In this document: positions 1 through 62,762 of the stretch, one piece after another
How the letters are laid out: each line of letters opens with the position of its first letter
How positions within the stretch are numbered: position 1 is the stretch's first letter
Source of the DNA: Candidatus Humimicrobiaceae bacterium
Lineage (GTDB): Bacteria > Patescibacteriota > Minisyncoccia > Minisyncoccales > DG-74-1
NCBI GenBank assembly: GCA_035530555.1
Contig: DATKUR010000010.1
Span: forward strand, 1-62,762
DNA: 62,762 bases
Direction: 5' to 3'
The notes under the pieces: generated by a model
What the model saw: only the letters and a program-made list of their open reading frames with translations
Told to the model about the DNA's origin: nothing
Database searches by the model: none
Program-made: the position numbers and the translations under genes

Positions 1-33
1 ACTTTTTACTTCACCTTGCCAATAAAACAATAA
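1..33 (+). CDS. 3' end of a sensor histidine kinase (partial, runs off the window start)
   Basis: Frame 1 reads TFYFTLPIKQ*, the typical last strand of a HATPase_c domain; directly upstream of a receiver-domain gene. Confidence 0.7.
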   Translation, partial: TFYFTLPIKQ

Positions 34-85
34 ACAGTCGATAAATTATTAGCTTAGAAGCGGATTTCTCCGTTCCTACAATAAT

Positions 86-454
86 ATGAAAAAAATTTTA
101 TTTGTTGAAGACGAATCAGCTCTCCAAAAGACTCTTGGCGAGATTTTAAAACAGGAAGGCTATGAAGTTACCCCTGCTTTAGACGGCGAAGTTGGATTAA
201 GATTAGCTAAGGACAAAAAACCCGATTTGATCCTGCTTGACCTGATTTTGCCAAAAATTCACGGCATTGATGTTTTAAGAAAGTTAAGAGAAGACAAAGA
301 AACAAAAGAAATACCGGTTATTGTTCTGACCAACCTGGGAGAGATAGAAAAGGTTAACAGGGCCGTCGAATTAGGAGCGACGACTTATTTGATAAAGGCT
401 CAATATACCTTAGAAGAAGTAGTAGAAAAAATTAAAAAAGCCTTAGGTGAATGA
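86..454 (+). CDS. Single-domain response regulator (CheY-like receiver)
   Basis: ILFVEDE, PDLILLDLILP (phosphoacceptor Asp), VIVLTN, YLIK motifs. Confidence 0.93.
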   Translation: MKKILFVEDESALQKTLGEILKQEGYEVTPALDGEVGLRLAKDKKPDLILLDLILPKIHGIDVLRKLREDKETKEIPVIVLTNLGEIEKVNRAVELGATTYLIKAQYTLEEVVEKIKKALGE

Positions 455-479
455 GGTCTTATAATTTAATATTACCACT

Positions 480-2228
480 ATGATGGTTGACCCCCAACAA
501 CTAAAAGCCTTTTTATTGGATGCCGGTTTAATTAACGGAGAGCAGTTTGATTTGGCATTAAAGAAAGCTGAAGTTAGCCATCAAAAAATTGGCGATGTTT
601 TAATTTCCCAAGGATTAATCAGCCAAGAAGAACTGGTTAAATTGGAGGCCTATATTTTAGGAATTCCTTTTGTTAATTTAGAGAAGGAAAAAGTTGACCC
701 TAAAGTTTTGAAAATAATCCCCGAGCCAATTGCCAGAAGCAATAATATTATTGCCTTTAGGAAAAAGGGACAGGAACTAGAAGTTGCCATGCTAGACCCG
801 GAAGATTTACGGACAATTGAATTCGTCAAAAAGACAACTCCTCTGAGAATTTTGCCCCGGCTGACTACCCAAGAAAGCATTAAAAACATCCTTCATCAAT
901 ATCAAAAAACTTTAGAAGCCGAATTCGGGGATATAATTAAGAGAGAAAGCGGAGTAATAACGTCAATTAAAGGAGATGAGGCGACAGAGGAGAAGGTCGA
1001 GCTGCGAAAGATGGCCGAAGAACTTCCGATTATTAGAATTGTTGAGACCTTGATTAAGCATGCTATCCTACAAAGGGCCTCGGATATTCATATTGAACCA
1101 ATGGAAAAAGAAGTGGTGGTGAGGTATCGAATTGACGGTGTTTTAAGAGATGCTATGACCTTGCCTAAAATTTCCGCTCCGGGAATTGTCGCTAGAGTAA
1201 AAGTTTTATCCAGTTTAAAATTAGACGAGCACCGGCTTCCTCAAGACGGCCGCTTTAAAATCGAGGCCGAAGATTATAAATATTCAATTCGTGTTTCAGT
1301 ATTACCTATCTTTGATGGTGAAAAAATTGTTATGCGTCTTTTATCGGAAAGTTCTAAAAGTCATACCTTAGAAGGAATTGGATTAAGGGGCGAGTCCTTA
1401 GAAAAGATTCAAGATAATTTGAGAAAGCCAGTGGGAATGCTTCTAGTGACTGGCCCTACCGGCTGTGGAAAAACCACTACCTTGTATGCTATGATGGAAA
1501 TTTTAAATGTTCCCGGAGTCAATATTTCCACCGTTGAAGACCCGGTTGAGTACCGCATGCCCAGAATCAATCAGACCCAAGTTAATCCTAAAATCGGACT
1601 GACTTTTGCCTCGGGGCTTAGATCTCTAGTCAGACAGGATCCTGATATTTTAATGGTTGGTGAAATTAGAGATAATGAAACTGCCGGGTTAGCCATTAAT
1701 GCCGCTTTAACGGGCCACATGGTTTTGTCAACTCTTCATACCAATTCGGCAGCCGGCGCTCTGCCTCGCTTGATTGACATGGAAGCTGAGCCATTTTTAA
1801 TCTCTTCTACCTTAAATTGCATTTTAGCGCAGAGATTAGTTAGAAAATTATGCGAAGATAAAGAAAAATATTATTTGAAAGAATCGGAAATAAAAGATTT
1901 GGCCCGACATTGCGATCTCGATAGAATTTTAGAAATCTTGAGAGAAGAAAAGTTGGCCAAACCAAAACAGCCTTTCAATAAGGTTACTTTTTATAGGCCA
2001 AAACCGGCCAAGGACTTCCCCGAGGGTTATAAGGGCAGAATTGGTATTTTTGAAGTTTTACCAGTTACTGAAACTATAAAAGACCTGATAGTCAGACAAG
2101 CCACTTCTGACCAGATCCAAGCTCAAGCTCAAAAAGAAGGGATGAGGACAATGATAGAAGATGGTTTTGTTAAGGCAGCCCAAGGGATAACAAGTATCGA
2201 GGAGGTACTTCGCGTCATCATCGAATAA
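480..2228 (+). CDS. pilB: Type IV pilus assembly ATPase, PilB/GspE family
   Basis: ASDIHIEP, RLPQDGR, Walker A GPTGCGKT, EDPVEY, RQDPD-GEIRD, His box GH..STLHTN. Confidence 0.92.
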   Translation: MMVDPQQLKAFLLDAGLINGEQFDLALKKAEVSHQKIGDVLISQGLISQEELVKLEAYILGIPFVNLEKEKVDPKVLKIIPEPIARSNNIIAFRKKGQELEVAMLDPEDLRTIEFVKKTTPLRILPRLTTQESIKNILHQYQKTLEAEFGDIIKRESGVITSIKGDEATEEKVELRKMAEELPIIRIVETLIKHAILQRASDIHIEPMEKEVVVRYRIDGVLRDAMTLPKISAPGIVARVKVLSSLKLDEHRLPQDGRFKIEAEDYKYSIRVSVLPIFDGEKIVMRLLSESSKSHTLEGIGLRGESLEKIQDNLRKPVGMLLVTGPTGCGKTTTLYAMMEILNVPGVNISTVEDPVEYRMPRINQTQVNPKIGLTFASGLRSLVRQDPDILMVGEIRDNETAGLAINAALTGHMVLSTLHTNSAAGALPRLIDMEAEPFLISSTLNCILAQRLVRKLCEDKEKYYLKESEIKDLARHCDLDRILEILREEKLAKPKQPFNKVTFYRPKPAKDFPEGYKGRIGIFEVLPVTETIKDLIVRQATSDQIQAQAQKEGMRTMIEDGFVKAAQGITSIEEVLRVIIE

Positions 2229-3442
2229 TGCCAAAGTATTCCTACACCGCTCAATCATCACAAGGGGAAAGCAAGTCTGGGGTCTTGGAAGCTAAGGATG
2301 AACACCAATTAGCCAGAATTCTCCGGCAGGAGGGCCTGATTTTAATTCGGGCTGAGCCAGGAGGAAAATTAGCTAAGAGAAATTTTGAGATTTCATTGCC
2401 CTCTTTCGGTGTTTCTCTTACCGAAAAACTCTTTTTCACGAGAAACCTCCGTGTAATGGTTTCTGCCGGCCTTCCTTTACCCAGAGCCTTGGAAACCTTA
2501 ACCAAGCAAGCCAAAAATAAGAAATTTAAAAATGCAATATTAAATATCCGGGAGGAGATTGTCAAAGGGAAAAGTTTTTCTGATTCTTTGACTAAATATC
2601 CGGATATTTTTTCCGAATTGTTCCAGAATATGGTTAGAGTGGGCGAGGAATCAGGTACTTTAGAAGGTGCTTTACAGACTTTAAGCCAGCAAATAGAAAG
2701 GGAATATGAGCTGAAGTCAAGGATTAAGGGCGCGATGATTTATCCAGCAGTAATTATTTGCGCTATGATCGGAATCGGTATTTTAATGCTAGTAATGGTT
2801 GTTCCTCAGCTGGCCCAAACGTTTGAAGAACTAGAGATTGAGCTGCCGCTGACAACTCAAATCGTTATTGGTATAGGCAATTTCTTAAAAGAGAAATGGT
2901 ACTTGGTAATTTTCATTATTTTCGTTTTAGCTTTTCTTCTCGGGCGAGCAGCCAAGACCGAAACTGGGAAAAGAATAATTGATAAACTGACTTTGAGGGC
3001 TCCGATTATTTCCCCGATTATCCGGAAAATCAATACCGCCTATACGACCAGGACTTTAAGTTCCTTGATAGCGGCCGGCGTGCCGATTATCAGGTCTTTG
3101 GAAATTACCTCAGGAACTTTGGGGAATATCTATTATAAATCAGCCATTACGACGGTAGCCGAGAGAGTGAAAAAGGGAGAAAAGATAGCGCAGGCCCTGG
3201 AGCCATATGAAAATATCTATCCTTCAATTGTTATCCAGATGGTGGCTGTTGGTGAAGAGACCGGCGAAACTTCAGGCATTTTAGCCCAATTAGCTGAGTT
3301 TTTTGAAGAAGAGGTTTCCAATGCCACTGAAAACTTAGCCACAGTCATTGAACCGGTGATTATGCTTATTATCGGTGCGGCAATTGGATTTTTTGCCGTC
3401 TCCATGATTCAACCGATGTACACTATGATCGGCGCAATCTAA
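2228..3442 (+). CDS. pilC: Type IV pilus platform protein, PilC/GspF family
   Basis: Two GspF repeats (GEESG, GEETG), MIYP, EP..I, three TM segments. Confidence 0.92.
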   Translation: MPKYSYTAQSSQGESKSGVLEAKDEHQLARILRQEGLILIRAEPGGKLAKRNFEISLPSFGVSLTEKLFFTRNLRVMVSAGLPLPRALETLTKQAKNKKFKNAILNIREEIVKGKSFSDSLTKYPDIFSELFQNMVRVGEESGTLEGALQTLSQQIEREYELKSRIKGAMIYPAVIICAMIGIGILMLVMVVPQLAQTFEELEIELPLTTQIVIGIGNFLKEKWYLVIFIIFVLAFLLGRAAKTETGKRIIDKLTLRAPIISPIIRKINTAYTTRTLSSLIAAGVPIIRSLEITSGTLGNIYYKSAITTVAERVKKGEKIAQALEPYENIYPSIVIQMVAVGEETGETSGILAQLAEFFEEEVSNATENLATVIEPVIMLIIGAAIGFFAVSMIQPMYTMIGAI

Positions 3443-3447
3443 GCGAT

Positions 3448-4326
3448 ATGAAAAGTTTCACTCTGATAGAAATTCTAATCGTTGTCGGGGTCTTGGCTAT
3501 TTTGATTGCCATGGCCTTTCCGGCCTTTCGTTCTTTTCAAGCCGAATCGGATTTAAACGATTCAGCCGACAAAATTATTAACACTTTGCGACTTGCCCAG
3601 AGCAAAACTTTAGCATCAGAGGGGGCCAGCCAGTGGGGGATTTATTTTTCAACTTCTACTATTCCCCATCAATATACTTTATTTCAGGGAGTAAATTACG
3701 CCTCCCGAGTCACTTCGTCTGACGAAGTTTACGACCTCCCTGAATCAGTTGAGATTTATGATATTAATTTAGTCGGAGAGCCGGAAGTGATTTTTGACCG
3801 GCTGATTGGCTCAACTGGCCAATTCGGTAACATTTCCCTAAGACTGAAAAGTGATCCTGCCAAAAACCAAATTATCTATATTGAAAACTCCGGCCAAGTC
3901 GGATTAACTATTCCTTCAGCTCCTTCGGATACGGGGCGCATAAAAGATTCTCGGCATGTCCATTTTGATTTGGGCTGGAGTATCCAGAATGCCACTACCG
4001 TGAAATTTGATTTCTCCGACATCCCTCAAATAGAAGAGGTTGACATGGCCGATTACTTTAACGTCGACAAAACAGAATTTGACTGGGAGGGCACATTTGT
4101 TGTTGGCGGCGTTGACCAGACCTTTCATATCCATACCCACTCTCTTGATGGCCTTAATACCTCTCTTTGTATTCATCGGGATCGGAATCAAGGAAAAAAT
4201 GACCAAAAAGTCGTAATTTATATTGTAGATAGCGATACGGACAAAGACATAGCCCGTTATTTGGCTGATACGAATGATACAATAATAAAAGGTTCTTTTG
4301 TTTTCGATGAAATGGAAAGACAATAA
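3448..4326 (+). CDS. Type IV pilin-like protein (minor pilin, FimT/GspH-like)
   Basis: N-terminal KS|FTLIEILIVVG prepilin motif. Confidence 0.8.
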   Translation: MKSFTLIEILIVVGVLAILIAMAFPAFRSFQAESDLNDSADKIINTLRLAQSKTLASEGASQWGIYFSTSTIPHQYTLFQGVNYASRVTSSDEVYDLPESVEIYDINLVGEPEVIFDRLIGSTGQFGNISLRLKSDPAKNQIIYIENSGQVGLTIPSAPSDTGRIKDSRHVHFDLGWSIQNATTVKFDFSDIPQIEEVDMADYFNVDKTEFDWEGTFVVGGVDQTFHIHTHSLDGLNTSLCIHRDRNQGKNDQKVVIYIVDSDTDKDIARYLADTNDTIIKGSFVFDEMERQ

Positions 4327-4798
4327 AAAGGGGATTTCAATAATAGAGATTTTGATAGTTATTGCCATTATTGTCATTGCTTTAAGCAGTCTTTTAGGCT
4401 TGATTGCTTTTTCTTTGAGGATTTCTAATTTGACAAAAGAAACTGCCCAGGCTAATAATTTGGCCCAGGAAACAATGGAGGCTGTTAGGAATTTTCGCGA
4501 CGGCACAGATTGGGATACGGACGGTCTGGGATTTTTAACTGCCGGAATTAGCTACTACCCCCAAAAATCAGGCGATAACCCGCCCAAATGGGAATTAGTT
4601 TCGGGAGAAGAGATAATAGACGGTTTTACCAGGAAGGTTGTTCTTGATGGGGTTTATAGAGATGCCAGTGATAATGATAATATTGTTGAAACAGGCGGGA
4701 CATCCGAATCCGACCCTAACACCAAAAAACTTACTACCACTATTTCCTGGAAAGACAAAGAAGTTGAAATAATTACTTATCTAACCAATTGGCGATGA
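4298..4798 (+). CDS. Type IV minor pilin (PilV-like); start may be 4307
   Basis: KKG|ISIIEILIV prepilin motif. Confidence 0.8.
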   Translation: MFSMKWKDNKKGISIIEILIVIAIIVIALSSLLGLIAFSLRISNLTKETAQANNLAQETMEAVRNFRDGTDWDTDGLGFLTAGISYYPQKSGDNPPKWELVSGEEIIDGFTRKVVLDGVYRDASDNDNIVETGGTSESDPNTKKLTTTISWKDKEVEIITYLTNWR

Positions 4799-4799
4799 A

Positions 4800-5342
4800 A
4801 TGAAACTCAATCAGCCGAAAACCAAAAAAACTGGTGCGGGGTTTACCTTAATAGAGACTTTAGTTTATATTGGAATTTTAGCTATTATCGTGACGGTTAT
4901 TTTTTCATTTCTCGTTTGGTCTGTTCGTTCAAGCACCAAAGCCAAGGTTATGAGAGAAACATCAGATAATGCCAGGCGGGCAATGGAAATTATGACTTAT
5001 GAAATAAGGGAAGCAAGAACTGTTTATACTCCGACAACCACTTCTACCCAGCTTTCTCTTGAAACCCTTTACTATTTACCAACAGGAGAAGATATCACCT
5101 ATATTGATTTCTATATCTGCGCGACCGGGACTCAGCTCTGCCTGAAGAAAGAATTTCAAAACCCCATCGCCCTAACCTCGGACAATGTCGAGGTAAGTAA
5201 TTTGGTGTTTAGTCGGGTTGTTACCGGTCAAATTCCCTCAGTCCAAATTGAATTAAAAATTGATTACAAAAACCTGAGTGGCCGGCCCGAATACCAGGCC
5301 TCGGTTGATTTAAAATCCGCTGTTTCTCTAAGAAATTATTAA
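4800..5342 (+). CDS. Type IV minor pilin (PilW-like)
   Basis: GAG|FTLIETLVY prepilin motif. Confidence 0.82.
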   Translation: MKLNQPKTKKTGAGFTLIETLVYIGILAIIVTVIFSFLVWSVRSSTKAKVMRETSDNARRAMEIMTYEIREARTVYTPTTTSTQLSLETLYYLPTGEDITYIDFYICATGTQLCLKKEFQNPIALTSDNVEVSNLVFSRVVTGQIPSVQIELKIDYKNLSGRPEYQASVDLKSAVSLRNY

Positions 5343-5343
5343 A

Positions 5344-6603
5344 ATGTTGTATTCGTCTTCAAATCAAAAAGGATTTGCCGCGCTTGTTATCACTCTTATA
5401 ATTCTAGGAGTAATGTTTTTGATTGCCATGCCCCTGATTGTTTTGATTTTGGGGCAACAAAAGATTGTTGGAAATCTTACCAAATCAAACCAAGCCTATT
5501 TTGCTGCCGAAGCCGGTATAGAGGATGCGCTTTTGCGCCTGAAAAACGGTATGCAGCGAACTAGTCCTTATTCGTTTTCAGTGGAAAATGCAACGGTTGA
5601 AATTGTCATTTCTGATCTTATTTCTTGGGCGAGAACAGTTACTGCTACGGGCGATGCCGCCGGTCGTTTTCGTAAGATTCAAGTATCTTACGAGCTTTCT
5701 GGTTCTGCGCCGGGATTGCATTATGGAGCGCAAATTGGAGAAGGAGGGCTGGTTATGGACGGCGAATCTGAAGTGGTTGGTAATGTCTTTTCCAATGGAA
5801 ACGTAAACCTTAAGCAGCCGAACTCAAAAATTCTTGAGACCCTTGTTATTGCCGGTGACGATAAAAAACTTTACGGCAAGGGGACTGTTGGAGGAAATGC
5901 CTATGCGGATATTTGCGAAGGTGAGACTTCGGGCAATATGATTACTGTTGTTGAAGAGCTCTACGCTAACGATGTTACTAATTGCACTTCTGCTTTTCTT
6001 AGTAATCTTGATCCTCTTATAGACCCTGTACCTCTTCCTATTGATGACTTACAGATTGAAGATTGGAAGCAAGAGGCAGCAGCCGGGGGACCAACGGGAG
6101 CTTACAGTATAACTAGTGGTAGCGACTCTCTTGGGCCGGTCAAGGTTGACGGAGATCTTGAAGTTGATGGTGCCGAGTTAATAATTACGGGAACTATTTG
6201 GGTAACAGGAAATATTACGATAAGAAATCCCTTAACGCGAGTACATCTGGCTTCCTCATATGAGTCAGCAAGCGGAGCGATAATAGGGGATAATCTTATT
6301 AGCTTGCAGGGGGGTTCGGATTCTTATGGTTCGGGCGAGCCCGGAAGCTATCTTATGTATATTTCTACCTCTGCTGCAAATCCTGCGATTATTATAGAAA
6401 ATGCTACAAAAGCAGATATCTTGTACTCGAATACTGGATGGATTACTATATCGCAGAGCACTAATATGAAGTCGGCAAACGCTTATGGTATTAACGTAGC
6501 TAACAATAGCGGACTCATCTATGAATTTGGAATCGAGAACGCGTTCTTTACATCGGGGCCGAGCGGGGGCTGGATAGTAACCAGCTGGCGGGAAATTGAA
6601 TAA
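5344..6603 (+). CDS. PilX-like minor pilin with beta-rich C-terminal domain
   Basis: KG|FAALVITL without Glu5, QAYFAAEAGIEDAL motif, C-terminal SWRE. Confidence 0.78.
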   Translation: MLYSSSNQKGFAALVITLIILGVMFLIAMPLIVLILGQQKIVGNLTKSNQAYFAAEAGIEDALLRLKNGMQRTSPYSFSVENATVEIVISDLISWARTVTATGDAAGRFRKIQVSYELSGSAPGLHYGAQIGEGGLVMDGESEVVGNVFSNGNVNLKQPNSKILETLVIAGDDKKLYGKGTVGGNAYADICEGETSGNMITVVEELYANDVTNCTSAFLSNLDPLIDPVPLPIDDLQIEDWKQEAAAGGPTGAYSITSGSDSLGPVKVDGDLEVDGAELIITGTIWVTGNITIRNPLTRVHLASSYESASGAIIGDNLISLQGGSDSYGSGEPGSYLMYISTSAANPAIIIENATKADILYSNTGWITISQSTNMKSANAYGINVANNSGLIYEFGIENAFFTSGPSGGWIVTSWREIE

Positions 6604-6622
6604 AAAGCTAAAATAAAAAATA

Positions 6623-7816
6623 ATGTTAGAATTCCTTGATTTAAAACCAGAGGCGTTCGGGTTGGATATTTCCGACTTATCTTTAAAAATTGCCAAGCTC
6701 AAACAGAGAGGGAAATTTTATCATTTAGCTTCTTTTGGCGAGGAAAAAATAAAACCGGGAATAATCAAAGAAGGAGAGGTAAAAGACAGAGAGAAATTAG
6801 CGGAAATTATTAAAACAGCTATAAAAAAAGTAAAAGGTGAGAAATTAAAAACAAAATATGTTGTTGCTTCTTTGCCCGAGGAAAAGTCTTTTTTACAAAT
6901 GATCCAGATGCCAAGGATGTCAGAAGAGGATTTAAAATCAGCCGTTATTTATGAAGCAGAAAATTATATTCCCCTGCCAATTGAAGAAGTTTATTTAGAC
7001 TCCCAAATTATTCCTCCGGCCTACGATCATTCGGACAAGTTTAGTGTTCTTTTGGCTGCTCTGCCCAGGAAAATAGTTGATTCTTATTTATTTTCTTTTA
7101 AAAAAGCCGGATTGCAACCTAAGGCCTTAGAAGTAGAATCTTTGTCTGTTGTCCGCGCTTTGATAAAAGATGAAGTTACCGCTTCTCCCGTTCTTGTGAT
7201 TGATTTGGGAGAAAGCCGAACCACTTTTATTGTCTTTGCCGAACATGCCCCAAGGTTTACTTCTTCTATTGCTGTCTCTTCCGGAAGTTTCAATAAAATT
7301 ATTGCTAAAAATTTAGGAGTAAGTTTGACAGAAGCTGAAGGGTTGAAGATGAAATATGGCTTGGAAGAAAGAGTTGAATTTAAAATTAAAGACAGGGAAA
7401 CAGAAGTAAAGAAAGGACAGGGGAAAATTTTTGAGGCTTTAGTTCCAGCCTTAGTTGATTTAATTCAGCAAATTAGAAGACACTTGGAATATTATCAAAC
7501 CCATACTGTCTATGAGCAGCCATGTCTTAATAATAAAGGGGTGACGAAAATTTTGCTTTGCGGAGGTGGGGCCAACTTAAAAGGGCTAAAAGAACTTCTC
7601 GCGCTGGAATTAAGGATTCCGGTGGAAATCGCGGATCCTTGGATCAATATTCTGCCTGAAGGCCAAAGAGAGATACCAGGATTATCAGCCGAGAAGTCAT
7701 TAAGCTATACAACAGCATTAGGTCTGGCGTTACGAGGGATAAAAACGGAACAATACGGAAAGCTACGCGGAAAAAAACGGGAAAAGCAGCCTAAATCCGC
7801 TTCTACAAAAATATGA
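6623..7816 (+). CDS. pilM: Type IV pilus assembly protein PilM (actin-like)
   Basis: FGLDIS, EAENYIP, VIDLG, LCGGGA, TALGLALR. Confidence 0.9.
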   Translation: MLEFLDLKPEAFGLDISDLSLKIAKLKQRGKFYHLASFGEEKIKPGIIKEGEVKDREKLAEIIKTAIKKVKGEKLKTKYVVASLPEEKSFLQMIQMPRMSEEDLKSAVIYEAENYIPLPIEEVYLDSQIIPPAYDHSDKFSVLLAALPRKIVDSYLFSFKKAGLQPKALEVESLSVVRALIKDEVTASPVLVIDLGESRTTFIVFAEHAPRFTSSIAVSSGSFNKIIAKNLGVSLTEAEGLKMKYGLEERVEFKIKDRETEVKKGQGKIFEALVPALVDLIQQIRRHLEYYQTHTVYEQPCLNNKGVTKILLCGGGANLKGLKELLALELRIPVEIADPWINILPEGQREIPGLSAEKSLSYTTALGLALRGIKTEQYGKLRGKKREKQPKSASTKI

Positions 7817-8340
7817 TTAACTTGTTACCGCCCGAACATAAGGAGGAATTAAAAGAGGAAGAAAGCCTAAAGCTAGCCTTAACTTTGGGAATAATTATCT
7901 TAGCTTTCTTGGTCTCTCTGATTTTGATTTTATTTTCAATAAAAATTTCTCTTTTAGCCGATTTAGATGTTCAAGAATCTTATATCGAACAAGAACAAGA
8001 AAGGCTAAAAATCCCAGAGATGCAAGAGTTAAGGGCAAAAATTCAGGAAAACAATTTAATTCTTTCTAAATTAGAAGCTTTTTATCAGGACCAATCCGAT
8101 CTAATATTACTATTAGAAAAGATTTCCCGAGCTTTTCCTGAGAAGATTTATTTGACAAGCTTCAATCTTAAATCTCAGACTTCTCAAGTCTCTCTAACTG
8201 GTTTTTCTCCTACTTGTGAGATGTTGCTCCAGTTTAAGGGAAATCTGGAAAAAACTGAGGGCTTAAAAGAAATTGTTTTTCCGTCCGATACTTGGTTTCA
8301 AGATACCAATATTAACTTTTTAGTAAGCTTTAAAATATGA
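7813..8340 (+). CDS. pilN: PilN-like alignment protein
   Basis: MINLLP N-terminus, one TM, coiled coil; follows pilM. Confidence 0.78.
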   Translation: MINLLPPEHKEELKEEESLKLALTLGIIILAFLVSLILILFSIKISLLADLDVQESYIEQEQERLKIPEMQELRAKIQENNLILSKLEAFYQDQSDLILLLEKISRAFPEKIYLTSFNLKSQTSQVSLTGFSPTCEMLLQFKGNLEKTEGLKEIVFPSDTWFQDTNINFLVSFKI

Positions 8341-8903
8341 CGCTTAAGAGAAAGATTATCGTCTCAACAGTGTTTTTCTTAATTCTAAGTATTTTACTTA
8401 TTGTTTTTGTAGTTTCTCCACTCTTTTCGGAAATTAAAAAAATTTCTCTTAATTTCCCCGCCCAAAAACAAAACCTAGCGACTTTTAAAAAAGAAGTGGA
8501 AAATTTGCAAAAATTTAAAAAAATTTGGCCGGAAACCTCACTCGATTTAAAAAAGATAAACCAGCTTTTTATTGATGACCCGAAAGTGCCGATTGATTTT
8601 AGGCATTTTTGGGAGAAAACCGCCCAAGATTCCGGAGTTTATCTTAAAATGTCCCCGGCAAATTTATCTCAGACGGCTGATACGGATCCCTGGCCATCTA
8701 TTGTATTCAACTTTACCTCAGTCGGTTCCTTTTCCAACCTCTTAAATTTTTTGGAAAAATTGCAGTCAAGTGATTATTTAATTGAGATCCAAGACTTTAA
8801 TATTACCAGATTAACCGAGGCCGAACTAAGGTCTCCGGAATTTAAACAATTTTCTTTGGGTGATACCAGGGCCGTCATTTTGATAAAAGTCTATACTAAA
8901 TAA
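8337..8903 (+). CDS. pilO: PilO-like alignment protein
   Basis: One TM, coiled coil, GSFSNLLNFLEKL motif; follows pilN. Confidence 0.75.
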   Translation: MTLKRKIIVSTVFFLILSILLIVFVVSPLFSEIKKISLNFPAQKQNLATFKKEVENLQKFKKIWPETSLDLKKINQLFIDDPKVPIDFRHFWEKTAQDSGVYLKMSPANLSQTADTDPWPSIVFNFTSVGSFSNLLNFLEKLQSSDYLIEIQDFNITRLTEAELRSPEFKQFSLGDTRAVILIKVYTK

Positions 8904-9310
8904 TGAACCTTCCAAGAATCAGAATAAGAAAAAATAAAGGATCGCTAAAAAGATTACTTTTAAGTTTAGGAGAAAGAGCTTTTTTGGTTTTTTTGGGGTT
9001 ATTGGCTATAGCCTTGATTTTCGGCGTGATTATTTATTACCAATATAATATCTTAGCTAAAAAAGAAGAATCGCAAGCTCTTAAAGAACCCCTCCAGTTT
9101 CAGGAGGAAACCTATCAGAATGTCTTTAGAATTTGGCAAGAAAGAGAAAAAAAATTTAGAGAAGCTGACTCGAAGGAATATCCCAATCCTTTCAGGGTTG
9201 AACAATTTAAAGAAGCTATTTTAGAAGAGCCCTCTGGTTCTTCTGGGGTTGCTCAAGAAGAAACTGGCTTAGAAGAATCTCCTGATTCTTCTAATGTTGA
9301 CCAAGAATAA
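8903..9310 (+). CDS. Single-TM protein in the PilP position
   Basis: TM segment and YPNPF motif after pilO; acidic tail. Confidence 0.6.
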   Translation: MNLPRIRIRKNKGSLKRLLLSLGERAFLVFLGLLAIALIFGVIIYYQYNILAKKEESQALKEPLQFQEETYQNVFRIWQEREKKFREADSKEYPNPFRVEQFKEAILEEPSGSSGVAQEETGLEESPDSSNVDQE

Positions 9311-9355
9311 AATTTTAGATAGAATAGCTTGGTCGATATCATCACAGATTTTTAT

Positions 9356-9430
9356 GCCCCTGTAGCTCAATGGATAGAGTACCTCCCTTCTAAGAAGGTG
9401 ATGGAAGTTCGATTCTTCCCAGGGGCACCA
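9356..9430 (+). tRNA. tRNA-Arg(TCT)
   Basis: Cloverleaf GCCCCTG/CAGGGGC, loop CT-TCT-AA, TTCGA T loop, encoded CCA. Confidence 0.93.
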
Positions 9431-9431
9431 T

Positions 9432-9503
9432 GGTGGCTATGGTGTAATGGCAGCACTAGAGTTTGTGGAACTCTCAGTGGCAGTTCGAATCTGCTTAGCC
9501 ACC
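9432..9503 (+). tRNA. tRNA-His(GTG)
   Basis: G-1:C73 identity pair, AGAGT-TTGTGGA-ACTCT anticodon arm. Confidence 0.93.
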
Positions 9504-9533
9504 CTTCAATAAACTCAGGGTAAGCCCAATTTA

Positions 9534-9558
9534 AAAACAGCCATTTTAGGCTGTTCTT
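9534..9558. terminator. Intrinsic terminator between convergent tRNA and htrA-like units
   Basis: AACAGCC-ATTTTA-GGCTGTT hairpin flanked by A- and T-rich tracts. Confidence 0.6.
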
Positions 9559-9573
9559 ATGTTTAAATGTCTT

Positions 9574-10602
9574 TTATTTTTTCTCTTCCAGTTTTACTTT
9601 GAGAATTATTTCTTTTTTGTCCCGCAGAACCTTAAAATTAATTTCTCCACCGATTTTCTGTTTGGCTAAAAAATCAGCCAAGGGGCTTTCTTCAGTAATT
9701 TTTTCTCCGTTGCTTTCCAGGATAATGTCGTATTCTTTCAATCCGGCCCTGTCAGCCGCTGACCCTTTTACTATAGCGCTTTCCCCTAATGTTTCTCTGA
9801 CAATTAAAGCCCCGTAATCTACTGGAAGCTTATTGGCCTTGGCAATTTCCGGATTTAAAATCACATATCTCACCCCTAAAAACGGCCTTTTGATTTTTCC
9901 ATATTTTTTTACTTCTTCTAAAATATTTTTGGCGTAGTTTATCGGTATGGCAAAGCCAATATTTTGAGCTCCTAAAACCTGAGCCGTATTCGCTCCGATT
10001 ACCATTCCGTCCATATTAACCAAGGGACCGCCGGAATTCCCCGGGTTAATGGCGGCGTCAGTCTGGATTAATCCTCGTAAGCTTGTTGCTTTAAGAGATA
10101 AGCCGCCATAGGCGGTAATTTTTCTGGATAACCCGGAAACAATTCCCGACGACAAAGTATCATCAAATTCTCCCAAAGGATTACCGATGGCGACCACCGT
10201 TTCTCCCAGCTCAATCCTGTCAGAATCTGCTAATTCTAGGTAGGGCAAGTTTCTATCATTGATTTTTAAGATAGCCAGATCAACTAAAGGATCTTTGGCT
10301 AAGACCTTGGCTGGGTATTTACGTTTGGGGTCTAAAATAACGGCATATTCTGCTTCTGGATCGCCAACTACATGACTGCAAGTAACAATATAGCCCTCGC
10401 TTGAAACAATAAAACCTGAACCTCCACCAATCTTAGTTTTTTCCTTACCCTTTTTTAATTTAGGGAATATAAATTCCTGGCCCGGGCCGTAAGGAAAAAA
10501 ATAAAAACCATCAACTTTTGGCAGGTCTTTAGAGATGACAATGGTAATGACGGCCGGGCAAGCTTTTTTTGCTACTTCAATAATAGGCGATTTTTCCAGC
10601 AT
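9574..10602 (-). CDS. HtrA/DegP-family trypsin-like serine protease with PDZ domain
   Basis: GSGF, TCSHVV (His), DLA (Asp), IQTDAAINPGNSGG (Ser), C-terminal PDZ; ATG at 10602 preferred. Confidence 0.92.
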   Translation of the reverse strand: MLEKSPIIEVAKKACPAVITIVISKDLPKVDGFYFFPYGPGQEFIFPKLKKGKEKTKIGGGSGFIVSSEGYIVTCSHVVGDPEAEYAVILDPKRKYPAKVLAKDPLVDLAILKINDRNLPYLELADSDRIELGETVVAIGNPLGEFDDTLSSGIVSGLSRKITAYGGLSLKATSLRGLIQTDAAINPGNSGGPLVNMDGMVIGANTAQVLGAQNIGFAIPINYAKNILEEVKKYGKIKRPFLGVRYVILNPEIAKANKLPVDYGALIVRETLGESAIVKGSAADRAGLKEYDIILESNGEKITEESPLADFLAKQKIGGEINFKVLRDKKEIILKVKLEEKK

Positions 10603-10751
10603 ATAATTTATTCTAACATTAAAGATTATTGCCAGCAATCCCCGTTACAAAAAATTTGAATTTCTTTCTCGGTTGTGATAATATGATTTTTGTAACAGGG
10701 CAAGCAATATTTTTGCTATATTAATAACGTTGAAATTGAGAATTAATTTTT

Positions 10752-10823
10752 GCCCTCGTAGCTCAACGGACAGAGCCGCTCACTCCTAACGAGCAGATAG
10801 AGGTTCGATTCCTCTCGAGGGCA
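10752..10823 (+). tRNA. tRNA-Arg(CCT)
   Basis: Cloverleaf GCCCTCG/CGAGGGC, loop CT-CCT-AA. Confidence 0.92.
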
Positions 10824-10825
10824 TC

Positions 10826-10896
10826 GGGCCCGTGGTATAGTGGTAACACGCGTCCATGGCATGGATGAGTCCGGGGTTCGAGTCCCCGCGGGTCCA
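10826..10896 (+). tRNA. tRNA-Ala(GGC)
   Basis: G3:U70 identity pair, loop AT-GGC-AT. Confidence 0.93.
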
Positions 10897-10916
10897 CAAA
10901 ATATATTTGGATAGAA

Positions 10917-10999
10917 GGAGGAGTCGGATAACTGGTATTCCGCCGCACTCGAAACGCGGTGTCCGCAAGGACTTGTGGGTTCGAGTCCCACCTCCTCCG
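10917..10999 (+). tRNA. tRNA-Ser(CGA)
   Basis: GGAGGAG/CTCCTCC acceptor, loop CT-CGA-AA, long variable arm, G73. Confidence 0.92.
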
Positions 11000-11001
11000 C
11001 T

Positions 11002-11074
11002 AGGTAGTAGAAATTTGATTTGTTCGCCGTAGGCGAACAAATTCGAACAGGGTCCGGTCAAATTTTCACTACCA
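11002..11074. repeat. About 73-bp palindromic REP/MITE-like element, copy 1
   Basis: Terminal IR GGTAGTAGAAATTTGA...TCAAATTTTCACTACC with inner hairpin; near-identical inverted copy at 55501-55574. Confidence 0.85.
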
Positions 11075-11083
11075 GGCTCTTTT

Positions 11084-11500
11084 ATGATTAACTTTTTCAA
11101 AAAACAAAAAAGGGATCCGGAAAACTTGAAAGAGGTCTTGGTTCAATTTAAGGATTTAAAAGAAAATCTTGAAAGAATTTCTCAGGAATTGAAAAATTTA
11201 AAAAAAGAAGGCAAATTCTCTCTTCAAAAAATCGGGATGGTTAGATTCAATCCCTTTAAAGGGGTTGGCGGAGACCAAAGTTTTTCAATCGCTATTTTGG
11301 ATGCTAATGATTCGGGAGTGGTAATTACCAGTTTATATACCAGAGAGGAAAATAGAATTTACGGAAAACCGATAAAAGCAAGTCAGTCAGAATATTCATT
11401 GTCGGAAGAAGAAAAAAAAGCCATAGAAATAGCTCAAAAGCAATATGAAAAAAACAACTCAAAAACCGAGCGAGGCGAAGATGAACAAGGGGGAAGATGA
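11084..11500 (+). CDS. DUF4446-like protein
   Basis: Coiled coil then VRFNPF..GGDQSFSIA.LD...G..ITS, YGKPI, LSEEE. Confidence 0.8.
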   Translation: MINFFKKQKRDPENLKEVLVQFKDLKENLERISQELKNLKKEGKFSLQKIGMVRFNPFKGVGGDQSFSIAILDANDSGVVITSLYTREENRIYGKPIKASQSEYSLSEEEKKAIEIAQKQYEKNNSKTERGEDEQGGR

Positions 11501-13040
11501 GACGAAGTCTCAGCGATCCTTGGCGCCGAAGCCTCCGGTAGTAGTGGTTCTGGGACACATTGATCACGGTAAGTCAAGTCTGCTTCAAAGTATTAAAGAA
11601 TTGGGAGTCAGTATTACCGAAAAAGAGGCCGGTGGAATCACTCAGCATATCGGCGCCTATCAAGCCGAGAAAGATGGTAAAAGAATTACTTTCATTGACA
11701 CCCCAGGACATGAGGCGTTTTCGGCCATGAGGGCACGAGGAGCAAAGGTGGCTGATATTGCCGTTCTAGTGATTGATGTTACCGAAGGAATCAGGCCCCA
11801 AACCAAAGAAGCAATTTCTCATATCAAAAAAGCTCAAATTCCTTTTATTATCGCCTTGAATAAGATTGATAAACCAGAAGCCAATCCAGAGAAAGTAAAG
11901 AGAGAGCTCCAAAAAGAAGGAATCTTAGTTGAGGATTTAGGAGGGAAAACTCCTCAGGTCTTGACTTCAGCTAAAACCGGCCAAGGAATTAATGAGCTTT
12001 TGGAATTGATTACCTTGGTAGCGGAAATGGAAAATCTGCAAGCTGATATTCAAAAACCTGGCGAGGGAGTAGTAATTGAATCTTATCTAGATGTTCAGAG
12101 AGGGCCGACCGCCACTTTGATTTTAAGCCAGGGAATTCTTAAAGTAGGCGATATTGTTGGAACGCCGACGGCCGTAGGAAAGATTAGAATCTTAGAAAGC
12201 TTTCAGGGAAAAATCGTTGAAAAGGTTTTGCCGGCAGAGCCGGCAATCGTTGTTGGCTTTGAGACGGTTCCCAGAGTTGGCGAGAATTTTAAAGCCTTTT
12301 CTGGTATTGAAAGCGCCAAAGAAAATCTCCAACCTGAAAAAAAAGCTTCACTGCCGGATCTTGACACAAAAGCAGAGGTTGGTTCTGATCAACGAATTTT
12401 GAATTTGATTTTGAAGACAGATGTTTTGGGCTCAATCGAAGCTATCGGAGAAGTCTTTAAGGGCCTTCCACAAGAAAAAATAATTTTAAGAATTTTGAAA
12501 TCGGAAGTAGGCGAGATAATCGAATCAGACGTCAAGTTGGCAAAAAGCAATCAGGATTCGAAGGAAACGACTCAGAAATTTAGGGGGCAGGCCGTAATTT
12601 TAGGTTTTCGGGTGAAGACCAGCCCAGCGGCAAGACAATTGGCCGAAAGAGAAAAAATCAAAATAATGAGCTTTGAAATAATTTATGATTTAGTAGAGGA
12701 GATTAGAAAATTTATGGAAAGAATTACTGAGACGGAAGTAGTCAGGGAAGGACTGGGGAAACTGAAGGTCTTAACCGTTTTCTTAACTGAAAAAAATCGT
12801 CAGATTGTCGGCGGAAAAGTAATTGAAGGAGAAATGAGAAAAGGGGTGCAAGCCGAGGCTTTCCGAGGAGAGGCGCTTCTCGGTCGGGGAAAAGTAATCA
12901 ATCTCCAGAGAAACAAAAAAGATATCGAAAGAATAGGAAAAGGAGAAGAATGCGGAATACTATATGAGGGAGACGTAAAAATTGAGGAAGGAGACATATT
13001 GGCGGTTTATACGGAAGGCCGAAGAAAAGAAGAATTGTAG
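11445..13040 (+). CDS. infB: Translation initiation factor IF-2 (short form)
   Basis: [47 protein letters not shown]. Confidence 0.95.
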
Positions 13041-13113
13041 ACCTAAAAGACGGAATAGAGAATCTGAAACTACAGCTTAAAATTAAAAACCGCCAATCTT
13101 TGAGCTAAATTTT

Positions 13114-13449
13114 GTGTCTAAGCGTATTCAAAAAATTAACGCTTTAATAAAACGGGAATTAAGCCAAATTATTCTAAAGGAAATTGATTTTCCTTCGAAT
13201 GTTTTAGTGACCATAACCAGAGTTGAGACTTCGTCCAATTTAATGGAGGGTAATGTCTGGGTTTCAGCTTTACCTGAAGAAAAATTGAAGAGATCTTTAG
13301 AAATTTTAAATAAAAATATCTATATTTTGCAGAAAAAATTAAACCAAAGGTTAAAAATGAGACCGATTCCCAGGATAAAATTTTTAGAAGAGAAAAAAAC
13401 CAGAGAAGCTAGTCAGATCGAAGAAATTTTAGAAAGACTGAAGAAATAA
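13114..13449 (+). CDS. rbfA: Ribosome-binding factor A
   Basis: RIQKINALIKRELS, VTITRVETS, MRPIPRIKF; follows infB. Confidence 0.9.
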   Translation: MSKRIQKINALIKRELSQIILKEIDFPSNVLVTITRVETSSNLMEGNVWVSALPEEKLKRSLEILNKNIYILQKKLNQRLKMRPIPRIKFLEEKKTREASQIEEILERLKK

Positions 13450-13576
13450 ATTTCTTCGCCACCTTCACTTTTACCTTGTAAAAGTTTGGTAATTGAAGAT
13501 TAATAAATAGATTTCTTCTTTCCCTTCGCCTTTACATTATAAAAGCTCGGTAATCCAAGAAATAAATTTCTTCTCT
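13441..13576 (-). repeat. Tandem degenerate copies (about 58-bp unit) of the dispersed palindromic repeat family
   Basis: AAGAAATAAATTTCTTC-like hairpin three times, separated by similar ...AAAAG(C/T)T(C/T)GGTAAT units; reverse complement aligns with 15171-15230. Confidence 0.7.
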
Positions 13577-13649
13577 AACCTCCCCCGCCTTTAGCGGGCT
13601 CGGTGGTTGAAAAAGGGCTGAAAATAATATAAAATAGCCTAGCCAGATT

Positions 13650-13721
13650 GGCCTGGTAGCCAAGTAGCAAGGCAACTCTCTGCAAAAGAGTTATACGCGA
13701 GTGCAATTCTCGCCCAGGCCT
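13650..13721 (+). tRNA. tRNA-Cys(GCA)
   Basis: GGCCTGG/CCAGGCC, U73, ACTCT-CTGCAAA-AGAGT; atypical T loop TGCAATT. Confidence 0.88.
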
Positions 13722-13732
13722 CAAAAAGATTC

Positions 13733-13818
13733 GCCCGGGTGGTGGAATGGTATACACGCAAGACTTAAAATCTTGTGAGCGCAAGCTCTTGAGGGTTCGA
13801 GTCCCTCCCCGGGCACCA
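13733..13818 (+). tRNA. tRNA-Leu(TAA)
   Basis: CAAGA-CTTAAAA-TCTTG, variable arm, encoded CCA. Confidence 0.94.
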
Positions 13819-13819
13819 A

Positions 13820-13845
13820 AAAAGCGCCTCGAAAGGCGATTTTTT
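13820..13845. terminator. Intrinsic terminator after tRNA-Leu
   Basis: CGCCT-CGAA-AGGCG hairpin with A tract before and T tract after. Confidence 0.6.
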
Positions 13846-13866
13846 AGTGTAAAAAAACTTCGTCGT

Positions 13867-14361
13867 TTAGTTTTCCAATACCTCGATATAGGTTCTTTTG
13901 GCGCCGAAGTTAAGGGCCTCCCAATAAGAAGGAAGCCAGATATCAACGTGATAGTAACCAATCCTGCTGTTCATTCGGTCTTCAACCACAAAGACCTTAT
14001 CTCCGTAAATTTCCGGGAGACGCACTTTTGTCCCGAAAGGCAAAAGGTTATTAGCAATAACCCCTTCTCTTACTCCGGTGCCGGCCGCCGTAATAAAAGG
14101 GTCGCCCCAGGTTTCCCAAGGAGTAGAAGAATAGGCGGTAACCACTACGTTTATTTTCTGGGCTACTTCTGGTTCAGGGTTAGAAGGGCTGGCAATCGCC
14201 AAAAGGCTATTATCTTGAATAGTATAAAGCTGGGAGAACTCTAAATTCTGAGTAAAAATTGCCTCAGAATCAATCCCGGCCTCAGGAGAGCCGATTTTAA
14301 GAATGCCAAATAAGCTGAACATTGCCAGGAGAATAGAAATATATTTTAGGTTTTTAGTCAT
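13867..14361 (-). CDS. 3D-domain (MltA/DPBB-like) exported protein
   Basis: N-terminal TM; TAYSS, TAAG, LPFGTKV, VEDR, VDIW, ALNFG. Confidence 0.85.
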   Translation of the reverse strand: MTKNLKYISILLAMFSLFGILKIGSPEAGIDSEAIFTQNLEFSQLYTIQDNSLLAIASPSNPEPEVAQKINVVVTAYSSTPWETWGDPFITAAGTGVREGVIANNLLPFGTKVRLPEIYGDKVFVVEDRMNSRIGYYHVDIWLPSYWEALNFGAKRTYIEVLEN

Positions 14362-14471
14362 ATTTTAGCGAATTCAGTATGTCCCTAATTTGTTTGAGGG
14401 CATCTTAAAACCCCCATCAGGGGGTTGTACTATAATAGCTTAACCAAAAGAGGTTGTCAAGCGTTTGACTG

Positions 14472-14542
14472 AGCGGGATACCAGGATTGAACTGGCGCTT
14501 TTACCTTGGCAAGGTAACGTACTACCACTATACTAATCCCGC
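14472..14542 (-). tRNA. tRNA-Gly(GCC)
   Basis: Reverse strand GCGGGAT/ATCCCGC, TTACC-TTGCCAA-GGTAA, U73. Confidence 0.93.
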
Positions 14543-14544
14543 AG

Positions 14545-14616
14545 TGCCGCGGAGTGGAATCGAACCACCTACCCTTTCTTTTTCAGAGAAATGCTCTACC
14601 AATGAGCTACCGCGGC
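14545..14616 (-). tRNA. tRNA-Phe(GAA)
   Basis: Reverse strand GCCGCGG/CCGCGGC, TTTCT-CTGAAAA-AGAAA. Confidence 0.93.
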
Positions 14617-14658
14617 CTATTAAAAATTTTAACTGATTGATGGTTATTAATCAATATA

Positions 14659-14731
14659 TGGGCATTGTAGGATTTGAACCTACGACCTCCGCGATGTAAG
14701 CGCGGCGCGCTAACCACTGCGCCAAATGCCC
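14659..14731 (-). tRNA. tRNA-Val(TAC)
   Basis: Reverse strand GGGCATT/AATGCCC, CCGCG-CTTACAT-CGCGG. Confidence 0.93.
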
Positions 14732-15169
14732 CTATAATTCCCTTCTCATTAAATAGGCGTCGTCGCCGCTGGGATAGTATTTTTTTATAGTCTTTATAGT
14801 TCGGAAACCTAGTTTTTTATGAAAGGAATTTACTGCTCGATTTTTCTTTCGTGCGTGTAAAAAGACCTCCTTTACGCCTTTCTGCTTCATTCTTTGCACT
14901 ATGAGATTAACCAATTTTTTACCAACTCCTTGGCGGTGGGATCTTTGGTCAACTGTTAAGGTTTTAATTGAGCCTGATTTGTTCGGCTTGGCGTACCCTA
15001 AAATGTAACCTGCTACTTTTTCAGAAAGCTCAGCCACTAGAAAATCGTAGGGGTGTTCTCTGTAAAGTTTTTTAGAGCAAGCCTCTGATCAGGGTTGAGA
15101 GAAAGAGGTTTTTTCTATTTCCATCACTTCTTTTAAATCAGAAAGTTTGAATCTTCGAATCTTCAGCAT
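14732..15169 (-). pseudogene. rimI: RimI-like GNAT acetyltransferase interrupted by one in-frame TGA (15089-15091)
   Basis: Continuous frame MLKIRRF...IEKTSFSQP*SEACSKKLY...RQGVG...LGF...YY..GDDAYLM; the stop replaces the conserved Trp of F-x-x-P-W-S. Confidence 0.8.
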
Positions 15170-15231
15170 ATACCGAGCTTTTGTGAAGCAAAAGCGAAAA
15201 GGAAGACGAGGTAGGGCTTCATCGAACCTTA

Positions 15232-15314
15232 TGCCCAGGGCGGGATTTGAACCCGCACGCTCTTGCGAGCCACGCCCCTCAAACGTGTGTGTATACCAGT
15301 TCCACCACCTGGGC
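15232..15314 (-). tRNA. tRNA-Leu(GAG)
   Basis: Reverse strand GCCCAGG/CCTGGGC, CACGT-TTGAGGG-GCGTG, variable arm. Confidence 0.92.
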
Positions 15315-15321
15315 AAAAATC

Positions 15322-15699
15322 TTATTTTTCTCTATCTTCTAGGCTAATTTCTTCATCTGATGATTTTAACTTTGCCCCTTTTCCCTTAACCTTTCTCAGA
15401 TAATAAAGTTTTGCCCTTCTTACTTTGCCCCTTTTTAAAATTTCTATCTTTTCAATAATAGGGGAATGAAGAGGGAAAATTTTTTCTGTCCCAATCCCAG
15501 AAATTTCCCTTCTAACCGTAATAGTTGCTCCAATTTCCTTGCCATGCTTTCTGGCTAAAACTTGACCTTCAAAGGCCTGGACTTTTTCCTTCTCTCCCTC
15601 TTTGATTTTTTGATAGACACGAACTGTGTCACCCGGCCTGATATCGGGCAAACCTTCTTTCAAAAACGGCTTTAAAAATTTTTCTGTTTTGGTTGTCAT
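15322..15699 (-). CDS. rplS: 50S ribosomal protein L19
   Basis: [34 protein letters not shown] at 15699 preferred over 15729. Confidence 0.95.
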
Positions 15700-15830
15700 G
15701 CTCAGTAGTAGCCCCGCCTTTCTTTTCATTGAATTGAAAGCGGGCGGTTAAATGATGTTTATAAAAATTTTTACACAAGATGCCTGGTAGTCTTCAAAGT
15801 AGAAAGAGCGGGGTCACTACCGGGCATAAG

Positions 15831-15903
15831 TGGGCGGTATAGGATTCGAACCTATAACCTTTCGCACGTCAAGCGAACGCGCTAGCCATTGCGCCAACCG
15901 CCC
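15831..15903 (-). tRNA. tRNA-Val(GAC)
   Basis: Reverse strand GGGCGGT/ACCGCCC, TTCGC-TTGACGT-GCGAA. Confidence 0.93.
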
Positions 15904-15910
15904 CTTCTAA

Positions 15911-15982
15911 TGGGCATGCCAGGGATTGAACCTGGGACTTCTACTTTATAAGAGTAGCGTTCTACCACTGAACTACATGCCC
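15911..15982 (-). tRNA. tRNA-Ile(TAT)
   Basis: Reverse strand GGGCATG/CATGCCC, CTACT-CTTATAA-AGTAG, A73. Confidence 0.9.
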
Positions 15983-15986
15983 TAGA

Positions 15987-17891
15987 TTACACGTGTCTGA
16001 TTTTTACTTTTAGCAATTCTCGTTTTTTTGGCAAGACCCTTGTCTTCGTGCCAAATTTCTGAGCAGGGGCTTTTTTGCTTCTAATCAAACTTTCAAACTC
16101 TTCCTTTTCAATTGTTTCTTTTTCGATTAATCTTTTGGCGATTTTTTCCAATAAAGCCCGTCTTTTGATTAAAATTTTCCGAGCCGTCTCTTCGGCGCTT
16201 TTAATAAATTTTTCCACTTCTTTGTCAATCAAAGCCGCCACTTTTTCAGAATAATTTTTATATTCTCCGAATTCTCTTCCCAAAAAAGCCAGCTCCTCTT
16301 TTTCGCCAAAAGCCACCGGACCCAGGGGCGACATCCCATATTCTTTTACCAATTTTCTGGCCAATTGGGAAGCCCTTTCTAAATCATTGGCCGCGCCGGT
16401 AGTCATTTCGCCAAACTTCAATCTTTCGGCGCAGAAACCTGCAAGTAAAGTGGCCATTTCAGCTAAAAATTCTGATTTGGTTTTAATTCTCCTTTCTTCT
16501 TTGGGAGATTTTAAAGTATAACCGGCCGCCAGTCCTCTGGCTACAATAGAAATTTTTCTTATGGGTTCGGTTTCCGACAAAGAAGTAGAAACTAGAGCAT
16601 GGCCTGCTTCGTGGAAAGCGGCAATTTCCTTTTCTTTTTTTGACAAAATATGCGATTTTCTTTCCGGCCCCAGCAGAACTTTTTCAATTGATTCTAAAAA
16701 CTCTTCCTGAAAAATTTGATGTTTGTTTCTTCTGGCCGCCAAAATAGCTGCTTCATTCACCACGTTAGCCAAATCCGCTCCGGAAAATCCCGGCGTCCTT
16801 TCAGCCACCTCTCTCAAGTTAACATTCAAGGCCAGGGGTTTTCCCCGCGCGTGAATCCTTAAAATTTCTTCCCGATCGTTGATATCCGGCAAATCCAGAA
16901 CAATTCTTCTGTCAAATCTTCCCGGCCGCAAAAGAGCCGGATCCAAGTGTTCAGGCCTATTTGTGGCCGCGGCAACCAAAATTCCCTCTTCTCTGCCGAT
17001 TCCGTCCATTTCCGACAAAAGCTGATTTAAAGTTTGTTCTCTTTCTTCGTGGCCGCCGGTTACCCCCATTCCTCTTACTTTTCCGATACTGTCAATCTCG
17101 TCTATAAAAATAATTGCTTTTTGGACTTTTCTTGCCTGCTCAAAAAGACTTCGGATTCTGCTGGCGCCGACTCCGACGAAAAGTTCAATCACTTCAGAGG
17201 CCGAGATAGAAAAAAATGGGACATTGGCCGTAGAGGCGATTGCTTTGGCCAGTAAAGTCTTGCCCGTTCCCGGTTGCCCCATTAAAAGCACTCCCCGGGG
17301 GATTTTAGCTCCCATTTGCAAATATTTTTTGGGATTTTTAAGGAAATCAACAATTTCTCTTAGTTCTTCTTTGACCTCTTTGAGTCCGCCTACCTCATCA
17401 AAAGTTACCTTCTCTTTTAATTGGCCTCCGGGCCCGAATAATTTAGCCCGGGCTTTGGTAAAATCAAAGGCCTGCATGGCTCCCCCTTTGGCCTGGCGGA
17501 AAATCATAAAAAAGAAAAGCCCGAAAATCAAAAGAGGCAACAAGAATGATAAGGGCAACAGCCAACCCCAAGCATCTTTTTTTTCTTTTATTTCGATATT
17601 AACTTTAGCTAATTTTTCAGGATCAGTCCCTAAATTGGGCAGAGACTGAGATAGATCTGTCATTTCTTCCTTTCTTGATATGACCTCAGCCTCCTCATCC
17701 CCGTGATAAAAAATCGAAATTTTACCTCCTTCAATAATAATTTTCTTAACCTTCTCTTGGTTTATTTCCTGGACTAGCTGGCTAAGAGATATTTCTTCTA
17801 TTTTTTCCGGCTGATAAACCCAGTTAAAAAGCAGCGCAATCAATAAAAAAATCAACAAAACAGAGGCAAGGTTTTTGACTAAACTTTTCAT
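15987..17891 (-). CDS. ftsH: ATP-dependent zinc metalloprotease FtsH
   Basis: Two TMs, GQPGTGKT, FIDEID, ALLRPGRFDR, HEAGH. Confidence 0.96.
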   Translation of the reverse strand: MKSLVKNLASVLLIFLLIALLFNWVYQPEKIEEISLSQLVQEINQEKVKKIIIEGGKISIFYHGDEEAEVISRKEEMTDLSQSLPNLGTDPEKLAKVNIEIKEKKDAWGWLLPLSFLLPLLIFGLFFFMIFRQAKGGAMQAFDFTKARAKLFGPGGQLKEKVTFDEVGGLKEVKEELREIVDFLKNPKKYLQMGAKIPRGVLLMGQPGTGKTLLAKAIASTANVPFFSISASEVIELFVGVGASRIRSLFEQARKVQKAIIFIDEIDSIGKVRGMGVTGGHEEREQTLNQLLSEMDGIGREEGILVAAATNRPEHLDPALLRPGRFDRRIVLDLPDINDREEILRIHARGKPLALNVNLREVAERTPGFSGADLANVVNEAAILAARRNKHQIFQEEFLESIEKVLLGPERKSHILSKKEKEIAAFHEAGHALVSTSLSETEPIRKISIVARGLAAGYTLKSPKEERRIKTKSEFLAEMATLLAGFCAERLKFGEMTTGAANDLERASQLARKLVKEYGMSPLGPVAFGEKEELAFLGREFGEYKNYSEKVAALIDKEVEKFIKSAEETARKILIKRRALLEKIAKRLIEKETIEKEEFESLIRSKKAPAQKFGTKTRVLPKKRELLKVKIRHV

Positions 17892-18033
17892 ATGTTTAAT
17901 TTAACAAAAAAATTTTTCAGGGTCAAGAATTAGAACGACCCCGCAAGAAAAACCTTTGCGAGGTCACTGATTCCAATTTACTTTTTTTTCACTGCGGGAT
18001 TACTTCGTGAAGGACAACTTGGCTAATGTTTTT

Positions 18034-19089
18034 CTATTCTTCCACTAATTTTAAGCTCATTCTGTGCTCTTCGGGTCTAATTTCTAAAATTTGGAAATCG
18101 TATTCCTTGCCGATTTTTAATTTTTCTTTCATTCTGCTCTCTAAACCGAATTCAGAAATATGGCAAAGGCCCTGGATTTTCGGGTTTACCTGGACAAAAG
18201 CGCCAAAGGGGTTGAACTTAGTGACTTTTCCCGAAATAACCCCCTCTTTTTTATATTTTTTTTCGCTGTCTAACCAAGGGTCTTTTTTCAAAGCTTTTAA
18301 AGAAAGGGAAACTTTGTCGCCGGAAATATCAATAATCTTCGCTTGGAGCTTTTCGCCCACCTTAACAATTTCCGTCGGGTCTTCAACAATTTTCCAATCC
18401 AATTCTGAAATATGGATAAGTCCTTCCAGCTCTTCTTTGTCAAATTTCATAAACGCGCCAAAATCGGTAATGCCAGTAATTTCACCGTCAACTACATCCC
18501 CTGTTTTATAATTAGCTAAGATCTCTTTTATTTTGTCTGATTCTTTGGCTTTTTCCGACAGAATAATTTGCTCGCCTTTTTGAGACAAATCTAGAATTTT
18601 CACTTCTAGTTCTTTCCCGACAAACTTTTGAAGCTCTTTTAGAATTTTTGCCGCATCTCCTCTTTCCACTCGGGGATAATGATCGGGCATCAGTTGAGAA
18701 GCCGGCAAAAAAGCCGGAATCCCCATTACCTCGCTTATTAAGCCGCCCTTATTTGCTCCCACGATTTTAACTGAAATTTTTTCTCCTCCTTCTTTTTTTA
18801 GTCTTAAGGCCTCAAAAGACAGTTCTATTCCTGCTTGACTGATTGACAACTCGATATAGCCTTCCTCATTCTCCAAACTGATTATTTTAGCAAAGAGACT
18901 GTCGTCAATTTTTAAGTCTTTAATTTTTGTTCTCGCTTCGTAAAACTCTTTCCCGTAAATTATTCCGGTGCCAATTGGCCCCAAATCTAAAAATAATTTT
19001 CCCGACTCTTTAGCGATTACCTTGCCTTCAATAATCTCTCCGGTCTTTGGCGGCCTTGGTAAATTTTCTTTTTCAAGTAGTTCTTTCAT
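18034..19089 (-). CDS. rpsA: S1-domain protein (30S ribosomal protein S1-like, four S1 repeats)
   Basis: NKGGL, AFLPASQL, DFGAF, EGLIHISEL, PFGAFV, GLCHISE. Confidence 0.82.
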   Translation of the reverse strand: MKELLEKENLPRPPKTGEIIEGKVIAKESGKLFLDLGPIGTGIIYGKEFYEARTKIKDLKIDDSLFAKIISLENEEGYIELSISQAGIELSFEALRLKKEGGEKISVKIVGANKGGLISEVMGIPAFLPASQLMPDHYPRVERGDAAKILKELQKFVGKELEVKILDLSQKGEQIILSEKAKESDKIKEILANYKTGDVVDGEITGITDFGAFMKFDKEELEGLIHISELDWKIVEDPTEIVKVGEKLQAKIIDISGDKVSLSLKALKKDPWLDSEKKYKKEGVISGKVTKFNPFGAFVQVNPKIQGLCHISEFGLESRMKEKLKIGKEYDFQILEIRPEEHRMSLKLVEE

Positions 19090-19246
19090 AATGGGTTAGT
19101 TTAACATTTTACTATTTTTTTTGCAAGGAATATGTTATAATTTAGAATGTAAAAATGCAAATCTCAAAAAGATAGTTCATAATTCAAGAATTTTAATTTT
19201 ACGTTTTCGTTTTGGTTTTTGAGATTTGGCTCCTTATATTAAAGCT

Positions 19247-19900
19247 ATGAATATTATTTGGCACGGACAATCTTGTTTTGAGATAATTGCCACGCCGGCT
19301 AAAAATAGCCAGATAAGAACCGTTATCGATCCCTTTCCCGAGGAGGTTGGGTTGAGAGTTCCAAAATTAGAAGCTGATATTATACTACTGACACACAATC
19401 ATTACATCCATAACAGTGTTAAGGCGGTTTCGGGCAATCCTTTTTTAATTTCTGGACCGGGCGAGTATGAAATAAAGAACGTTTTTATACAGGGGATCGC
19501 TTCTTTCTCTGATGATAAAAAAGAAAAAGAGGGGAACGAAAACACTGTTTATACTATTGAGACCGAAGACTTGAAACTTTGCCATTTGGGCGGTTTAGAC
19601 CAGAAAGAGCTGACCGAAGAGCAGCTGGAAGAGATCGGCGATATTGACATTTTAATGATTCCTATCGGCGGCGCTTATACCGTTTCGGCCAAAGAAGCTC
19701 TGAAAATAATGGCTCAAATAGAACCGAAGATTACTATCCCCATGTATTATGCCTTGCCTAAATTAAAGGTCAAACTTGATGGATTAGAAAAGTTTTTGAA
19801 ACCGCTAGGAATAAAATCAATTACACCTGAGTCGAAATTGACCATAAAACAGAAAGACATTTCAACCGAAGAAGCGAAAATAGTAATTCTTAAACCCTGA
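19247..19900 (+). CDS. Metallo-beta-lactamase-fold protein with degenerate metal ligands
   Basis: WHGQSCF, IDPF, GPGEYE, DILMIPIGG fit the MBL-fold Zn hydrolase family; ATG at 19247 preferred. Confidence 0.82.
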   Translation: MNIIWHGQSCFEIIATPAKNSQIRTVIDPFPEEVGLRVPKLEADIILLTHNHYIHNSVKAVSGNPFLISGPGEYEIKNVFIQGIASFSDDKKEKEGNENTVYTIETEDLKLCHLGGLDQKELTEEQLEEIGDIDILMIPIGGAYTVSAKEALKIMAQIEPKITIPMYYALPKLKVKLDGLEKFLKPLGIKSITPESKLTIKQKDISTEEAKIVILKP

Positions 19901-19907
19901 TTTTTAA

Positions 19908-22436
19908 ATGCCAAAAAATCTGCAAAAAATCAATAATACTGTCGGCCATGTCAAACCGCGGGAAATTACCGAGGAAATGAGAGAAAGTTATATTGATTAT
20001 GCTATGTCGGTGATTATCTCCCGGGCCCTGCCTGATGTCAGAGACGGTTTGAAACCGGTCCATCGCCGGATTTTATATACAATGCTAGAAGAAGGCTTAA
20101 GACATGACACTAGATTTAGAAAATCAGCTACTGTAGTGGGGAGCTGTCTTGGTCGCTATCATCCTCATGGCGACCAGGCGGTTTATGATTCGGCAATAAG
20201 GATGGCTCAGGATTTTTCTTTGAGATATCCCTTGATCCAAGGACAGGGCAATATGGGTTCAGTTGACGATCCCTCAGAGTTTGCCGCCATGCGTTATACA
20301 GAGATGCGGCTTTCCAAAATTGGCGAGGAGATGCTCAGGGATATTGAAAGAAATACGGTTGATTTTACTGATAATTACGATGGAACAAGAAAAGAGCCTG
20401 TTGTTTTACCCTCGCCACTGCCCCAGCTTTTACTAAACGGTTCTCTGGGAATTGCCGTTGGGATGGCTACCAACATTCCTTCCCATAATCTTTCCGAAGT
20501 AACGGATGCCTTAATTCATTTAATTGACCACCCCAAAGCCGAAACCGAGGATTTATTTAATTTTATCAAAGGCCCTGATTTTCCCACTGCCGGTCATATC
20601 TTTGACCAAAAAGCAATCATTGAGGCATATTCTCAGGGAAAAGGACCGATTTTAACCCGCGGGAAAGCAGAAGTGGTGGAGCATAAGAAAACCGGCCGAC
20701 AGCAGCTTGTTATTTCTGAAATTCCCTTTCAAGTTCAGAAATCAGTCCTAGTTGAGCAATTGGCCAATTTGGTTTCAGAAAAAAAGGTAGAAGGTATCAA
20801 GGACATCAGGGATGAATCGGATAAGGAAGGGATGAGAATTGTTATTGATTTGCAGAGAGAGGCTTACCCTCAAAAGATTTTAAACCGGCTTTATAAGTTT
20901 TCCGATTTGCAAAAAACTTTTCATTTAAATCTTCTGGCTCTGGTGGATGGTATTCAGCCCCGGGTCTTAAATTTACCGGAGCTATTAAATTATTTTATTT
21001 CCCACCGAAAAGAAATCGTTTTCCGAAGGACTAAATTTGATTTAGAAAAAGCCAAGGAAAGAGCCCATATTTTAGAAGGGCTTCATAAATGTCTTGCCAG
21101 AATTGACGAAGTCATTCAGACTATAAAAAAATCAGAGAGCCGAGAAGACGCCAAGACCAATTTAATTAAAAGATTTAAGCTGACAGAGATTCAGGCCAAT
21201 GCCATTTTGGAAACGAAGTTATCGGCCTTAGCCAGATTAGAAAGAAAAAAGATTGAAGATGAATTAAAAGAGATACGAGAGAAGATTAGGACATTAACAG
21301 CTATTTTAAAAAGCCCGCAAAAAATTAAAGAAGTGGTTAAAAAAGAACTTTCTTCTTTGAAAGAAAATTTTGGCGATGCCAGAAGAACGAAGGTTTTTTC
21401 CCAGAAAGTTGGCGAGATTGCCGAAGAGGACTTAGTTCCTCAAGAAGAAACAATTATTACTCTGACTCAGGGCGGTTATATTAAAAGGATTAACCCTAGG
21501 ACCTATAAAATCCAAAAAAGAGGGGGCAGAGGAATCTTAGGAATGAAAACCTTGCAGGACGACGTAGTTGAGCATTTTCTTTCAGCCCAAACTCATGATT
21601 CATTGCTTTTCTTTACTGATTCGGGAAAAGTTTTTAGAACTCTCGTTTATGAGATTCCCGAAGGTCAAAGAGTGACTAGGGGCCGGGGACTTTTGAACTT
21701 TTTGGAAATTTCTTCCGAAGATAAAATTTTATGCCTCCGGACTTTGGGCAAAGAGGATAAATTCTCTTCTTCCTCTCTCGCTAACGCTCGAGCAAGCAAG
21801 AAAAATGAAGAAGAGGGAGTGAAATATCTGGTCATGGCAACAAAAAATGGTATAATTAAAAAAACTCCCCTGAAAGATTTCGAAAACATCAGAAGATCAG
21901 GGCTGATCGCCATTACGCTGAAAAAAGGAGACGCACTCAAGAATGTGCAAAAAACTAGTGGCCAGGACGACATAATTCTCATAACCAAAAAAGGGCAAGC
22001 TATCAGGTTTAAAGAAAAAGAGATTAGGGACATGGGCAGGACCGCCTCGGGTATTAGAGGGATCAGGTTAAAGAAAGGAGATGAAGTGGTGACTATTGAC
22101 GTTCTTCGGGCCGGAAAAGAGAAACTAGAAACTAAAAACTGTCTCCTGGTGGTTACAGAAAATGGTTACGGGAAAAGAACTGATACTAAAGAATATAAAA
22201 CCCAGGGGAGAGGCGGATCCGGAATCAAGGCAGCCAATATTACCCCAAAAACCGGGAATTTGGCGGCAGCCAAAATTTTAACTGGCGAGGAAGAAGATTT
22301 GATCGTTATTTCTCAAAAAGGTCAGGTTATCAGAACTGAAATTAAGTCAATTCCTGCATTAAATCGGGCTACTCAGGGAGTGAGGATAATGAAGCTGGAG
22401 GCAGGAGATAAGGTTGCATCAGCAACCTGCATATAA
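19908..22436 (+). CDS. gyrA: DNA gyrase subunit A
   Basis: [28 protein letters not shown], GyrA box QKRGGRG, beta-pinwheel repeats. Confidence 0.97.
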
Positions 22437-22441
22437 ATATA

Positions 22442-22960
22442 ATGATGCAAAACTTTCTAAATCCATTAGAAATATTAAAACATCTAAAACTGCGCAAGGG
22501 TATGGTGGCGGCTGACTTCGGTTCGGGGTCGGGCGGCTGGGCAATACCGCTGGCGAAAATCCTGGAAGAAGGCAAGGTCTATGCTATAGATATTTTGGAA
22601 GAACCCTTGTCTGCTTTGAGGGCCAGGGTGAAGATAGAAAAACTTTTTAATGTTGAAGCCAGAAAAGCTGACGTGGAAAAAGGGGTCACATTATTGTCTA
22701 ATTCTTGTGACGTAGTTTTGATGACCAATTTATTGTTTGAGTGCGAAAACAAAAAGCAGGTCTTGGAAGAAGGCAAGAGGGTTTTGAAAAAAAGCGGTAA
22801 GATTTTAGTGGTTGATTGGATAAAGGACAATCCTCTAACTTCGGAAATAGAATGGCTTGATTTTAACGAAATAAAAGAAATAGCCAAAGATCTTGGCTTG
22901 GAATCGGAAAAGGAGTTTGAAGCCGGTCTTTATCACCAGGGCTTGATATTGACAAAATAA
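22442..22960 (+). CDS. Class I SAM-dependent methyltransferase
   Basis: ADFGSGSG motif I, VYAIDI, RVLK.SG.ILVVDW. Confidence 0.88.
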   Translation: MMQNFLNPLEILKHLKLRKGMVAADFGSGSGGWAIPLAKILEEGKVYAIDILEEPLSALRARVKIEKLFNVEARKADVEKGVTLLSNSCDVVLMTNLLFECENKKQVLEEGKRVLKKSGKILVVDWIKDNPLTSEIEWLDFNEIKEIAKDLGLESEKEFEAGLYHQGLILTK

Positions 22961-22977
22961 TAATATACAATAATTTA

Positions 22978-23301
22978 ATGAAAAAAAGACTGCTAATTTT
23001 AATTTTTCTTGGCTTAGCTTTACCGTTATTAGCTCCAGCCGCTACTGACATTGTTATCACAAACCCGATAACAGCAACCAGTTTTGGGGAATTAGTTGAT
23101 GGTCTTTTAACTTTTCTTTGGTGGGTTGCTGTAGCTTTAGTTCCTCTGATGATTGTTATTGCTGGATTTTATTTTGTGACGGCGGCCGGAGACCCGGCCA
23201 AAGTTGAAAAAGCCAAGGGCATAATTCTTTATACTGTTATCGGTTTTTTCATTATTCTTTTGGCTCGAGGTTTCGTTGAACTTTTACAGACAATCTTATA
23301 A
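22978..23301 (+). CDS. CPR-type small pilin (TrbC/VirB2-like)
   Basis: Signal peptide, NP, two TMs linked by TAAGDPAKVEKAK. Confidence 0.78.
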   Translation: MKKRLLILIFLGLALPLLAPAATDIVITNPITATSFGELVDGLLTFLWWVAVALVPLMIVIAGFYFVTAAGDPAKVEKAKGIILYTVIGFFIILLARGFVELLQTIL

Positions 23302-23360
23302 ACTAAATAAAAGGTCGACCCCAAAGTTTTTAAAAAAATAAGACAATAAAATTTAAAAAG

Positions 23361-23681
23361 ATGAAAAAATTTTTACCGATTTTGGTTCTAATAACCTTGG
23401 TGTTACCCATAGTGACAGTAGCTCAGGTGACAACGCCATTGTTACCGACAAATGTAGACTTACTCGACATGATTGCCCAGATTGCTAACTACCTTTTCTG
23501 GATTTTATTAGCTATCTCGATAGTTGTTATAGTTTATGCCGGTATTTTGTTCGTCACGGCGTCTGGTAGTGCCGAACAAGTAGAAAAAGCCAGGGGCATA
23601 ATTCTCTATGCTATAGTCGGAATTATTGTTGCCTTTCTTGCCTACGGGATTCGTGCATTCCTGCTGCAGATGACACCGTAA
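23361..23681 (+). CDS. CPR-type small pilin (TrbC/VirB2-like), paralogue
   Basis: Signal peptide, two TMs linked by TASGSAEQVEKAR; shares EKA.GIILY with the neighbour. Confidence 0.78.
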   Translation: MKKFLPILVLITLVLPIVTVAQVTTPLLPTNVDLLDMIAQIANYLFWILLAISIVVIVYAGILFVTASGSAEQVEKARGIILYAIVGIIVAFLAYGIRAFLLQMTP

Positions 23682-23724
23682 GAATACAGCTTATCTTTAA
23701 AGACACAAAGATAAATTTCTCCTA

Positions 23725-25164
23725 ATGAAATTAAGAAAAGAGAGTTTTTTGTTTAGGATTTTAAATTCCTGGGAGATATTTCTCCTGGGAATTTTCAGTT
23801 TCTTTACCAGATTTTTTAACCTTAGTTTCCCTCCGAAAGTTGTTTTTGACGAAGCCCATTTCGGGCTTTATGCTACCAAATATCTCTCTCAGCAATATTA
23901 TTTTGATATTCATCCTCCTTTGGGAAAAATCTTGCTGGCTCTTTCCGGTTTTTTTGGAAGAGTTCAGGCCGGATTTGATTTCGCCGTCGATAGTGATTAC
24001 GGCGATTTAAATTTTTTAGCCCTTCGCTTTTTACCAGCTCTTTTTGGCTCCCTTTTAGTATTACTTATTTATTTTTTGGTCAAAGAAATGGGCTTTTCCA
24101 AAAGAATTGCTTTTTTGTCAGGTTTTTTAGTCCTATTTGAGAATGCTCTGATAGTTCAATCAAGGTTCATTTTACTTGATATTATTTTAATTTTTTTTAT
24201 TTTTTTAAGTTTTTACCTTTTCTTTTTGTGCAAAAGGTTTCCAGTTTTTTCTGCTAAGTGGTATCTTTTTAATTTTCTAACAGGTTTAAGCTTAGGAGTA
24301 GCTATTTCTATAAAATGGACAGGAGTTGGCGTTCTGGCAATTATCTGGCTCTTGGCTTTTAGCGAGATTGTTTTAAAAGAAAGTTTCAAGAAGGCAAATT
24401 TGATAAAAATTTTTTCTTTCCTTGTTTTACCTTTAGCTGTCTATTTTTTAATTTTTGTTATTCATTTTTCTCTTTTACCTCTAGCTTGTACTTCAGACTG
24501 TGGGGTCGTCCTCGATCATTACTTAGAAAATACCTCAAGCCCTCTTTATTCAAATTTTAATCAGCCGCCAGAGGGGAATTTGTTTAAAAAATTCGTTGAG
24601 ACAAATAGACTGATGCTTCTTGGTAATCTGAGCTCAACAATGATTTTTAATTATCAGTCCGATTGGTATAGTTGGCCCTTTATGATTAGGCCGGTTCATT
24701 ATTTTATAGAAGCTCAAAACGACAAGACCTCTTATATTTTTCTTTTAGGAAATCCGATTACTTGGTGGCTGGGGGTTATTGGAGTTATCGGAATTTTATA
24801 TTTATTGATAAAAAATTATTTCTACTCTTTCAAACTGAAAATACCCACTCTTTTTTACTCTGATAATTTAGGAATTTTATTCTTGGGTTACTTTATTTAT
24901 TTGATTCCTTTTTTAGCAATCAAACGATTTATGTTAATCTATCATTATTTGCCGGCCTTGGTTTTTTCGATAATTATATTCTCGGTTTTTTTAAATAGTA
25001 TCTTAGAAACCTTTTTTTCAAAGAAAAAAAATAATTTTATTTTTTTTGTTCTTTTACTTCTAATTTTTATTAGCTTTCTCTTTTTTTCTCCCCTAACCTA
25101 TGGCTTCCCTTTAAACGGAGAAGAGTTCCAGCTCAGAATGTGGCTTCCTAGCTGGAGTCTTTAA
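23725..25164 (+). CDS. Protein O-mannosyltransferase-like GT-C glycosyltransferase (PMT)
   Basis: VFDEAHF, FDIHPPLGK, SRFILLD, KWTG, YHYLP; polytopic. Confidence 0.9.
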   Translation: MKLRKESFLFRILNSWEIFLLGIFSFFTRFFNLSFPPKVVFDEAHFGLYATKYLSQQYYFDIHPPLGKILLALSGFFGRVQAGFDFAVDSDYGDLNFLALRFLPALFGSLLVLLIYFLVKEMGFSKRIAFLSGFLVLFENALIVQSRFILLDIILIFFIFLSFYLFFLCKRFPVFSAKWYLFNFLTGLSLGVAISIKWTGVGVLAIIWLLAFSEIVLKESFKKANLIKIFSFLVLPLAVYFLIFVIHFSLLPLACTSDCGVVLDHYLENTSSPLYSNFNQPPEGNLFKKFVETNRLMLLGNLSSTMIFNYQSDWYSWPFMIRPVHYFIEAQNDKTSYIFLLGNPITWWLGVIGVIGILYLLIKNYFYSFKLKIPTLFYSDNLGILFLGYFIYLIPFLAIKRFMLIYHYLPALVFSIIIFSVFLNSILETFFSKKKNNFIFFVLLLLIFISFLFFSPLTYGFPLNGEEFQLRMWLPSWSL

Positions 25165-25235
25165 TAAAGAATTGATTTTTTATATCTAAAGAGATAAAAT
25201 TTTAAAAGCTGAGGTGAAATACATCGTCCGATTTT

Positions 25236-25317
25236 GTCCCCGTGGCGGAACTGGAATACGCGTAGCGCTTAGGACGCTATCCCGAAAGGGTTGCAGGTTC
25301 GAGTCCTGCCGGGGACA
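25236..25317 (+). tRNA. tRNA-Leu(TAG)
   Basis: GTCCCCG/CGGGGAC, TAGCG-CTTAGGA-CGCTA, variable arm. Confidence 0.93.
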
Positions 25318-25366
25318 CATTAAAAGTGCGAGGTGAGAAGTCTTGTGATAATTAAAATCTCTCCAT

Positions 25367-25402
25367 CAATACAAAAACCGCCTTGGGGCGGTTTTTGTAT
25401 TG
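25367..25402. terminator. Bidirectional intrinsic terminator
   Basis: CAATACAAAAACCGCC-TTGG-GGCGGTTTTTGTATTG, perfect 16-bp IR between convergent units. Confidence 0.85.
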
Positions 25403-25435
25403 TATATTAAAGATTGATAATTGAAAATTTCTATC

Positions 25436-26191
25436 TTAAATTCTTACTTTGATTTTGCGCAATTTTTCTCTTAGCATTTTGGGGATTTTGATGGTTAGGA
25501 TTCCGTCTTTCATCGTTGCTTCGACCCGTTCGGGGTCGACTTCAACCGGCATAACTACTTCCCGGGAAAAAGGACCCCAATAACATTCCTGGGTAAAATA
25601 ATCGCCGCTTTCTTCAAATGGCTTTTCCCGGTTTCCCCGAATAGTAAGGATATCTCTTTCTATCGCAATATCTAGGTTCTCTGGCTTCACTCCGGCAATG
25701 GCTGACTGGATTACCACTTCGTTCTCGATTTGATAAACATCAATTGCCAATTCTCCTTCGGCTTCAAGCCATTTTTCCTCGACCTCTATATTTTTTTTGC
25801 TTGCCGGGGTTTCAGTCTCAACGGGAGCGAAAGATGATTTTTTTTGCTCTGCTTTCACTTTCATGAGCTGTTCTTCCACTGCCGACCTGCCCTGCGGGGA
25901 GGCAAGAGAAATAGCCGCAGCTTCTCCAACTGCTGACTTACCCTTTAAGGAGGCGGGAGAAGAAGTCACAGCTTCTTCGACCTCTATTTTTTTGGGTTTT
26001 CGAGCTCTTTTCTTTCTTACTGGTTTTTCCTCGCTTGCCGACTTTCCTCGAAAGGAGACGGAAGAAGAAGCCGTAGTTTTTTCGGCCTCTTCTGTCTTAC
26101 TCTCTGGATCTTCGGCAAAGGAGGATTCTTCTATTTCTCCGGATTCTTCAATCCCCATTCCTTTTTTAAGTTTTTCAAAAAAAGACGCCAT
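25436..26191 (-). CDS. Hsp20/alpha-crystallin protein with repeat-expanded N-terminus
   Basis: EGELAIDVYQ, AGVKPE, LTIRG, ECYWGPFSR, DGILTIKIPK; ATG at 26191 preferred. Confidence 0.88.
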   Translation of the reverse strand: MASFFEKLKKGMGIEESGEIEESSFAEDPESKTEEAEKTTASSSVSFRGKSASEEKPVRKKRARKPKKIEVEEAVTSSPASLKGKSAVGEAAAISLASPQGRSAVEEQLMKVKAEQKKSSFAPVETETPASKKNIEVEEKWLEAEGELAIDVYQIENEVVIQSAIAGVKPENLDIAIERDILTIRGNREKPFEESGDYFTQECYWGPFSREVVMPVEVDPERVEATMKDGILTIKIPKMLREKLRKIKVRI

Positions 26192-26276
26192 AGTACTTAA
26201 TTTTATCAGGTAGTAGAGATTGGACAAGTGTTTTGTCTTGCGAAACACCGATATGCCCGAGGCAGCCCAATTTTCA

Positions 26277-27080
26277 CTACCTGATTTTACAAATACTTTT
26301 CATTTTTTTCAACCTTTTGAAGCCAAGCGTAATAAAAATAGCCAAGCCTGCCAACATAATTATTATCAATAGAAACCATATTAGATTTTCCGTCTCTGCT
26401 GCTTGCATAATAACATAATTAAAGGCTGCGTGTAAAGCCGCAGCTGAGACGAGCCCCTGAATTAGCAATCTTAACCTTTGCTTGGGATCGTAAAACGACA
26501 GAGCCAGAAAATATCCCAAGATTCCTGACCAGAGAGCGTGTCCAAATACCGCACCGAGAAAACGAAAAATATTAGTTAAAAAAACGGCATAGAAAATATC
26601 TCCCGAAAAAGTACCTCCAAATACTACGCTAAGAAAATGAATGACGTTGGTTAAAAAAACAGGGCAAACAATATCTGTTGGCGGGAAAAAATATATCCGA
26701 AACAGATATAAGATATTTTCCAACGCAGCAAATCCCAAAGCAGCAATAATCATATAGAGCATCACGTCCAAGGGTTCGTCAAGTTCGGAACTTCGTAAGA
26801 CACTGGCTTTAACAACTAAATATTTTGAAAATTCTTCTATCAGCGCTACTCCCACAAATATATTTAGAATTAAAATTAGGAAGGGCGAGCAGGATAATTT
26901 TTCAGTGACCTCAAGAAACCCTAACGAAAGAATGGCAGCCGGAATAGTTACCAGCATTCCGTATAAGAAGACCCGCAAGATCATTTGGTTAGATTCAGGG
27001 TGAGCGTCTTTTCTTAAGAAAAACAAAAGCCAGATGAAGCTGGGCAATAGAGCAAAAATAATTAAGAAAAAATAATACAT
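26277..27080 (-). CDS. PrsW-family intramembrane protease
   Basis: EExxK, GFAALEN, HALWS, HAAFN motifs. Confidence 0.9.
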   Translation of the reverse strand: MYYFFLIIFALLPSFIWLLFFLRKDAHPESNQMILRVFLYGMLVTIPAAILSLGFLEVTEKLSCSPFLILILNIFVGVALIEEFSKYLVVKASVLRSSELDEPLDVMLYMIIAALGFAALENILYLFRIYFFPPTDIVCPVFLTNVIHFLSVVFGGTFSGDIFYAVFLTNIFRFLGAVFGHALWSGILGYFLALSFYDPKQRLRLLIQGLVSAAALHAAFNYVIMQAAETENLIWFLLIIIMLAGLAIFITLGFKRLKKMKSICKIR

Positions 27081-27133
27081 AAATTAATTAAAACTCTTCG
27101 ACCGCTGAAACCTTAGCTGAGGCGAAAGAAGAG

Positions 27134-29251
27134 TTAAAACTCTTCGACCATCAGGCACTTTTTTTTATTTTTAATTGGCAGTTTTTGATAAATTTCTTCG
27201 GTAATAAACGGCACAAAAGGATGTAAAAGTTTTAATGAAGTTAGCAACACATATAATAATATTTTCTGGGTATTTTTTTTGTCTTTTTGAAATTTACTTT
27301 TTTCGATATAAACATCGCAAAAATCGTGCCAAAAGAAATTATAAAGCCTGCGAGAGGCTGGTCCGAATCGAAAACCTTCCAAGTCCTTATTAACTAATTT
27401 TATTATTTTTTTTAGTGCCTTCAGGATTTTTCTGTCAGCCGTAGTTAAATTTTTCGTCTGCGTAAATTCGCGTCGTGAGTCAAGAGAACCTAAGTCATTA
27501 TAAATCCGCGCAGATTTGCCCATTAGAACAAACCGTGAAGCGTTCCATAATTTATTACAAAACTTCCTTCCCATAACAATATTATCTTCCACAAACCTGA
27601 TGTCTTGTCCTCCCATAATCTGCCAGGCAATGCCGAATCGCGTGGCGTCAGCTCCATACTTTTCAATCAATAAAACCGGATCAATTCCCGTGCCCAGGGA
27701 CTTTGACATCCTTTTTCCTTCTCGCGTCAAAACCGTGGCATGAACATAAACATCTTTAAAGGGTGGCTTTTTCATGAATTCCATTCCCGAAAAAATCATT
27801 CTGGCCACCCATAAATTAATAATTCCTCTGTCAGTACTCAAAACATCAGTCGGGTAAAACCTATTTAAGTCATTTTTATCTTTTTTCGGCCAGCCTAATG
27901 TTGCAAATGGCCAGAGGGCGGCCGAGAACCAAGTGTCAAGCACATCGGTTTCTCCTTTAATAGGAACTTTGTGTCCCCACCATAATTGCCTTGAAACACA
28001 CCAGTCCTCGATGTTTCTTAACCAGTCAAAATATACTTTTTCCCAGCGCTTTGGGAAAAATCGGACCTTTCTTGACTTAACGGTTTTAATGGCCGTTTTC
28101 GCCAATTGGTCCATTTTCAGGAACCACTGCTCCGAAGGAATTAATTCAATAGCGGTTCCACATCTGTAACACATAGGTACTTGATGGTCATAATCTTCAA
28201 TTTTCTCAATCAAGCCCAGGTTGGTCAATTCTTCAACAATTCTTCCCCTTACTTCAAGGGTTTTGAGGCCTTGATATTTTTCAACATTTATTATTTCTCC
28301 CATTTCGTCAATTACTTGGAGAATTTGCAGGTTGTGGCGCCGGCTGATTTGGTAATCTGTGGCATCGTGGGCCGGCGTTACTTTAACCGCTCCCGTGCCG
28401 AATTTTTGATCGACCGCTTTGTCGGCGACAATGGGAATCTGTCGGCTTGTCAGCGGCAAAATAATTTCTTTGCCAACCAAATTTTTATATCTTTTGTCGT
28501 TAGGATTTACGGCTACTGCCGTATCACCAAGCATGGTTTCCGGTCTGGTCGTTGCGACAGTAATGAAATTATTGTGGTCTTGAGCTTGTCGGAGAGCCAC
28601 CTCTTTTTTAAACGGATATTTTATATACCATAATTTCCCATTCTCCTCTTTATATTCAATTTCCAAATCTGATAGACTTGTTTGGCATCTTGGGCACCAG
28701 TTTACCACCCGCTTGCCCTTATAAATCCAACCCTTCTTGTAATAATGCAAAAAAGCGGTCTCAACCGCTTTAGCGTAATCTCTGTCTAGGGTGAACCTGG
28801 TTCGCGACCAATCTAAAGAACAACCCAGTTTTTTAAATTGCTCTAGAATAATATTTCCGTATTTAATTTTCCACTGCCAGACCCTTTCCAAAAATTTTTC
28901 CTTACCCAAACCAAAACGTGTTTTACCTTCTTTTTTCAATTCCTTTTCAACTACGTTCTGGGTGGCAATACTGGCGTGGTCAGTGCCCGGCAGCCACAGG
29001 GTTTTATAGCCCTGGAGCCGCCGCCAGCGAATTAAAACATCCTGAATCGTGGCATTCAGGGCGTGGCCCATATGAAGGGAGCCGGTAATATTTGGCGGCG
29101 GAATAACAATGCAATAATTCTTTGTTTTTTGTTTCCTACTTCTTGTTCCCGGCAGTTTATCAGGATTAAAAAAACCGCTCTTTTGCCAGAGATTATAAAT
29201 TTTATCCTCAACTTTTTTGGGGTCGTAAACTTTCGGCAGCTCCATATACAT
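27134..29251 (-). CDS. valS: Valine--tRNA ligase (no C-terminal coiled coil)
   Basis: PPPNITGSLHMGH, ATTRPET, WCVSRQLWWGH, RMSKS. Confidence 0.96.
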   Translation of the reverse strand: MYMELPKVYDPKKVEDKIYNLWQKSGFFNPDKLPGTRSRKQKTKNYCIVIPPPNITGSLHMGHALNATIQDVLIRWRRLQGYKTLWLPGTDHASIATQNVVEKELKKEGKTRFGLGKEKFLERVWQWKIKYGNIILEQFKKLGCSLDWSRTRFTLDRDYAKAVETAFLHYYKKGWIYKGKRVVNWCPRCQTSLSDLEIEYKEENGKLWYIKYPFKKEVALRQAQDHNNFITVATTRPETMLGDTAVAVNPNDKRYKNLVGKEIILPLTSRQIPIVADKAVDQKFGTGAVKVTPAHDATDYQISRRHNLQILQVIDEMGEIINVEKYQGLKTLEVRGRIVEELTNLGLIEKIEDYDHQVPMCYRCGTAIELIPSEQWFLKMDQLAKTAIKTVKSRKVRFFPKRWEKVYFDWLRNIEDWCVSRQLWWGHKVPIKGETDVLDTWFSAALWPFATLGWPKKDKNDLNRFYPTDVLSTDRGIINLWVARMIFSGMEFMKKPPFKDVYVHATVLTREGKRMSKSLGTGIDPVLLIEKYGADATRFGIAWQIMGGQDIRFVEDNIVMGRKFCNKLWNASRFVLMGKSARIYNDLGSLDSRREFTQTKNLTTADRKILKALKKIIKLVNKDLEGFRFGPASRRLYNFFWHDFCDVYIEKSKFQKDKKNTQKILLYVLLTSLKLLHPFVPFITEEIYQKLPIKNKKKCLMVEEF

Positions 29252-29514
29252 TTATTTTAAGCTTTTCCTTGATTTTTTTCAAATATTATCTTAATATTAC
29301 AACAGGCCATATCGGAGAGGGACCGGGAGAACCTTCCGGTTGCTGAGTTGCGCAGCAATGAGGCGAGAGAAGAAACAACAGTTTCTTCGAACATCCCGTG
29401 TAGGGAAAAACCGAGCGTACTCAAAAAAATAAATTTCTTTTCGTGCTTCTTTTCACTCAGTTTTTAAAGAGCGGCGAAGTGGAACGAGCCGCGACTTAAT
29501 TTAGTGCTACCACT

Positions 29515-29589
29515 GGCCCTATCGTCTAGTCTGGCTTAGGACGTCAGGTTTTCATCCTGGTAACACCGGTTCAAATCCGGTTGGGGCCG
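29515..29589 (+). tRNA. tRNA-Glu(TTC)
   Basis: GGCCCTA/TGGGGCC, TCAGG-TTTTCAT-CCTGG. Confidence 0.92.
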
Positions 29590-29590
29590 C

Positions 29591-31108
29591 ATGGATTATC
29601 TTAACCTTTCTCGAGCTCAAGATCTCGAAAATAAAAAGGAGAGGATTCTCTATCGGTTCTTTGAAACGCTTCCCGGCCTCTTTTCGTGGGGAGCTCTGGT
29701 CGGAGTTATCATTTTATGCTGGCTGGCGCCTGTTGTGGTAGCTTTGTTTGTTATTATTTTCGCCCTCTACTGGTTATTGAAAGTCACTTATTTATCTTTC
29801 CATCAAATAGCTGGCTTTCGGCAAATGAGAAAAGTCCTAAAAATAAACTGGCTGGAGAAATTGAATAATTTACCCGATTGGAAAGGTATTTATCATCTGA
29901 TAATTCTGCCAACGTGTAAAGAGGGTTTTGAAATAGTAAGAACTACTTTTCAGGCTTTGGCTGATTCGAAATATCCAAGGAATAATTTAATTGTTGTTTT
30001 AGCTATCGAAGAGAGGGCAGGGGAGGAAGCCCAAAAAATAGCCCAAGAGACTAAAAAAGAGTTCTCTCAAATTTTCCCTCATTTTTTAATCACAATTCAT
30101 CCTCAAGATGTTTTGGGCGAGATAGCCGGCAAAGGTTCTAACGTTGCTTGGGCAATAAAGGAAACAAAAGAAAAAATTTTAGATAAATTTAAAATACCGC
30201 CGGAAAAGGTTATTGTTTCTAATTTTGATATTGATACCCGGCCTTACTCTCAATATTTCGCCTGCTTGACCTATCATTACTTAACCGCTGAAAATCCTTT
30301 AAGGTCTTCTTATCAGCCAATTCCGGTCTACAATAATAATATTTGGCAGGCTCCGGCTTTTTCTCGCGTCATTGCCACTTCCGGCACCTTTTGGCAGATG
30401 ATGCAGCAGGTCAGACCCGAGCAACTGGTCACTTATTCTTCTCACTCGGTTCCTTTTAAAACCCTTTCAGAAGTTGGTTATCCATTTAATCTGGTTTCTG
30501 ATGACTCCAGAGTATTTTGGAAATCTTATTTGGCTTATGACGGCGACTATCGGGTGATTCCCTTGTATTACCCGGTTTCTATGGATGCCGTGATGGCTAG
30601 AAACTTGATTAAAACAGTAGTTAACCAATACAAACAACAAAGACGTTGGGCCTGGGGAGTAGAAAATATTCCTTATTTGCTTTATGGTTTTTTAAAAAAT
30701 AAAAAAATTCCTCTTTTTGAGAAATTTCGCCAAGTTTTTATTCTTTTTGAAGGATTCTGGTCTTGGGCGACAGCCGCTCTTTTAGTTTTTTTTCTAGGTT
30801 GGCTACCCTTAGTTTTAGGTGGAGAAGCTTTTAGTGTTACTCTCTTGGCTTATAATCTGCCGAGGCTGGTTGCTACTTTAATGACCTTATCTATGGTTGG
30901 CATGCTGGCCTCTGCGGCAATTTCTTTTTTACTCCTGCCTCCGCGGCCCCAAAATTATTCTAAATTAAAAAGTCTTTCAATGATCCTTCAGTGGTTGTTG
31001 CTACCAGCCACTTTAATTTTTTTCGGTGCCTTCCCGGCTTTAGAAGCTCAAGCCAGATTAATATTAGGAAAACCTTTAGGATTTTGGGTGACAGAGAAGG
31101 TGAGGTAA
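29591..31108 (+). CDS. Membrane glycosyltransferase family 2 (processive type)
   Basis: GKGSN, DID, SDD, QQRRWAWG motifs with flanking TMs. Confidence 0.88.
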   Translation: MDYLNLSRAQDLENKKERILYRFFETLPGLFSWGALVGVIILCWLAPVVVALFVIIFALYWLLKVTYLSFHQIAGFRQMRKVLKINWLEKLNNLPDWKGIYHLIILPTCKEGFEIVRTTFQALADSKYPRNNLIVVLAIEERAGEEAQKIAQETKKEFSQIFPHFLITIHPQDVLGEIAGKGSNVAWAIKETKEKILDKFKIPPEKVIVSNFDIDTRPYSQYFACLTYHYLTAENPLRSSYQPIPVYNNNIWQAPAFSRVIATSGTFWQMMQQVRPEQLVTYSSHSVPFKTLSEVGYPFNLVSDDSRVFWKSYLAYDGDYRVIPLYYPVSMDAVMARNLIKTVVNQYKQQRRWAWGVENIPYLLYGFLKNKKIPLFEKFRQVFILFEGFWSWATAALLVFFLGWLPLVLGGEAFSVTLLAYNLPRLVATLMTLSMVGMLASAAISFLLLPPRPQNYSKLKSLSMILQWLLLPATLIFFGAFPALEAQARLILGKPLGFWVTEKVR

Positions 31109-31121
31109 AGAGAGAAAATAA

Positions 31122-33254
31122 TTATTCAAGATGTATGTTCTCTCTAAATTCCTTTAGTTTTTCTCTTAAGAGAGGATATTTTTTAAGCTGGGAATCTTTT
31201 TCTAAAACTTCCTTTGCTTCTTTACGAGTTTCTTCCACCAAGGAGATGTCTTTTAAGGCATCCATGGCAATATTTGGTATGCCCCATTGTCGTTGACCGA
31301 TAAAGTCGCCCGGCCCCCTGATTTCTAAGTCTTTTTCTGCTAACTCAAACCCGTTTTCGCATTTAATCAAGGCCCTCAATCTTTGATTCGTTTTTTGAGA
31401 AGGAAAGTCGGTCATAAGAAAGCAGAAAGATTGCTTTTTGCCCCGGCCGACTCTTCCTCTAAATTGATGAAGCTGGGCTAGGCCAAACTTATTGGCTCCT
31501 TCAATCAGCATGACCGTGGCGTTAGCTATGTCAATTCCAACCTCAATCACCGAAGTTGAAACCAGAATATCTATTTTACCTTCTTTAAATTTCTTCATTG
31601 TTTTTTCTTTTTCTTCGTTTTTCATTCTTCCATGAAGAAGAGCCACCTTGAATTCGGGGAATATCTTTTTGGCAAGTTTTTCGTGTTCTTCCTTTACCGC
31701 TTTTACTTCGGCCCACCCCCTATTACTTTTTTCTAAATTAATTTGATTAAAATCATTCTCTTGAAAAGTGGCGGGGGGTTCTATCCTTGGGCAAATAACA
31801 AAAACCTGCCTGCCTTCTTTTATTTGTTCCCTGACAAAATCGTAAGCCTTATTTCTTTTTTCCGGAGAGATAATTTCCGTAATTACTTTTTTTCTTCCTT
31901 TGGGTAATTCTTTGATTAGAGAGAGATCAAGGTCGCCGTAAATTGTCAGAGAAAGAGTCCGGGGAATAGGAGTGGCCGTCATTGAAAGGAAATGGGGGAT
32001 TAGCTCTTTTTGCTGGCAGAGACCCGCTCTTTGTTCTACTCCGAAACGGTGTTGTTCGTCTACAATAACCAAAGCCAGCTTTCCGAACTTAACTTCTTTT
32101 TGGACCAGAGCGTGGGTTCCTATTAAAATATCAACCTCTCCAGTCTTTGCCTTTTCCAGCAGTTCCTTTCTTTTTATCTTTTTATTTTTAAACTTGTTTT
32201 CTTTGCCGGTGATTAGACCGATGCTTATTTTATATTTTTTCAAGAGCGAATTGAACGTTTGGTAGTGCTGCTGGGTTAAAATTTCAGTCGGGGCAAGAAG
32301 AGCCGTTTGATAGCCTGCCTTGGCCGTGTTTAGGGCAGCCATAGCGGCCACCACAGTTTTTCCCGATCCGACATCTCCTTGCAAGAGTCGGTTCATAGGG
32401 AAGGACCTCTCCAAATCATTTAATATTTGCCAGGAAGCTTTCTTTTGGTCGTCTGTCAACTGAAAGGGTAAATTTTTCACAAGCTGCTTGATAAGGCTAA
32501 GACTTAAGGGTACATTTGCTGATTTCTCTTTTGCCAATTTTACTCTTTCTCTCAAAACGAAAAGAGAAAGAGAGAATAATTCCTCAAAGACAAATCTTTT
32601 TTTGCTTTCCTGGGCTAATTTCAAAGAATCGGGAAAATGAATTTGCCAGATAGCTTCGTTGAAAGCAAGAAAATTATATTTTTTTATCAGATAGTCGGGC
32701 AGGGGGTCGTGAATTTCATCTTTTAACTGACCCAGTAGCGGTTTTATTATAAACCTTAGCCATCTTGAAGAAAGCCCTTCGGTTTCGGGATAGACCGGGA
32801 CCAGTCTGCCTGTATGGATTAAATCGGAATTCTTGAATCGGAGCTCGTCCGAGACTTTCTCGTAAGCGGGCGAAGAGAGATATCTTCCGTTTTTTGACTG
32901 GTTCATTTTTCCCGCCAAAAAAAGAAAATCACCCTTTTTAAAATTATTTATTAAATAGGGCTGGTTAAACCAGATTACTTGTAATTTTCCGCTGTCGTCG
33001 TCAACCAAGGCCTGAGTTAAAACCATTCTTTTTCTGAAGGTTCTGATATTTTTAATATCTAAGATCTTTCCCTGAACTGAAACGGTTTCCCCCTTTTTAA
33101 CTTCGGCTATCGGTATTACATTTGAAAAATCCTCATACCGGTGAGGAAAATGAAAAAGAAGTTGCCCGACGGTTTTGATGCCCAGCCTCTTTAATCTTTT
33201 TTGGTATTGAGGGCCAACCCGTGGGATTTTTTCAAGAGACGCGGATAAATCCAT
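31122..33254 (-). CDS. recG: ATP-dependent DNA helicase RecG
   Basis: GDVGSGKT, DEQHRFG, MTATPIPR, QLHQFRGRVGR, DLEIRGPG. Confidence 0.96.
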   Translation of the reverse strand: MDLSASLEKIPRVGPQYQKRLKRLGIKTVGQLLFHFPHRYEDFSNVIPIAEVKKGETVSVQGKILDIKNIRTFRKRMVLTQALVDDDSGKLQVIWFNQPYLINNFKKGDFLFLAGKMNQSKNGRYLSSPAYEKVSDELRFKNSDLIHTGRLVPVYPETEGLSSRWLRFIIKPLLGQLKDEIHDPLPDYLIKKYNFLAFNEAIWQIHFPDSLKLAQESKKRFVFEELFSLSLFVLRERVKLAKEKSANVPLSLSLIKQLVKNLPFQLTDDQKKASWQILNDLERSFPMNRLLQGDVGSGKTVVAAMAALNTAKAGYQTALLAPTEILTQQHYQTFNSLLKKYKISIGLITGKENKFKNKKIKRKELLEKAKTGEVDILIGTHALVQKEVKFGKLALVIVDEQHRFGVEQRAGLCQQKELIPHFLSMTATPIPRTLSLTIYGDLDLSLIKELPKGRKKVITEIISPEKRNKAYDFVREQIKEGRQVFVICPRIEPPATFQENDFNQINLEKSNRGWAEVKAVKEEHEKLAKKIFPEFKVALLHGRMKNEEKEKTMKKFKEGKIDILVSTSVIEVGIDIANATVMLIEGANKFGLAQLHQFRGRVGRGKKQSFCFLMTDFPSQKTNQRLRALIKCENGFELAEKDLEIRGPGDFIGQRQWGIPNIAMDALKDISLVEETRKEAKEVLEKDSQLKKYPLLREKLKEFRENIHLE

Positions 33255-33264
33255 AATTTGTCGG

Positions 33265-33337
33265 TGCGCCCGAGAGGAGTCGAACCTCTAATCTCCAGGT
33301 CCGCAACCTGGCGTTCTATCCATTGAACTACGGGCGC
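33265..33337 (-). tRNA. tRNA-Arg(GCG)
   Basis: Reverse strand GCGCCCG/CGGGCGC, CCAGG-TTGCGGA-CCTGG. Confidence 0.91.
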
Positions 33338-33421
33338 GTACTACGCTTTTTTAAATCTATCATAAAATTTTTCATAAATCAATTGACTTGATTTCTTTTT
33401 ATAAGTAAAATAAAAATACTT

Positions 33422-33515
33422 GGAGGAGTGCTCCGAATTGGTAAGGAAGCGGTTTGCTAAACCGTAGAGCGCCTAAAAAGCGTTCTTGTGGGTTCGAGTC
33501 CCACCTCCTCCGCCA
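33422..33515 (+). tRNA. tRNA-Ser(GCT)
   Basis: GGAGGAG/CTCCTCC, GCGGT-TTGCTAA-ACCGT, long variable arm, GCCA. Confidence 0.93.
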
Positions 33516-33649
33516 AGACAATTTTTTATCGGCATGACCCGAGTAATCGAGAGCGGTCAGCGACCCGAGTGCTTATTCAAAGAATCGTCAATCAAGCGAT
33601 TTTTTGATAGAGTAAGGGAAAAATCTTAAGATAAATTATTATAAAAATT

Positions 33650-33790
33650 ATGAAACTAAAATTAAATTGGTATTGGGGTTTTCTGGGACTTCTGGGTTTT
33701 TTGGGATTAACCGACCCGCCATATTATGCATTCTTTGCATTTCTATTATTTTTTCTTGAGCCGATTATAAAATCTAAAAAGGAAAAATAG
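33650..33790 (+). CDS. Small membrane protein (46 aa, below the ORF-track cutoff)
   Basis: MKLKLNWYWGFLGLLGFLGLTDPPYYAFFAFLLFFLEPIIKSKKEK*; stop 10 nt before the next gene. Confidence 0.6.
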   Translation: MKLKLNWYWGFLGLLGFLGLTDPPYYAFFAFLLFFLEPIIKSKKEK

Positions 33791-33800
33791 TTAAATCAAC

Positions 33801-34481
33801 ATGGATAAAGATATTGTATTAAAAGTTGAAAATCTGAATGTGGCTTTTGGTGAAGAGAAAGTTATTGAAGACTTAAGTTTCGATTTGAAGGAAAAAGAGC
33901 TTTTAGTGATTTTGGGGCCGAACGGAGCCGGAAAAAGCACTCTTTTGAAAACTCTATTAGGATTAATACCTTATGAGGGAAAAATACAGTGGAAAAATAG
34001 CGTCCATATTGGGTATGTGCCTAATGAATTTATAATCCCTGATAATCTTCCCCTGAATCTCAGGGAATTTTTCCAGTTTAAAAAAGATTCTCCTGAAAAA
34101 ATTTATAAAGCTCTTGAATGGGTTGGAATAAAATCTTCGGATAAAATTCTAGAGAAGAAATTGTATGCCCTTTCTTCCGGCCAGTTGAGAAGAACATTAA
34201 TTGCCTGGGCAATGTCTGATGACCCAGACATCATATTTTTAGATGAGCCGATGCTGTTTATTGATATCCATGGCAGAGAAACGATATATGATTCTTTGAC
34301 CAGGCTTTGGGAGGAAAAAAATCAGAGCATTATTCTGGTCAGTCACGAGGTAGGAGAGGTCTGCAAGAAAGCAGACAAAGTTCTGGCCTTGAATAAAATA
34401 AAGCTGTTTTATGGGCCGCCGAAAGAAATCATCACTCCTCAAAATTTAGCTAAAATTTATGGATCTCCAATTTCTCTATAG
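33801..34481 (+). CDS. Metal (Zn/Mn) ABC transporter ATPase, ZnuC-like
   Basis: GPNGAGKST, LSSGQ (variant signature), LDEP, VSH. Confidence 0.88.
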   Translation: MDKDIVLKVENLNVAFGEEKVIEDLSFDLKEKELLVILGPNGAGKSTLLKTLLGLIPYEGKIQWKNSVHIGYVPNEFIIPDNLPLNLREFFQFKKDSPEKIYKALEWVGIKSSDKILEKKLYALSSGQLRRTLIAWAMSDDPDIIFLDEPMLFIDIHGRETIYDSLTRLWEEKNQSIILVSHEVGEVCKKADKVLALNKIKLFYGPPKEIITPQNLAKIYGSPISL

Positions 34482-35226
34482 TTTAATAGTCGGTATTTTC
34501 ATCGGCGGGGTAGCGGGTTACCTCGGTTCTTTAATGATTACCAAAAGAATGGCTTTGGTCGGCGATGCATTGGGTCATGCAGCCTTGCCTGGGATAGCAC
34601 TAGCCCTGATTTACGGATTTAATCCTTCATGGGGAGCTATCCCTGCTTTATTTTTAGGAATTTTGGTTATTTGGTTTTTTGAAATGCACACTAAACTGCC
34701 CATGGAAGCGTTAACCGGTATCGTTTTTACGGCCAGTGTTGCCATTGCTTTTTTATTCTTACCGGAAAGCCAAGTTTCCAATGCTTTGATCGGCGATATT
34801 TCCAAAATAAGTCTTTCTGACACAATTTTTTCGGTAATTTTATCTATAATTGTTTTTCTGATTCTAAAAAAAATCTTCTCTAAGATGATTTTGACAAGCA
34901 TCTCAGAGGATGTGGCCAGAGTTGAACATATTGATACAAAAAAGTATAACTTTATTTATTTGGTTTGCATCGCTATCGTTGTGGCTTTGGGCATAAAAGT
35001 GACCGGTTCCCTATTGATGGGAGCTTTGGTAATTACTCCTGCAGCTGCCGCTAGGAACATGGCTTCCAATTTGTTTCAATATTCTTTCGGAGCTTTAATA
35101 ATTGGCGTTATTTCTTGTGTTTTGGGCATTTTGCTATTTAAAGTGTTTTCGTTGCCAGCTGGCCCCTTCGTTATTTTATCAGCTACATCGATATTTCTAA
35201 TTTCATTAATTTTTAAAAAACAATAG
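34459..35226 (+). CDS. Metal ABC transporter permease, ZnuB-like
   Basis: MALVGDALGHAALPGIA, PAAAAR; multiple TMs. Confidence 0.9.
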   Translation: MDLQFLYSLIVGIFIGGVAGYLGSLMITKRMALVGDALGHAALPGIALALIYGFNPSWGAIPALFLGILVIWFFEMHTKLPMEALTGIVFTASVAIAFLFLPESQVSNALIGDISKISLSDTIFSVILSIIVFLILKKIFSKMILTSISEDVARVEHIDTKKYNFIYLVCIAIVVALGIKVTGSLLMGALVITPAAAARNMASNLFQYSFGALIIGVISCVLGILLFKVFSLPAGPFVILSATSIFLISLIFKKQ

Positions 35227-35285
35227 AAGAAAGGTGTAATTAAAAATGGTCGTCAAGTTAAAATAAAAATTAAATTATTAAAATT

Positions 35286-35684
35286 ATGAAAGGATATACG
35301 ACAAACATTGAAAAAGATACCCTAGGAAACAATAACTTTCGTAAAGTATTATATACGGGAAAGCATAGCCAGTTGGTGTTGATGTCGCTTGCGCCAAAAG
35401 AAGAAATTGGCATGGAGGTTCACGAGGAAAATGACCAATTTTTCCGTTTTGAAAGAGGACAAGGGAAATGCATTATTGACGGCAACGAATATGATCTTGG
35501 TGATGGGGTAGCGGTTGTTGTGCCGGCCGGCGCTCAGCATAATATTATTAATACCTCTGATACGGAAGAGCTAAAATTATATACCATTTATTCGCCGGCT
35601 CATCATAAAGACGGCATCGTCCGTGTCACTAAAGAAGAAGCTGAGAGAAATGAAGCAGAATTCGACGGAAAAGCCACTGAGTAA
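35286..35684 (+). CDS. Cupin-domain protein
   Basis: FRKVLYT, EIGMEVH..DQFF, VPAG..HN, LYTIYSP..H. Confidence 0.9.
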   Translation: MKGYTTNIEKDTLGNNNFRKVLYTGKHSQLVLMSLAPKEEIGMEVHEENDQFFRFERGQGKCIIDGNEYDLGDGVAVVVPAGAQHNIINTSDTEELKLYTIYSPAHHKDGIVRVTKEEAERNEAEFDGKATE

Positions 35685-35694
35685 ATAAAATTCA

Positions 35695-35728
35695 AAAAAT
35701 CGCCTGCGCTTTAGCGCGGGCGGTTTTT
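35695..35728 (+). terminator. Intrinsic terminator
   Basis: ATCGCCTGCGC-TTTA-GCGCGGGCGGT hairpin followed by Ts. Confidence 0.75.
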
Positions 35729-35729
35729 A

Positions 35730-35780
35730 GTTATGAATATAAAAACTTGACACGGTATTGTTATGAATATATAATCATAA
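35730..35780 (+). promoter_or_regulatory. Consensus sigma70 promoter with overlapping palindromic operator
   Basis: TTGACA (35747) - 17 nt - TATAAT (35770); TTATGA-N8-TCATAA at 35761-35780. Confidence 0.75.
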
Positions 35781-35841
35781 TAGAGGGGCATTTATAAAGG
35801 TCCGGCCTCTCAAATAATAATAAATCTTAGATAATAAAAAT

Positions 35842-36099
35842 ATGCCAAGATATAACGGAACAGGCCCCATGGGCCAAGGTGCGGGCACCGGCTGGGGTTT
35901 AGGCCCTTGCGGAGCCGGAATGGGCTGGAGAAGAGGTGGCGGGCGCGGCAGGGGTTTCGGCTGGAGAAGGTTCTGGGGTTATTATCCCGGTCCTACTCCG
36001 ACTAAGAAAGAAGAAGTTGGAAATTTATCAGAGGAAGCTGCAATTTTAGAAGAAGAACTAAAAGCCATTAAAGCCCGTTTAACCGAACTTAAGGGGTAA
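35842..36099 (+). CDS. DUF5320-like Gly/Arg-rich protein
   Basis: MPxxxGTGPMGQG...GLGPC, GRGRGFG, C-terminal coiled coil. Confidence 0.85.
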   Translation: MPRYNGTGPMGQGAGTGWGLGPCGAGMGWRRGGGRGRGFGWRRFWGYYPGPTPTKKEEVGNLSEEAAILEEELKAIKARLTELKG

Positions 36100-36127
36100 A
36101 AATAATCTATATATAGTAAAAAATAAT

Positions 36128-37090
36128 ATGAAGATAAATTTCAATACTATCTTTTTAATCATATTTTTAGTTTGTGTGGCGGTAATTTTAATAAGTTTTT
36201 GCTATTTAAAATTTGGGATAGAAAAATCAAAAACGAATGAGGCAACCGGAATAAAACCTGAAGGAATTATGATTCTTATTGAGTCTACTGATAAGCCAAC
36301 GGGATTGCTTGAGATGGTTAGCCAAATGAAAGAAAGAAATATTTACGGCCTCCTAATGATAACTCCCGAATTTGTTAATGCGAATTGCGAGGATGTCAAG
36401 AAAGCTTTAAGTTATGGAAATATAGAGATTGTTGCTTCTAATGTTGGCGTACCTTTTTGGGACGTTCTTTATGATGAGCAAAAAACAAGAATTATAGAAA
36501 TGCTGGACGGCATTGAGTCTTGCACGGGAGTGCGGCCAAGAATTATTTCTTCAAGATATATGGCATCTGATATGAATACGATAAAAGTCGCCGAAGAGCT
36601 AGGAATACCTTATATCACCGCAAGAGGGACAACCGGAGACAAAGCCACGGTTTATCAGCCCGAAGAATATAACGTGAAAATTTTATCCGTTTCAAATATT
36701 CCTTTGGTTACTTTTGAATATGGAAGCCTTTGCGATTACTCATTTTACGAAAGAGCTGGAACCCCCAACGACATGAAAGCAGAATTAATGCGAGCGATAG
36801 AACCTTTAACATCTAAAGAAAAAGCATGGTCTGGAGAATATTCCAGGGTAACTCCTGTATCGCATACTTATATTGGAGGATATCTAAAGCAATGGAATGA
36901 TATGTGGCTTAACTTTTGGGATACTGCCAATGTTAAATGGGTAAGTTTAGATGAGTTTATGGCAGAACCGGATTGGACGATCCCATTATGGCAAATTCCA
37001 ATAAATAAAAATAATCCTTATACGGAAGAAAAAATCAGGCCCCTAGCTCCCTACGAGGAAGAGGATAAAGTTGGTAATATCTGCGAGTAA
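36128..37090 (+). CDS. Membrane-anchored protein, possibly polysaccharide-deacetylase-like fold
   Basis: N-terminal TM; EQ...I..TGVRP, ELGIPY, WVSLDE resemble NodB-type barrels but ligands are not clear. Confidence 0.5.
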   Translation: MKINFNTIFLIIFLVCVAVILISFCYLKFGIEKSKTNEATGIKPEGIMILIESTDKPTGLLEMVSQMKERNIYGLLMITPEFVNANCEDVKKALSYGNIEIVASNVGVPFWDVLYDEQKTRIIEMLDGIESCTGVRPRIISSRYMASDMNTIKVAEELGIPYITARGTTGDKATVYQPEEYNVKILSVSNIPLVTFEYGSLCDYSFYERAGTPNDMKAELMRAIEPLTSKEKAWSGEYSRVTPVSHTYIGGYLKQWNDMWLNFWDTANVKWVSLDEFMAEPDWTIPLWQIPINKNNPYTEEKIRPLAPYEEEDKVGNICE

Positions 37091-37118
37091 GATGAATAAT
37101 CAATTTTGAAATAATGTT

Positions 37119-37460
37119 ATGAAAATAGCAGTAAGCGCAACAGACAAAGATATCGAGAGCAGTGTTTCCGATGTTTTCGGCAGGTGTCCGTATTTTATCA
37201 TCGCCGAGATAGAAGGCGAAAAGATAAAAGAAACAGAGGCGGTGAAAAACGAAAGTACTGACCAGATGAGCGGAGCGGGTATTTCTGCGGCCCAATTGAT
37301 AGCCGATAAAAACGTCAACGCCGTAATAACAGGCAATGTCGGCCCGAGAGCTTTGGATGTGTTAAGACAATTTAACATTGAGATTTATTACTGTGATGGA
37401 ATAGTTAAGACTGTTTTGCAGGCATTCATTGACGGCAAGCTTAAGAAAATTGAAAAATGA
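37119..37460 (+). CDS. NifB/NifX-family (FeMo-cofactor-binding-like) protein
   Basis: MKIAV, FGRCPYF, GAGI.AAQ, ITGNVGP.A. Confidence 0.9.
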   Translation: MKIAVSATDKDIESSVSDVFGRCPYFIIAEIEGEKIKETEAVKNESTDQMSGAGISAAQLIADKNVNAVITGNVGPRALDVLRQFNIEIYYCDGIVKTVLQAFIDGKLKKIEK

Positions 37461-37816
37461 AAATAGTAATTCCGACAAATAACAGAAAGGGTTTGTCCGA
37501 TACGATAGCCGATCATTTTGGGCGTTGTTTGACTTATACTTTTCTAAATGAAAAGGGTGATGTTGAAGAAATCATAGAGAATACCAGCGAACATATGGGT
37601 GGTAAAGGATTGCCCCCAGAGCTTATGAAAAAACATGGGGCAGATATTCTTTTATGTAAAGATCTTGGTCCAAGAGCTTTAGCTTTGTGTGGTCAGTTAG
37701 GAATCAATGTTTATGTTAATCAAGCAGAAACGGTAAAAGAGATTTTTGAAATGTGGAAAAATAATAAAATTAAAAAGGCGGGTGTGGGAGATGTCTGTGA
37801 ACAACATAAATTATAA
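37457..37816 (+). CDS. NifB/NifX-family protein, second copy
   Basis: MKIVIP, HFGRC, LGPRA, C-terminal CEQH. Confidence 0.88.
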   Translation: MKIVIPTNNRKGLSDTIADHFGRCLTYTFLNEKGDVEEIIENTSEHMGGKGLPPELMKKHGADILLCKDLGPRALALCGQLGINVYVNQAETVKEIFEMWKNNKIKKAGVGDVCEQHKL

Positions 37817-37847
37817 GTTTGATTATTAATTTTAATTTAATAAATTT

Positions 37848-38354
37848 ATGGCTTTAATTCCTTCTTTAGAAAAAAATCAAGTTGAAGAAATTTCCAAAGA
37901 GGTTTATGAAAAATTTGAAAAAGAAACTGGCAAGGTGCCCGAGTGGGTTAAGGTAATGGCTCATAGCCCTAAGGTTTTAAAGGAATTTACTGAGCTTTTT
38001 AAGGCAATCATGGGCGAAAATAAAATAGAACCCTTGCTAAAATGGAAGATAGCCTTAGTGATTTCTGAAACCCTGAAATGTTCCTTCTGCGTTAGTGTCA
38101 CGCAAAAAATGTTGAAGCTCTTAGGAGCGAATGAAGAGATGATAGAAAAAATAAAAAATCTATCTACGGAAGACAAAGAAATTTTAGAATTAGTGAAGGA
38201 TATAACCTTGGATGGCCATCTTGATCAGCCAGAATTGTTTGAAAAACTGAAGGGAAAATTTAACGAGGCTCAAATTGTGGAGATAATTTCAGTAATGGGT
38301 CTTTTTAATTATATTAATAGATTTAATAATACTTTAGGCGTTTTGCCTGAATAA
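37848..38354 (+). CDS. AhpD/carboxymuconolactone decarboxylase family protein
   Basis: MAHSP, CSFC, QIVEI, NYINRFN. Confidence 0.85.
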   Translation: MALIPSLEKNQVEEISKEVYEKFEKETGKVPEWVKVMAHSPKVLKEFTELFKAIMGENKIEPLLKWKIALVISETLKCSFCVSVTQKMLKLLGANEEMIEKIKNLSTEDKEILELVKDITLDGHLDQPELFEKLKGKFNEAQIVEIISVMGLFNYINRFNNTLGVLPE

Positions 38355-38365
38355 AATAATTTAAT

Positions 38366-39238
38366 ATGAAAATCGCAGTAACTGGCGGAAAGGGTGGGGT
38401 GGGCAAGTCAATGGTCGCGACTTCACTGGCGGTAGAATTTTCAAGAAAAACTAAAATTATGTTGGTGGACGCAGACGCTGAATGCCCTAATGACCACCTT
38501 TTACTTTCTATAAAAAGAAAAAAATACACAACCGTTTATCAACCGATTCCCAAATGGGATTTTAATAAATGCACAAAATGTGGCAAGTGTGCTTCTATTT
38601 GTAAACAAAATGCCATTGTTTTTGTTAAAGGGAAATTTCCCGCCTTCGTGAAAGATGTTTGTATTGGTTGTAAGGCTTGCATTATTGCGTGTCCAACTGG
38701 CGCGATAACGGAAACTAAAAAAGAAATTGGTACAATTTATACGGGGAAGAAATATAATGTTAATTTGGTTTCAAGCGAGCTTAAATTAGGAGAGCTTGCT
38801 TCTGGCGAAGTTGTGGCTGAAGTAAGAAAATACTCCGATAAAATTAGTGAGAAAGTAAAAGCTGATATAATGGTTATAGACTCTTCGCCTGGAATCGGAT
38901 GTCCAGTAATTGCTTCGTTGGTTGGCACTGATTATATTGTAGCTGTAACCGAACCGACTCCTGCAGCTCTTTTTGATCTTAAAAGAGTTTTATATCTTGC
39001 TAATCATTTTGGGATTAAACACGGAATTGTTATCAATAAATTTGACCTTGCGGAAAATTTTTATAAAAAAATAGAGAAGTTTGCTAAAATAAATAAAATC
39101 CCAATTCTTGGTAGGATTCCTTATAGAAAGGATTTTGTTGATTCGATGATAAAAATGAAGCCGGTGGCTGAAATAAATCCAAAGTACCGGAAATTATTTC
39201 AAAAAATCATTGATCAAATAAAGCTGGTAATAAAATGA
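38366..39238 (+). CDS. MinD-superfamily P-loop ATPase with inserted 2x[4Fe-4S] ferredoxin domain
   Basis: GKGGVGKS, DADAECPN, two CxxCxxCxxxC motifs, PGIGCPV, VTEPT. Confidence 0.9.
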   Translation: MKIAVTGGKGGVGKSMVATSLAVEFSRKTKIMLVDADAECPNDHLLLSIKRKKYTTVYQPIPKWDFNKCTKCGKCASICKQNAIVFVKGKFPAFVKDVCIGCKACIIACPTGAITETKKEIGTIYTGKKYNVNLVSSELKLGELASGEVVAEVRKYSDKISEKVKADIMVIDSSPGIGCPVIASLVGTDYIVAVTEPTPAALFDLKRVLYLANHFGIKHGIVINKFDLAENFYKKIEKFAKINKIPILGRIPYRKDFVDSMIKMKPVAEINPKYRKLFQKIIDQIKLVIK

Positions 39239-40284
39239 AAGAAAAAATAGCAATTATTTCAATATTAGCGAATATGGTTCTGGCGGGAGGAAAAATCATT
39301 GTTGGTGTTTTTTCTGGTTCTTCCGCTATTTTGGCTGAAGGCATCCATTCTTTTATGGATATTTTTTCTTCAGCTATCGGATACATCGGGATTAAAATAT
39401 CTAAAAAACCTAGCGATCAAAAACATCCCTACGGCCATTATAAATTTGAGGTTCTGGCTGGTTTTTTTATAACATTAATCCTGCTCGGAACAGGCGTAGG
39501 AATTATTTATGAGGCATATCAGAAATTTTTAAACCCTTCTTCTATAAAAATACCGGTTTTAGCCTTTAGTGTAATGATTTTTTCAGCGTTGATTAACGAA
39601 ATAATGGCGCGTCTGAAAATCCATTTTGGTAAAAAGGAAAATTCAATGGCTTTGCTTTCAGATGGTTTTCATTCAAGGGTTGATGTTTTTACTTCTTTAG
39701 CAGTTTTTGCCGGCTTGTTTTTAACAAGGTACTGGATTTATACTGACTCAGTTTTAGCTTTTTTAATTGGTCTTTATATTGTTAAACAATCTTTTGCATT
39801 AGGTAAAGAAGCAGTTGATTCTTTGCTTGATGTTTCTGCCGGAGAAAAAATTGAGGAAAAAATAAGAACAATTTCCAAAAAAGAAAACATTGAAATCTCC
39901 TCTTTAAAAACCCAGAAAAAAGGATCAGCCGTTACCGCCAATTTAGAAATAAAACTTCCAAATAATTTAAAAGTGGAAGAAGCAACTAAAATTTCAAATA
40001 ATTTAAGAGAAAAACTTATGAAGGAGATAGAAAGCCTTCAGTATGTTGCCATTCAGATCACCAGCCATGAAGTGGAAACAGGATTTTATAAGCCCTCTTT
40101 CGGACAAGGATTCGGCTGGCAGAGGAGAGGCAGATTCAAAGGGGAGCTTGAGAAAGCTGCTGGAGAAGGACCGGGCGGATATTGTGTTTGTCCTGAATGT
40201 GACTATAAGATTCCTCATGAACGCGGTGTTCCTTGCTCGACTCTTGAGTGTCCAAATTGTAAAATTAAATTAATTAGAAAATAA
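39235..40284 (+). CDS. Cation diffusion facilitator with C-terminal Cys-rich domain
   Basis: HSFMD, HPYGH, HSRVD; tail GPGGYCVCPEC...C...CPNC. Confidence 0.9.
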   Translation: MKEKIAIISILANMVLAGGKIIVGVFSGSSAILAEGIHSFMDIFSSAIGYIGIKISKKPSDQKHPYGHYKFEVLAGFFITLILLGTGVGIIYEAYQKFLNPSSIKIPVLAFSVMIFSALINEIMARLKIHFGKKENSMALLSDGFHSRVDVFTSLAVFAGLFLTRYWIYTDSVLAFLIGLYIVKQSFALGKEAVDSLLDVSAGEKIEEKIRTISKKENIEISSLKTQKKGSAVTANLEIKLPNNLKVEEATKISNNLREKLMKEIESLQYVAIQITSHEVETGFYKPSFGQGFGWQRRGRFKGELEKAAGEGPGGYCVCPECDYKIPHERGVPCSTLECPNCKIKLIRK

Positions 40285-40285
40285 T

Positions 40286-40561
40286 ATGGTAAGACCATTA
40301 AAACCAAGAAAAGTATTATTTGATCCAAATGTGATATATTTCAAACCAAGAGCAGTTCCTCTTTCTATGTTAGAAGAAGTAGATTTGGGTATAGACGAGC
40401 TGGAAGCTTTACGCCTTTGCGATTATAAAAATTTGGAACAAACCGAAGCCGCAAAGAAGATGAAGATTTCCCAGAGTACCTTTCAGCGAATTTTAACCTC
40501 AGCCCATAAAAAAGTTGCTGAATCTCTAATTGAAGGTAAAGCGATAAAAATAATTAAATAG
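40286..40561 (+). CDS. DUF134-family putative DNA-binding protein
   Basis: MVRP.KPR, FKP, ELEALRL.D...Q.EAA..M.IS..TF.RIL..A. Confidence 0.9.
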   Translation: MVRPLKPRKVLFDPNVIYFKPRAVPLSMLEEVDLGIDELEALRLCDYKNLEQTEAAKKMKISQSTFQRILTSAHKKVAESLIEGKAIKIIK

Positions 40562-40575
40562 TTCTCATATAAATC

Positions 40576-40615
40576 AAAACAAAAAAGAACGATTCGCGTC
40601 GCTCTTTTTTGTTTT
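40576..40615. terminator. Bidirectional terminator-like IR at the metal cluster / island junction
   Basis: AAAACAAAAAAGA-A-CGA...TCG-C-TCTTTTTTGTTTT between convergent genes. Confidence 0.65.
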
Positions 40616-40616
40616 T

Positions 40617-41978
40617 CTATTCCTCGATTAAAGTAATTTTCTTGTCTTTATAATTCAGCCGGCTTCGCAAGTTTGCCAGCAGTTCGCGCTTGTCCGATAC
40701 ACTGCCTTCTTTTAATAAGTACTTGGCATATTGCCGGATATTTACATCGTCTTCCTCAACAAGCGCGTTGCCCGATTTTCCATTAACGATTTTCTGCAGT
40801 TTATTAAATCTTCTGATCTCATCCTCAAGTTTCTGCCTCATGCCTAATTCATTGATATTAACCTTGTCCATAATTTTTAAAAGTTCATCGATCAGTTCTT
40901 CTTCGCGAATGTATTTGTTTTTGCAGTTCCGATCCCTTGCCCGACTACAGCCGTAATAGATGTAATGCGCAGAAGTGCCGTCTTTAAGCGGTTTCCATTT
41001 TTCTTCGGCTGATATACCGGATCCGCAGTAACCGCAGGTAAATAATTTTGTAAAAGCAAATTCTTTATTTTCTCTGACTATTTGATCGCGTTTCAGTTGT
41101 GCTTGGGCTTTTTCAAACAATTCCTGCGTAATCAACGGCTGATGTTTACCTTGATACCAATTACCGCTTTCTCTTGGATATTCGAATGGCCCATAATAAA
41201 ACGTGTTATCAAGTATGCGGTAAACCCCCGAAAGCGTGAGCGGCTTATTTCCTCGTGTATGAAAATTAAGCTCAAACTTGAGCCAGTTATAAATTTTTCT
41301 GCCCGAATAATGTTCATAAGCCACTTTCTCAAACATTTTCTTTACCATTGGAGACCGTGCGGGATCAACCATAATCTGGCATTTCTTATCCATCAGTTTC
41401 TGATTAAGATACCCGAGCGGTGCTACTCCCGGCCATAATCCCATTTCGACTCTTGTCCGCAGTCCGCGTTTGACGTTAATACCCCTATTGTCGTTTTCAA
41501 GTTTTGCCTGCGATCCGAGAATCATTAAAAGGAATTTTTCATTCGGATTATTGCTGAATCTTTGACCGTAGGTGCGGATTTCCAAAAGCAGCTTTGCATC
41601 CATTAAATCCACTATCTTGCCGAGATCCCCGGCATTCCTTGAAATACGATCCGGTGCCCAGGTCAGAATGCCGTTAAACTTTCCCTGTTTTATTTCTTCG
41701 ACTATTTCATTGAAGATCGGTCGCTGGCCGGTTTCTTTTGCCGAGTGCGATTCGCGCTTGATCTCGGCGATATCAAGACCCTCTCGCTCAGCGAGCTGCA
41801 TCATCTCTTTGACCTGAGAATCAATGGAGAGGATTTGCCGTTCTTCACTTTCGGTCGATTTCCTTGCGTAGAGGCAGTATTTGATTTTGGTCGGCTGTAT
41901 TTGAGCAGTCTGCCCCTTGATACTCCCCAAGCCAGCCGTAAATGTTGTATTATTCATACAACACAATGGATGACGCAA
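40617..41978 (-). CDS. Large serine recombinase (start may be 41957)
   Basis: YARKST catalytic Ser, DRISR, APLGY recombinase domain, CGYC...C...C zinc ribbon. Confidence 0.93.
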   Translation of the reverse strand: MRHPLCCMNNTTFTAGLGSIKGQTAQIQPTKIKYCLYARKSTESEERQILSIDSQVKEMMQLAEREGLDIAEIKRESHSAKETGQRPIFNEIVEEIKQGKFNGILTWAPDRISRNAGDLGKIVDLMDAKLLLEIRTYGQRFSNNPNEKFLLMILGSQAKLENDNRGINVKRGLRTRVEMGLWPGVAPLGYLNQKLMDKKCQIMVDPARSPMVKKMFEKVAYEHYSGRKIYNWLKFELNFHTRGNKPLTLSGVYRILDNTFYYGPFEYPRESGNWYQGKHQPLITQELFEKAQAQLKRDQIVRENKEFAFTKLFTCGYCGSGISAEEKWKPLKDGTSAHYIYYGCSRARDRNCKNKYIREEELIDELLKIMDKVNINELGMRQKLEDEIRRFNKLQKIVNGKSGNALVEEDDVNIRQYAKYLLKEGSVSDKRELLANLRSRLNYKDKKITLIEE

Positions 41979-42045
41979 TCCTCAAAAGGAGTCCAGAGCG
42001 TCCCAGTTGGCAGACAGTTGATAACTTATTTCCGCAAAAACGCCA

Positions 42046-43365
42046 TCACATTATCGGGTTATCGTAGGGATCGAAGAAAATCTCTTTTTCTGGTGCCGCA
42101 TTGTCGTAAAAGCCGTAATCATTATCCATTTTATTCTCAACAAGAGCCGCATAGCGATGGACATCAGCGGCGTGCGAAGTCCAATTGTGATACGGAATCT
42201 CTCTGAACATATTTCTCTTATCATCCCACTCACGTTTGTATTCTGAAATTGCGTCAACCCACAGCGCGCATTTTTCTTTGTCTATCATTAGTCTGTCAAA
42301 CATAAATTTACCTATTTGAATTCCATCATCCACATTGGTTTTCGGATCAATAACACTGAATGGTAATCCAAGGTTTTTGGCAAAATCTATTCTTGCCTTT
42401 CCGGTGCTTGCTTCCCGAGCGTTTATATCGTGCGGCGCAAAGTGAGTTCCGTAGTTATACTCTTTTCGTCTTACAGCAGAAACCGCTTGATCGATTCCGT
42501 CATTTTCTGTTCCCTGCCAATAATCGATCATGTGTATTCTCGCCCCGATACGCTGATAAAATCCGATAGCCATCGCCGGTCCGACTCCAATATCCCAAAC
42601 CGTATGCACTTTGCACTCACGTTGCCACGGAACAGCGGTTATCCGGTTATCACTTCTTGCCCTTGCCAGTTCTTGCGCGTAAACCGCACCCTTTGCCGAA
42701 GAATTAAATGAACAGTAAAGTTCCTGCATAAATTCCTCTTGAGACATCGTTTTTCTCGAATTTTCTATTTCTTTCGGATCAATTACCCCGGTGTCATCCA
42801 CTGTCAGGTGGCAGGTAAACCATTCGCTGTCATTTTTATGTATTTCGTACAGAAAATAGAATTCGTTTCTGCCTTTTGGTGTTCCGATCCAGATTCCGTA
42901 TCCGCCATTTTCCAGAAGCGTCGGGCGGATTACTTCGGTAAAGATATTATTCGGTTGCATGCCGTATTCATCAAACACGACACCGCTTAACCCTATACCT
43001 CTCAGCCGATCCGGGTTTTCTGCGCCAAACAGTGTTATTTTTGACCCACCCGGAAAATTTACCGACAGTTCGGATTCTTTACATATCACACCTGGAAATT
43101 TCGTGTATCTTTTTAGTATGCCCCAGGCAACGCTTTTGGCCATTTTGTAGGTTGGGGCAATATATGCATACTTTGTGCCGGGTTTTTTAACCGCGTCGTA
43201 TACCAGATAATTCAACGCCGCAGTTGTTTTTCCGGCACGGCGATGCACCACAAGCACCATCCAGCGCTTGTCAGTTTCGTGAAATGGGATAGCCCATTTT
43301 CGCGGACTGTATAAACTTGGAAATTTGTCCATAATTTTAATTTTTCTGATTATGATTGAATTCAA
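42046..43365 (-). CDS. Phage terminase large subunit (start may be 43332)
   Basis: Walker A HRRAGKT, APT, Walker B VVFDE, IGTP coupling motif, nuclease WDIG and HAAD..RY. Confidence 0.9.
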   Translation of the reverse strand: MNSIIIRKIKIMDKFPSLYSPRKWAIPFHETDKRWMVLVVHRRAGKTTAALNYLVYDAVKKPGTKYAYIAPTYKMAKSVAWGILKRYTKFPGVICKESELSVNFPGGSKITLFGAENPDRLRGIGLSGVVFDEYGMQPNNIFTEVIRPTLLENGGYGIWIGTPKGRNEFYFLYEIHKNDSEWFTCHLTVDDTGVIDPKEIENSRKTMSQEEFMQELYCSFNSSAKGAVYAQELARARSDNRITAVPWQRECKVHTVWDIGVGPAMAIGFYQRIGARIHMIDYWQGTENDGIDQAVSAVRRKEYNYGTHFAPHDINAREASTGKARIDFAKNLGLPFSVIDPKTNVDDGIQIGKFMFDRLMIDKEKCALWVDAISEYKREWDDKRNMFREIPYHNWTSHAADVHRYAALVENKMDNDYGFYDNAAPEKEIFFDPYDNPIM

Positions 43366-43705
43366 CGTCTATAGGCGTAGTGATTTCAATCTTTGTTTTA
43401 TTGTATTTAGGGTGACGTTTTTCAAGCCGGTAATGAATTGCCGGCCAGAATTTTTCTTTTACCAATGATAACAGCTGATGTTCGCTCATATCATTGAAGA
43501 ATTCATCACCTTCGGCCATGGCTTCTTCGACCGCTTTGGCGAATCCCGGATCCTCGCTTCTCCAGCGGTAATAAGTGGCCTTTCCTATGCCTGCTTTTTC
43601 GCAGGCCAACAGCTGAATCGGATATTTCTTCAACTGTTCAAGCAAAATTTCTTTTTCTTTTGCCTGCCGTATTTTAATTGTTTTACGTTTTTTAGCGTTA
43701 TTCAT
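43337..43705 (-). CDS. HTH protein, putative terminase small subunit
   Basis: ACEKAGIGKATYYRW...DPGF HTH, AI.Y.L; directly upstream of TerL. Confidence 0.72.
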   Translation of the reverse strand: MNNAKKRKTIKIRQAKEKEILLEQLKKYPIQLLACEKAGIGKATYYRWRSEDPGFAKAVEEAMAEGDEFFNDMSEHQLLSLVKEKFWPAIHYRLEKRHPKYNKTKIEITTPIDVEFNHNQKN

Positions 43706-45020
43706 AAATTTTCTTTGGCTTTATGCCAGTTAATTTTATCCAGCGGTGAATTATCACCTCTGTGTATACTGGCGATTTCTCTATGACATAACAGCGTCGC
43801 TTCATTTTCTCGGCCGCAATCAAAGTACTTCCCGATCCGCCAAACGGTTCGACAATCAAGTCGCCGCGTTTGGTGAGTACCTTGATGTAGGGAATAAGAA
43901 TCTCGATCGGCTTTGTGCCGAACACAACTCCCTGTCCAGAATTTTTCTCGTCACCCGCTTTATATTCGATGAAATCAGTCGGACAGATTCTTTTGCCTTT
44001 TTCGTAGCCTTCCCATTGCGGCCTACCTGCAATGGCATACAGGGCAGTTTCGTATTCGCTCTGAAGTTCTTCTGCTTCCGGTTCAAGATTGAGCCGCATT
44101 TTCTTTGAGGTTCCGACCATGGCAATGTCGTGCTTCGAAAAGAATCTGTATTTTGCGGCAAATCCCTGCGTGCGATTAGGAAGATGCCAGACCAGCATGT
44201 TTTTTATCTTCCAGTATTTCTCAAGCTCGCCCCAAATAGTTCTAATATTCTTCCAATTTTCGTAAACAATAATATGGAAGTCCGGTTTGGCAATCTTTGC
44301 GATATTTGCCATCCACTTTTCGGTAAAGTCTGGCGGAAGAACATCGGTGCCAAGATATTTTCTGTTGCGCTTGAATCCGAATCCTGATCCCTTGCCCTTA
44401 TATTTGGTATGCAAATAATCCAAAATATATGGAGGGTCGGTAAAGCACATATCAGCTTTTTTGCCATTCATAAGCTTTACAATATTTGTCTGAATAGTTG
44501 AATCGCCGCACATGAGGCGATGTGTTCCCAGCTGATATACGTCGCCGTTTTTAACTGTGATGTTCTTGATATCCAGTTTTGCCAGTTCTTTCTCCAAATC
44601 AAATTCATCCGGTAGATCTTCAACCGCGAATATGTCATCCAGTTCTTCCGAAGAGAAACCGATATCTGCCAGAAACGATTCTTTGAAGTTTGTTAGTAAA
44701 TCCCAGTCAAACTCGCCGGTATTCTTATTGAGCCTCAGATTCAATTCCTTCTCCTTTTCAATATCGGGGATATTGAGATACACGACCGGTATCTCAGTAA
44801 TTCCGATTTCTTTGGCAATCGACAGACGGAAATGTCCGCCGATCACAACTCCTCTGCGTTCCGGTGAAAAATTTGCAATAATTGGATCAACAAAGCCGTA
44901 TTTTTTGATGCTGGCCTTAAGATGTTTTATTGCTTCTTTGTTCCACTTGCGCGGGTTGTATTCCGATGGACGAAGCTGATTTATCGGAACATAAACGATT
45001 TTTAAATTATTATTTGTCAT
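43698..45020 (-). CDS. ParB-like domain fused to N4/N6 DNA methyltransferase
   Basis: YNPRK, GFVDPI, GGHFRL; HRLMCGDST, TDPPY, EPFGGSGST. Confidence 0.9.
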   Translation of the reverse strand: MTNNNLKIVYVPINQLRPSEYNPRKWNKEAIKHLKASIKKYGFVDPIIANFSPERRGVVIGGHFRLSIAKEIGITEIPVVYLNIPDIEKEKELNLRLNKNTGEFDWDLLTNFKESFLADIGFSSEELDDIFAVEDLPDEFDLEKELAKLDIKNITVKNGDVYQLGTHRLMCGDSTIQTNIVKLMNGKKADMCFTDPPYILDYLHTKYKGKGSGFGFKRNRKYLGTDVLPPDFTEKWMANIAKIAKPDFHIIVYENWKNIRTIWGELEKYWKIKNMLVWHLPNRTQGFAAKYRFFSKHDIAMVGTSKKMRLNLEPEAEELQSEYETALYAIAGRPQWEGYEKGKRICPTDFIEYKAGDEKNSGQGVVFGTKPIEILIPYIKVLTKRGDLIVEPFGGSGSTLIAAEKMKRRCYVIEKSPVYTEVIIHRWIKLTGIKPKKIYE

Positions 45021-45059
45021 AACTATTTTCGGCGATTGTGTTAATTCTTAATTTTGTCT

Positions 45060-45305
45060 GCGTTGATTGATATCGACCACGGCATAAGGAGCCGCATCAA
45101 TCGGTAGAACAAAAAACAGGGAACGCAATGCGTTCCCCGGTGGTTTAAAATGAAAAAGTCCGAAAATCAAATTACCAAGAAAGCATTGCGGTGTTAAATG
45201 CAATGTTTGGCAATTTCATTTCCGGATTCTTTGCTGGCAATTTATATCCAGGTATAAATCCTGAAACCCTTAAAGTTAAGGCTTACCCTGTTTTTAATGT
45301 TCTGA
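45060..45305 (-). ncRNA. Structured 5' leader with terminator/antiterminator potential (candidate)
   Basis: Terminator GGGAACGC-ATT-GCGTTCCC-TGTTTTTT; long hairpin 45159-45226; 5' end complementary to the terminator 3' arm; TTGACA and TGnTATAAT just upstream (45313-45338). Confidence 0.55.
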
Positions 45306-45440
45306 CAATTGCATTATAGCATAGTTAAAGCATGTCAACAAGCCCTGTTGGTAACTCGCTTTACAATTCTGGTGGTTGAGCTAGGGTACAGTGGACGAAA
45401 GTGTCAAAAAGAAGTAAAATTTAAATATAATTTAATATCA

Positions 45441-45594
45441 GTCACCTAAACTTGCCATTTCGGCAGGCATGGTGCAAAAAACCCGTCAAAGGTACTAAGC
45501 TCGTCGTCAGAGCACCTTTGACGGGTCATATCCCGAAAGGGGTATGGGTAGCCGAAAGGCTATCGCTGGCGGCGAGCTTTGTGTTTTCCGCCAG
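45441..45594 (+). ncRNA. Five-hairpin structured RNA with 14-bp alternative pairing (candidate)
   Basis: 13-bp perfect stem, two GAAA-tetraloop stems, G-U pairs on the + strand, loop 45497-45510 complementary to 45566-45579. Confidence 0.65.
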
Positions 45595-45608
45595 AATAAC
45601 TAACTGAG

Positions 45609-45839
45609 ATGTATCTGAATATGGCGGAAAAAATTAAAGACTGGCTTAATAATAATTGGTTTAAAGCTATCAGTGCCATCGTTTTATTAACGATTGGCTT
45701 TTCTATTTTTTATTATTTCTTTTTGAGGCCGTATCAAAACGACAGACCCTACCGAGAATGTATAAAACAGATTGATCCTCGCGCCGATTTTAAAGATGTT
45801 AAATCTCTTTATTTTAATTGCCTCAATAGTTTTAGATAG
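45609..45839 (+). CDS. Small single-TM hypothetical protein
   Basis: One hydrophobic helix, two C-terminal Cys. Confidence 0.6.
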   Translation: MYLNMAEKIKDWLNNNWFKAISAIVLLTIGFSIFYYFFLRPYQNDRPYRECIKQIDPRADFKDVKSLYFNCLNSFR

Positions 45840-45845
45840 AAATGT

Positions 45846-46532
45846 ATGGCAAATAATCATTCAAAAATAAATCAAAAAGGTTTCATTCAAATACCAGTAC
45901 TTATAGCAATAATTACAGGACTTTTAATTGTCGGCGGAGTCGGCTATTTTGGCATAAAACAACATCAAAATAATCAAAATAAAAACAATAACGAAGAGAA
46001 ACAGCAAGAACTACAGGGCGATGTTGTTATGCCTGAAGGACCAACAGAAATTTCCGGAGAAGGATTTTACAGTATAACCTTGGAAACTAGCCCAAGCATA
46101 CAAAGAAGAGAAGCAACGTTCAGAATTAAATTAAAGAATTTGAATGTAGAACCATTTATTACAAATTTGGGAACGGACAGCTGTAATATTACTGATTCAA
46201 AAGGACAAAAATATCTCGCGGCTTTCACAAGCGAAATTAAGCTTAAAAAGGCATTGCTTCCCGGGGAAGAAATAGCGATTGATATCGCCAGACAAAGGCT
46301 GGGAACTTCTTTTATTCAAGAAGGAGAAATAGCCTGTGCAAAGGAAGGCGTTTATCCAAATGATTTAATCGATGGTAATTTTAAATGTATTTATAACAGT
46401 TCGGGGGAATGTGTTTGTGAAGATTTGGGAGATTTAAAAATTAATGATTGTATTTTCCGTATAACGACAGACGGCAAAATAGCATCTAATAACTGGGGTA
46501 AATATCCGCTGACGGTAACTATAGAAAAGTAA
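45846..46532 (+). CDS. Hypothetical protein with prepilin-like N-terminus
   Basis: QKG|FIQIPVLIAII class III-like signal; six Cys in the soluble domain. Confidence 0.65.
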   Translation: MANNHSKINQKGFIQIPVLIAIITGLLIVGGVGYFGIKQHQNNQNKNNNEEKQQELQGDVVMPEGPTEISGEGFYSITLETSPSIQRREATFRIKLKNLNVEPFITNLGTDSCNITDSKGQKYLAAFTSEIKLKKALLPGEEIAIDIARQRLGTSFIQEGEIACAKEGVYPNDLIDGNFKCIYNSSGECVCEDLGDLKINDCIFRITTDGKIASNNWGKYPLTVTIEK

Positions 46533-46555
46533 ATAACATATTCTTAATGATAAAC

Positions 46556-46581
46556 AAAAGCGCAGTATAAGTTGCGCTTTT
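46556..46581 (+). terminator. Intrinsic terminator
   Basis: AAAAGCGCAG-TATAAG-TTGCGCTTTT. Confidence 0.65.
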
Positions 46582-46727
46582 CTCTTACTTTTTTAATTAA
46601 TTGTGCTTTACACTATTATTAACCTATGCGGACAGGAAATAAAATAAAGAAATTTGTATCTTGACATCCCTATAATATTTTGATACTTATATAAGTAGTG
46701 ATATAATTTACACTAAATATTAAAAAT

Positions 46728-46958
46728 ATGGTGCAAGATACTAAAAAAGAGGATCGCGCCACTCGTTTTAAAAGGGTTGCGCAGAGAAGAACCGAGAATA
46801 TTCTTAATTCCCTTCGGGTTTTGGGTAATTGCTCAAATAAAAGTTCATATCAATATACCGATGAAGACGTAGTAAAAATTTTTAGGGCGATAGAAGAACA
46901 ATTACGTATAACAAAAATGAAGTTTCGTTCTTCTCGTCGCCAAAAATTTAGCTTATAA
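46728..46958 (+). CDS. Small basic helical protein (76 aa), unknown function
   Basis: RFKRVAQRRTENIL..L..LGN.SN...Y.Y...DV..IF; own promoter-like region, 16 nt from the next gene. Confidence 0.75.
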   Translation: MVQDTKKEDRATRFKRVAQRRTENILNSLRVLGNCSNKSSYQYTDEDVVKIFRAIEEQLRITKMKFRSSRRQKFSL

Positions 46959-46974
46959 ATATTAACCTTTAATT

Positions 46975-49554
46975 ATGGACTACAACAATAATAAAGAAAT
47001 ATTATTAAAACTACTATTATCTCAGACTTCTGATGAGATTGAAAAAATAGTTAATACGGAGCCATTTTTTAAAAATTGTGAATGGATTCCTTACGGTGGG
47101 AGATCAAATAATGTCGGTACAATCGAGGGTCAGATGCGAGATGCGGATAACGCGTTGATAGAAAAAATTACAAATTCAATTGACGCAATTTTAATGAGGC
47201 GTTGTTATGAAGAGGGCATTGATCCGAGAGATAAAACGAAAGCACCGAAATCGATGGCGGAAGCTCTAGAAAGATTTTTTGGCGGAAAAGAAAAAATAAG
47301 AGAAAAAAGATCGGAATTTGCAAAAGAATGGTTGCGGGTTACGGCCGAGGGAAAAAAAGACAGGCCTACAATTACGGTTATCGATAAAGGAGAGGGTCAA
47401 CAGCCAAACGAAATTAAAGAAACGATACTTAGTTTAAACAAAGATATAAAAGAAAAAATATCTTTTGTTTACGGCACATATAATCAAGGTGGCTCTAGCC
47501 CGTTAGGTTATGCTGGTAATTCCACGTCATACGATTTTAATTATTTACAATTGATATTATGCCGACGCGCCACAACAATTAAGGATAAAATTCGCGCCAA
47601 GAATTACGATTACTACGGTTTTTCTCTTGTCAGAAAAAAGTTTGACTACACCGCACAGAAATTTACTTACGAATATTTCGTTGAAAAAGATTCAAAAGAT
47701 ATATTTTCGTTCCCCTTTGATAAACCTATTAAAATTGATGATTATGATTTTTTGGAAGGGTGTCTAGTCAAACTATATGATTATCAACTCCCCCAGAGGG
47801 GTAATATTGTTTTTAGAGGTTTAAATGAATTTATTGAAAAGAAATTACCGGATGCCCCATTACCCATTTACCTTAAAGAATTAAGAGATTATAAGGGGGG
47901 TATTGATTATACTATCTTTGGCCTCCGTGAAAAATTGCTTAGAAAAGAAGATATTTTGAGAGAGGGATACCCGCAAAAATTGCCTATTGATCTTGGTGAG
48001 ATTGGGAAAAGAGAGATAGAAGTTTTTATTCTCCAACACAAAACTCAGGCCAGGGAAGATTTGAGCCCCTACATTGAGCAAACAATATCGGAAAAGATAT
48101 TTTTCATAAAAGACGGACTCGTCCTCCATACAGAGAACACGTCTTGGTTAAGAAACGAATGCGATCTTGTTGATCTTTCCCCCTACCTCTTCGCTTTTAT
48201 AGACATCTCAAATATCGATCCCCCTGTCGCTCAAATGCTTCATTCGGGTCGGGAAAAATTTAAAAATAACGCGACAACTCGTTTAGCTCTTGAAAGGCTT
48301 AAGATTTTCCTTAGTAATGAAACATTTAAAGAACTAGATGCTGAATACGGGCGTCTTTCCGTTGGATCGGAAAGCTCCTTCAAAGACGATACTTTACGCA
48401 AACAATTAATGAAAGATTTTGAAGCCCAACCGGAATTGAGAGAATTTTTTGAATTAGGAGAAGATATACCTACAAAAGAAGGCGAGGGAGAGAAACCGCT
48501 ACCACCCTACGAAGGCACTTATCTTCCAGAAAAATTTGAATTATTAGGATTAGATCCCCGAGAAGTAGAAGAAGGCTCTTATTGTAAAATTACTTTTAAT
48601 ACGGAAGCAGATGAAAGATTACTTGAAAGACGAGACGATCGAGGAGAGTATGATTGGGGAAAATCAGAGAAATTTCAGATTGCTTTTAGCTCATATAAAA
48701 GGGGTAAGCTAACCTTTCGGGTTGATCCCAACCGCGATACAGGGGCGCCCGTAGAAGAAGCTATTCTGTTTCATTTACGCGTGCCTTCAAAAAACATAGA
48801 ATTCAGTAAGCCGGTAACAATTATAGTGAAAGAGAAAGTACGATATATTGGTAAAGAATTTCCCTCGTTTTTCAAAAAGACGAAGGAATTGTTACATATT
48901 CCCTTAGGTTCGGAAAGAAAATTACATTTCGCTACAGACGTCGTAAATAATTATTTTGACAGACAGACTAGCCCGGGTAAACTAATTATTGAAAAACACG
49001 ATTTTCTTAACTTCGGAAATCCAAAATTAAAAGATGGAATTTTGGAGATAAGAGTCGGATATACTGGAGAAAAAATACAAAAAATTAATAATATCAAAAT
49101 AGCGATCGATGACAACATGCGGAATCATTTTGAGTTAATTATGCCTGTTGAGATTACTCCACCCGAAAGCGAGCCACAGCTTAAATTGCCAAAACCTATC
49201 ACTATTGAGAAGAAGAATTGGAGTAACGATACACCTCAATGGGATGAAAATTGTGTTGCTCGTATTCCTTCCTGGAAAGAATTAAAAACAATTAAAATTA
49301 ATATAGATGCGAAACCGTTCGATGAGTTGAAAAAGATGATTATAGCAGACCGAGATTCTGCGCGTGATCTCTTAATAAGACAGATTTATATAAATTCAGT
49401 ATGGATGTTTTTAGAGTTTAAAGATTTACAAGTTACATCAGCTGGTACCAATGGGAAAATAAAAGATCTCGACCCGAGGGAGGAGATCTTTGAAATGGGA
49501 ATTCGTGCAGCAACAAAAAATTCTCTCCAGAATATTAAAAAACTTCTACGTTAA
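46975..49554 (+). CDS. GHKL (MORC/MutL-like) ATPase with long uncharacterised C-terminus
   Basis: N box ALIEKITNSIDA, G1 box IDKGEG, G2-like GTYNQGGS. Confidence 0.75.
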   Translation: MDYNNNKEILLKLLLSQTSDEIEKIVNTEPFFKNCEWIPYGGRSNNVGTIEGQMRDADNALIEKITNSIDAILMRRCYEEGIDPRDKTKAPKSMAEALERFFGGKEKIREKRSEFAKEWLRVTAEGKKDRPTITVIDKGEGQQPNEIKETILSLNKDIKEKISFVYGTYNQGGSSPLGYAGNSTSYDFNYLQLILCRRATTIKDKIRAKNYDYYGFSLVRKKFDYTAQKFTYEYFVEKDSKDIFSFPFDKPIKIDDYDFLEGCLVKLYDYQLPQRGNIVFRGLNEFIEKKLPDAPLPIYLKELRDYKGGIDYTIFGLREKLLRKEDILREGYPQKLPIDLGEIGKREIEVFILQHKTQAREDLSPYIEQTISEKIFFIKDGLVLHTENTSWLRNECDLVDLSPYLFAFIDISNIDPPVAQMLHSGREKFKNNATTRLALERLKIFLSNETFKELDAEYGRLSVGSESSFKDDTLRKQLMKDFEAQPELREFFELGEDIPTKEGEGEKPLPPYEGTYLPEKFELLGLDPREVEEGSYCKITFNTEADERLLERRDDRGEYDWGKSEKFQIAFSSYKRGKLTFRVDPNRDTGAPVEEAILFHLRVPSKNIEFSKPVTIIVKEKVRYIGKEFPSFFKKTKELLHIPLGSERKLHFATDVVNNYFDRQTSPGKLIIEKHDFLNFGNPKLKDGILEIRVGYTGEKIQKINNIKIAIDDNMRNHFELIMPVEITPPESEPQLKLPKPITIEKKNWSNDTPQWDENCVARIPSWKELKTIKINIDAKPFDELKKMIIADRDSARDLLIRQIYINSVWMFLEFKDLQVTSAGTNGKIKDLDPREEIFEMGIRAATKNSLQNIKKLLR

Positions 49555-50867
49555 GGTTTTTCCATTACTAAAATATATTCGTATTGATATACTCTTTTCT
49601 TGTTTGGATTATCGATATTGGTGAATCTGCCATTCTCGGTATTTCTCCAAGGAGTAATTAATTTGTTTGAAACTTCGCGTTTAATAAATTTCACTGATTT
49701 AAATCCAATATTTTTCATTTGCTCAGCAGCAACTTGAGAATTGGTGATATGGCAACCTTGAAGGTTTGTATCTCCAATAATTATGCAAGCTTTGTGGTCT
49801 GGTTTTAATATCCTGAACATTTCGGCGAATGATTTATTCATATCGGAAAAATAATGAGCGACATTATTATAGACGCCGATATCTCGTTTTGAGAGTTGCG
49901 TAACGATCCTTTCAGCAACAGAACTATTCAGATTTTCCGATCGATGATTTTTCTTTAAACTTGTACCTATAAATTTTTTTCTGAAATTATTAAAGTTTTT
50001 TGCATAATTTTTCCACTTTTTGAAATATTTGTGATCGTTCCCAAACCATAATAATGAAAGTTGATGCAAGTCCGCATACTCGTAAGAAGTTACGTAGGGT
50101 GGGGAGGTGATAATCAAGTCTACAGAATTCGATAAGATCGGTAATTCTTTAGTTGAGTCACTGATTCGCATGGTTGTCTTTGCTCCAATTGTTCCTCTTT
50201 TTTCTAATAAAGAATAAAATTGATTATTTCTATTTATTATGGAACGCAAGTGGGGTAAAAAAATATCAATTGGTACGGGAATTGCTTTATTTGGATCTAC
50301 TTGAGGTTTTGTACTTTTCATAAGCCACCGGGAACAATTTTTTAAAATATGAGAAAAAGCACAGAGATAAAGTCGTCGTACCTTATAGTTTTTGATGGCC
50401 TTTATAGTAATATAAACTCGATTAAGCTCAGTAATTGTGGAGGTATCAAACCAGTAATTGAGCCTATCTATATTAATTGTGGGGGCTATAGACGGTGAGA
50501 GTTTATAGGTATTAATAAATTTATTTACCGAATTTTCTAGCGTTTTGGGCTTAATTGGTGTAATTTTAGCTTGCGTAATGAATTTAGCCACTGGGTTGAT
50601 GTCAAAACCATAACTCTTTCTACCAGCCAATTTTGCTTCTACGAGCGTTGTCCCACAACCTCCGAAGGGGTCAACTACTATATCCCCCTGTGAAGTATAT
50701 TCATTAATAAGTTTTTGGACGATTTGAGGGATGAACTTTGCAGGATACCTATGATAGCCGTGGGTTATGTAATTAGTTTCAGTTCTTAGCGAATCAGCAA
50801 AAGACCAGTCTTTATTTGGCCTTAGATTAACGAAAGATTTTGTGACATTGTCTATTACGGTTTGCAT
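49551..50867 (-). CDS. Site-specific DNA methyltransferase, N4-cytosine type
   Basis: YPAKF.P, DPFGGCGTT (motif I) before TSPPY (motif IV). Confidence 0.9.
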   Translation of the reverse strand: MQTVIDNVTKSFVNLRPNKDWSFADSLRTETNYITHGYHRYPAKFIPQIVQKLINEYTSQGDIVVDPFGGCGTTLVEAKLAGRKSYGFDINPVAKFITQAKITPIKPKTLENSVNKFINTYKLSPSIAPTINIDRLNYWFDTSTITELNRVYITIKAIKNYKVRRLYLCAFSHILKNCSRWLMKSTKPQVDPNKAIPVPIDIFLPHLRSIINRNNQFYSLLEKRGTIGAKTTMRISDSTKELPILSNSVDLIITSPPYVTSYEYADLHQLSLLWFGNDHKYFKKWKNYAKNFNNFRKKFIGTSLKKNHRSENLNSSVAERIVTQLSKRDIGVYNNVAHYFSDMNKSFAEMFRILKPDHKACIIIGDTNLQGCHITNSQVAAEQMKNIGFKSVKFIKREVSNKLITPWRNTENGRFTNIDNPNKKRVYQYEYILVMEKP

Positions 50868-50969
50868 ATTTCTACTCTTATTATACCGTTTTCAATGAAA
50901 TTAAGCCAAGTTTAATACGAAACCGAAGAAGATTTAATTAAATTAGTTAAAAAAATAAATTATTTTTCT

Positions 50970-52733
50970 ATGCTTTATTCTTATTGCCAAAATTGTGGTG
51001 TAAAGTCTACAAAATGTTTCCTGTCGAAAGCCGGTGATTTTTCTAAAAATTGCGAGAAAAGAACAGATGGAAATATTTCTGTTTGCCAGCAATGTAAAGA
51101 GTGTCTAGAAGGTAGCAAAGAAAGTATTGAAAAGATATTATTATCAAAACAAAAAAATAAGTTAATTTTAGGAGGACCAGGAACGGGTAAAACTTTTTTA
51201 TTTGGAAGCGTTATGAGAAACCTTCCAAAAGGCAATCGTGTTCTCGTAATAACATTTATAAATAATTTAGTAGACGATTTAGAGAAACAACTTATCAAAA
51301 TATCTGATCGCGATATTGAAACGAGAACTCTTCATGGATTTTCTAAGAATTTTCTTCTTAGTGAGATACGCCAATATGAATATTTTCCCGAGTTGCCGAA
51401 AATTATTGAACAGGACGCTTTTTTGTCTGGATTAAGTTTTAAAGAGAAAGACTTTGGCCGGGCATTCATAAATCTACAAAAAGAAAGTAAAGAAACGAAG
51501 TTTTACCTGCACAGATCAGAGTATTATTTCGCCGTCGGCCACGACGACGCTGTTTATAGGGTTTTTTGTCACCTTAACGAGAATAAAGAAACAATACCTC
51601 AATATTTCCAGGTTATAGTTGATGAGTATCAGGATTTTAATCTTCTAGAATCAAGTTTAATTGAATTGCTTGCCCAAAGAAATAATACAATAATCGCAGG
51701 TGACGACGACCAGGCGCTGTATCGTTTTAAATTTGCTTCCCCTGATTTTATTCGTAAACTTTATCAGGATCAGCAATTTGAAAAATTCTTTTTGCCTTTT
51801 TGTAGAAGATGTACTTCAGTTTTAGTAGAAGCTGCTAATGCTTTTATTTCTAATGCCAAGAAAAAAGGATTATTAAATAATAGGATAGAAAAAGAATTCA
51901 AATGTTATTGGCCAGATAAGTTTTTAGATAGTAAAAAATACCCATTTATATCTCTTGGGAAATTTTTTGCCGATTCTGTTGCTACAAAATATATTAAAGA
52001 AAAAATATTCTCAATTATTGAGGAAGAAAAAATCGAACCTAGTGAAAAAAATGAGCCAGAATTTTTAATCATTGGCCCGCCAAGAATATCTCATTATTTA
52101 CGAGATGTGAATGATAGCCTAATTAATGATAAAAGATTAGATCGTAATATTTTTGAAATTGAATTTAAAAAAGAATCTAAAAGGTTGTCAACGGATGATG
52201 GCTATAAATTTATCAAAGGAGATGCAAAATCAAATCTTGGTTGGAGAATAGTTATGTATAAAGATCCCGTTAGCTCTTCTCTGGAAAAAGATAAAGAAAT
52301 AATCCGCGAGAGTTCAAATGGTAAATTACTTATAGATCTCTTGCCAGAAGATTATATTAATAAACATAGGGAAAAAGCTAATAACATTTCTCCGGAAGAA
52401 ATTAAAGATCCCGATGAGATTATAAATAAAAAAATAAAAATTAAATTAACAACTTATCTTGGTGCTAAAGGCTTATCCGCTAACCACGTTTTTGTTTTAG
52501 GATTGGAAAACGGTATCTTCCCAAAAGATCCGAATAATATTTCTGATGATGAAGTTTGCCAGCTACTCGTCTTGCTTACGAGAGCGAGAAAGTCATTAAA
52601 CCTACTTTCTGTTAATAGATTTAATAAGAAAATTCGTCGACGGATAGACAGTCTTTCTGGTTTTATTTCCATGATTCCGAACCAATTTTTAAAGATTGAG
52701 AATACTACTAAAGCGTCCGATTTTAAAAGTTAG
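50970..52733 (+). CDS. UvrD/Rep-like SF1 helicase with Cys-rich N-terminus
   Basis: GGPGTGKT, ITF, TLHGF, VDEYQD, GDDDQALY, AKGL, TRAR. Confidence 0.88.
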   Translation: MLYSYCQNCGVKSTKCFLSKAGDFSKNCEKRTDGNISVCQQCKECLEGSKESIEKILLSKQKNKLILGGPGTGKTFLFGSVMRNLPKGNRVLVITFINNLVDDLEKQLIKISDRDIETRTLHGFSKNFLLSEIRQYEYFPELPKIIEQDAFLSGLSFKEKDFGRAFINLQKESKETKFYLHRSEYYFAVGHDDAVYRVFCHLNENKETIPQYFQVIVDEYQDFNLLESSLIELLAQRNNTIIAGDDDQALYRFKFASPDFIRKLYQDQQFEKFFLPFCRRCTSVLVEAANAFISNAKKKGLLNNRIEKEFKCYWPDKFLDSKKYPFISLGKFFADSVATKYIKEKIFSIIEEEKIEPSEKNEPEFLIIGPPRISHYLRDVNDSLINDKRLDRNIFEIEFKKESKRLSTDDGYKFIKGDAKSNLGWRIVMYKDPVSSSLEKDKEIIRESSNGKLLIDLLPEDYINKHREKANNISPEEIKDPDEIINKKIKIKLTTYLGAKGLSANHVFVLGLENGIFPKDPNNISDDEVCQLLVLLTRARKSLNLLSVNRFNKKIRRRIDSLSGFISMIPNQFLKIENTTKASDFKS

Positions 52734-52755
52734 TTATAACCATTTTAATATTTAA

Positions 52756-54294
52756 ATGAAAGAAAAGCTGGAAGAAGAAGTTAAAGGTATTTTTAAATTA
52801 GTAACCTCTTATGCGGTCGATTTTTTTGGCGCAAAAGATATTAGAGATATCCAAAGGATAGATAAAAATCTTTTTCGGCATAAATGTCATGAAGGTTTTT
52901 ATTTAGCTCAAGATAGGATTATTTCTAATTTATTAGAAATTGAAGAAGAATTAAAGAAATTAAAAAAACAAATAAAAGAATGTAAATCAGGAAAGGAAAC
53001 GGAAAAATTTGTTGCGGAAGAAAGTTACGATAAATTATTAGATGAGGAAGATATGCTAAGTAAAGAAGTCTTGCTTTTTAGGCGATTAGCCGATGTTATG
53101 GCTTGGACAATATTAAAAATGGATAAAATTTTGATCAGAAGCACTCAAACGGGAGAAGATTTTCATGGCTATCTATTAGATAAAAATATCGAATCACTTA
53201 TAGACGTTATTAACAAAACAAAAAATTTAGATGAGTTTATGCTGATCAATGATATAACGTTATGTTTAGGAAGCGGGGCGGGAGATTTAACCCGCGTGAG
53301 AAGGGGTGGTTTTGTTTTCTGTGAAGTAAAGGACGGAATTGTAAATAAAGAAATTTTTGATTATGTTAAACAAACAGGGAATTATATGAAAGAAAAAAAT
53401 ATCGAAATTCAAGACAAAAAAGATGTAGAGAATTTATTTAAGAATCGACCAAATCACGGAAACTTTATAAATAAATCCGCCTCGATATTTGATAATAAGA
53501 AAAAACGTGAACAATTTGAACGGATTTATAGACAATGGGAAAGAATGGGGAACGTTTTGGATTATCATAAAAGAGGCATTGGCTTTGATATCAGAAAAAC
53601 TAAAAGTGGACAAGAAACTGGCAGAATGAAAATTATGTCTGAGGCTAAAACTGCAGACGAATACTTTTTTAATATTATTGAAAAAGAGTTTCAATATTTA
53701 TCAACAATTAAGTCAGATTTTCATATTATAAATTTTGAAGAATTTTTATATTTTTTACTTTCAGATAATCAAAGGGGCACGGTTTTTAATATAAAGAATA
53801 GTAGGTGGGTAAGAAATAAAAATGCTCAACATTTATTATTTCACGCTATAAATAAAAATGATTGTAAGTACGTTACCGCGAAAACAGAAAAAGACTGGAA
53901 AGATGCATACGAAAAAGAATTATTAATTTATAAGGACTTATTTGTAATAAACTGGGCGGAGCAAATTCTGCGCGACGGTTCATTAAGGCCTCCTTATTTA
54001 TTTTCTTTCGATGAAAACTTAATTTTCGATCTATTATTTGAAAGAAAAAGTATATTTATTCATTTTGACTCAGATAAATTTATAGAATTTGTAAATTCAA
54101 TGGGGATTAGTTTTCTAGAAATGGAAAGAGTGGGTAAAATCACTCATGATTCCACAGACATTAAATTCAAAAGGCATAAAGAGGATAAACATAAAATCAC
54201 TATGGGGTGGGGCATGATTTTTAGAATGATGTTTGAATTTCAAGATCCCATTTCTTTCTTGGATCAAATCGTGGAAGTTTATAATCAAGAGTAA
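52756..54294 (+). CDS. Hypothetical protein, possible PD-(D/E)xK nuclease
   Basis: Long ORF; GDL...FCEVK resembles a D...ExK active site; N-terminal coiled coil. Confidence 0.55.
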   Translation: MKEKLEEEVKGIFKLVTSYAVDFFGAKDIRDIQRIDKNLFRHKCHEGFYLAQDRIISNLLEIEEELKKLKKQIKECKSGKETEKFVAEESYDKLLDEEDMLSKEVLLFRRLADVMAWTILKMDKILIRSTQTGEDFHGYLLDKNIESLIDVINKTKNLDEFMLINDITLCLGSGAGDLTRVRRGGFVFCEVKDGIVNKEIFDYVKQTGNYMKEKNIEIQDKKDVENLFKNRPNHGNFINKSASIFDNKKKREQFERIYRQWERMGNVLDYHKRGIGFDIRKTKSGQETGRMKIMSEAKTADEYFFNIIEKEFQYLSTIKSDFHIINFEEFLYFLLSDNQRGTVFNIKNSRWVRNKNAQHLLFHAINKNDCKYVTAKTEKDWKDAYEKELLIYKDLFVINWAEQILRDGSLRPPYLFSFDENLIFDLLFERKSIFIHFDSDKFIEFVNSMGISFLEMERVGKITHDSTDIKFKRHKEDKHKITMGWGMIFRMMFEFQDPISFLDQIVEVYNQE

Positions 54295-54376
54295 AAATAA
54301 GATATCTTCAACCCCTTTATATTGTTTCATTTAATTTATTTTTGTTAAAATTGAAATAGATCAATTGGTGATTTTT

Positions 54377-55339
54377 ATGGGCAGAAATAAAATAATTGCA
54401 ATTATTTCCATAATAATAATCGCGGTGGCAACAGGTGTTACCTTTTTTATTTATCAACGTCAGTTTGGAGCGCCGCAAAATACAACGGAGAAAGAAAGAA
54501 TCGTCATTAATATTAACACCACGGAATCAGAGCTTATCCCAAAGTTAAGAGATCAGGGATATATCAGAAGTGAGTGGGCGTTCAGTTATGTGTTAAAAAA
54601 TAAAGGGTGGCAGGGCAAAATTGAGCCGGGCGGATACACGATTTCAAAAGGAATGAACGCCTGGCAGTTGGTAGATATACTGGTTAACTATCCATATCAG
54701 AAATGGATTGTAATACCTGAAGGATTAAGAGCGACAGAAATCGCCGAAAAACTGCAAAAGGAATTAAACTTGGGTAATTTGGCAAAAGGAGAATTTCTTG
54801 TTGAGGCTCATGAGGGTTATTTGTTTCCCGACACCTATCTTCTTAATTTGGATTATACTGGTATAGAGATTGCAAAAAGGATGAAAAGTCAGTTTGACGA
54901 GAAAACGGCCGATCTATTTAAAGAAGCTACGGAAAAAAATATCAGAAACGACACCTTGGTGGTTTTGGCTTCGTTGGTGCAGAGAGAAGCCGCCAGCGAA
55001 GAAGAGATGCCCCTTATTGCCGGAGTGATTTGGAACAGGTGGTTAAAGGACATGCCCTTTCAAATAGATGCCACTATCCAATACGACTTAGGAGGGCCAG
55101 GAAACTGGTGGCCGATTATAAAACCGGAAGACTATAAGATTGATTCTTCTTATAATACCTATATTCACAAGGGACGGCCGCCCTCTCCGATTTGCAATCC
55201 AGGATTAGCGGCGATTAATGCGGTGATCAACTCAGAAGACAGCGAATATCTTTATTATTTGCACGACAGCGAAGGTCAAATTCATCTTGCAAAAACTTAC
55301 GAAGAGCACTTGCGAAATATCGAGGAGTATTTGAAATGA
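54377..55339 (+). CDS. mltG: Endolytic transglycosylase MltG
   Basis: N-terminal TM, IPEG, EGYLFPDTY, ASLVQRE, QIDAT, YNTY, PICNPG; ATG at 54377 preferred. Confidence 0.92.
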   Translation: MGRNKIIAIISIIIIAVATGVTFFIYQRQFGAPQNTTEKERIVININTTESELIPKLRDQGYIRSEWAFSYVLKNKGWQGKIEPGGYTISKGMNAWQLVDILVNYPYQKWIVIPEGLRATEIAEKLQKELNLGNLAKGEFLVEAHEGYLFPDTYLLNLDYTGIEIAKRMKSQFDEKTADLFKEATEKNIRNDTLVVLASLVQREAASEEEMPLIAGVIWNRWLKDMPFQIDATIQYDLGGPGNWWPIIKPEDYKIDSSYNTYIHKGRPPSPICNPGLAAINAVINSEDSEYLYYLHDSEGQIHLAKTYEEHLRNIEEYLK

Positions 55340-55500
55340 GACACAGAGTGACATACCCGCAAAAGTGTCCCATTTGTCCCAATTGTAAAAATTGACCCCC
55401 GACCCACGTGCCTCAATCTGGCTCTGGAAAAATTCGCCAAAAAGTGCAATAATACCTCTATAAAGAGCGATATCCGGGGTACTTAACCCGAATGTCCCGC

Positions 55501-55574
55501 CAGGTAGTGAAAGTTTGACCGGGCTTGCCCGAATTTGTTCGTCTACGACGAACAAGTCAAATTTCTACTACCTG
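55501..55574. repeat. About 74-bp palindromic REP/MITE-like element, copy 2 (inverted relative to 11002-11074)
   Basis: CAGGTAGTGAAAGTTTGAC...GTCAAATTTCTACTACCTG with inner TTGTTCGTC-TAC-GACGAACAA. Confidence 0.85.
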
Positions 55575-55605
55575 ACTCCGTCAATCAAAAATAAATTCTT
55601 TTCAG

Positions 55606-55851
55606 GGAGGAGTGCGGGAGCGGTTTATCCGGACGGTCTTGCTACGTACGAAAGCGGAGGGTTGGCTGAGTGGTTTAAAGCGCTGGTCTTGAAAACCAGT
55701 TGGGGAGCAATCCCCTCGGAGGTTCAAATCCTCCACCCTCCGCTTTCTGACGGGGTCTACGGAAAAACCTTTGAGTTTATGATTATATTTAGTTTGAATT
55801 TTACCCCGTAGGGAATCGAAGATTCTCCTTCGGGGCTTACCCCCCCCGCCA
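55606..55851 (+). pseudogene. Split, decayed tRNA-Ser enclosing an intact tRNA-Ser(TGA)
   Basis: Canonical 5' half 55606-55641; degenerate 3' half from about 55762 ending CCCCCCCGCCA. Confidence 0.55.
55656..55742 (+). tRNA. tRNA-Ser(TGA)
   Basis: GGAGGGT/ACCCTCC, CTGGT-CTTGAAA-ACCAG, long variable arm, G73. Confidence 0.93.
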
Positions 55852-55852
55852 T

Positions 55853-55879
55853 AAAAAAACCGGCTAGGTCGGTTTTTTT
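55853..55879. terminator. Bidirectional intrinsic terminator
   Basis: AAAAAAACCGGC-TAG-GTCGGTTTTTTT. Confidence 0.75.
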
Positions 55880-55881
55880 GG

Positions 55882-56562
55882 CTAAGGACGGTCTTCGCCG
55901 GGGCTGGCCCTGGCGATTACAATGCCGATGATTTCTTTAGCGCCAGCTGCCTTTAATATTCTGGCTGCTTCCTCCATAGTTGAGCCGGTGGTGAAAACGT
56001 CGTCAACCAGCAAGATTTTTTTATTTTTTATTTCTTGGCTATTTTTGACTGAAAATGCCCCTCTAATATTTTCTTTTCTCTCATCTCCGGATAACTCAAC
56101 CTGAGGAGTCGTTTCCTTGGTTTTTATCAAACAACCGGAAAATAGGGGAATTTCCAGAAAATGGCTTAGCTCTTTGGCAATTTCTTCGGCTTGATTGAAT
56201 CCTCGGCTTTTGAGCCTTCTTTTTTCAAGAGGGATTGGTATAATAGTAAAATCTGTAAAGTTTAGTTTATTGTCTAGCAACTGGAAGTGTTCTATAATCA
56301 GTAAAGAGAGAGATTCAGCCAGTTCTTTGACAAGGGGTTGGTATTTAAATTTCTGAATTAGACTTTTGATCAGGGGATTTTGGTAGGGGAGAGCAAAATA
56401 AAGGTCTTTAAGATATTGACCGGAATGTTGCTTGTGGAATTCAGAAATTTCCAAAGTAGACCGGCAATCTTCGCAGAGGTAAGACCCTTCTCTCTGGCAG
56501 CCGAAACAGAATTTCGGGAAAAGAAGTTCAAGAATAAGTCCTGTGAATTTCTTGAATACCAT
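55882..56562 (-). CDS. comF: ComF-family competence protein (PRTase fold)
   Basis: CxxC..CxxC, RGFNQA, R..NI.GAF, LLVDDVFTTGST. Confidence 0.92.
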   Translation of the reverse strand: MVFKKFTGLILELLFPKFCFGCQREGSYLCEDCRSTLEISEFHKQHSGQYLKDLYFALPYQNPLIKSLIQKFKYQPLVKELAESLSLLIIEHFQLLDNKLNFTDFTIIPIPLEKRRLKSRGFNQAEEIAKELSHFLEIPLFSGCLIKTKETTPQVELSGDERKENIRGAFSVKNSQEIKNKKILLVDDVFTTGSTMEEAARILKAAGAKEIIGIVIARASPGEDRP

Positions 56563-56591
56563 TGTTTTTATTTGTATGATATAATAACTTT

Positions 56592-57692
56592 ATGATTTTC
56601 TCAAATATATTCTCGTCAAAAAGATTTTTAGGAATAGATATCGGCACCGCCGGCGTCAAACTGATTGAATTGTCGGGCGGAGGGGAGAGAAAAAAACTGG
56701 AGAATTATGCTGAAATGAAAGCCGAAGTCGCTCATAAAAATCCATTCCGGACTTTTGAAAAAAATGCCCTTTTACTTTCAACTCAGGATATCGCCCAGGC
56801 AATAAAAGCAATGACGAAAGAGGCGAAGATTAAGACGCGCAACTGTATCTTTTCCATCCCTGATTTTTCCAGTTTTTTTACCGATTTTGAATTACCCTCT
56901 ATGGCCAAGGAAGAAATCGGTAAAGCAGTGTATTATGAGGCCAGGCAACATATCCCCCTACCTTTATCAGAGGTAACCTTAGATTGGGAGGTAATTGAGG
57001 GCAGGGTTTTAGATAAGGGAAAGAGTAAATTAAAAATCCTGTTAGTGGCTGTTCCTAATGAGACGATTAATCAATATCAAACGATTGCTAAATTGTGCAA
57101 TCTCAAGGTTCTTGCCTTGGAAGCCGAGGTTTTCGGCTTAGTGCGTTCCTTGATCCCGGTTAATGAAAATAGAACTGTTGCTATTGTTGACATTGGCGAC
57201 CAGACCACTACTTGTAGTATAATAGATAAAAAACTTCTTATATCATCCAATAGTTTTAACCTTTCTGGAGACGATTTGACGGAAAGATTGATTAAAAGTT
57301 TAACCGTTGATTATCCGACAGCCCAAAGGCTTAAAGAAGAATACGGGTTAAAAGAGGTTTCTCCATCTCCTAGCGATGTTGAATCCATATCAGTAAAAAA
57401 CATCAAAGAAGCCTTACTTCCTCTGGTCGATGCTATTTTGAAGGAAGTAGGAAAAACTAGTCTTAATTTTTATCAAACAGAAAATAGAGAGGTTCAAAAA
57501 TTTATAATAGCGGGCGGCACTAGTCTCATGCCAGGGCTGAAGGAATATTTTGAAAATTATCTAAAAAAAGAAACAGAGATTGCCGACCCCTTTTCTAGGA
57601 TTTTTTACCCGCCAGTTTTAGAGAAAACATTAAAAGAAATGGGCCCTGCTTATGCCATAGCTCTGGGAATGGCTCTCCGCGGTCTCGAATAG
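56592..57692 (+). CDS. pilM: Type IV pilus assembly protein PilM, paralogue 2
   Basis: LGIDIG, EARQHIP, VDIG, AGG, ALGMALR. Confidence 0.9.
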   Translation: MIFSNIFSSKRFLGIDIGTAGVKLIELSGGGERKKLENYAEMKAEVAHKNPFRTFEKNALLLSTQDIAQAIKAMTKEAKIKTRNCIFSIPDFSSFFTDFELPSMAKEEIGKAVYYEARQHIPLPLSEVTLDWEVIEGRVLDKGKSKLKILLVAVPNETINQYQTIAKLCNLKVLALEAEVFGLVRSLIPVNENRTVAIVDIGDQTTTCSIIDKKLLISSNSFNLSGDDLTERLIKSLTVDYPTAQRLKEEYGLKEVSPSPSDVESISVKNIKEALLPLVDAILKEVGKTSLNFYQTENREVQKFIIAGGTSLMPGLKEYFENYLKKETEIADPFSRIFYPPVLEKTLKEMGPAYAIALGMALRGLE

Positions 57693-57768
57693 ACCTGAAT
57701 CTGCAAGTTTTAAAATAATAAAGCCGAAAAAAATATTTTAACTTTAACCTCCGGTCTTAAATATTATT

Positions 57769-58302
57769 ATGGTTGAGATTATTCCTAAACCGGCTCCAAA
57801 ATTATCATCTTGGCAAAATATTCTTTTTTATCTTTCGTTTGGCCTTATCTTGCTGGCCGTTTTTAGCTATTTTGTTGCGGATATTTATCTGGGTAAGGCA
57901 GAAGCTCAGCTGGAAGCTCTAAAACAAAAAATGGACCAAACAAAAACCGCAGAAGAAATTAGCCTGGAACAAGAACTTTCTAGTTATGAGAAAAAAATTC
58001 AGAGTTTTTCAGTATTAATCAACCGGCACCTTTTCTCTTCAAAGACCTTTGAATTTATTGAAAAAAATACTCATCCTGAAGTTTGGTTTTCCACCTTTAA
58101 CTTAGATCCGAAGAAAGGAGGGGTTGCTCTTTCGGGCGATACCGAGAACTTTGTCACCTTGCACCAACAAATTCAGATTTTTGAAACCAATCCTTCGGTA
58201 AAAGATCTTAATTTAGCAGGAATTGCCATTGGGAAAGAGGGTAGAATTGCTTTCGACCTTAACCTTATCTTTGACCTAGGCCTATTTAAGTTAAATGAAT
58301 AA
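57769..58302 (+). CDS. PilN-like protein
   Basis: MVEIIP N-terminus, one TM, coiled coil; follows pilM. Confidence 0.7.
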   Translation: MVEIIPKPAPKLSSWQNILFYLSFGLILLAVFSYFVADIYLGKAEAQLEALKQKMDQTKTAEEISLEQELSSYEKKIQSFSVLINRHLFSSKTFEFIEKNTHPEVWFSTFNLDPKKGGVALSGDTENFVTLHQQIQIFETNPSVKDLNLAGIAIGKEGRIAFDLNLIFDLGLFKLNE

Positions 58303-58822
58303 ATCAGTCATCATTATTGTTTTTATTTCTCTAGCCCTGATTTTTGGAGCGATTTTTGTTTTACCAAAATACCAAGAGTTAGACCTTTTATGGCAAAGGA
58401 TTGAGAGAGAAGAAGAAAGTCTCGCGAAGAGAAAAGAATACCTTCAGGATCTTAGAAATACTGCTGAAGAGCTTAAAAATTATCAAGATCAGATTGCCAA
58501 AATTAATTCTGCATTGCCTGCTGGTCCGGATTTGCCAGCTCTCTTTGACTTCCTCCAAAAAGCCGCTTCTCAATCTGGTCTGTATTTAAAATCAATTTCT
58601 CACTCGGCTACCCAATCTTCTTCCGAAATTGAGGAACTTGAAGAAACTAGTGTTTCTCTGGAACTTTCCGGATCTTACCTTTCATTAAAAGAGTTCATCT
58701 CGAATTATCTGGAAGTAACTTCTCGGTTGATTGAAACGGAATCGGTTTCCTTTTCTTCTGATCTTGAAGAAGGGCCTCGAGATTTTAACTTAACAATCAA
58801 AGTATATTCTTATGCTGAATGA
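58295..58822 (+). CDS. pilO: PilO-like protein
   Basis: TM, coiled coil, ALP...LP.L, SGL, GSY..L..F. Confidence 0.82.
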   Translation: MNKSVIIIVFISLALIFGAIFVLPKYQELDLLWQRIEREEESLAKRKEYLQDLRNTAEELKNYQDQIAKINSALPAGPDLPALFDFLQKAASQSGLYLKSISHSATQSSSEIEELEETSVSLELSGSYLSLKEFISNYLEVTSRLIETESVSFSSDLEEGPRDFNLTIKVYSYAE

Positions 58823-58916
58823 GGCGACCGGAGAGAATTTTATTCTCTTCTTTCTCCCCAATCTTATTATCATAAGGTTCGGCATAAAATGAGAGCGGAG
58901 TTATCAATAAAAAATT

Positions 58917-59201
58917 ATGGCTATAACATTTGTTGAAAAAAGAAAGAAATTAAGATATTTGGTTTTTGTGTTATTGGCGATCCTGGCCGCTATTATTATA
59001 ATTGTCCTTTGGCCAAATATTTCTGGTTTTTTTCTGGGAGTAAAGCCGTTGGTTTTGCCTCCGCTTGAAATAACAGAAGAAAAAGTAGAAATAGATTTTG
59101 AGGTTTTCAAACACCCTCTTTTAGAAAAAATTCGGCTTTTTCCAGAAATCGAACTTTTTACAGAAGAAGTTGGCAGAGAAAATCCGTTTATCTTTTACTA
59201 A
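58917..59201 (+). CDS. Single-TM protein in the PilP position
   Basis: TM plus C-terminal GRENPF. Confidence 0.62.
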   Translation: MAITFVEKRKKLRYLVFVLLAILAAIIIIVLWPNISGFFLGVKPLVLPPLEITEEKVEIDFEVFKHPLLEKIRLFPEIELFTEEVGRENPFIFY

Positions 59202-59237
59202 AAAAGCAATTCCAATTTATTTCAGAGTATTCGGATT

Positions 59238-60959
59238 ATGGCTACCTTAATTCAGCAGTTGCTCAAAAAAGGGCTTATAGATAAAGAACAGGCTAGTTCT
59301 CTAGAATTTGAAGTTAAAGAGAGTAGAAAAAAGGAAGAGGAATTATTGATTGAAAAGCGGGTGGTGGCCGAGGATTTTTTATTTTCTCTCCGGAGTGAAA
59401 ACTTAAAAATACCTCTGAAAAAAATAGAACCAAAAGAGGTTCCCTTAGAGACTCTGGGATTGATTCCCGAAGAGACGGTCAAGCACTATCGAATGATTCC
59501 CCTTTCTAAAAAAGATGACTTTTTAGAAGTAGGGATGATCTACCCCGAAGATTCAAAGGCCCAAGAAGCCCTGAAGTTCTTGGCTCACCAGGGAAGATTC
59601 AATTACCGAATATTTCTTGTTACCCCGACAAATTTTAATGAGCTTTTAAAGCAATACCGAACCTTAAAAGGGGAGGTGGGAAGGGCCTTAGAGGAACTGA
59701 AGGTTGAGTTAAGAGAAGAAAAAATGCCTACGACCGCTGAGGAGTTTGAAAGATTGGCCGAAGAAGCGCCGATTACTAAGATTGTCACCGTGATATTAAA
59801 ACATGCCGTTGACGGAGAAGCCTCGGACGTCCATATTGAGCCCTGTAGAGAAAAAACGAGAGTCCGTTTCCGTCTATTAGGTAACTTGCATTCTTCAATC
59901 TTTCTGCCTCCAAGAGTCCATCCGGCGATCATTGCCAGGATTAAAATTCTTTCCAATTTAAAAATTGACGAAACCAGGGTTCCTCAGGATGGTCGTTTCT
60001 CAGCCAAGATTGACGATCGTGATATTGATTTTCGGGTTTCCACTTTCCCGACCGCCTTGGGAGAGAAAGTGGCTATTAGAATTTTAGACCCAACGATTGG
60101 TTTAAAAAAATTTGAAGACTTAGGCTTGGAAAAGAGAAATTTTGAGGTAGTAAAGAGAGCGATCCAAAGGCCCTATGGTTTGATTTTAGCCACCGGCCCG
60201 ACGGGTTGCGGGAAAAGTACCACCCTGTACGCTCTTCTGCAGATTCTTAATAAAGAAGGGGTAAATATTATTACGTTGGAAGATCCAGTGGAATATCTGG
60301 TTGAAGGGATTAATCAGTCCCAGATTAAGCCGGAAATTAATTACGATTTTGCCCGAGGGCTAAGACATGTTTTAAGACAAGACCCCGACATTATTATGGT
60401 TGGCGAGATCAGAGACGAGGAAACCGCTTTTTTGGTTAGCCATGCCGCCCTAACCGGCCACATAGTTTTATCAACCCTGCACACCAACGATGCCTTAGGC
60501 GGAATTCCCAGATTAATTGATTTAGGTATAAAGCCGTATCTGGTTCCAGCGGCTTTAAGCTGCATTCTTGCCCAAAGGTTGATCAGAAAGCTTTGTCAAT
60601 CTTGCAAAAAAGAGGTGAAACCCAAGAAAGAAATCAACGATTTAATTTTAAAAGAAATTGAGAATCTGCCTCCGGAGACCAAAAAGACAGTCAAGATTAA
60701 AAAACCCTTAACTGTTTTTGAGTCATCGGGTTGTAAAAAATGTAACAAAGAGGGTTTTTCCGGAAGGATTGCTGTTTTTGAGGTCGTTGAAATGACCGAC
60801 CAACTAGCGGAAATAATTTTAAAGGAACCAACCATTGAGAGTCTCCAGCAAGAAGCCGGTCGTCAGGGAATGGTTACCATGTTCCAAGACGGCATCCTGA
60901 AAGCCCTCAGGGGCATTACGACTATTGAGGAGGTGCTCAGGGTAGCCGAAGAGAGGTGA
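59238..60959 (+). CDS. pilB: PilB/GspE-family ATPase, paralogue 2
   Basis: ASDVHIEP, GPTGCGKST, EDPVEY, RQDPD, CQSC and CKKC zinc motif. Confidence 0.92.
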   Translation: MATLIQQLLKKGLIDKEQASSLEFEVKESRKKEEELLIEKRVVAEDFLFSLRSENLKIPLKKIEPKEVPLETLGLIPEETVKHYRMIPLSKKDDFLEVGMIYPEDSKAQEALKFLAHQGRFNYRIFLVTPTNFNELLKQYRTLKGEVGRALEELKVELREEKMPTTAEEFERLAEEAPITKIVTVILKHAVDGEASDVHIEPCREKTRVRFRLLGNLHSSIFLPPRVHPAIIARIKILSNLKIDETRVPQDGRFSAKIDDRDIDFRVSTFPTALGEKVAIRILDPTIGLKKFEDLGLEKRNFEVVKRAIQRPYGLILATGPTGCGKSTTLYALLQILNKEGVNIITLEDPVEYLVEGINQSQIKPEINYDFARGLRHVLRQDPDIIMVGEIRDEETAFLVSHAALTGHIVLSTLHTNDALGGIPRLIDLGIKPYLVPAALSCILAQRLIRKLCQSCKKEVKPKKEINDLILKEIENLPPETKKTVKIKKPLTVFESSGCKKCNKEGFSGRIAVFEVVEMTDQLAEIILKEPTIESLQQEAGRQGMVTMFQDGILKALRGITTIEEVLRVAEER

Positions 60960-61083
60960 GCGAAGCGAAACCCCGTCCTCTACGCCGTAAATTATGGAAA
61001 AAGACAATTAAAATATTAAAGAAGCACTAACTTGTCTTCGAGGGAATAATTACTGCTCAGAGGGCAGGGTGCTCATAAATTAA

Positions 61084-61473
61084 TTGTATATGAAACGCAT
61101 TTTATTAATCGAAGATGACCCTTTTCTTGTTGATATCTATACTACCAAGTTTAAAGAATCCGGTTTTGATATTGAAGTGGCCACTGACGGAGAGCAGGGC
61201 TTAAGGGAATTATCTGAGAAAAATTTCGACCTTTTACTTTTAGATATTGTTTTGCCTCAAGTTGACGGCTGGGAGGTATTGGAAAAGATTAAAGCCTTGA
61301 AGGTCAATATTAAGCATTTAGAGAATTTGAAAATTATTATCTTATCTAATCTTGGCCAGAAAGAGGAAGTGGAAAGAGGCATAGAAATGGGGGCGATTAG
61401 ATATTTTATAAAAGCCCATTATACACCGAGCGAAGTAGTTGCGGAAATAGAACAACTACTGAAGCGAGGTTAG
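61084..61473 (+). CDS. Single-domain response regulator (start probably 61090)
   Basis: ILLIEDD, DLLLLDIVLP, ILSN, YFIK. Confidence 0.92.
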   Translation: MYMKRILLIEDDPFLVDIYTTKFKESGFDIEVATDGEQGLRELSEKNFDLLLLDIVLPQVDGWEVLEKIKALKVNIKHLENLKIIILSNLGQKEEVERGIEMGAIRYFIKAHYTPSEVVAEIEQLLKRG

Positions 61474-61578
61474 AAAAGAAGCCTATCTCTTTGAACACTA
61501 AGCGAAGCGAAGGCGAAAAGAAACTTGTTTCTTTGAACACCGAGCGAAGTAGTTGCGGAGATAGAGCAGCTACTGAAG
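61423..61578 (+). repeat. 42-bp direct duplication of the regulator 3' end flanking two palindromic repeat units
   Basis: ACACCGAGCGAAGTAGTTGCGGA.ATAGA.CA.CTACTGAAG at 61423-61464 and 61537-61578 (3 mismatches). Confidence 0.85.
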
Positions 61579-61621
61579 TAGTCGAAGAAATTAGACAAAC
61601 ATTAAAATAATATTAAAAAAT

Positions 61622-62692
61622 ATGCCAGACTATTCTGCTCAACTTAAAGAATTGCTATCTATTACTGTTGAAGGACAGGCCTCCGACTTGCATTTATCCG
61701 TCGGACATCCTCCGGTTTTAAGACTAGCGGGCCGGCTTGTCCCTCTAGTAAAACAGAAAAAATTATCTTCAGAGGATGTCGTAAATTTAGCCGCAGTCTT
61801 GATGACTGAAGAACAAAAGGCAAGGCTTTTAGAAAAAAAAGAGGTTGATTTTTCCTATAGCCTTACCGAACAAGCGGCCAGATTTAGGGTTAACGTTTTT
61901 TTTCAAAGCGGTGAGATTTCTTGTGCTTTAAGACTGATTCCGTCCAAAATTCCCACCATTGAAGAATTAAACCTTCCGCCGTTCTTACATAAATTCACCA
62001 GTCTTTCTCAGGGATTTATTTTAATTACCGGACCATCTTCCCATGGAAAGTCAACTACCTTAGCTTCCATGATTGATGAAATAAATCATAGCCGGACCGA
62101 TCACATTATCACTATCGAGGACCCGATTGAGTATGTTTTTAAAGACGACTTATCAATCATTGACCAGCGGGAAGTTTATCAAGACGCCCTTTCTTTTGAG
62201 CGAGCCCTTCGTGCTACCTTCCGCCAGGATCCTGATGTCATTATGGTCGGCGAAATGAGAGATCCGGAAACCATGGCTTCGGCCATTACGGCGGCTGAAA
62301 CTGGACATTTGGTTTTTGCCACGCTTCATACCAATTCGGCTGCTCAAACCATTCACAGAATTGTTGATTCTTTCTCTTCAGCCCAGCAAGGCCAGATTAG
62401 AGCCCAGTTATCGGGATCTCTTGTAGGAGTAATTTCTCAGAGATTGATTCCCAGAACTAAGGGGGGATTAATTCCAGCCTGTGAGATTTTGGTTAATAAT
62501 CCGGCCACGGCTAACTTAATAAGGGAAAATAAAATCCACGAAATTCCCTTGGTTATTGAAACCTCGGCCGAAGTGGGAATGGTTTCTTTAAACAGGGCTT
62601 TAGCGAACTTGGTCAAGAAAAAAGAGGTTGCCTTAGAAAACGCCCTGAATTATTCTCTTAGCCCTGCTGAACTGAAAATACTTATAAGATGA
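61622..62692 (+). CDS. pilT: Type IV pilus retraction ATPase PilT
   Basis: ASDLHL, RFRVN, GPSSHGKSTT, TIEDPIE, RQDPD-GEMRD, AETGH, ANLIRE. Confidence 0.93.
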   Translation: MPDYSAQLKELLSITVEGQASDLHLSVGHPPVLRLAGRLVPLVKQKKLSSEDVVNLAAVLMTEEQKARLLEKKEVDFSYSLTEQAARFRVNVFFQSGEISCALRLIPSKIPTIEELNLPPFLHKFTSLSQGFILITGPSSHGKSTTLASMIDEINHSRTDHIITIEDPIEYVFKDDLSIIDQREVYQDALSFERALRATFRQDPDVIMVGEMRDPETMASAITAAETGHLVFATLHTNSAAQTIHRIVDSFSSAQQGQIRAQLSGSLVGVISQRLIPRTKGGLIPACEILVNNPATANLIRENKIHEIPLVIETSAEVGMVSLNRALANLVKKKEVALENALNYSLSPAELKILIR

Positions 62693-62710
62693 TTTTAACG
62701 GATAAATTAC

Positions 62711-62762
62711 GTGAAATTTAATTATCAAGCCAGAACTAAAACCGGAGAAGTTCAGTCAGGAG
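62711..62762 (+). CDS. pilC: 5' end of a PilC/GspF-family gene (partial)
   Basis: GTG start, MKFNYQARTKTGEVQSG matches PilC N-termini; follows pilT. Confidence 0.75.
   Translation, partial: MKFNYQARTKTGEVQSG

Follow-up and report, generated by a model that had tools for sequence, protein, structure and literature searches.

A conserved candidate leader RNA with a possibly switchable terminator in front of the terminase genes of an island in a CPR bacterium

The window (the whole stretch of DNA analysed here, 62,762 nucleotides of a contig from Candidatus Humimicrobiaceae bacterium; genome G000, 643 kb, 95% complete) contains an island of ~22 kb between two CCGCCA cores, and at locus L037 sequences resembling the two window ends meet at a single CCGCCA. 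The island carries packaging genes, a recombinase gene and a known RNA, as follows.

33510..33515, plus strand: left island end, CCGCCA at the 3' end of tRNA-Ser(GCT)
40617..41978, minus strand: large serine recombinase (PF00239, PF07508, PF13408)
42046..43365, minus strand: terminase large subunit (TerL), intact frame with ATPase and nuclease motifs
43337..43705, minus strand: terminase small subunit-like HTH protein (TerS; PHROG 4044, E 1.7e-08)
43698..45020, minus strand: ParB-N / N6-N4 DNA methyltransferase fusion (ParB-methylase), first gene downstream of the leader
45443..45564, plus strand: LOOT RNA (RF03000, 94.3 bits), transcribed away from the leader
55497..55502, plus strand: right island end, second CCGCCA core

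The TerL motifs, which we take to indicate ATPase and nuclease function, are retained in all six copies checked, and no match to capsid, portal or tail families was found among the 24 island proteins, 12 of which were compared with PHROGs and the rest with Pfam only. Among the cargo are a type II methylase and a GajB-like helicase. The left part of the cargo (33801-40561, plus strand) is metal-related, with an ABC-3 transporter, a cupin, two FeMo-cofactor-type proteins, a CMD protein, a 4Fe-4S P-loop ATPase, a cation efflux protein and a DUF134 protein. Head-on to the type II methylase (46728-49554, plus strand) are genes for proteins of 76 and 859 amino acids with no Pfam or PADLOC match, possibly an undescribed restriction-type module. 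At related loci, a SAM riboswitch match lies within the island cargo of L027 (4227-4337, minus strand), and a second ParB-methylase/TerS island stands in tandem past the attachment junction of L037 (10400-13314).

A first-pass annotation of this DNA, made from the letters alone, had proposed that one attenuator-like leader governs both the terminase and the recombinase genes. For the recombinase this is plausible, with putative co-transcription and no promoter call in the spacer between it and TerL (0/6). The same spacer (41968-42027, minus strand) holds an element conserved in 6/6 loci, in which a GACGC/GCGTC inverted pair surrounds CTCTGGAC-like bases. Ahead of this element stands AAGTTATCAAC, similar to GTTACCAACAGG, which lies just 5' of the -35 hexamer of the leader (45355-45344). 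The spacer element and the AAGTTATCAAC-like sites are possibly a shared protein site or a leader of the recombinase.

On the minus strand, the region between the promoter and the start codon (ATG, 45020) of the ParB-methylase gene is built, from 5' to 3', as follows.

45313..45338, minus strand: promoter-like site, TTGACA, 14 nt and TATAAT with a TG extension
45286..45303, minus strand: conserved 5' segment, pairs with 45121-45106
45247..45281, minus strand: two short, lineage-variable hairpins (45281-45268 and about 45265-45247)
45200..45232, minus strand: strand 1, the 5' strand of a long protector hairpin and candidate trigger-binding site
45153..45190, minus strand: strand 2, the 3' strand of the long hairpin, with the predicted antiterminator strand in its apical part (45190-45175)
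45111..45139, minus strand: intrinsic terminator with a 10-bp stem (strand 3, 45139-45130; strand 4, 45126-45117) and six U (45116-45111)
45065..45102, minus strand: 3' stem with a bulged GGTCGA, 45-82 nt upstream of the start codon, in the read-through RNA only

Most of these parts had been named in the first-pass annotation and were recovered where it had placed them: the TTGACA hexamer (45338-45333) separated by 14 nt from the extended -10 box TGCTATAAT (45321-45313), the two short hairpins, the long hairpin with G-U pairs on the minus strand, and the terminator with its U tract behind a stem at 45139-45117. The long hairpin (45232-45153) has 30 bp including three G-U pairs, and folds at -29.0 kcal/mol on the minus strand vs. 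-23.4 kcal/mol on the plus strand. The leader as a whole (251 nt) reaches -78.7 kcal/mol (z = -5.79, 0/200 shuffles as stable), compared with -69.7 kcal/mol on the plus strand. The 3' stem is a fourth, partly conserved stem that the earlier annotation did not contain, nor did it list the divergent LOOT RNA. The word GGTCG, bulged in this stem, is also mildly enriched 30-39 nt 5' of long ORFs in G000, often as AAAGGTCG (7 vs. 2.3 expected per 10-nt bin).

In the G000 genome, promoter spacers of 16, 17 and 18 nt were seen 9, 9 and 6 times and a spacer of 14 nt twice. Since the 14-nt spacer is off the genome mode (16–18 nt), the leader promoter is likely better taken as an extended -10 type. Among eight homologous leaders the spacer is 14 nt in four, all with the TG, and 16-17 nt in the other four. 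An inverted repeat (CAACA-N5-TGTTG; 45336-45350, minus strand) overlaps the -35 hexamer; it is operator-like, also present in L024, and altered in L148.

Homologues of the leader were found at six other loci, together with one distant copy (L151) and one partial copy (L150), all of them preceding ParB-methylase/TerS/TerL genes. The full-length set consists of seven leaders in four lineages (WIN, i.e., the window, L024, L027, L037, L136, L141 and L148), and L136, which has the same leader as L149, was counted once. Among the best 80 of 148 ParB-methylase loci, the leader is present in three, which are the same three that have a close TerL, a fourth having just a 31% partial TerL. Pattern and protein scans added L136 (= L149), L141, L148, the partial L150 and the distant L151 (33.9 bits), all with TerL. 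The leader is tied to the TerL-bearing cassette.

Outside this set, the leader used as a DNA query gave short matches only (19-42 nt) in 400 genomes of the phylum and 400 of the order. A covariance model run on 150 relatives gave six weak non-self matches (24-37 bits), which on inspection were terminator pairs or other hairpins. Pattern scans of viral_contigs returned 0, 0, 8 and 15 matches, of which 3/8 and 3/15 were contigs already in the set and the rest were chance-like, and in a pattern scan of metagenomes two of eight matches were real. TerL matches in G101 and G893 do not extend into the leader region, and 17 phage loci with about 34-54% identical ParB-methylases, inspected by eye, mostly have a gene upstream and not this leader. 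In Rfam, the leader had no match at the gathering score (best E 0.85, an unrelated family) and fits no known riboswitch, T-box or other leader model; there was likewise no Rfam match 5' of the ParB-methylase gene in 16 further loci. Searches of a literature collection with few subscription papers brought up no report of this leader or island.

The first-pass annotation had proposed covariation among homologous leaders as a check, and compensatory changes are present in both the long hairpin and the terminator. In the seven-row alignment of the long hairpin base, terminator and 3' stem, 95.8% of cells are paired (31-55% in slid controls), and two-sided changes occur in 8 of the 41 pairs; the covariation score was matched by 0/500 shuffles, a result that is not a probability because the rows are related. 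MAFFT misaligns the hairpin apex, which was anchored by motif instead. The terminator stem has two-sided changes in 3/9 pairs with 98% of cells paired, and the 3' stem, missing in the distant L151, in 2/11 pairs with 92% paired. A tract of 4-8 U stands directly behind the G+C-rich stem in 7/7 leaders, and the 5' domain ranges in length from about 50 to 160 nt. Judged by these comparisons, the leader is a real, conserved RNA that has not been catalogued.

Strong hairpins followed by a U tract (≤ -25 kcal/mol), of unrelated sequence, lie 5' of 28 of the 78 ParB-methylase genes vs. 4 of 110 host genes, where the 78 include near-duplicates, the 110 were sampled from 387, and the cut-off was chosen after one of -12 kcal/mol had failed to discriminate (44/78 vs. 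35/90). Therefore, gating by a leader seems to recur among these islands. Other recurring leader families 5' of ParB-methylase genes are those of L032, L041, L067, L083 and L090 and of L058, L062 and L069. No Rfam match was found in the upstream regions of L032, L041, L083, L090 and L058, and each family may be another uncatalogued RNA.

How the terminator might be opened is suggested by a second partner for its 5' side. Of all upstream sequence, the stretch that pairs best with the terminator 5' arm and loop is the 3' side of the apex of the long hairpin, in 7/7 leaders and in L151 (8/8). The duplexes between strands 2 and 3 have energies of -19.6, -19.7, -23.0, -20.9, -15.8, -13.8 and -17.3 kcal/mol in the seven leaders, matched in 2, 0, 0, 0.7, 6, 19 and 4% of 300 genome windows in the same order, i.e., 0-6% in six of seven. 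Over eight leaders, the energy is significant in five, borderline in one and not significant in two, L136 (19%) and L151 (20%). The distant L151, which was not used in finding the helix, has the same register at -10.1 kcal/mol and a C-G to U-A change (read from the sequences), and the register carries lineage-specific extensions of up to about 18 bp in L037 and L141. The core of the helix is nearly invariant and shows little covariation, with a mismatch in WIN and L024. Cognate duplexes average -17.5 kcal/mol vs. -14.6 kcal/mol for cross-lineage ones, the cognate being best only in some rows. Of 13 ordinary terminators in G000, six reach -13.8 kcal/mol, the weakest value among the seven leaders, and one reaches -19.6 kcal/mol.

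In folding predictions, the terminator wins when strand 1 is free to pair (P(terminator) 0.82-1.00 in 7/7 leaders), and the antiterminator forms as the arm emerges when strand 1 is held unpaired (P(antiterminator) 0.79-1.00 in 7/7; 0.82 in L151). The latter, "on" fold carries an energy penalty of +6.6 to +22.9 kcal/mol. After strand 4 has emerged, the terminator is again favoured at equilibrium in 4/7 leaders even with strand 1 blocked, and likewise in L151; therefore, the "on" state must be kinetic. Predictions for the window leader have strand 1 initially bound to the 5' side of the second short hairpin, with a probability of about 0.75 until 140 nt have been made; such an upstream decoy helix is equalled in 2-3% of shuffles in three leaders and in 9-30% in four. 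This transient pairing, of modest significance, is a possible built-in leak.

Taken together, the leader has a terminator between promoter and first gene, an exclusive strand for the terminator 5' arm and a hairpin that sequesters this strand, and we hypothesize that it acts as an attenuator of the protector/antiterminator/terminator type, off by default and opened by a putative factor, a proposal that we regard as evenly balanced between true and false. Transcription would begin near 45306. In the off fold, strands 1 and 2 would form the 30-bp protector and strands 3 and 4 the terminator, and release at about 45111 would yield an RNA of roughly 195 nt. With strand 1 occupied, as in the on fold, the apical part of strand 2 would pair with strand 3 as the latter exits the polymerase, the terminator would come too late to form, and transcription would continue; after read-through, the 5' end would close onto the U tract and the following bases, and the 3' stem would fold. 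The methylase, terminase and probably recombinase genes would thus stay off until the factor occupies strand 1. The parts of this proposal differ in strength. The default-off state has good support from the conserved terminator and the predicted folds, whereas switching, through a helix other than that first proposed, could go either way. The sequences, their conservation and the gene context are observed, both folds are predictions, and any switching in vivo is our inference. The RNA switch of the first-pass annotation thus survives as a conserved leader, predicted to be off by default, with a real intrinsic terminator, but not in its antiterminator helix, as discussed below.

Conditional terminators follow a scheme of strands 1:2 and 3:4 vs. 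2:3 (PMC5314783). The leader shares this four-strand logic (1:2 and 3:4 closed, 2:3 open), the position of the terminator in a 5' leader and a closed fold that is the most stable (PMC5314783). It differs in that its protector is a 30-bp hairpin, with no aptamer, T-box, leader peptide or known protein site found, and in having an extra end-closing helix and a 3' stem and sitting on a terminase island.

The first-pass annotation had also likened the leader to CI attenuation in P4, and this holds in concept only. In both, premature termination in the leader of a satellite-like element silences genes, and one segment is complementary to sites up- and downstream. The CI-controlled site of P4 is Rho-dependent; the Rho RNA-binding domain was not found in G000 (95% complete), with which an intrinsic mechanism fits. 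In P4, termination is brought about by a processed CI RNA that base-pairs with seqA and seqC (PMC4825925). By contrast, the window leader is predicted to terminate without a trans RNA, no separate antisense RNA with two targets and no Rfam match to CI/C4-type RNAs were found for it, and it gates packaging and recombinase genes rather than replication genes. A CI system proper was rejected as a candidate: the terminator is predicted to form unaided, the complementary strand is paired within the hairpin apex in the window leader, and L037 and L141 lack the 5' CATT. Since termination is predicted unaided here, whereas P4 needs a processed antisense RNA, the leader would work like a conditional intrinsic terminator and not like P4 CI.

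Alternatively, the terminator might be fixed and leaky and merely dampen the operon, with the roughly 195-nt RNA a by-product or a trans-acting small RNA (loosely a CI-like self-immunity RNA, or a substrate of RNase III) and the complementarity between apex and arm a relic of local duplication or a repeated binding motif. Several observations are consistent with this: the leader has three CATT-like words, the on fold comes at a high energy cost, the strong hairpin and U elements on sister islands are unrelated in sequence, and RNase III is encoded in G000. Terminators that limit expression before mobile-element genes have also been described, as "mobile attenuators" upstream of IS genes (PMC2965389). 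However, these insulate against outside promoters (PMC2965389), whereas the window leader stands behind a promoter of the element itself and possesses a conserved protector as well as an alternative helix. Further, a register with the terminator 5' arm that is retained in 8/8 leaders and extended in L037 and L141 argues against a relic, and a 30-bp upstream hairpin kept by compensatory change would be superfluous for a lone terminator. We consider the fixed terminator doubtful, though with an appreciable chance of being right; if it is, the leader is uncatalogued but ordinary.

A gate like that of lambdoid late genes, at which a Q- or N-like protein of a helper phage would load on the polymerase at a promoter-proximal element and read through regardless of RNA refolding, seems unlikely. 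The late leader of lambda is about 200 nt long. The order of promoter, about 195-nt leader, intrinsic terminator and packaging genes resembles that of lambdoid PR'/tR' with Q (10.1101/651190, PMC9191641 and PMC8632103). A short motif 7-10 nt downstream of the -10 box is retained in 8/8 leaders and resembles a -10-like pause element, as a resemblance only, or boxA, and NusB is encoded in G000. However, the motif agrees with boxA at 8-9 of 12 positions, a level reached by 28 of 117 promoter calls in G000, and it lacks the third-position T of the boxA consensus given in PMC5725501. boxA is not enriched downstream of host promoters in G000, and upstream of the 16S gene no boxA-like motif was seen by eye. 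A scan of 24 island proteins gave no Q- or N-type match, Q acts without an alternative RNA helix, and the conserved long hairpin and the alternative helix would be left unexplained. Outside the island, a strong promoter, a boxA-like word and a hairpin leader precede an ORF on contig C6 of G000 (about 63500-63880, minus strand).

The two remaining explanations concern the pairing of the 5' end. The first-pass annotation had noted that the 5' segment can pair with the 3' arm of the terminator and the U tract, and this pairing (45303-45286 with 45121-45106) was found at -19.6 kcal/mol, with 0/500 shuffles as good. It is conserved in part: it beats shuffles in five of seven leaders (0-2 of 500), but is not significant in L027 and L136, and its five closing pairs are retained in 6/7. 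The further claim that this pairing excludes termination failed, as the minimum-energy fold contains both, and forcing the pairing costs 0.3 kcal/mol (-64.5 vs. -64.8 kcal/mol) and leaves a 6-bp terminator core in place. Because the bases past U7 supply one third of the helix energy in the window and over half of it in L037, L141 and L148, the helix would be completed only after read-through. Blocking the first 20 nt leaves P(terminator) unchanged (0.82-1.00 in 7/7 leaders). We therefore read the 5'-end helix, on these models, as closing the read-through leader and not as an antiterminator.

It is conceivable that the functional product is instead this read-through RNA, a multi-stem non-coding RNA closed end to end and cut from the operon transcript, in which the apparent terminator is one of the stems. 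Pairing of the 5' end past the U tract in 5/7 leaders, with its retained closing pairs, is in keeping with such an RNA, as is the presence of genes for RNase III and the RNase P protein in G000. However, the U tract right after the G+C-rich stem in 7/7 leaders, the variable length of the 5' domain and the lack of significance of the closing helix in L027 and L136 make it quite improbable. Antitermination by invasion of the 3' arm and U tract by the 5' end, as first suggested, is hardly tenable: the pairing, though strong and conserved in 5/7 leaders, is compatible with the terminator core, has a large share of its energy past U7 and is without effect on P(terminator) when blocked, and in oligonucleotide-mediated termination assays (PMC3351154) a strand paired to the terminator 3' arm mimics the hairpin and releases the RNA.

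For the attenuator proposed above, candidate triggers were sought around strand 1. A leader peptide is not conserved, by eye (15 codons in WIN and L024, seven in L037 and L141, other frames in L027 and L136, no start in L148), and searches inside the islands for a trans RNA partner for strand 1 gave nothing above shuffled controls (three shuffles each). LOOT was rejected as an antisense partner, with a longest complement of 6-8 nt and the cognate pair no better than non-cognate ones. The putative trigger would most likely be a protein or RNA from a helper phage, the most economical choice for an island with a packaging motor but without a capsid match. More specifically, the leader might be a phage sensor, in which RNA or protein of the helper binds strand 1 and flips the antiterminator, such that the terminase and recombinase of a capsid-less island appear only while a helper is infecting the cell, and the unrelated long-hairpin leaders on sister islands might be interchangeable sensors for different helpers; we think this full version improbable, if worth stating. 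If true, satellites of a little-described class in CPR bacteria would have an induction switch that works at the level of RNA. Little on gene control in CPR bacteria or their mobile elements was found in the literature searched. Any switch here would show how a capsid-less island keeps a nuclease-bearing terminase and a recombinase silent, and its 33-nt target (45232-45200) could serve as bait for the inducer, hence for the putative helper phage. The off and on folds are open to plain in vitro transcription, without culture of the host.

The LOOT RNA shares the island with the leader and lies about 130 nt from it, on the other strand and with no more than 8 nt of complementarity. It stands divergent beside five of the seven leaders, including that of the window, and takes the same position in 4/6 homologous loci. 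RNA run X1 (4% of words) covers only a relative of LOOT, a 181-nt LOOT-like contig. In 5/5 copies (45443-45600, plus strand, in the window) a fifth hairpin, outside the Rfam model, is present downstream of LOOT. The RNA occurs in 30 of 151 genomes of the phylum, and three of 29 non-self LOOT loci have a ParB-methylase or recombinase gene within 1.5 kb.

What the first reader, a model, noticed from the sequence alone, without database searches (positions are those of the whole stretch)
45441..45594. Unrecognised five-hairpin RNA with a 14-bp loop-to-stem switch or pseudoknot
Seen: H1 45443-45474. H2 is a 13-bp perfect stem (ACCCGTCAAAGGT/ACCTTTGACGGGT) with loop AAGCTCGTCGTCAG. H3 is CATATCCC-GAAA-GGGGTATG and H4 is GGTAGCC-GAAA-GGCTATC. 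H5 is CTGGCGG/CCGCCAG. The H2 loop is fully complementary (12 Watson-Crick + 2 G-U) to CTGGCGGCGAGCTT at 45566-45579, which would open H5, 14 nt before a small membrane protein gene. A TATAAT lies at 45426. I cannot match it to a known family. Inference: a regulatory RNA (translation switch, toxin leader or immunity RNA) transcribed divergently from the terminase leader.
Basis: partly seen in the sequence, partly recalled or inferred. Interest (0 to 1): 0.78.

Follow-up and report, generated by a model that had tools for sequence, protein, structure and literature searches.

The report
LOOT RNA leader with unmodelled switch

Summary
The 14-bp pairing is real. It lies 3' of the Rfam model and covaries family-wide (12 of 16 pairs compensatory in a 34-copy subset, 0 of 500 shuffles; cognate partner in the top 5 for 71 of 91 copies). 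H5 is optional (36 of 87). Homologues add a GAAA loop with a receptor-like motif, a U-rich run after the helix, a sense gene just downstream (79 of 91), and in about 19 of 88 copies a repeat of the H2 arm at the start codon; this copy lacks that repeat. Here LOOT heads cargo genes of a recombinase-terminase island. Best reading (0.55): a cis-acting two-state leader, likely stopping transcription at the U-run unless H5 captures the partner strand. No expression data; trigger unknown. The scan already reported LOOT, this helix and the start-codon repeat on other genomes. My paper searches found no function in print, but the original paper's supplement was unreadable.

The parts
45392..45420 (+). 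Likely promoter (-35 at 45392-45397, -10 at 45415-45420); inferred start near 45427
   Evidence: 9 of 12 match; promoter-like sites are not above chance in this region, 5 found vs 7.9 expected; 28 of 44 hexamer/leader-motif pairs in homologues are spaced 6-7 nt, as here
45443..45564 (+). LOOT RNA, Rfam RF03000, full-length match
   Evidence: 94.3 bits, cut-off 46.4, E 8.6e-17; single copy in the genome
45443..45474 (+).
   Evidence: compared with receptor variants quoted in 10.1101/2024.03.11.584472; docking is inferred
45481..45526 (+). P2 (H2): 13-bp stem, arms a (45481-45493) and a' (45514-45526), 20-nt loop
45497..45510 (+). b: loop segment that pairs with b'
45527..45546 (+). P3 (H3) capped by GAAA, the near-invariant tetraloop
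   Evidence: GAAA in 85 of 87 copies
45547..45564 (+). P4 (H4) capped by a variable, mostly GNRA loop
   Evidence: GCAA 40, GAAA 30, others 17 of 87
45566..45582 (+). b': partner of b (14-bp core 45566-45579 plus 2-bp extension); outside the Rfam model
   Evidence: 12 of 16 pairs with compensatory change, 90.9% of cells paired, slid controls 36-54%
45578..45587 (+). U-rich run (6 of first 8 bases) directly behind the G+C core of b'; candidate termination site
   Evidence: 6 U in 62 and 7 U in 14 of 89 copies scored
45588..45594 (+). c: 3' arm of H5, competes with b for b'; optional in the family
   Evidence: duplex at or below -9 kcal/mol in 36 of 87; better than 95% of own shuffles in 30 of 87
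45609..45839 (+). 76-aa ORF with one predicted membrane helix (second in-frame ATG at 45621); first gene behind the leader
   Evidence: no Pfam family; no relative among the fetched loci
45846..46532 (+). 228-aa ORF with an N-terminal hydrophobic stretch; likely second gene of the same transcript
   Evidence: no Pfam family
40617..45020 (-). Divergent mobile module: ParB-DNA methyltransferase, 122-aa HTH protein (likely small terminase), large terminase, large serine recombinase
   Evidence: same four genes in the same order divergent from a LOOT in viral-collection contig L093

Best explanation
This is a LOOT RNA lying directly in front of a mobile island's cargo genes, and it likely acts in cis as a two-state leader in which pairing of the P2 loop with b' would stop RNA polymerase at the U-run, whereas H5 would capture b' in transcripts that read through. 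Shown by sequence comparison: family membership, covariation of b:b', position 5' of a sense gene, optional H5, and in about one copy in five a repeat (a'') of the P2 5' arm at the start codon. Inferred: P1-P4 fold first, with the P3 GAAA loop docked in the P1 receptor; b' then seeds on the exposed tip of the P2 loop, opens the inner hairpin and forms 14-17 bp just as the U-run is in the polymerase, releasing a ~160-nt RNA (OFF). In read-through RNA, c pairs with b' and leaves P2 intact (ON). In copies with a'', the a' strand has a second partner that covers the translation start, giving a second OFF state; this copy lacks that arm. What tips the balance is not shown; I would bet on folding kinetics or an element- or phage-encoded factor rather than a metabolite.
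For: b:b' covariation (12 of 16 pairs, 59 compensatory cells vs 21 shuffled, 0 of 500; mean -24.7 kcal/mol, cognate in top 5 for 71 of 91). A sense ORF of 45 aa or more starts 25-130 nt behind LOOT in 79 of 91, against 31 of 91 for the mirror test on the 5' side; here only 21 nt separate U-run and ATG, leaving little room for a second promoter. Mutually exclusive partners: H5 in 36 of 87; inner loop hairpin in 85 of 87; a'' best-of-88 in 16 of 88 against 1 expected, and 18 of the 22 top-ranked duplexes end within 5 nt of a start codon, with 16 different arm sequences among 19 hand-picked cases. Predicted energies are balanced in this copy: P2 domain -26.5 plus H5 -16.2 against open-loop P2 -19.9 plus b:b' -24.3 before pseudoknot penalties. 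U-rich tail in 76 of 89.
Against: No transcript ends, probing or reporter data. The tail is usually only 6 U of 8 and is interrupted by a G that covaries with the loop (columns 93/186), so the U-richness may reflect pairing with the A-rich loop rather than termination. The two arms of the proposed terminator helix are 55 nt apart, unlike ordinary terminators. 12 of 91 copies have no nearby sense ORF by my rule. H5 is missing in 51 of 87 and a'' in about four of five copies, so many copies have no obvious ON-state lock. The conserved tetraloop/receptor pair suggests a stable compact fold rather than a simple attenuator. Relatedness inflates the covariation statistics, and the 34 aligned sequences were chosen by me as similar to this copy.
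Confidence: 0.55

Rival explanations
1. The released short LOOT RNA acts in trans as a self-recognition or immunity RNA, pairing through a'/b' or b with nascent leaders of a like element, as CI RNA of phage P4 does with seqA and seqC.
For: Layout of complementary sites upstream (a, b) and downstream (c, a'') of an a'-P3-P4-b' core; the order c then a'' fits antiparallel pairing with that core. The a arm is the most variable segment even between otherwise close copies (identity 0.58 where P3-P4 averages 0.88; 40 pairs). Association with recombinase or ParB-methyltransferase genes in 19 of 92 loci within 1.5 kb. P4 CI mechanism from passages of PMC4825925.
Against: One genome (G070) carries six copies, four with nearly the same b sequence, so like copies coexist. 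In the short RNA b and b' can pair with each other, hiding both. No second target for a or b of this copy longer than 11 nt in its genome. Downstream genes are cargo, not replication or antirepressor genes.
Confidence: 0.17
2. LOOT is an independent, stably folded non-coding RNA (as Rfam types it, 'sRNA'); b:b' is a constitutive pseudoknot that compacts it or protects its 3' end, and downstream genes merely share the promoter.
For: GAAA in 85 of 87 P3 loops with a receptor-like P1 motif in nearly all; b:b' is near universal while H5 and a'' are optional; pairing runs into the U-rich tail; downstream genes share no function.
Against: Does not explain a'' at start codons with three-way covariation, H5, or the inner loop hairpin that b:b' must open. 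A median 17 bp inside a median 23-nt loop is more than one helical turn and is hard to form with P2 closed (geometric inference).
Confidence: 0.15
3. LOOT is a ligand-sensing riboswitch; P1-P4 with the pseudoknot form an aptamer and H5 or a'' the expression platform.
For: 5' leader position, pseudoknot, alternative helices, wide spread across a phylum.
Against: The invariant bases mostly belong to the tetraloop/receptor motif; downstream genes have no common pathway (50 of 79 without Pfam hit, the rest methyltransferases, nucleases, surface proteins).
Confidence: 0.08
4. The P2 arms and a'' are DNA-level sites (operator, recombination or insertion sites), and the RNA fold is secondary.
For: P2 has only 16 G-U among 975 pairs, against 177 of 1216 in P3+P4 and 291 of 1510 in b:b'; a'' is identical to a at 195 of 219 positions.
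Against: GNRA loops, receptor motif and G-U-rich b:b' are strand-specific RNA features; the 6 a/a'' differences that keep pairing with a' include the ones inside the helix, and the 18 that break it lie at or near its ends (cases were picked by pairing energy, so this is weak).
Confidence: 0.05

Closest known systems
LOOT RNA motif, Rfam RF03000 (shown as a metagenomic-based RNA from the Weinberg alignment collection in PMC7779021; structure refined by two pairs in PMC11701678)
   Same: Full-length match, same four nested helices, score twice the cut-off.
   Different: The Rfam model ends at P4 and types the RNA as sRNA; it lacks b:b', the U-run, H5 and a''. Here the evidence favours a 5' leader.
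CI RNA with seqA/seqC of phage P4, and IsrK of Gifsy-1 (PMC4825925, passages read); C4 antisense RNA of phage P1 (recalled, no paper read)
   Same: Leader of a mobile element with an internal module complementary to sites upstream and downstream; premature termination.
   Different: No sequence match (no C4 or IsrK family hit); downstream genes are variable cargo, not replication or antirepressor genes; no evidence of processing or action in trans.
Intrinsic terminator/attenuator leaders and pseudoknot riboswitches such as fluoride and ZTP (recalled)
   Same: G+C-rich helix followed by a U-rich run in a 5' leader; a pseudoknot competing with a local hairpin.
   Different: Here the long-range, pseudoknot-forming helix is the one that abuts the U-run; no ligand and no common downstream function.
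GAAA tetraloop / 11-nt receptor motif (10.1101/2024.03.11.584472, passages read)
   Same: P1 carries CCUAA-plus-one / YAUGG halves, three copies with the canonical receptor; P3 loop fixed as GAAA.
   Different: Most copies, this one included, have an A-C or C-U in place of the closing G-U; docking untested.

Membership tests
LOOT (RF03000) | Covariance-model score at or above the gathering cut-off | tested here: met
   94.3 vs 46.4 bits, E 8.6e-17
LOOT (RF03000) | Full-length match with the P1-P4 nested structure | tested here: met
   model 1-121 of 121, not truncated; same helices in the minimum-energy fold
LOOT (RF03000) | Expressed as an RNA | not testable with these tools
   needs RNA-seq of this organism
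Intrinsic terminator | G+C-rich hairpin with a short loop | tested here: not met
   the b:b' arms are 55 nt apart with P2', P3 and P4 between; the local scan finds only a 5-pair site at 45563-45575
Intrinsic terminator | U-tract directly behind the helix | tested here: inconclusive
   6 of 8 U here; 6-7 U in 76 of 89 copies, usually interrupted by G
Riboswitch | Position in a 5' leader with alternative folds | tested here: met
   79 of 91 with sense gene; H5, inner hairpin, a''; computational only
Riboswitch | Downstream genes share a pathway pointing to a ligand | tested here: not met
   50 of 79 no Pfam hit; 29 spread over unrelated families
Riboswitch | Ligand binding | not testable with these tools
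   needs probing
C4 / CI phage antisense RNAs | Match to the Rfam families | tested here: not met
   only LOOT and tRNAs are listed at gathering score in the window
C4 / CI phage antisense RNAs | Antisense module with complementary sites both upstream and downstream | tested here: inconclusive
   b' has partners b and c here; a' has a second partner only in about 19 of 88 homologues, not in this copy
C4 / CI phage antisense RNAs | Processed small RNA acting in trans | not testable with these tools
   needs transcript ends and a trans assay
Type I toxin-antitoxin leader | Conserved small hydrophobic toxin downstream | tested here: not met
   downstream ORFs are unrelated, 48-485 aa; the 76-aa ORF has no relative among fetched loci and no Pfam hit
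Type I toxin-antitoxin leader | Antisense antitoxin transcript | not tested
   no dedicated search for an opposite-strand transcript
Known self-cleaving ribozyme classes | Rfam match | tested here: not met
   no such family listed at gathering score

The most novel reading that the evidence does not exclude
LOOT is a protein-free, re-addressable strand-exchange switch of mobile islands in ultra-small bacteria: a long-range pseudoknot helix serves as the terminator, the released RNA ends with its 3' tail wound through the P2 loop, and the freely varying a and b sequences act as an address code by which the RNA times or silences cargo genes (including restriction-modification fusions) of matching elements in cis and in trans.
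Probability: 0.17. Interest if true: 0.72.

Novelty: new member of a known kind. Interest (0 to 1): 0.38.

Why it matters
As a locus it is one ordinary copy of a catalogued RNA found in roughly one in five sampled genomes of this phylum. At family level it matters more: LOOT has no function in the papers I could search, and the catalogued model stops just before its best-covarying long-range helix. Adding b', the U-run, H5 and the start-codon repeat turns an orphan 'sRNA' into a leader with a concrete mechanism that a 170-nt in vitro transcription and probing experiment can test. If a pseudoknot helix with arms 55 nt apart terminates transcription, that would be an unusual natural terminator design and a rare view of gene control in bacteria that are hard to culture.

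Tried and rejected
Expression: no RNA holder listed among 24 runs; four DNA runs laid as contigs reproduce the window (run X1, possibly its source, no differences in its long pieces) and show short pieces of other LOOT copies, but say nothing on transcription. Island ends: no repeat of 15 bp or more between 40101-40700 and the right part of the window; the same-genus genome G001 has other sequence behind the DUF134 gene and no LOOT match, so the island is accessory but its ends are undefined. Trans targets: exact matches to a or b elsewhere in the genome are 11 nt at most and look like chance (no formal null). a'' in this copy: absent (duplex -4.5 kcal/mol, rank 79 of 87). H5 and a'' co-occurrence: not significant (10 of 19 vs 26 of 68, p 0.30). 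Viral collection: one subfamily pattern gave 45 hits, of which 4 are LOOT (two near-identical), so this is no census. Rows dropped: L007 (below cut-off, atypical) from all counts; L006, L055 (P2 mis-parsed) and L051 (3' part broken); also L085 structure counts. Further copies listed without a locus were not fetched. Literature: the supplement of PMC5737381 could not be read and may describe LOOT's context or a 3' helix; its main text does not name LOOT RNA. Rejected: new family, conserved toxin leader, known ribozyme class, TATAAT at 45426 as the most likely -10.

Full report
Observation. The region folds far better than shuffles (z -9.19, 0 of 200). The H2 loop is 20 nt, not 14, and contains a small inner hairpin. 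Names used below: a and a' are the P2 (H2) arms, b the loop segment, b' its partner at 45566-45579, c the 3' arm of H5.

Identity. Rfam gives a full-length LOOT match at 45443-45564 (RF03000, 94.3 bits, cut-off 46.4, E 8.6e-17). It is the only copy in the 643-kb genome. LOOT was found in 7 of 61 relatives, 26 of 151 genomes of the order, 29 of 151 of the class and 30 of 151 of the phylum (overlapping samples that include this genome), and in 0 of 14 control genomes. The three genomes of the same family had no match. Genome sizes of 0.3-1.3 Mb across the phylum suggest Patescibacteria (CPR); no call names the organism, and that label is my inference, shared by earlier scan notes.

What the catalogued model lacks. 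The model ends at P4, so b', the U-run and H5 are outside it. I took 92 loci, dropped one atypical weak match and analysed 91. The loop pairs with its own downstream segment at a mean of -24.7 kcal/mol; the cognate partner ranks first in 30 and in the top five in 71 of 91, although close relatives share b. Clear failures are L006 (mis-parsed) and L051 (broken). On a structure-blind alignment of 34 copies that I chose for similarity to this one, 12 of 16 pairs show compensatory change, 90.9% of cells pair, 0 of 500 shuffles reach this, and slid registers give 36-54%. Relatedness inflates these numbers, but entirely different b sequences in other subfamilies keep their own partners. The helix has a median of 17 pairs in a median 23-nt loop (87 copies), more than one turn, so complete pairing with P2 closed would need strain or threading of a free 3' end (geometric inference).

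Competing partners. An inner hairpin in the P2 loop is predicted in 85 of 87. H5 reaches -9 kcal/mol in 36 of 87 and beats 95% of its own shuffles in 30 of 87, so it is selected but optional. A copy of arm a (a'') lies downstream in a subset: best-ranked in 16 of 88 against 1 expected, and 18 of the 22 top-ranked duplexes end within 5 nt of a start codon. Among 19 hand-picked cases there are 16 different arm sequences. In 17 of these folded to the start codon, a' pairs with a'' in 5 minimum-energy folds and in 16 when a is blocked. Four of five methyltransferase genes behind LOOT have a'', against 13 of 74 other genes (p 0.007, kin not independent). This copy has H5 but no a''.

Tertiary motif. 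The P3 loop is GAAA in 85 of 87 while the P4 loop varies, and P1 carries receptor-like halves, canonical in three copies (receptor sequences from passages of 10.1101/2024.03.11.584472). An earlier scan note mentioned a receptor; I tested it by these counts. Docking is inferred.

Leader position. A -10-like hexamer sits 6-7 nt before a conserved A/T-rich leader motif in 28 of 44 such pairs. A sense ORF begins 25-130 nt behind LOOT in 79 of 91, against 31 of 91 in the mirror test; 56 of the 79 have a hydrophobic helix near the N-terminus. Pfam names 29 of 79: five DNA methyltransferases, four staphylococcal-type nucleases, four DUF4352, three DUF4145 and scattered others. No common pathway appears.

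Genomic setting. Divergent from LOOT run a ParB-methyltransferase, a 122-aa HTH protein, a large terminase and a large serine recombinase; behind it lie two membrane-protein ORFs, then a methyltransferase and a UvrD-like helicase among unnamed ORFs. Contig L093 repeats the four-gene module and a divergent LOOT with different cargo. Within 1.5 kb, 11 of 92 loci have a related recombinase and 8 of 92 the ParB-methyltransferase (lower bounds). The same-genus genome lacks the module at this site.

Mechanism. For this copy, P2 with its inner hairpin plus H5 sums to -42.7 kcal/mol, and open-loop P2 plus b:b' to -44.2 before pseudoknot penalties; in a transcript cut at the U-run the P2 fold (-68.5) and the b:b' fold with P2 open (-66.3) are close, while in the long transcript the H5 fold wins (-86.9 against -70.7 for the nested alternative). 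b' is followed by 6-7 U in 8 nt in 76 of 89 copies. I therefore favour a cis-acting leader in which b:b' would halt transcription and H5 would lock the read-through form, with a'' as an added translation block in some copies (0.55). Against it: the U-run is weak and its G covaries with the loop, the helix arms are far apart, many copies have neither H5 nor a'', and nothing is measured. Rivals are a trans-acting immunity RNA like P4 CI (0.17; passage of PMC4825925), a constitutive compact RNA (0.15), a riboswitch (0.08) and DNA-level sites (0.05). Unexplained: P2 is almost free of G-U pairs (16 of 975) and is the fastest-changing segment.

What is in print. Searches for 'LOOT RNA', 'RF03000', LOOT with RNA motif/OD1, LOOT with Rfam/Patescibacteria, and LOOT with ROOL/GOLLD found only passing mentions: a figure legend in PMC7779021, a table row in PMC11701678 and a remark on cross-covariation in 10.1101/2020.02.04.933952; I read passages only. 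PMC5737381, cited by the Rfam paper as a source of such families, does not name LOOT RNA in its main text (passages) and its supplement was unreadable, so a prior description of the 3' helix cannot be excluded. Earlier scan notes on other genomes report LOOT, the extra helix and the start-codon repeat; I had reached these points before reading them, and they are not independent support.

Verdict. Observation confirmed; novelty claim refuted; switch idea supported by comparative evidence only. New member of a known family, interest 0.38.

Noticed in passing
window 45025-45240, - strand: The leader of the divergent ParB-methyltransferase operon holds a long predicted stem and a terminator-like hairpin with U-run (45139-45117); the region is about 71% conserved in L041 and L093, with changes that appear to keep the hairpin. 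No Rfam match. Possibly a second attenuator of the island.
   Followed up: partly
L096:5794-7071, L082:1944-3017, L136:8087-9187: Reverse transcriptase genes lie upstream of LOOT in three unrelated loci, directly and on the same strand in L096 and L082. Probably cargo, but a link to the RNA was not tested.
   Followed up: no
L003, L028, L037 (first ORF behind LOOT): A metallophosphoesterase ORF (L003) begins with nearly the same first dozen residues as methyltransferase-Mrr fusions (L028, L037), suggesting cargo genes are swapped just inside the reading frame while leader and start site are kept.
   Followed up: no
L007 (G056:C6:39583-39700): Below-cut-off match with a LOOT-like P1 and long P2 but a different 3' half; may be a diverged relative.
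   Followed up: no
L017, L029, L033, L034 (genome G070): Four of six copies in one genome share a near-identical b and an extra helix enclosing the RNA (5' and 3' flanks complementary), three or four with the same DUF4145 gene, yet have different P2 stems.
   Followed up: partly
window 46556-46581 and 46680-46707: A two-way terminator-like hairpin closes the LOOT-led unit after the 228-aa ORF, and a strong promoter-like site (11 of 12) precedes a likely defence-type cluster of a 76-aa ORF, an 859-aa ORF, a methyltransferase and a helicase.
   Followed up: no
window 9356-55742: 18 tRNA matches in this 63-kb contig, many in clusters.
   Followed up: no
L136:702-1877: A LOOT copy lies about 4 kb from an SU10-type major capsid gene on a 53-kb viral-collection contig, so the RNA also occurs in phage-like DNA.
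   Followed up: no

Follow-up and report, generated by a model that had tools for sequence, protein, structure and literature searches.

A mobile three-gene cassette with a nuclease-less GHKL ATPase, a small leader protein and a convergent methylase as a candidate defence module of ultra-small bacteria

Overview of the cassette

A three-gene cassette was analysed at positions 46728..50867 of contig DATKUR010000010.1 from Candidatus Humimicrobiaceae bacterium; the window, i.e. the whole stretch of DNA that was analysed, measures 62,762 nt. With slightly less than even confidence, we read it as a mobile, controller-regulated and methylation-protected module, in which a GHKL ATPase occupies the slot of the endonuclease and may act as a methylation-gated DNA clamp against invaders. 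This reading draws on gene linkage, a tandem box in front of the small gene, motif conservation, fold matches and the sporadic, island-borne occurrence of the cassette. Three observations go beyond the initial annotation: tandem promoters with operator-like palindromes, the leading position of the small gene in other GHKL operons and the exchange of ATPase alleles. Since the layout resembles restriction-modification (R-M) systems while the nuclease slot is held by a nuclease-less ATPase, the cassette likely defends against foreign DNA other than by simple cutting. In agreement with the novelty suspected in the initial annotation, no described system was matched in the libraries searched (PADLOC, Pfam, NCBIfam, PHROGs), and no publication describing the cassette was found in the literature searched, outside which most subscription papers fell.

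Organization of the locus

The ORF list and the sequence confirmed the initial annotation in its three genes and in the overlap of two stop codons. The small gene (76 aa, 46728-46958) and the GHKL ATPase gene (859 aa, 46975-49554) lie on the plus strand, while the methylase gene (438 aa, 49551-50867) lies on the minus strand and converges on the ATPase gene, the stop codons of the two sharing one TTAA (49551-49554). This overlap is a family trait, found in 55 of 64 loci and exactly 4 nt long in 31. The small gene and the ATPase gene are presumably co-transcribed, because they are separated by a 16-nt gap, a hairpin lies upstream and the small gene is preceded by the region's best promoter match. 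The hairpin (46556..46581) is terminator-like and bidirectional, and is situated between the cassette and an upstream gene for a 228-aa protein. The surroundings form an AT-rich island (40570..54294, its left border lying near 40570 and its right border being approximate) with a serine recombinase, terminase genes, a ParB-methylase, a LOOT RNA, the cassette, a UvrD-like helicase and a 512-aa protein without known function.

Promoters and the small protein

Two tandem sigma70-like promoters, offset by 19 bp, were located at 46661..46707 (plus strand). For P1, a -35 element TTGACA was read from the sequence at 46661, and P2 (46680-46707; TTGATA-16-TATAAT with extended -10) is the best promoter match mentioned above. 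Tandem promoters recur before the small gene in related loci. A perfect 14-bp palindrome (46684..46697) inside the P2 spacer is the local form of a tandem operator-like box of the family, although the window's own match to the consensus is weak, with 7 mismatches. The box was found before the small gene in 23 of 52 dereplicated upstream regions against a mean of 0.87 and a maximum of 3 in shuffles, and in 1 of 391 host-gene controls, the consensus being derived from the same sequences in which it was counted and the loci being related. No box was found upstream of the methylase in 45 loci; here the window carries a promoter-like site, TTGGCT-18-TATAAT (50880..50909, minus strand).

The small protein (46728..46958, plus strand) is a candidate controller. 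It is basic (19 K/R vs 9 D/E) and, judging from the anatomy of the locus, we infer that it binds the tandem palindromic box. Covariation of its residues with the box was impressionistic only and was set aside. C proteins are HTH proteins, whereas Pfam, PADLOC and other profile searches gave no HTH, Xre or C-protein match for this leader, and comparison with the PDB gave chance matches only.

The small gene was present in 13 of 401 genomes of the phylum, only three of which carry the ATPase family of the cassette. In the other ten, a different GHKL gene lies downstream in six according to Pfam and in three by visible motif only. The small-gene family thus heads several kinds of GHKL operon, and since GHKL genes follow it in genomes without the cassette, it tracks GHKL domains and not endonucleases. 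On plasmids, it precedes the PADLOC candidate PDC-M33A in 3 of 8 records viewed; the PADLOC embedded-systems preprint does not mention PDC-M33 in its main text. Further GHKL defence operons might be found with the leader protein and its box as a marker. Four of eight GHKL operons led by the small gene had no methylase within the 9-10 kb examined, which counts against the clamp reading.

The same distribution, both in the 13 genomes and on the plasmids, would also suit a working unit of small protein and ATPase alone, acting as an Hsp90-like sensor of phage proteins or a cell-arresting toxin with the small protein as direct inhibitor, while the methylase shields the element or the host. We consider such a unit unlikely, and the palindromic box over the promoters points to transcriptional control instead.

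Motifs and predicted structure of the ATPase

The GHKL motifs of the 859-aa protein are present and conserved (E63/N67/D70, D137-G139-G141, G167/G172, G262), and a regex search found the first three motif groups together with R426 in all 74 full-length near-clade members. By motifs and modelled fold, the protein is an intact GHKL+S5 ATPase with predicted hydrolysis activity, which upholds the MORC/MutL-like nature proposed for it initially. An N-terminal arm (residues 1-56) is followed by the GHKL domain (~57-270), the S5 transducer with the invariant R426 (~271-465), an acidic linker (466-507), two Ig-like repeats (508-620 and 621-735) and an alpha/beta plus helical end domain (736-859), which is mainly helical in the model. 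The two similar Y.G...P..F segments noticed earlier proved to be a true internal duplication (hhalign 97.6%, E 4e-12), each copy being predicted as an Ig-like beta-sandwich.

Structural neighbours of the model were TRAP1 (Z 15.7, rmsd 4.8, 298 aligned), MORC2 (Z 12.9, rmsd 3.9, 312 aligned) and SMCHD1 (Z 12.7, rmsd 5.6, 332 aligned), with only 10-16% identity in the alignments with Hsp90/TRAP1/HtpG, MORC2 and SMCHD1. The profile gave probabilities of 2-6% against HtpG or MutL. That the top fold matches are Hsp90-family proteins would be in line with a phage-protein sensor built from the small protein and the ATPase; however, the profile shows next to no similarity with HtpG (probability 2%) and the ATPase carries no effector domain.

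Motif and fold searches found no nuclease motif or fold in the ATPase, as the initial annotation had stated, and its suggestion of a cryptic nuclease gained no support. Past position 480, the only polar residues conserved in the broad family are T519, T543, D544, R552, N776 and D778, and a conserved acidic-lysine set (PD-(D/E)xK) was not found in the family. A loose PD-(D/E)xK regex was discarded, as it matched nearly everything. The fold search of the C-terminal part, proposed in the initial annotation, gave no clear match for the end domain, the best VIA match being to an unrelated protein (Z 5.4, rmsd 4.1, 89 aligned). An assignment of this domain as an Hsp90-type dimerisation domain was unconfirmed (HtpG C-terminal domain at rank 18, E 3), and PF00183 (Hsp90) was matched neither by the ATPase nor by 60 diverse members.

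Two features of the domains were counted against a clamp: no DNA-recognition domain is visible and none of the domains is strongly basic, their net charges ranging from -6 to +5. In favour of it, the C-terminal domains vary more than the ATPase part (0.42-0.47 vs 0.61). The ATPase is unnamed in Pfam, PADLOC, NCBIfam and PHROGs; the 60 diverse members gave eight weak HATPase_c_3 matches in Pfam and scattered weak matches in PADLOC and NCBIfam. Its profile had no sequence match in the PDB and an Atlas search returned unnamed clusters only. At 50% identity, this unnamed family comprises no fewer than 1,810 clusters. Fused forms of 1,529-4,365 aa were not found, which is weak evidence.

The methylase and the conserved neighbourhood

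The 438-aa product of the convergent gene (49551..50867, minus strand) is an amino-DNA methyltransferase with motif I (DPFGGCG) before TSPPY, i.e. in the alpha arrangement, and matches Pfam N6_N4_Mtase and PADLOC MTase_II (E 1e-51). By family, it is assigned to the N4-cytosine type. Site avoidance in the host genome or in the cassette genes did not reveal its target site. An ordinary system in which a related methylase (28%) and an MvaI/BcnI endonuclease are convergent speaks for the clamp reading.

A total of 99 related loci were compared, 98 of which were testable for the small gene and 74 (the near-clade) for the methylase. The small gene lies directly upstream of the ATPase gene in 93 of the 98. 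The linkage of ATPase and methylase was borne out by neighbourhood analysis: a convergent adjacent methylase was found in 66 of the 74 loci and the eight exceptions keep a methylase nearby. In four of these (L033, L076, L084, L085) a methylase of the same family is relocated upstream and divergent, in L083 it lies 1.4 kb further off with two inserted genes, and three (L071, L079, L098) have other methylases plus a BsaWI-family endonuclease. This retention in 74/74 loci, even after rearrangement, argues against a unit in which the small protein and the ATPase suffice.

Some neighbours would instead fit a MutL-like helper: the ATPase would form DNA loops or switch on a distinct nuclease encoded by a variable neighbour or elsewhere in the genome, and the cassette would correspond to the paraMORC model reduced to a core without nuclease; we regard this as rather unlikely. 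Iyer et al. presented this model in PMC2292703, and it is favoured by the BsaWI-family endonuclease (3 of 74 testable loci), HNH genes adjoining L084 and L085, an EVE-domain gene in L072, the inserted genes of L083 and the distant members L023, L025 and L028, which adjoin a C5 methylase with Vsr or HNH. On the other hand, no fourth conserved gene was found in the 99 loci, where beyond recombinases the clusters comprise at most 6 loci, and the stop overlap leaves an inserted gene no room in 55 of 64. Neither the UvrD-like nor the 512-aa neighbour was accepted as a component; the former had a tblastn match in only 1 of 99 loci.

Among distant members, a proteobacterial one and an SPPY methylase are convergent with 5 nt between them, while several are without an adjacent methylase (e.g. 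L021, L022, L113, L115, L166), which weakens the case for a clamp. The trees of ATPase and methylase are incongruent (Spearman 0.20), with for example ATPases 37% alike beside methylases 85% alike. By this comparison, ATPase alleles are swapped against a conserved methylase. The incongruence fits a shared methyl site and equally an ATPase that ignores the mark, and such reassortment of modules would also be expected of a sensor or toxin that works with the small protein only.

Distribution, mobility and selection

The cassette is sporadic (4 of 401 genomes of the phylum) and was not found in 30 relatives; as far as sequence data indicate, it is a mobile cassette of ultra-small bacteria. Contigs of four DNA runs contained no empty site or excision joint. 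Serine recombinases lie beside it in 27 of 99 loci, terminase relatives in 2-3 of 99, and the flanks are otherwise unrelated. With dN of about 0.14 and saturated dS, the cassette appears to be under strong purifying selection.

Modules with an R-M-like layout are able to cause addiction. The cassette might accordingly serve a mobile element, for which it would provide addiction, silencing or DNA handling, or combine an orphan methylase with a functionally unrelated ATPase, both of which seem improbable to us. The recombinases, and in this window also the terminase and ParB-methylase genes, would agree with an element-serving role, but terminase relatives are rare, the flanks unrelated, and no match to the ATPase was found in 50,697 phage records or viral contigs. 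Strong purifying selection and near-invariant gene order speak against chance linkage.

Proposed mode of action

In the clamp reading, the methylase would, as its family suggests, place N4-methylcytosine as a mark in a single short site of the host DNA, which is probably the same throughout the clade. The 76-aa protein would bind the tandem palindromes that overlie the tandem promoters of its own gene and, like C proteins, delay or limit ATPase production on entry into a new host. The ATPase, from its predicted fold, could form a homodimeric ring: the C-terminal helices would hold the two subunits together, ATP would close the ring at the GHKL domains, R426 would serve as the basic finger of S5, and the Ig-like arms would lengthen the ring. 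More speculatively, this ring would close on unmethylated incoming DNA and trap or compact it in MORC style, so that replication or expression of the invader is blocked without a built-in cut.

The full extension of this scheme is doubtful: a non-cutting restriction in which the methyl mark signifies self, an ATP-driven MORC/Hsp90-type clamp entraps and silences unmethylated invading DNA and a new, non-HTH class of controllers serves many GHKL defence operons. If true, bacteria would possess in the cassette a minimal equivalent of the MORC silencing of eukaryotes, in which the methyl mark stays fixed while ATPase alleles are exchanged. The cassette poses the question whether a GHKL clamp can distinguish DNA by its methylation state and halt an invader without cutting it, and the answer bears on the origin of MORC/SMCHD1 silencing. 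The small size of the cassette (4.2 kb, three genes) makes it easy to synthesise and test.

Comparison with known systems

MORC and paraMORC1-5 were described as GHKL+S5 ATPases whose operons are predicted to be R-M operons (Iyer, Abhiman, Aravind 2008, PMC2292703). A role of prokaryotic MORC-like ATPases in restriction-modification was predicted there, and in 2021 their biochemistry was still described as poorly understood (PMC8011034). In the published outline, they share with the cassette a GHKL+S5 unit with intact motifs, a conserved C-terminal extension, sporadic mobile spread and methylase neighbours; C5 methylase, Vsr, HNH and HATPase_c_3 kinase-like genes near distant members recall their neighbourhoods as well. 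Unlike them as outlined, the cassette core has no SF2 helicase, Z1 or endonuclease partner and its ATPase no PD-(D/E)xK or TIR tail, whereas it has two Ig-like repeats, an N4C-type methylase partner and a dedicated leader gene with operator-like boxes. The motif GhXhhpXXRhl given for S5 of prokaryotic MORCs was found in 0/40 and 0/60 members, and no helicase cluster recurred among the 99 loci, whereas most neighbourhoods of prokaryotic MORCs contain an SF2 helicase. The ExxxH of paraMORC2 in the C-terminal part of S5 (2/40 and 9/60 members) and the HxH of paraMORC5 in the C-terminal domain (3/40 and 7/60) were not conserved. Among 60 members, Pfam, PADLOC and NCBIfam gave no match to the DUF4263 nuclease of paraMORC3/VcSduA, nor Pfam to the TIR domain of paraMORC4, and the topology of the ATPase model is not Rossmann-like. 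The ATPase family may belong to paraMORC1, described with intact motifs, a distinct C-terminal extension, MORC, methylase or HNH neighbours and no helicase; these traits, as given in the published description (PMC2292703), fit loosely.

Esp1396I, whose CR/M units are convergent and whose CR promoter has operators for activation and for repression (PMC2691842), and AhdI, also with convergent units (PMC2275141), resemble the cassette, as far as described there, in a small leader co-oriented with the effector gene, a convergent (or divergent) methylase and tandem palindromes over the leader promoter. Their effector is an endonuclease, in contrast to the 859-aa ATPase of the cassette, whose core contains no restriction endonuclease (BsaWI-type in 3/74 loci). 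C.Esp1396I also binds the methylase promoter, where no box was found in the cassette.

Hsp90/TRAP1/HtpG, MORC2 and SMCHD1 share the GHKL+transducer fold with the ATPase (Z 12.7-15.7), while its end domain has no significant match to the Hsp90 C-terminal domain. The general GHL plan is outlined as an ATP-closed N-gate with C-terminal dimerisation (Tiamat preprint, bioRxiv 10.64898/2026.09.30.754977), and entrapment and compaction of DNA are reported for eukaryotic MORCs in the literature covered. VcSduA (paraMORC3/Shedu; PMC12137116) and Tiamat, for which defence was shown to need ATP hydrolysis, have an N-terminal GHKL ATPase like the cassette protein. Both carry a C-terminal PD-(D/E)xK nuclease, in place of which the cassette has an obligate methylase partner. 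As far as reviewed, the GHKL defence proteins tested so far carry nucleases, and the cassette represents a nuclease-less version of this design.

Conservation of the three-gene cassette

The three ORFs and their strands agree with the initial annotation: genes for a 76-aa protein (46728-46958, +), an 859-aa GHKL ATPase (46975-49554, +) and a convergent 438-aa methylase (49551-50867, -), the latter two overlapping at their stop codons in TTAA (49551-49554). Gene neighbourhoods were compared across 99 near-clade ATPase loci (19 genomic and the best 80 of 99 metagenomic ones; 34-93% identity, not dereplicated), with 10 distant genome loci excluded from the counts. The small gene was found immediately 5' of the ATPase gene in 93 of the 98 loci having enough DNA, and an adjacent convergent methylase in 66 of 74, including related locus L072, whose ATPase stops at 518 aa. 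Four of the eight exceptions carry the same methylase family relocated upstream and divergent, and in a fifth it lies 1.4 kb further along. The remaining three have a BsaWI-family endonuclease with other methylases (in L098 the methylase was recognised by visible motif only). Since these eight also keep a methylase, one is nearby in all 74 loci. The stop ends of the ATPase and methylase genes overlap in 55 of 64 loci.

Several loci showed variations. In L072 (5844-8447), the ATPase is cut short ahead of where the Ig-like repeats would start, and an EVE-domain gene facing the ATPase gene is inserted between it and the methylase gene. In L071, L079 and L098 the ATPase gene is embedded in a group that comprises the gene for the BsaWI-family endonuclease and those for either one methylase or two. 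Three other loci (L043, L044, L050) have an extra conserved ATPase-oriented gene of 71-76 aa, with no family match, between ATPase and methylase; in L043 two inverted recombinase gene copies bracket the cassette, which resembles a composite transposon.

The simplest unifying reading, with just under an even chance of being right, is an R-M-like module with an ATP-driven clamp in the restriction slot. The methylase would mark self DNA, the small leader protein would time expression, and the ATPase would act on unmarked DNA; its substrate and the outcome are speculative, and restriction without cutting is doubtful.

Structure and family of the ATPase

The libraries searched gave the ATPase no name. 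Its GHKL motifs are all invariant in 40 near relatives. In the AlphaFold2 model (pLDDT 83.5), the GHKL domain is followed by an S5 transducer, then by an acidic linker without ordered structure, a pair of beta-sandwiches and an end domain that combines short strands with three long helices. The protein probably dimerises. TRAP1 was the first structural neighbour of the N-terminal half (Z 15.7, rmsd 4.8, 298 aligned), with GRP94, HtpG, MORC2 (Z 12.9) and SMCHD1 (Z 12.7) as further ones, followed by topoisomerases and MutL (Z about 11). Arg426 (R426) is invariant across 60 diverse members and is a candidate for the basic residue that S5 domains usually contribute, according to the available text of Iyer et al. 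(PMC2292703). Residues 516-727 match Ig-like domains (Z about 8), and the two similar C-terminal segments noticed initially proved to be an internal duplication (97.6%), each copy being a predicted sandwich. The end domain modelled alone (pLDDT 87.9) gave no Foldseek match at E<0.001, the HtpG C-terminal domain reaching only rank 18, and no clear match by VIA (top Z 5.4).

The broad family conserves just six polar residues at >=70% beyond residue 480; they form no nuclease pattern, which upholds the earlier statement that this part lacks a nuclease motif. That the ATPase assists, in the manner of MutL, a nuclease from outside the cassette is unlikely. Clustering of all neighbours in the 99 loci revealed no fourth conserved gene, with recombinases in 27 loci and any other cluster in <=6.

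The broad family comprises at least 1,810 clusters (E<=0.001). Among 60 sampled members, weak HATPase_c_3 matches occurred in eight and a defence-system name in none. Some distant members adjoin C5 methylases with Vsr or HNH, others an N6/N4 methylase, and one proteobacterial member has a convergent SPPY methylase. Phosphorothioation-type genes (DUF4007, PAPS reductase, DUF262) stand beside distant ATPases in three of six plasmid records viewed, which suggests that more than one kind of DNA mark can partner this family. The plasmid loci L110, L111 and L112 have distant ATPases in or beside such clusters, with SIR2 also in the gene set.

Methylase and allele exchange

From its motif order and SPPY motif, the methylase is presumably of the alpha-arrangement, N4-cytosine type. 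It is 38% identical to the enzyme 5' of the BsaWI-type endonuclease in L071, and a Geobacillus plasmid encodes a relative (28%) whose gene is convergent on that of an MvaI/BcnI endonuclease; given these partners, its relatives belong to ordinary R-M systems. The specificities of the BsaWI and MvaI/BcnI families allow a weak guess at a CC-GG-type target; site-avoidance tests on the host genome and cassette genes gave no indication of the site.

Across 48 dereplicated pairs, median identity was 71% for methylases versus 40% for ATPases, and the two trees are incongruent. The window shares 79% (ATPase) and 57% (methylase) with related locus L031, versus 40% and 76% with L086. ATPase alleles have therefore been swapped against a stable methylase.

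Small protein and its upstream region

The small protein is basic and without a name in the libraries searched. Two sigma70-like promoters, spaced about 19 bp, precede its gene, together with a tandem palindrome (CCTTRYAAGG-N9-CCTTRYAAGG), a putative operator that the small protein may bind. With <=6 mismatches, this element was found in 23 of 52 dereplicated upstream regions (from 75), versus a mean of 0.87 (maximum 3) in 30 shuffling rounds and 1 of 391 host-gene controls; it was absent from 45 regions before the methylase. As the consensus was derived from the same, related sequences that were counted, these counts demonstrate that the element is real and conserved but cannot be read as a probability. 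The window's own match is weak; a perfect 14-bp palindrome (46684-46697) lies within the spacer of the best promoter.

The small-protein family occurs in 13 of 401 genomes, just three of which have the cassette's ATPase. In the other ten, it precedes another GHKL gene identified by Pfam (six) or by visible motif only (three), or no GHKL gene (one). It precedes a GHKL gene in one of six viral loci. Of 11 plasmid records, 8 were viewed; in these it precedes a weak HATPase_c_3 match in two and PDC-M33A in three. A methylase is nearby in four of eight extended small-gene loci and missing from four, and some distant ATPases have no modification gene in the DNA in view. That the ATPase is a sensor or toxin working independently of the methylase and inhibited by the small protein is a rather improbable explanation for a cassette that keeps its methylase throughout the near clade.

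The small-protein family heads several unrelated GHKL operons (L132-L143, L145, L150-L157), including the PADLOC candidate PDC-M33, and could serve as bait for new systems. One such operon sits in an inovirus-like viral contig, and a divergent C5 methylase with Vsr is often present. In L161 (8863-10275), a gene fusing LexA DNA-binding and S24 peptidase domains to an N6/N4 methylase is divergent from an operon of small gene and GHKL gene.

Genomic location and mobility

The host genome comprises 16 contigs (643 kb). A search of 401 genomes from the phylum found the ATPase family in four, one of them this host, and Patescibacteria form the majority of the ATPase's named relatives. An AT-rich island (about 40570-54294, right edge approximate) surrounds the cassette, with serine recombinase, terminase and ParB-methylase genes on one flank and a UvrD-like helicase, then a 512-aa protein, on the other. 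In a same-genus relative, the counterpart of the gene ending at 40561 directly abuts other genes, and DNA similarity to the cassette was absent in 30 of 30 relatives, apart from chance matches of ~26-37 bp. The cassette is thus sporadic and mobile. That the gene association serves the element or arose by chance is very unlikely; all three cassette genes are under purifying selection.

A single operon (40570-45020) encodes the serine recombinase, both terminase subunits (large and small) and the ParB-fused methylase; none of the ORFs examined is a capsid or portal gene. The recombinase-terminase part recurs at 82% in a same-order genome, where it has an identical start point, and a short inverted repeat (40576-40615) may be the attachment end. 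A LOOT RNA motif (Rfam RF03000; 45443-45564, +; 94 bits against a gathering threshold of 46.4) lies between the ParB-methylase gene and the membrane-protein genes of the island, and comparable stretches were seen in a number of related genomes and contigs. The helicase (within 50970-54294, +) has an N-terminal cysteine cluster and GajB as top PADLOC match (E 3.5e-26); with the following 512-aa protein (same stretch, +), for which no family match was found, it is a possible second defence module. The window has 18 tRNA genes (within 9356-33515 and 55656-55743), including tRNA-Ile with a TAT anticodon (15911-15982); tRNA-Ser(TGA) is close to the right side of the island.

Comparison with known systems

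The literature searched contained no description of the cassette, which is real, conserved and undescribed. It may belong with paraMORC1 and is set apart from MORC and paraMORC2-5 by their descriptions: in the available text of Iyer et al. (PMC2292703), motifs are stated for MORC, paraMORC2 and paraMORC5 that are not conserved in the ATPase family, which also lacks the paraMORC3 and paraMORC4 tails. Unlike this ATPase, VcSduA (PMC12137116) and Tiamat (bioRxiv 10.64898/2026.09.30.754977) have nucleases, as far as the accessible parts of these reports state. Closest in presumed working are the paraMORC-containing R-M operons predicted in the same text of Iyer et al. In layout, the cassette resembles Esp1396I, for which the available text (PMC2691842) describes a leader gene with tandem operators, a co-oriented effector and a convergent methylase: it likewise has a leader co-oriented with the gene in the effector's place, palindromes over the leader promoter and a convergent methylase, and it shares convergent units with AhdI as described in the accessible part of PMC2275141.
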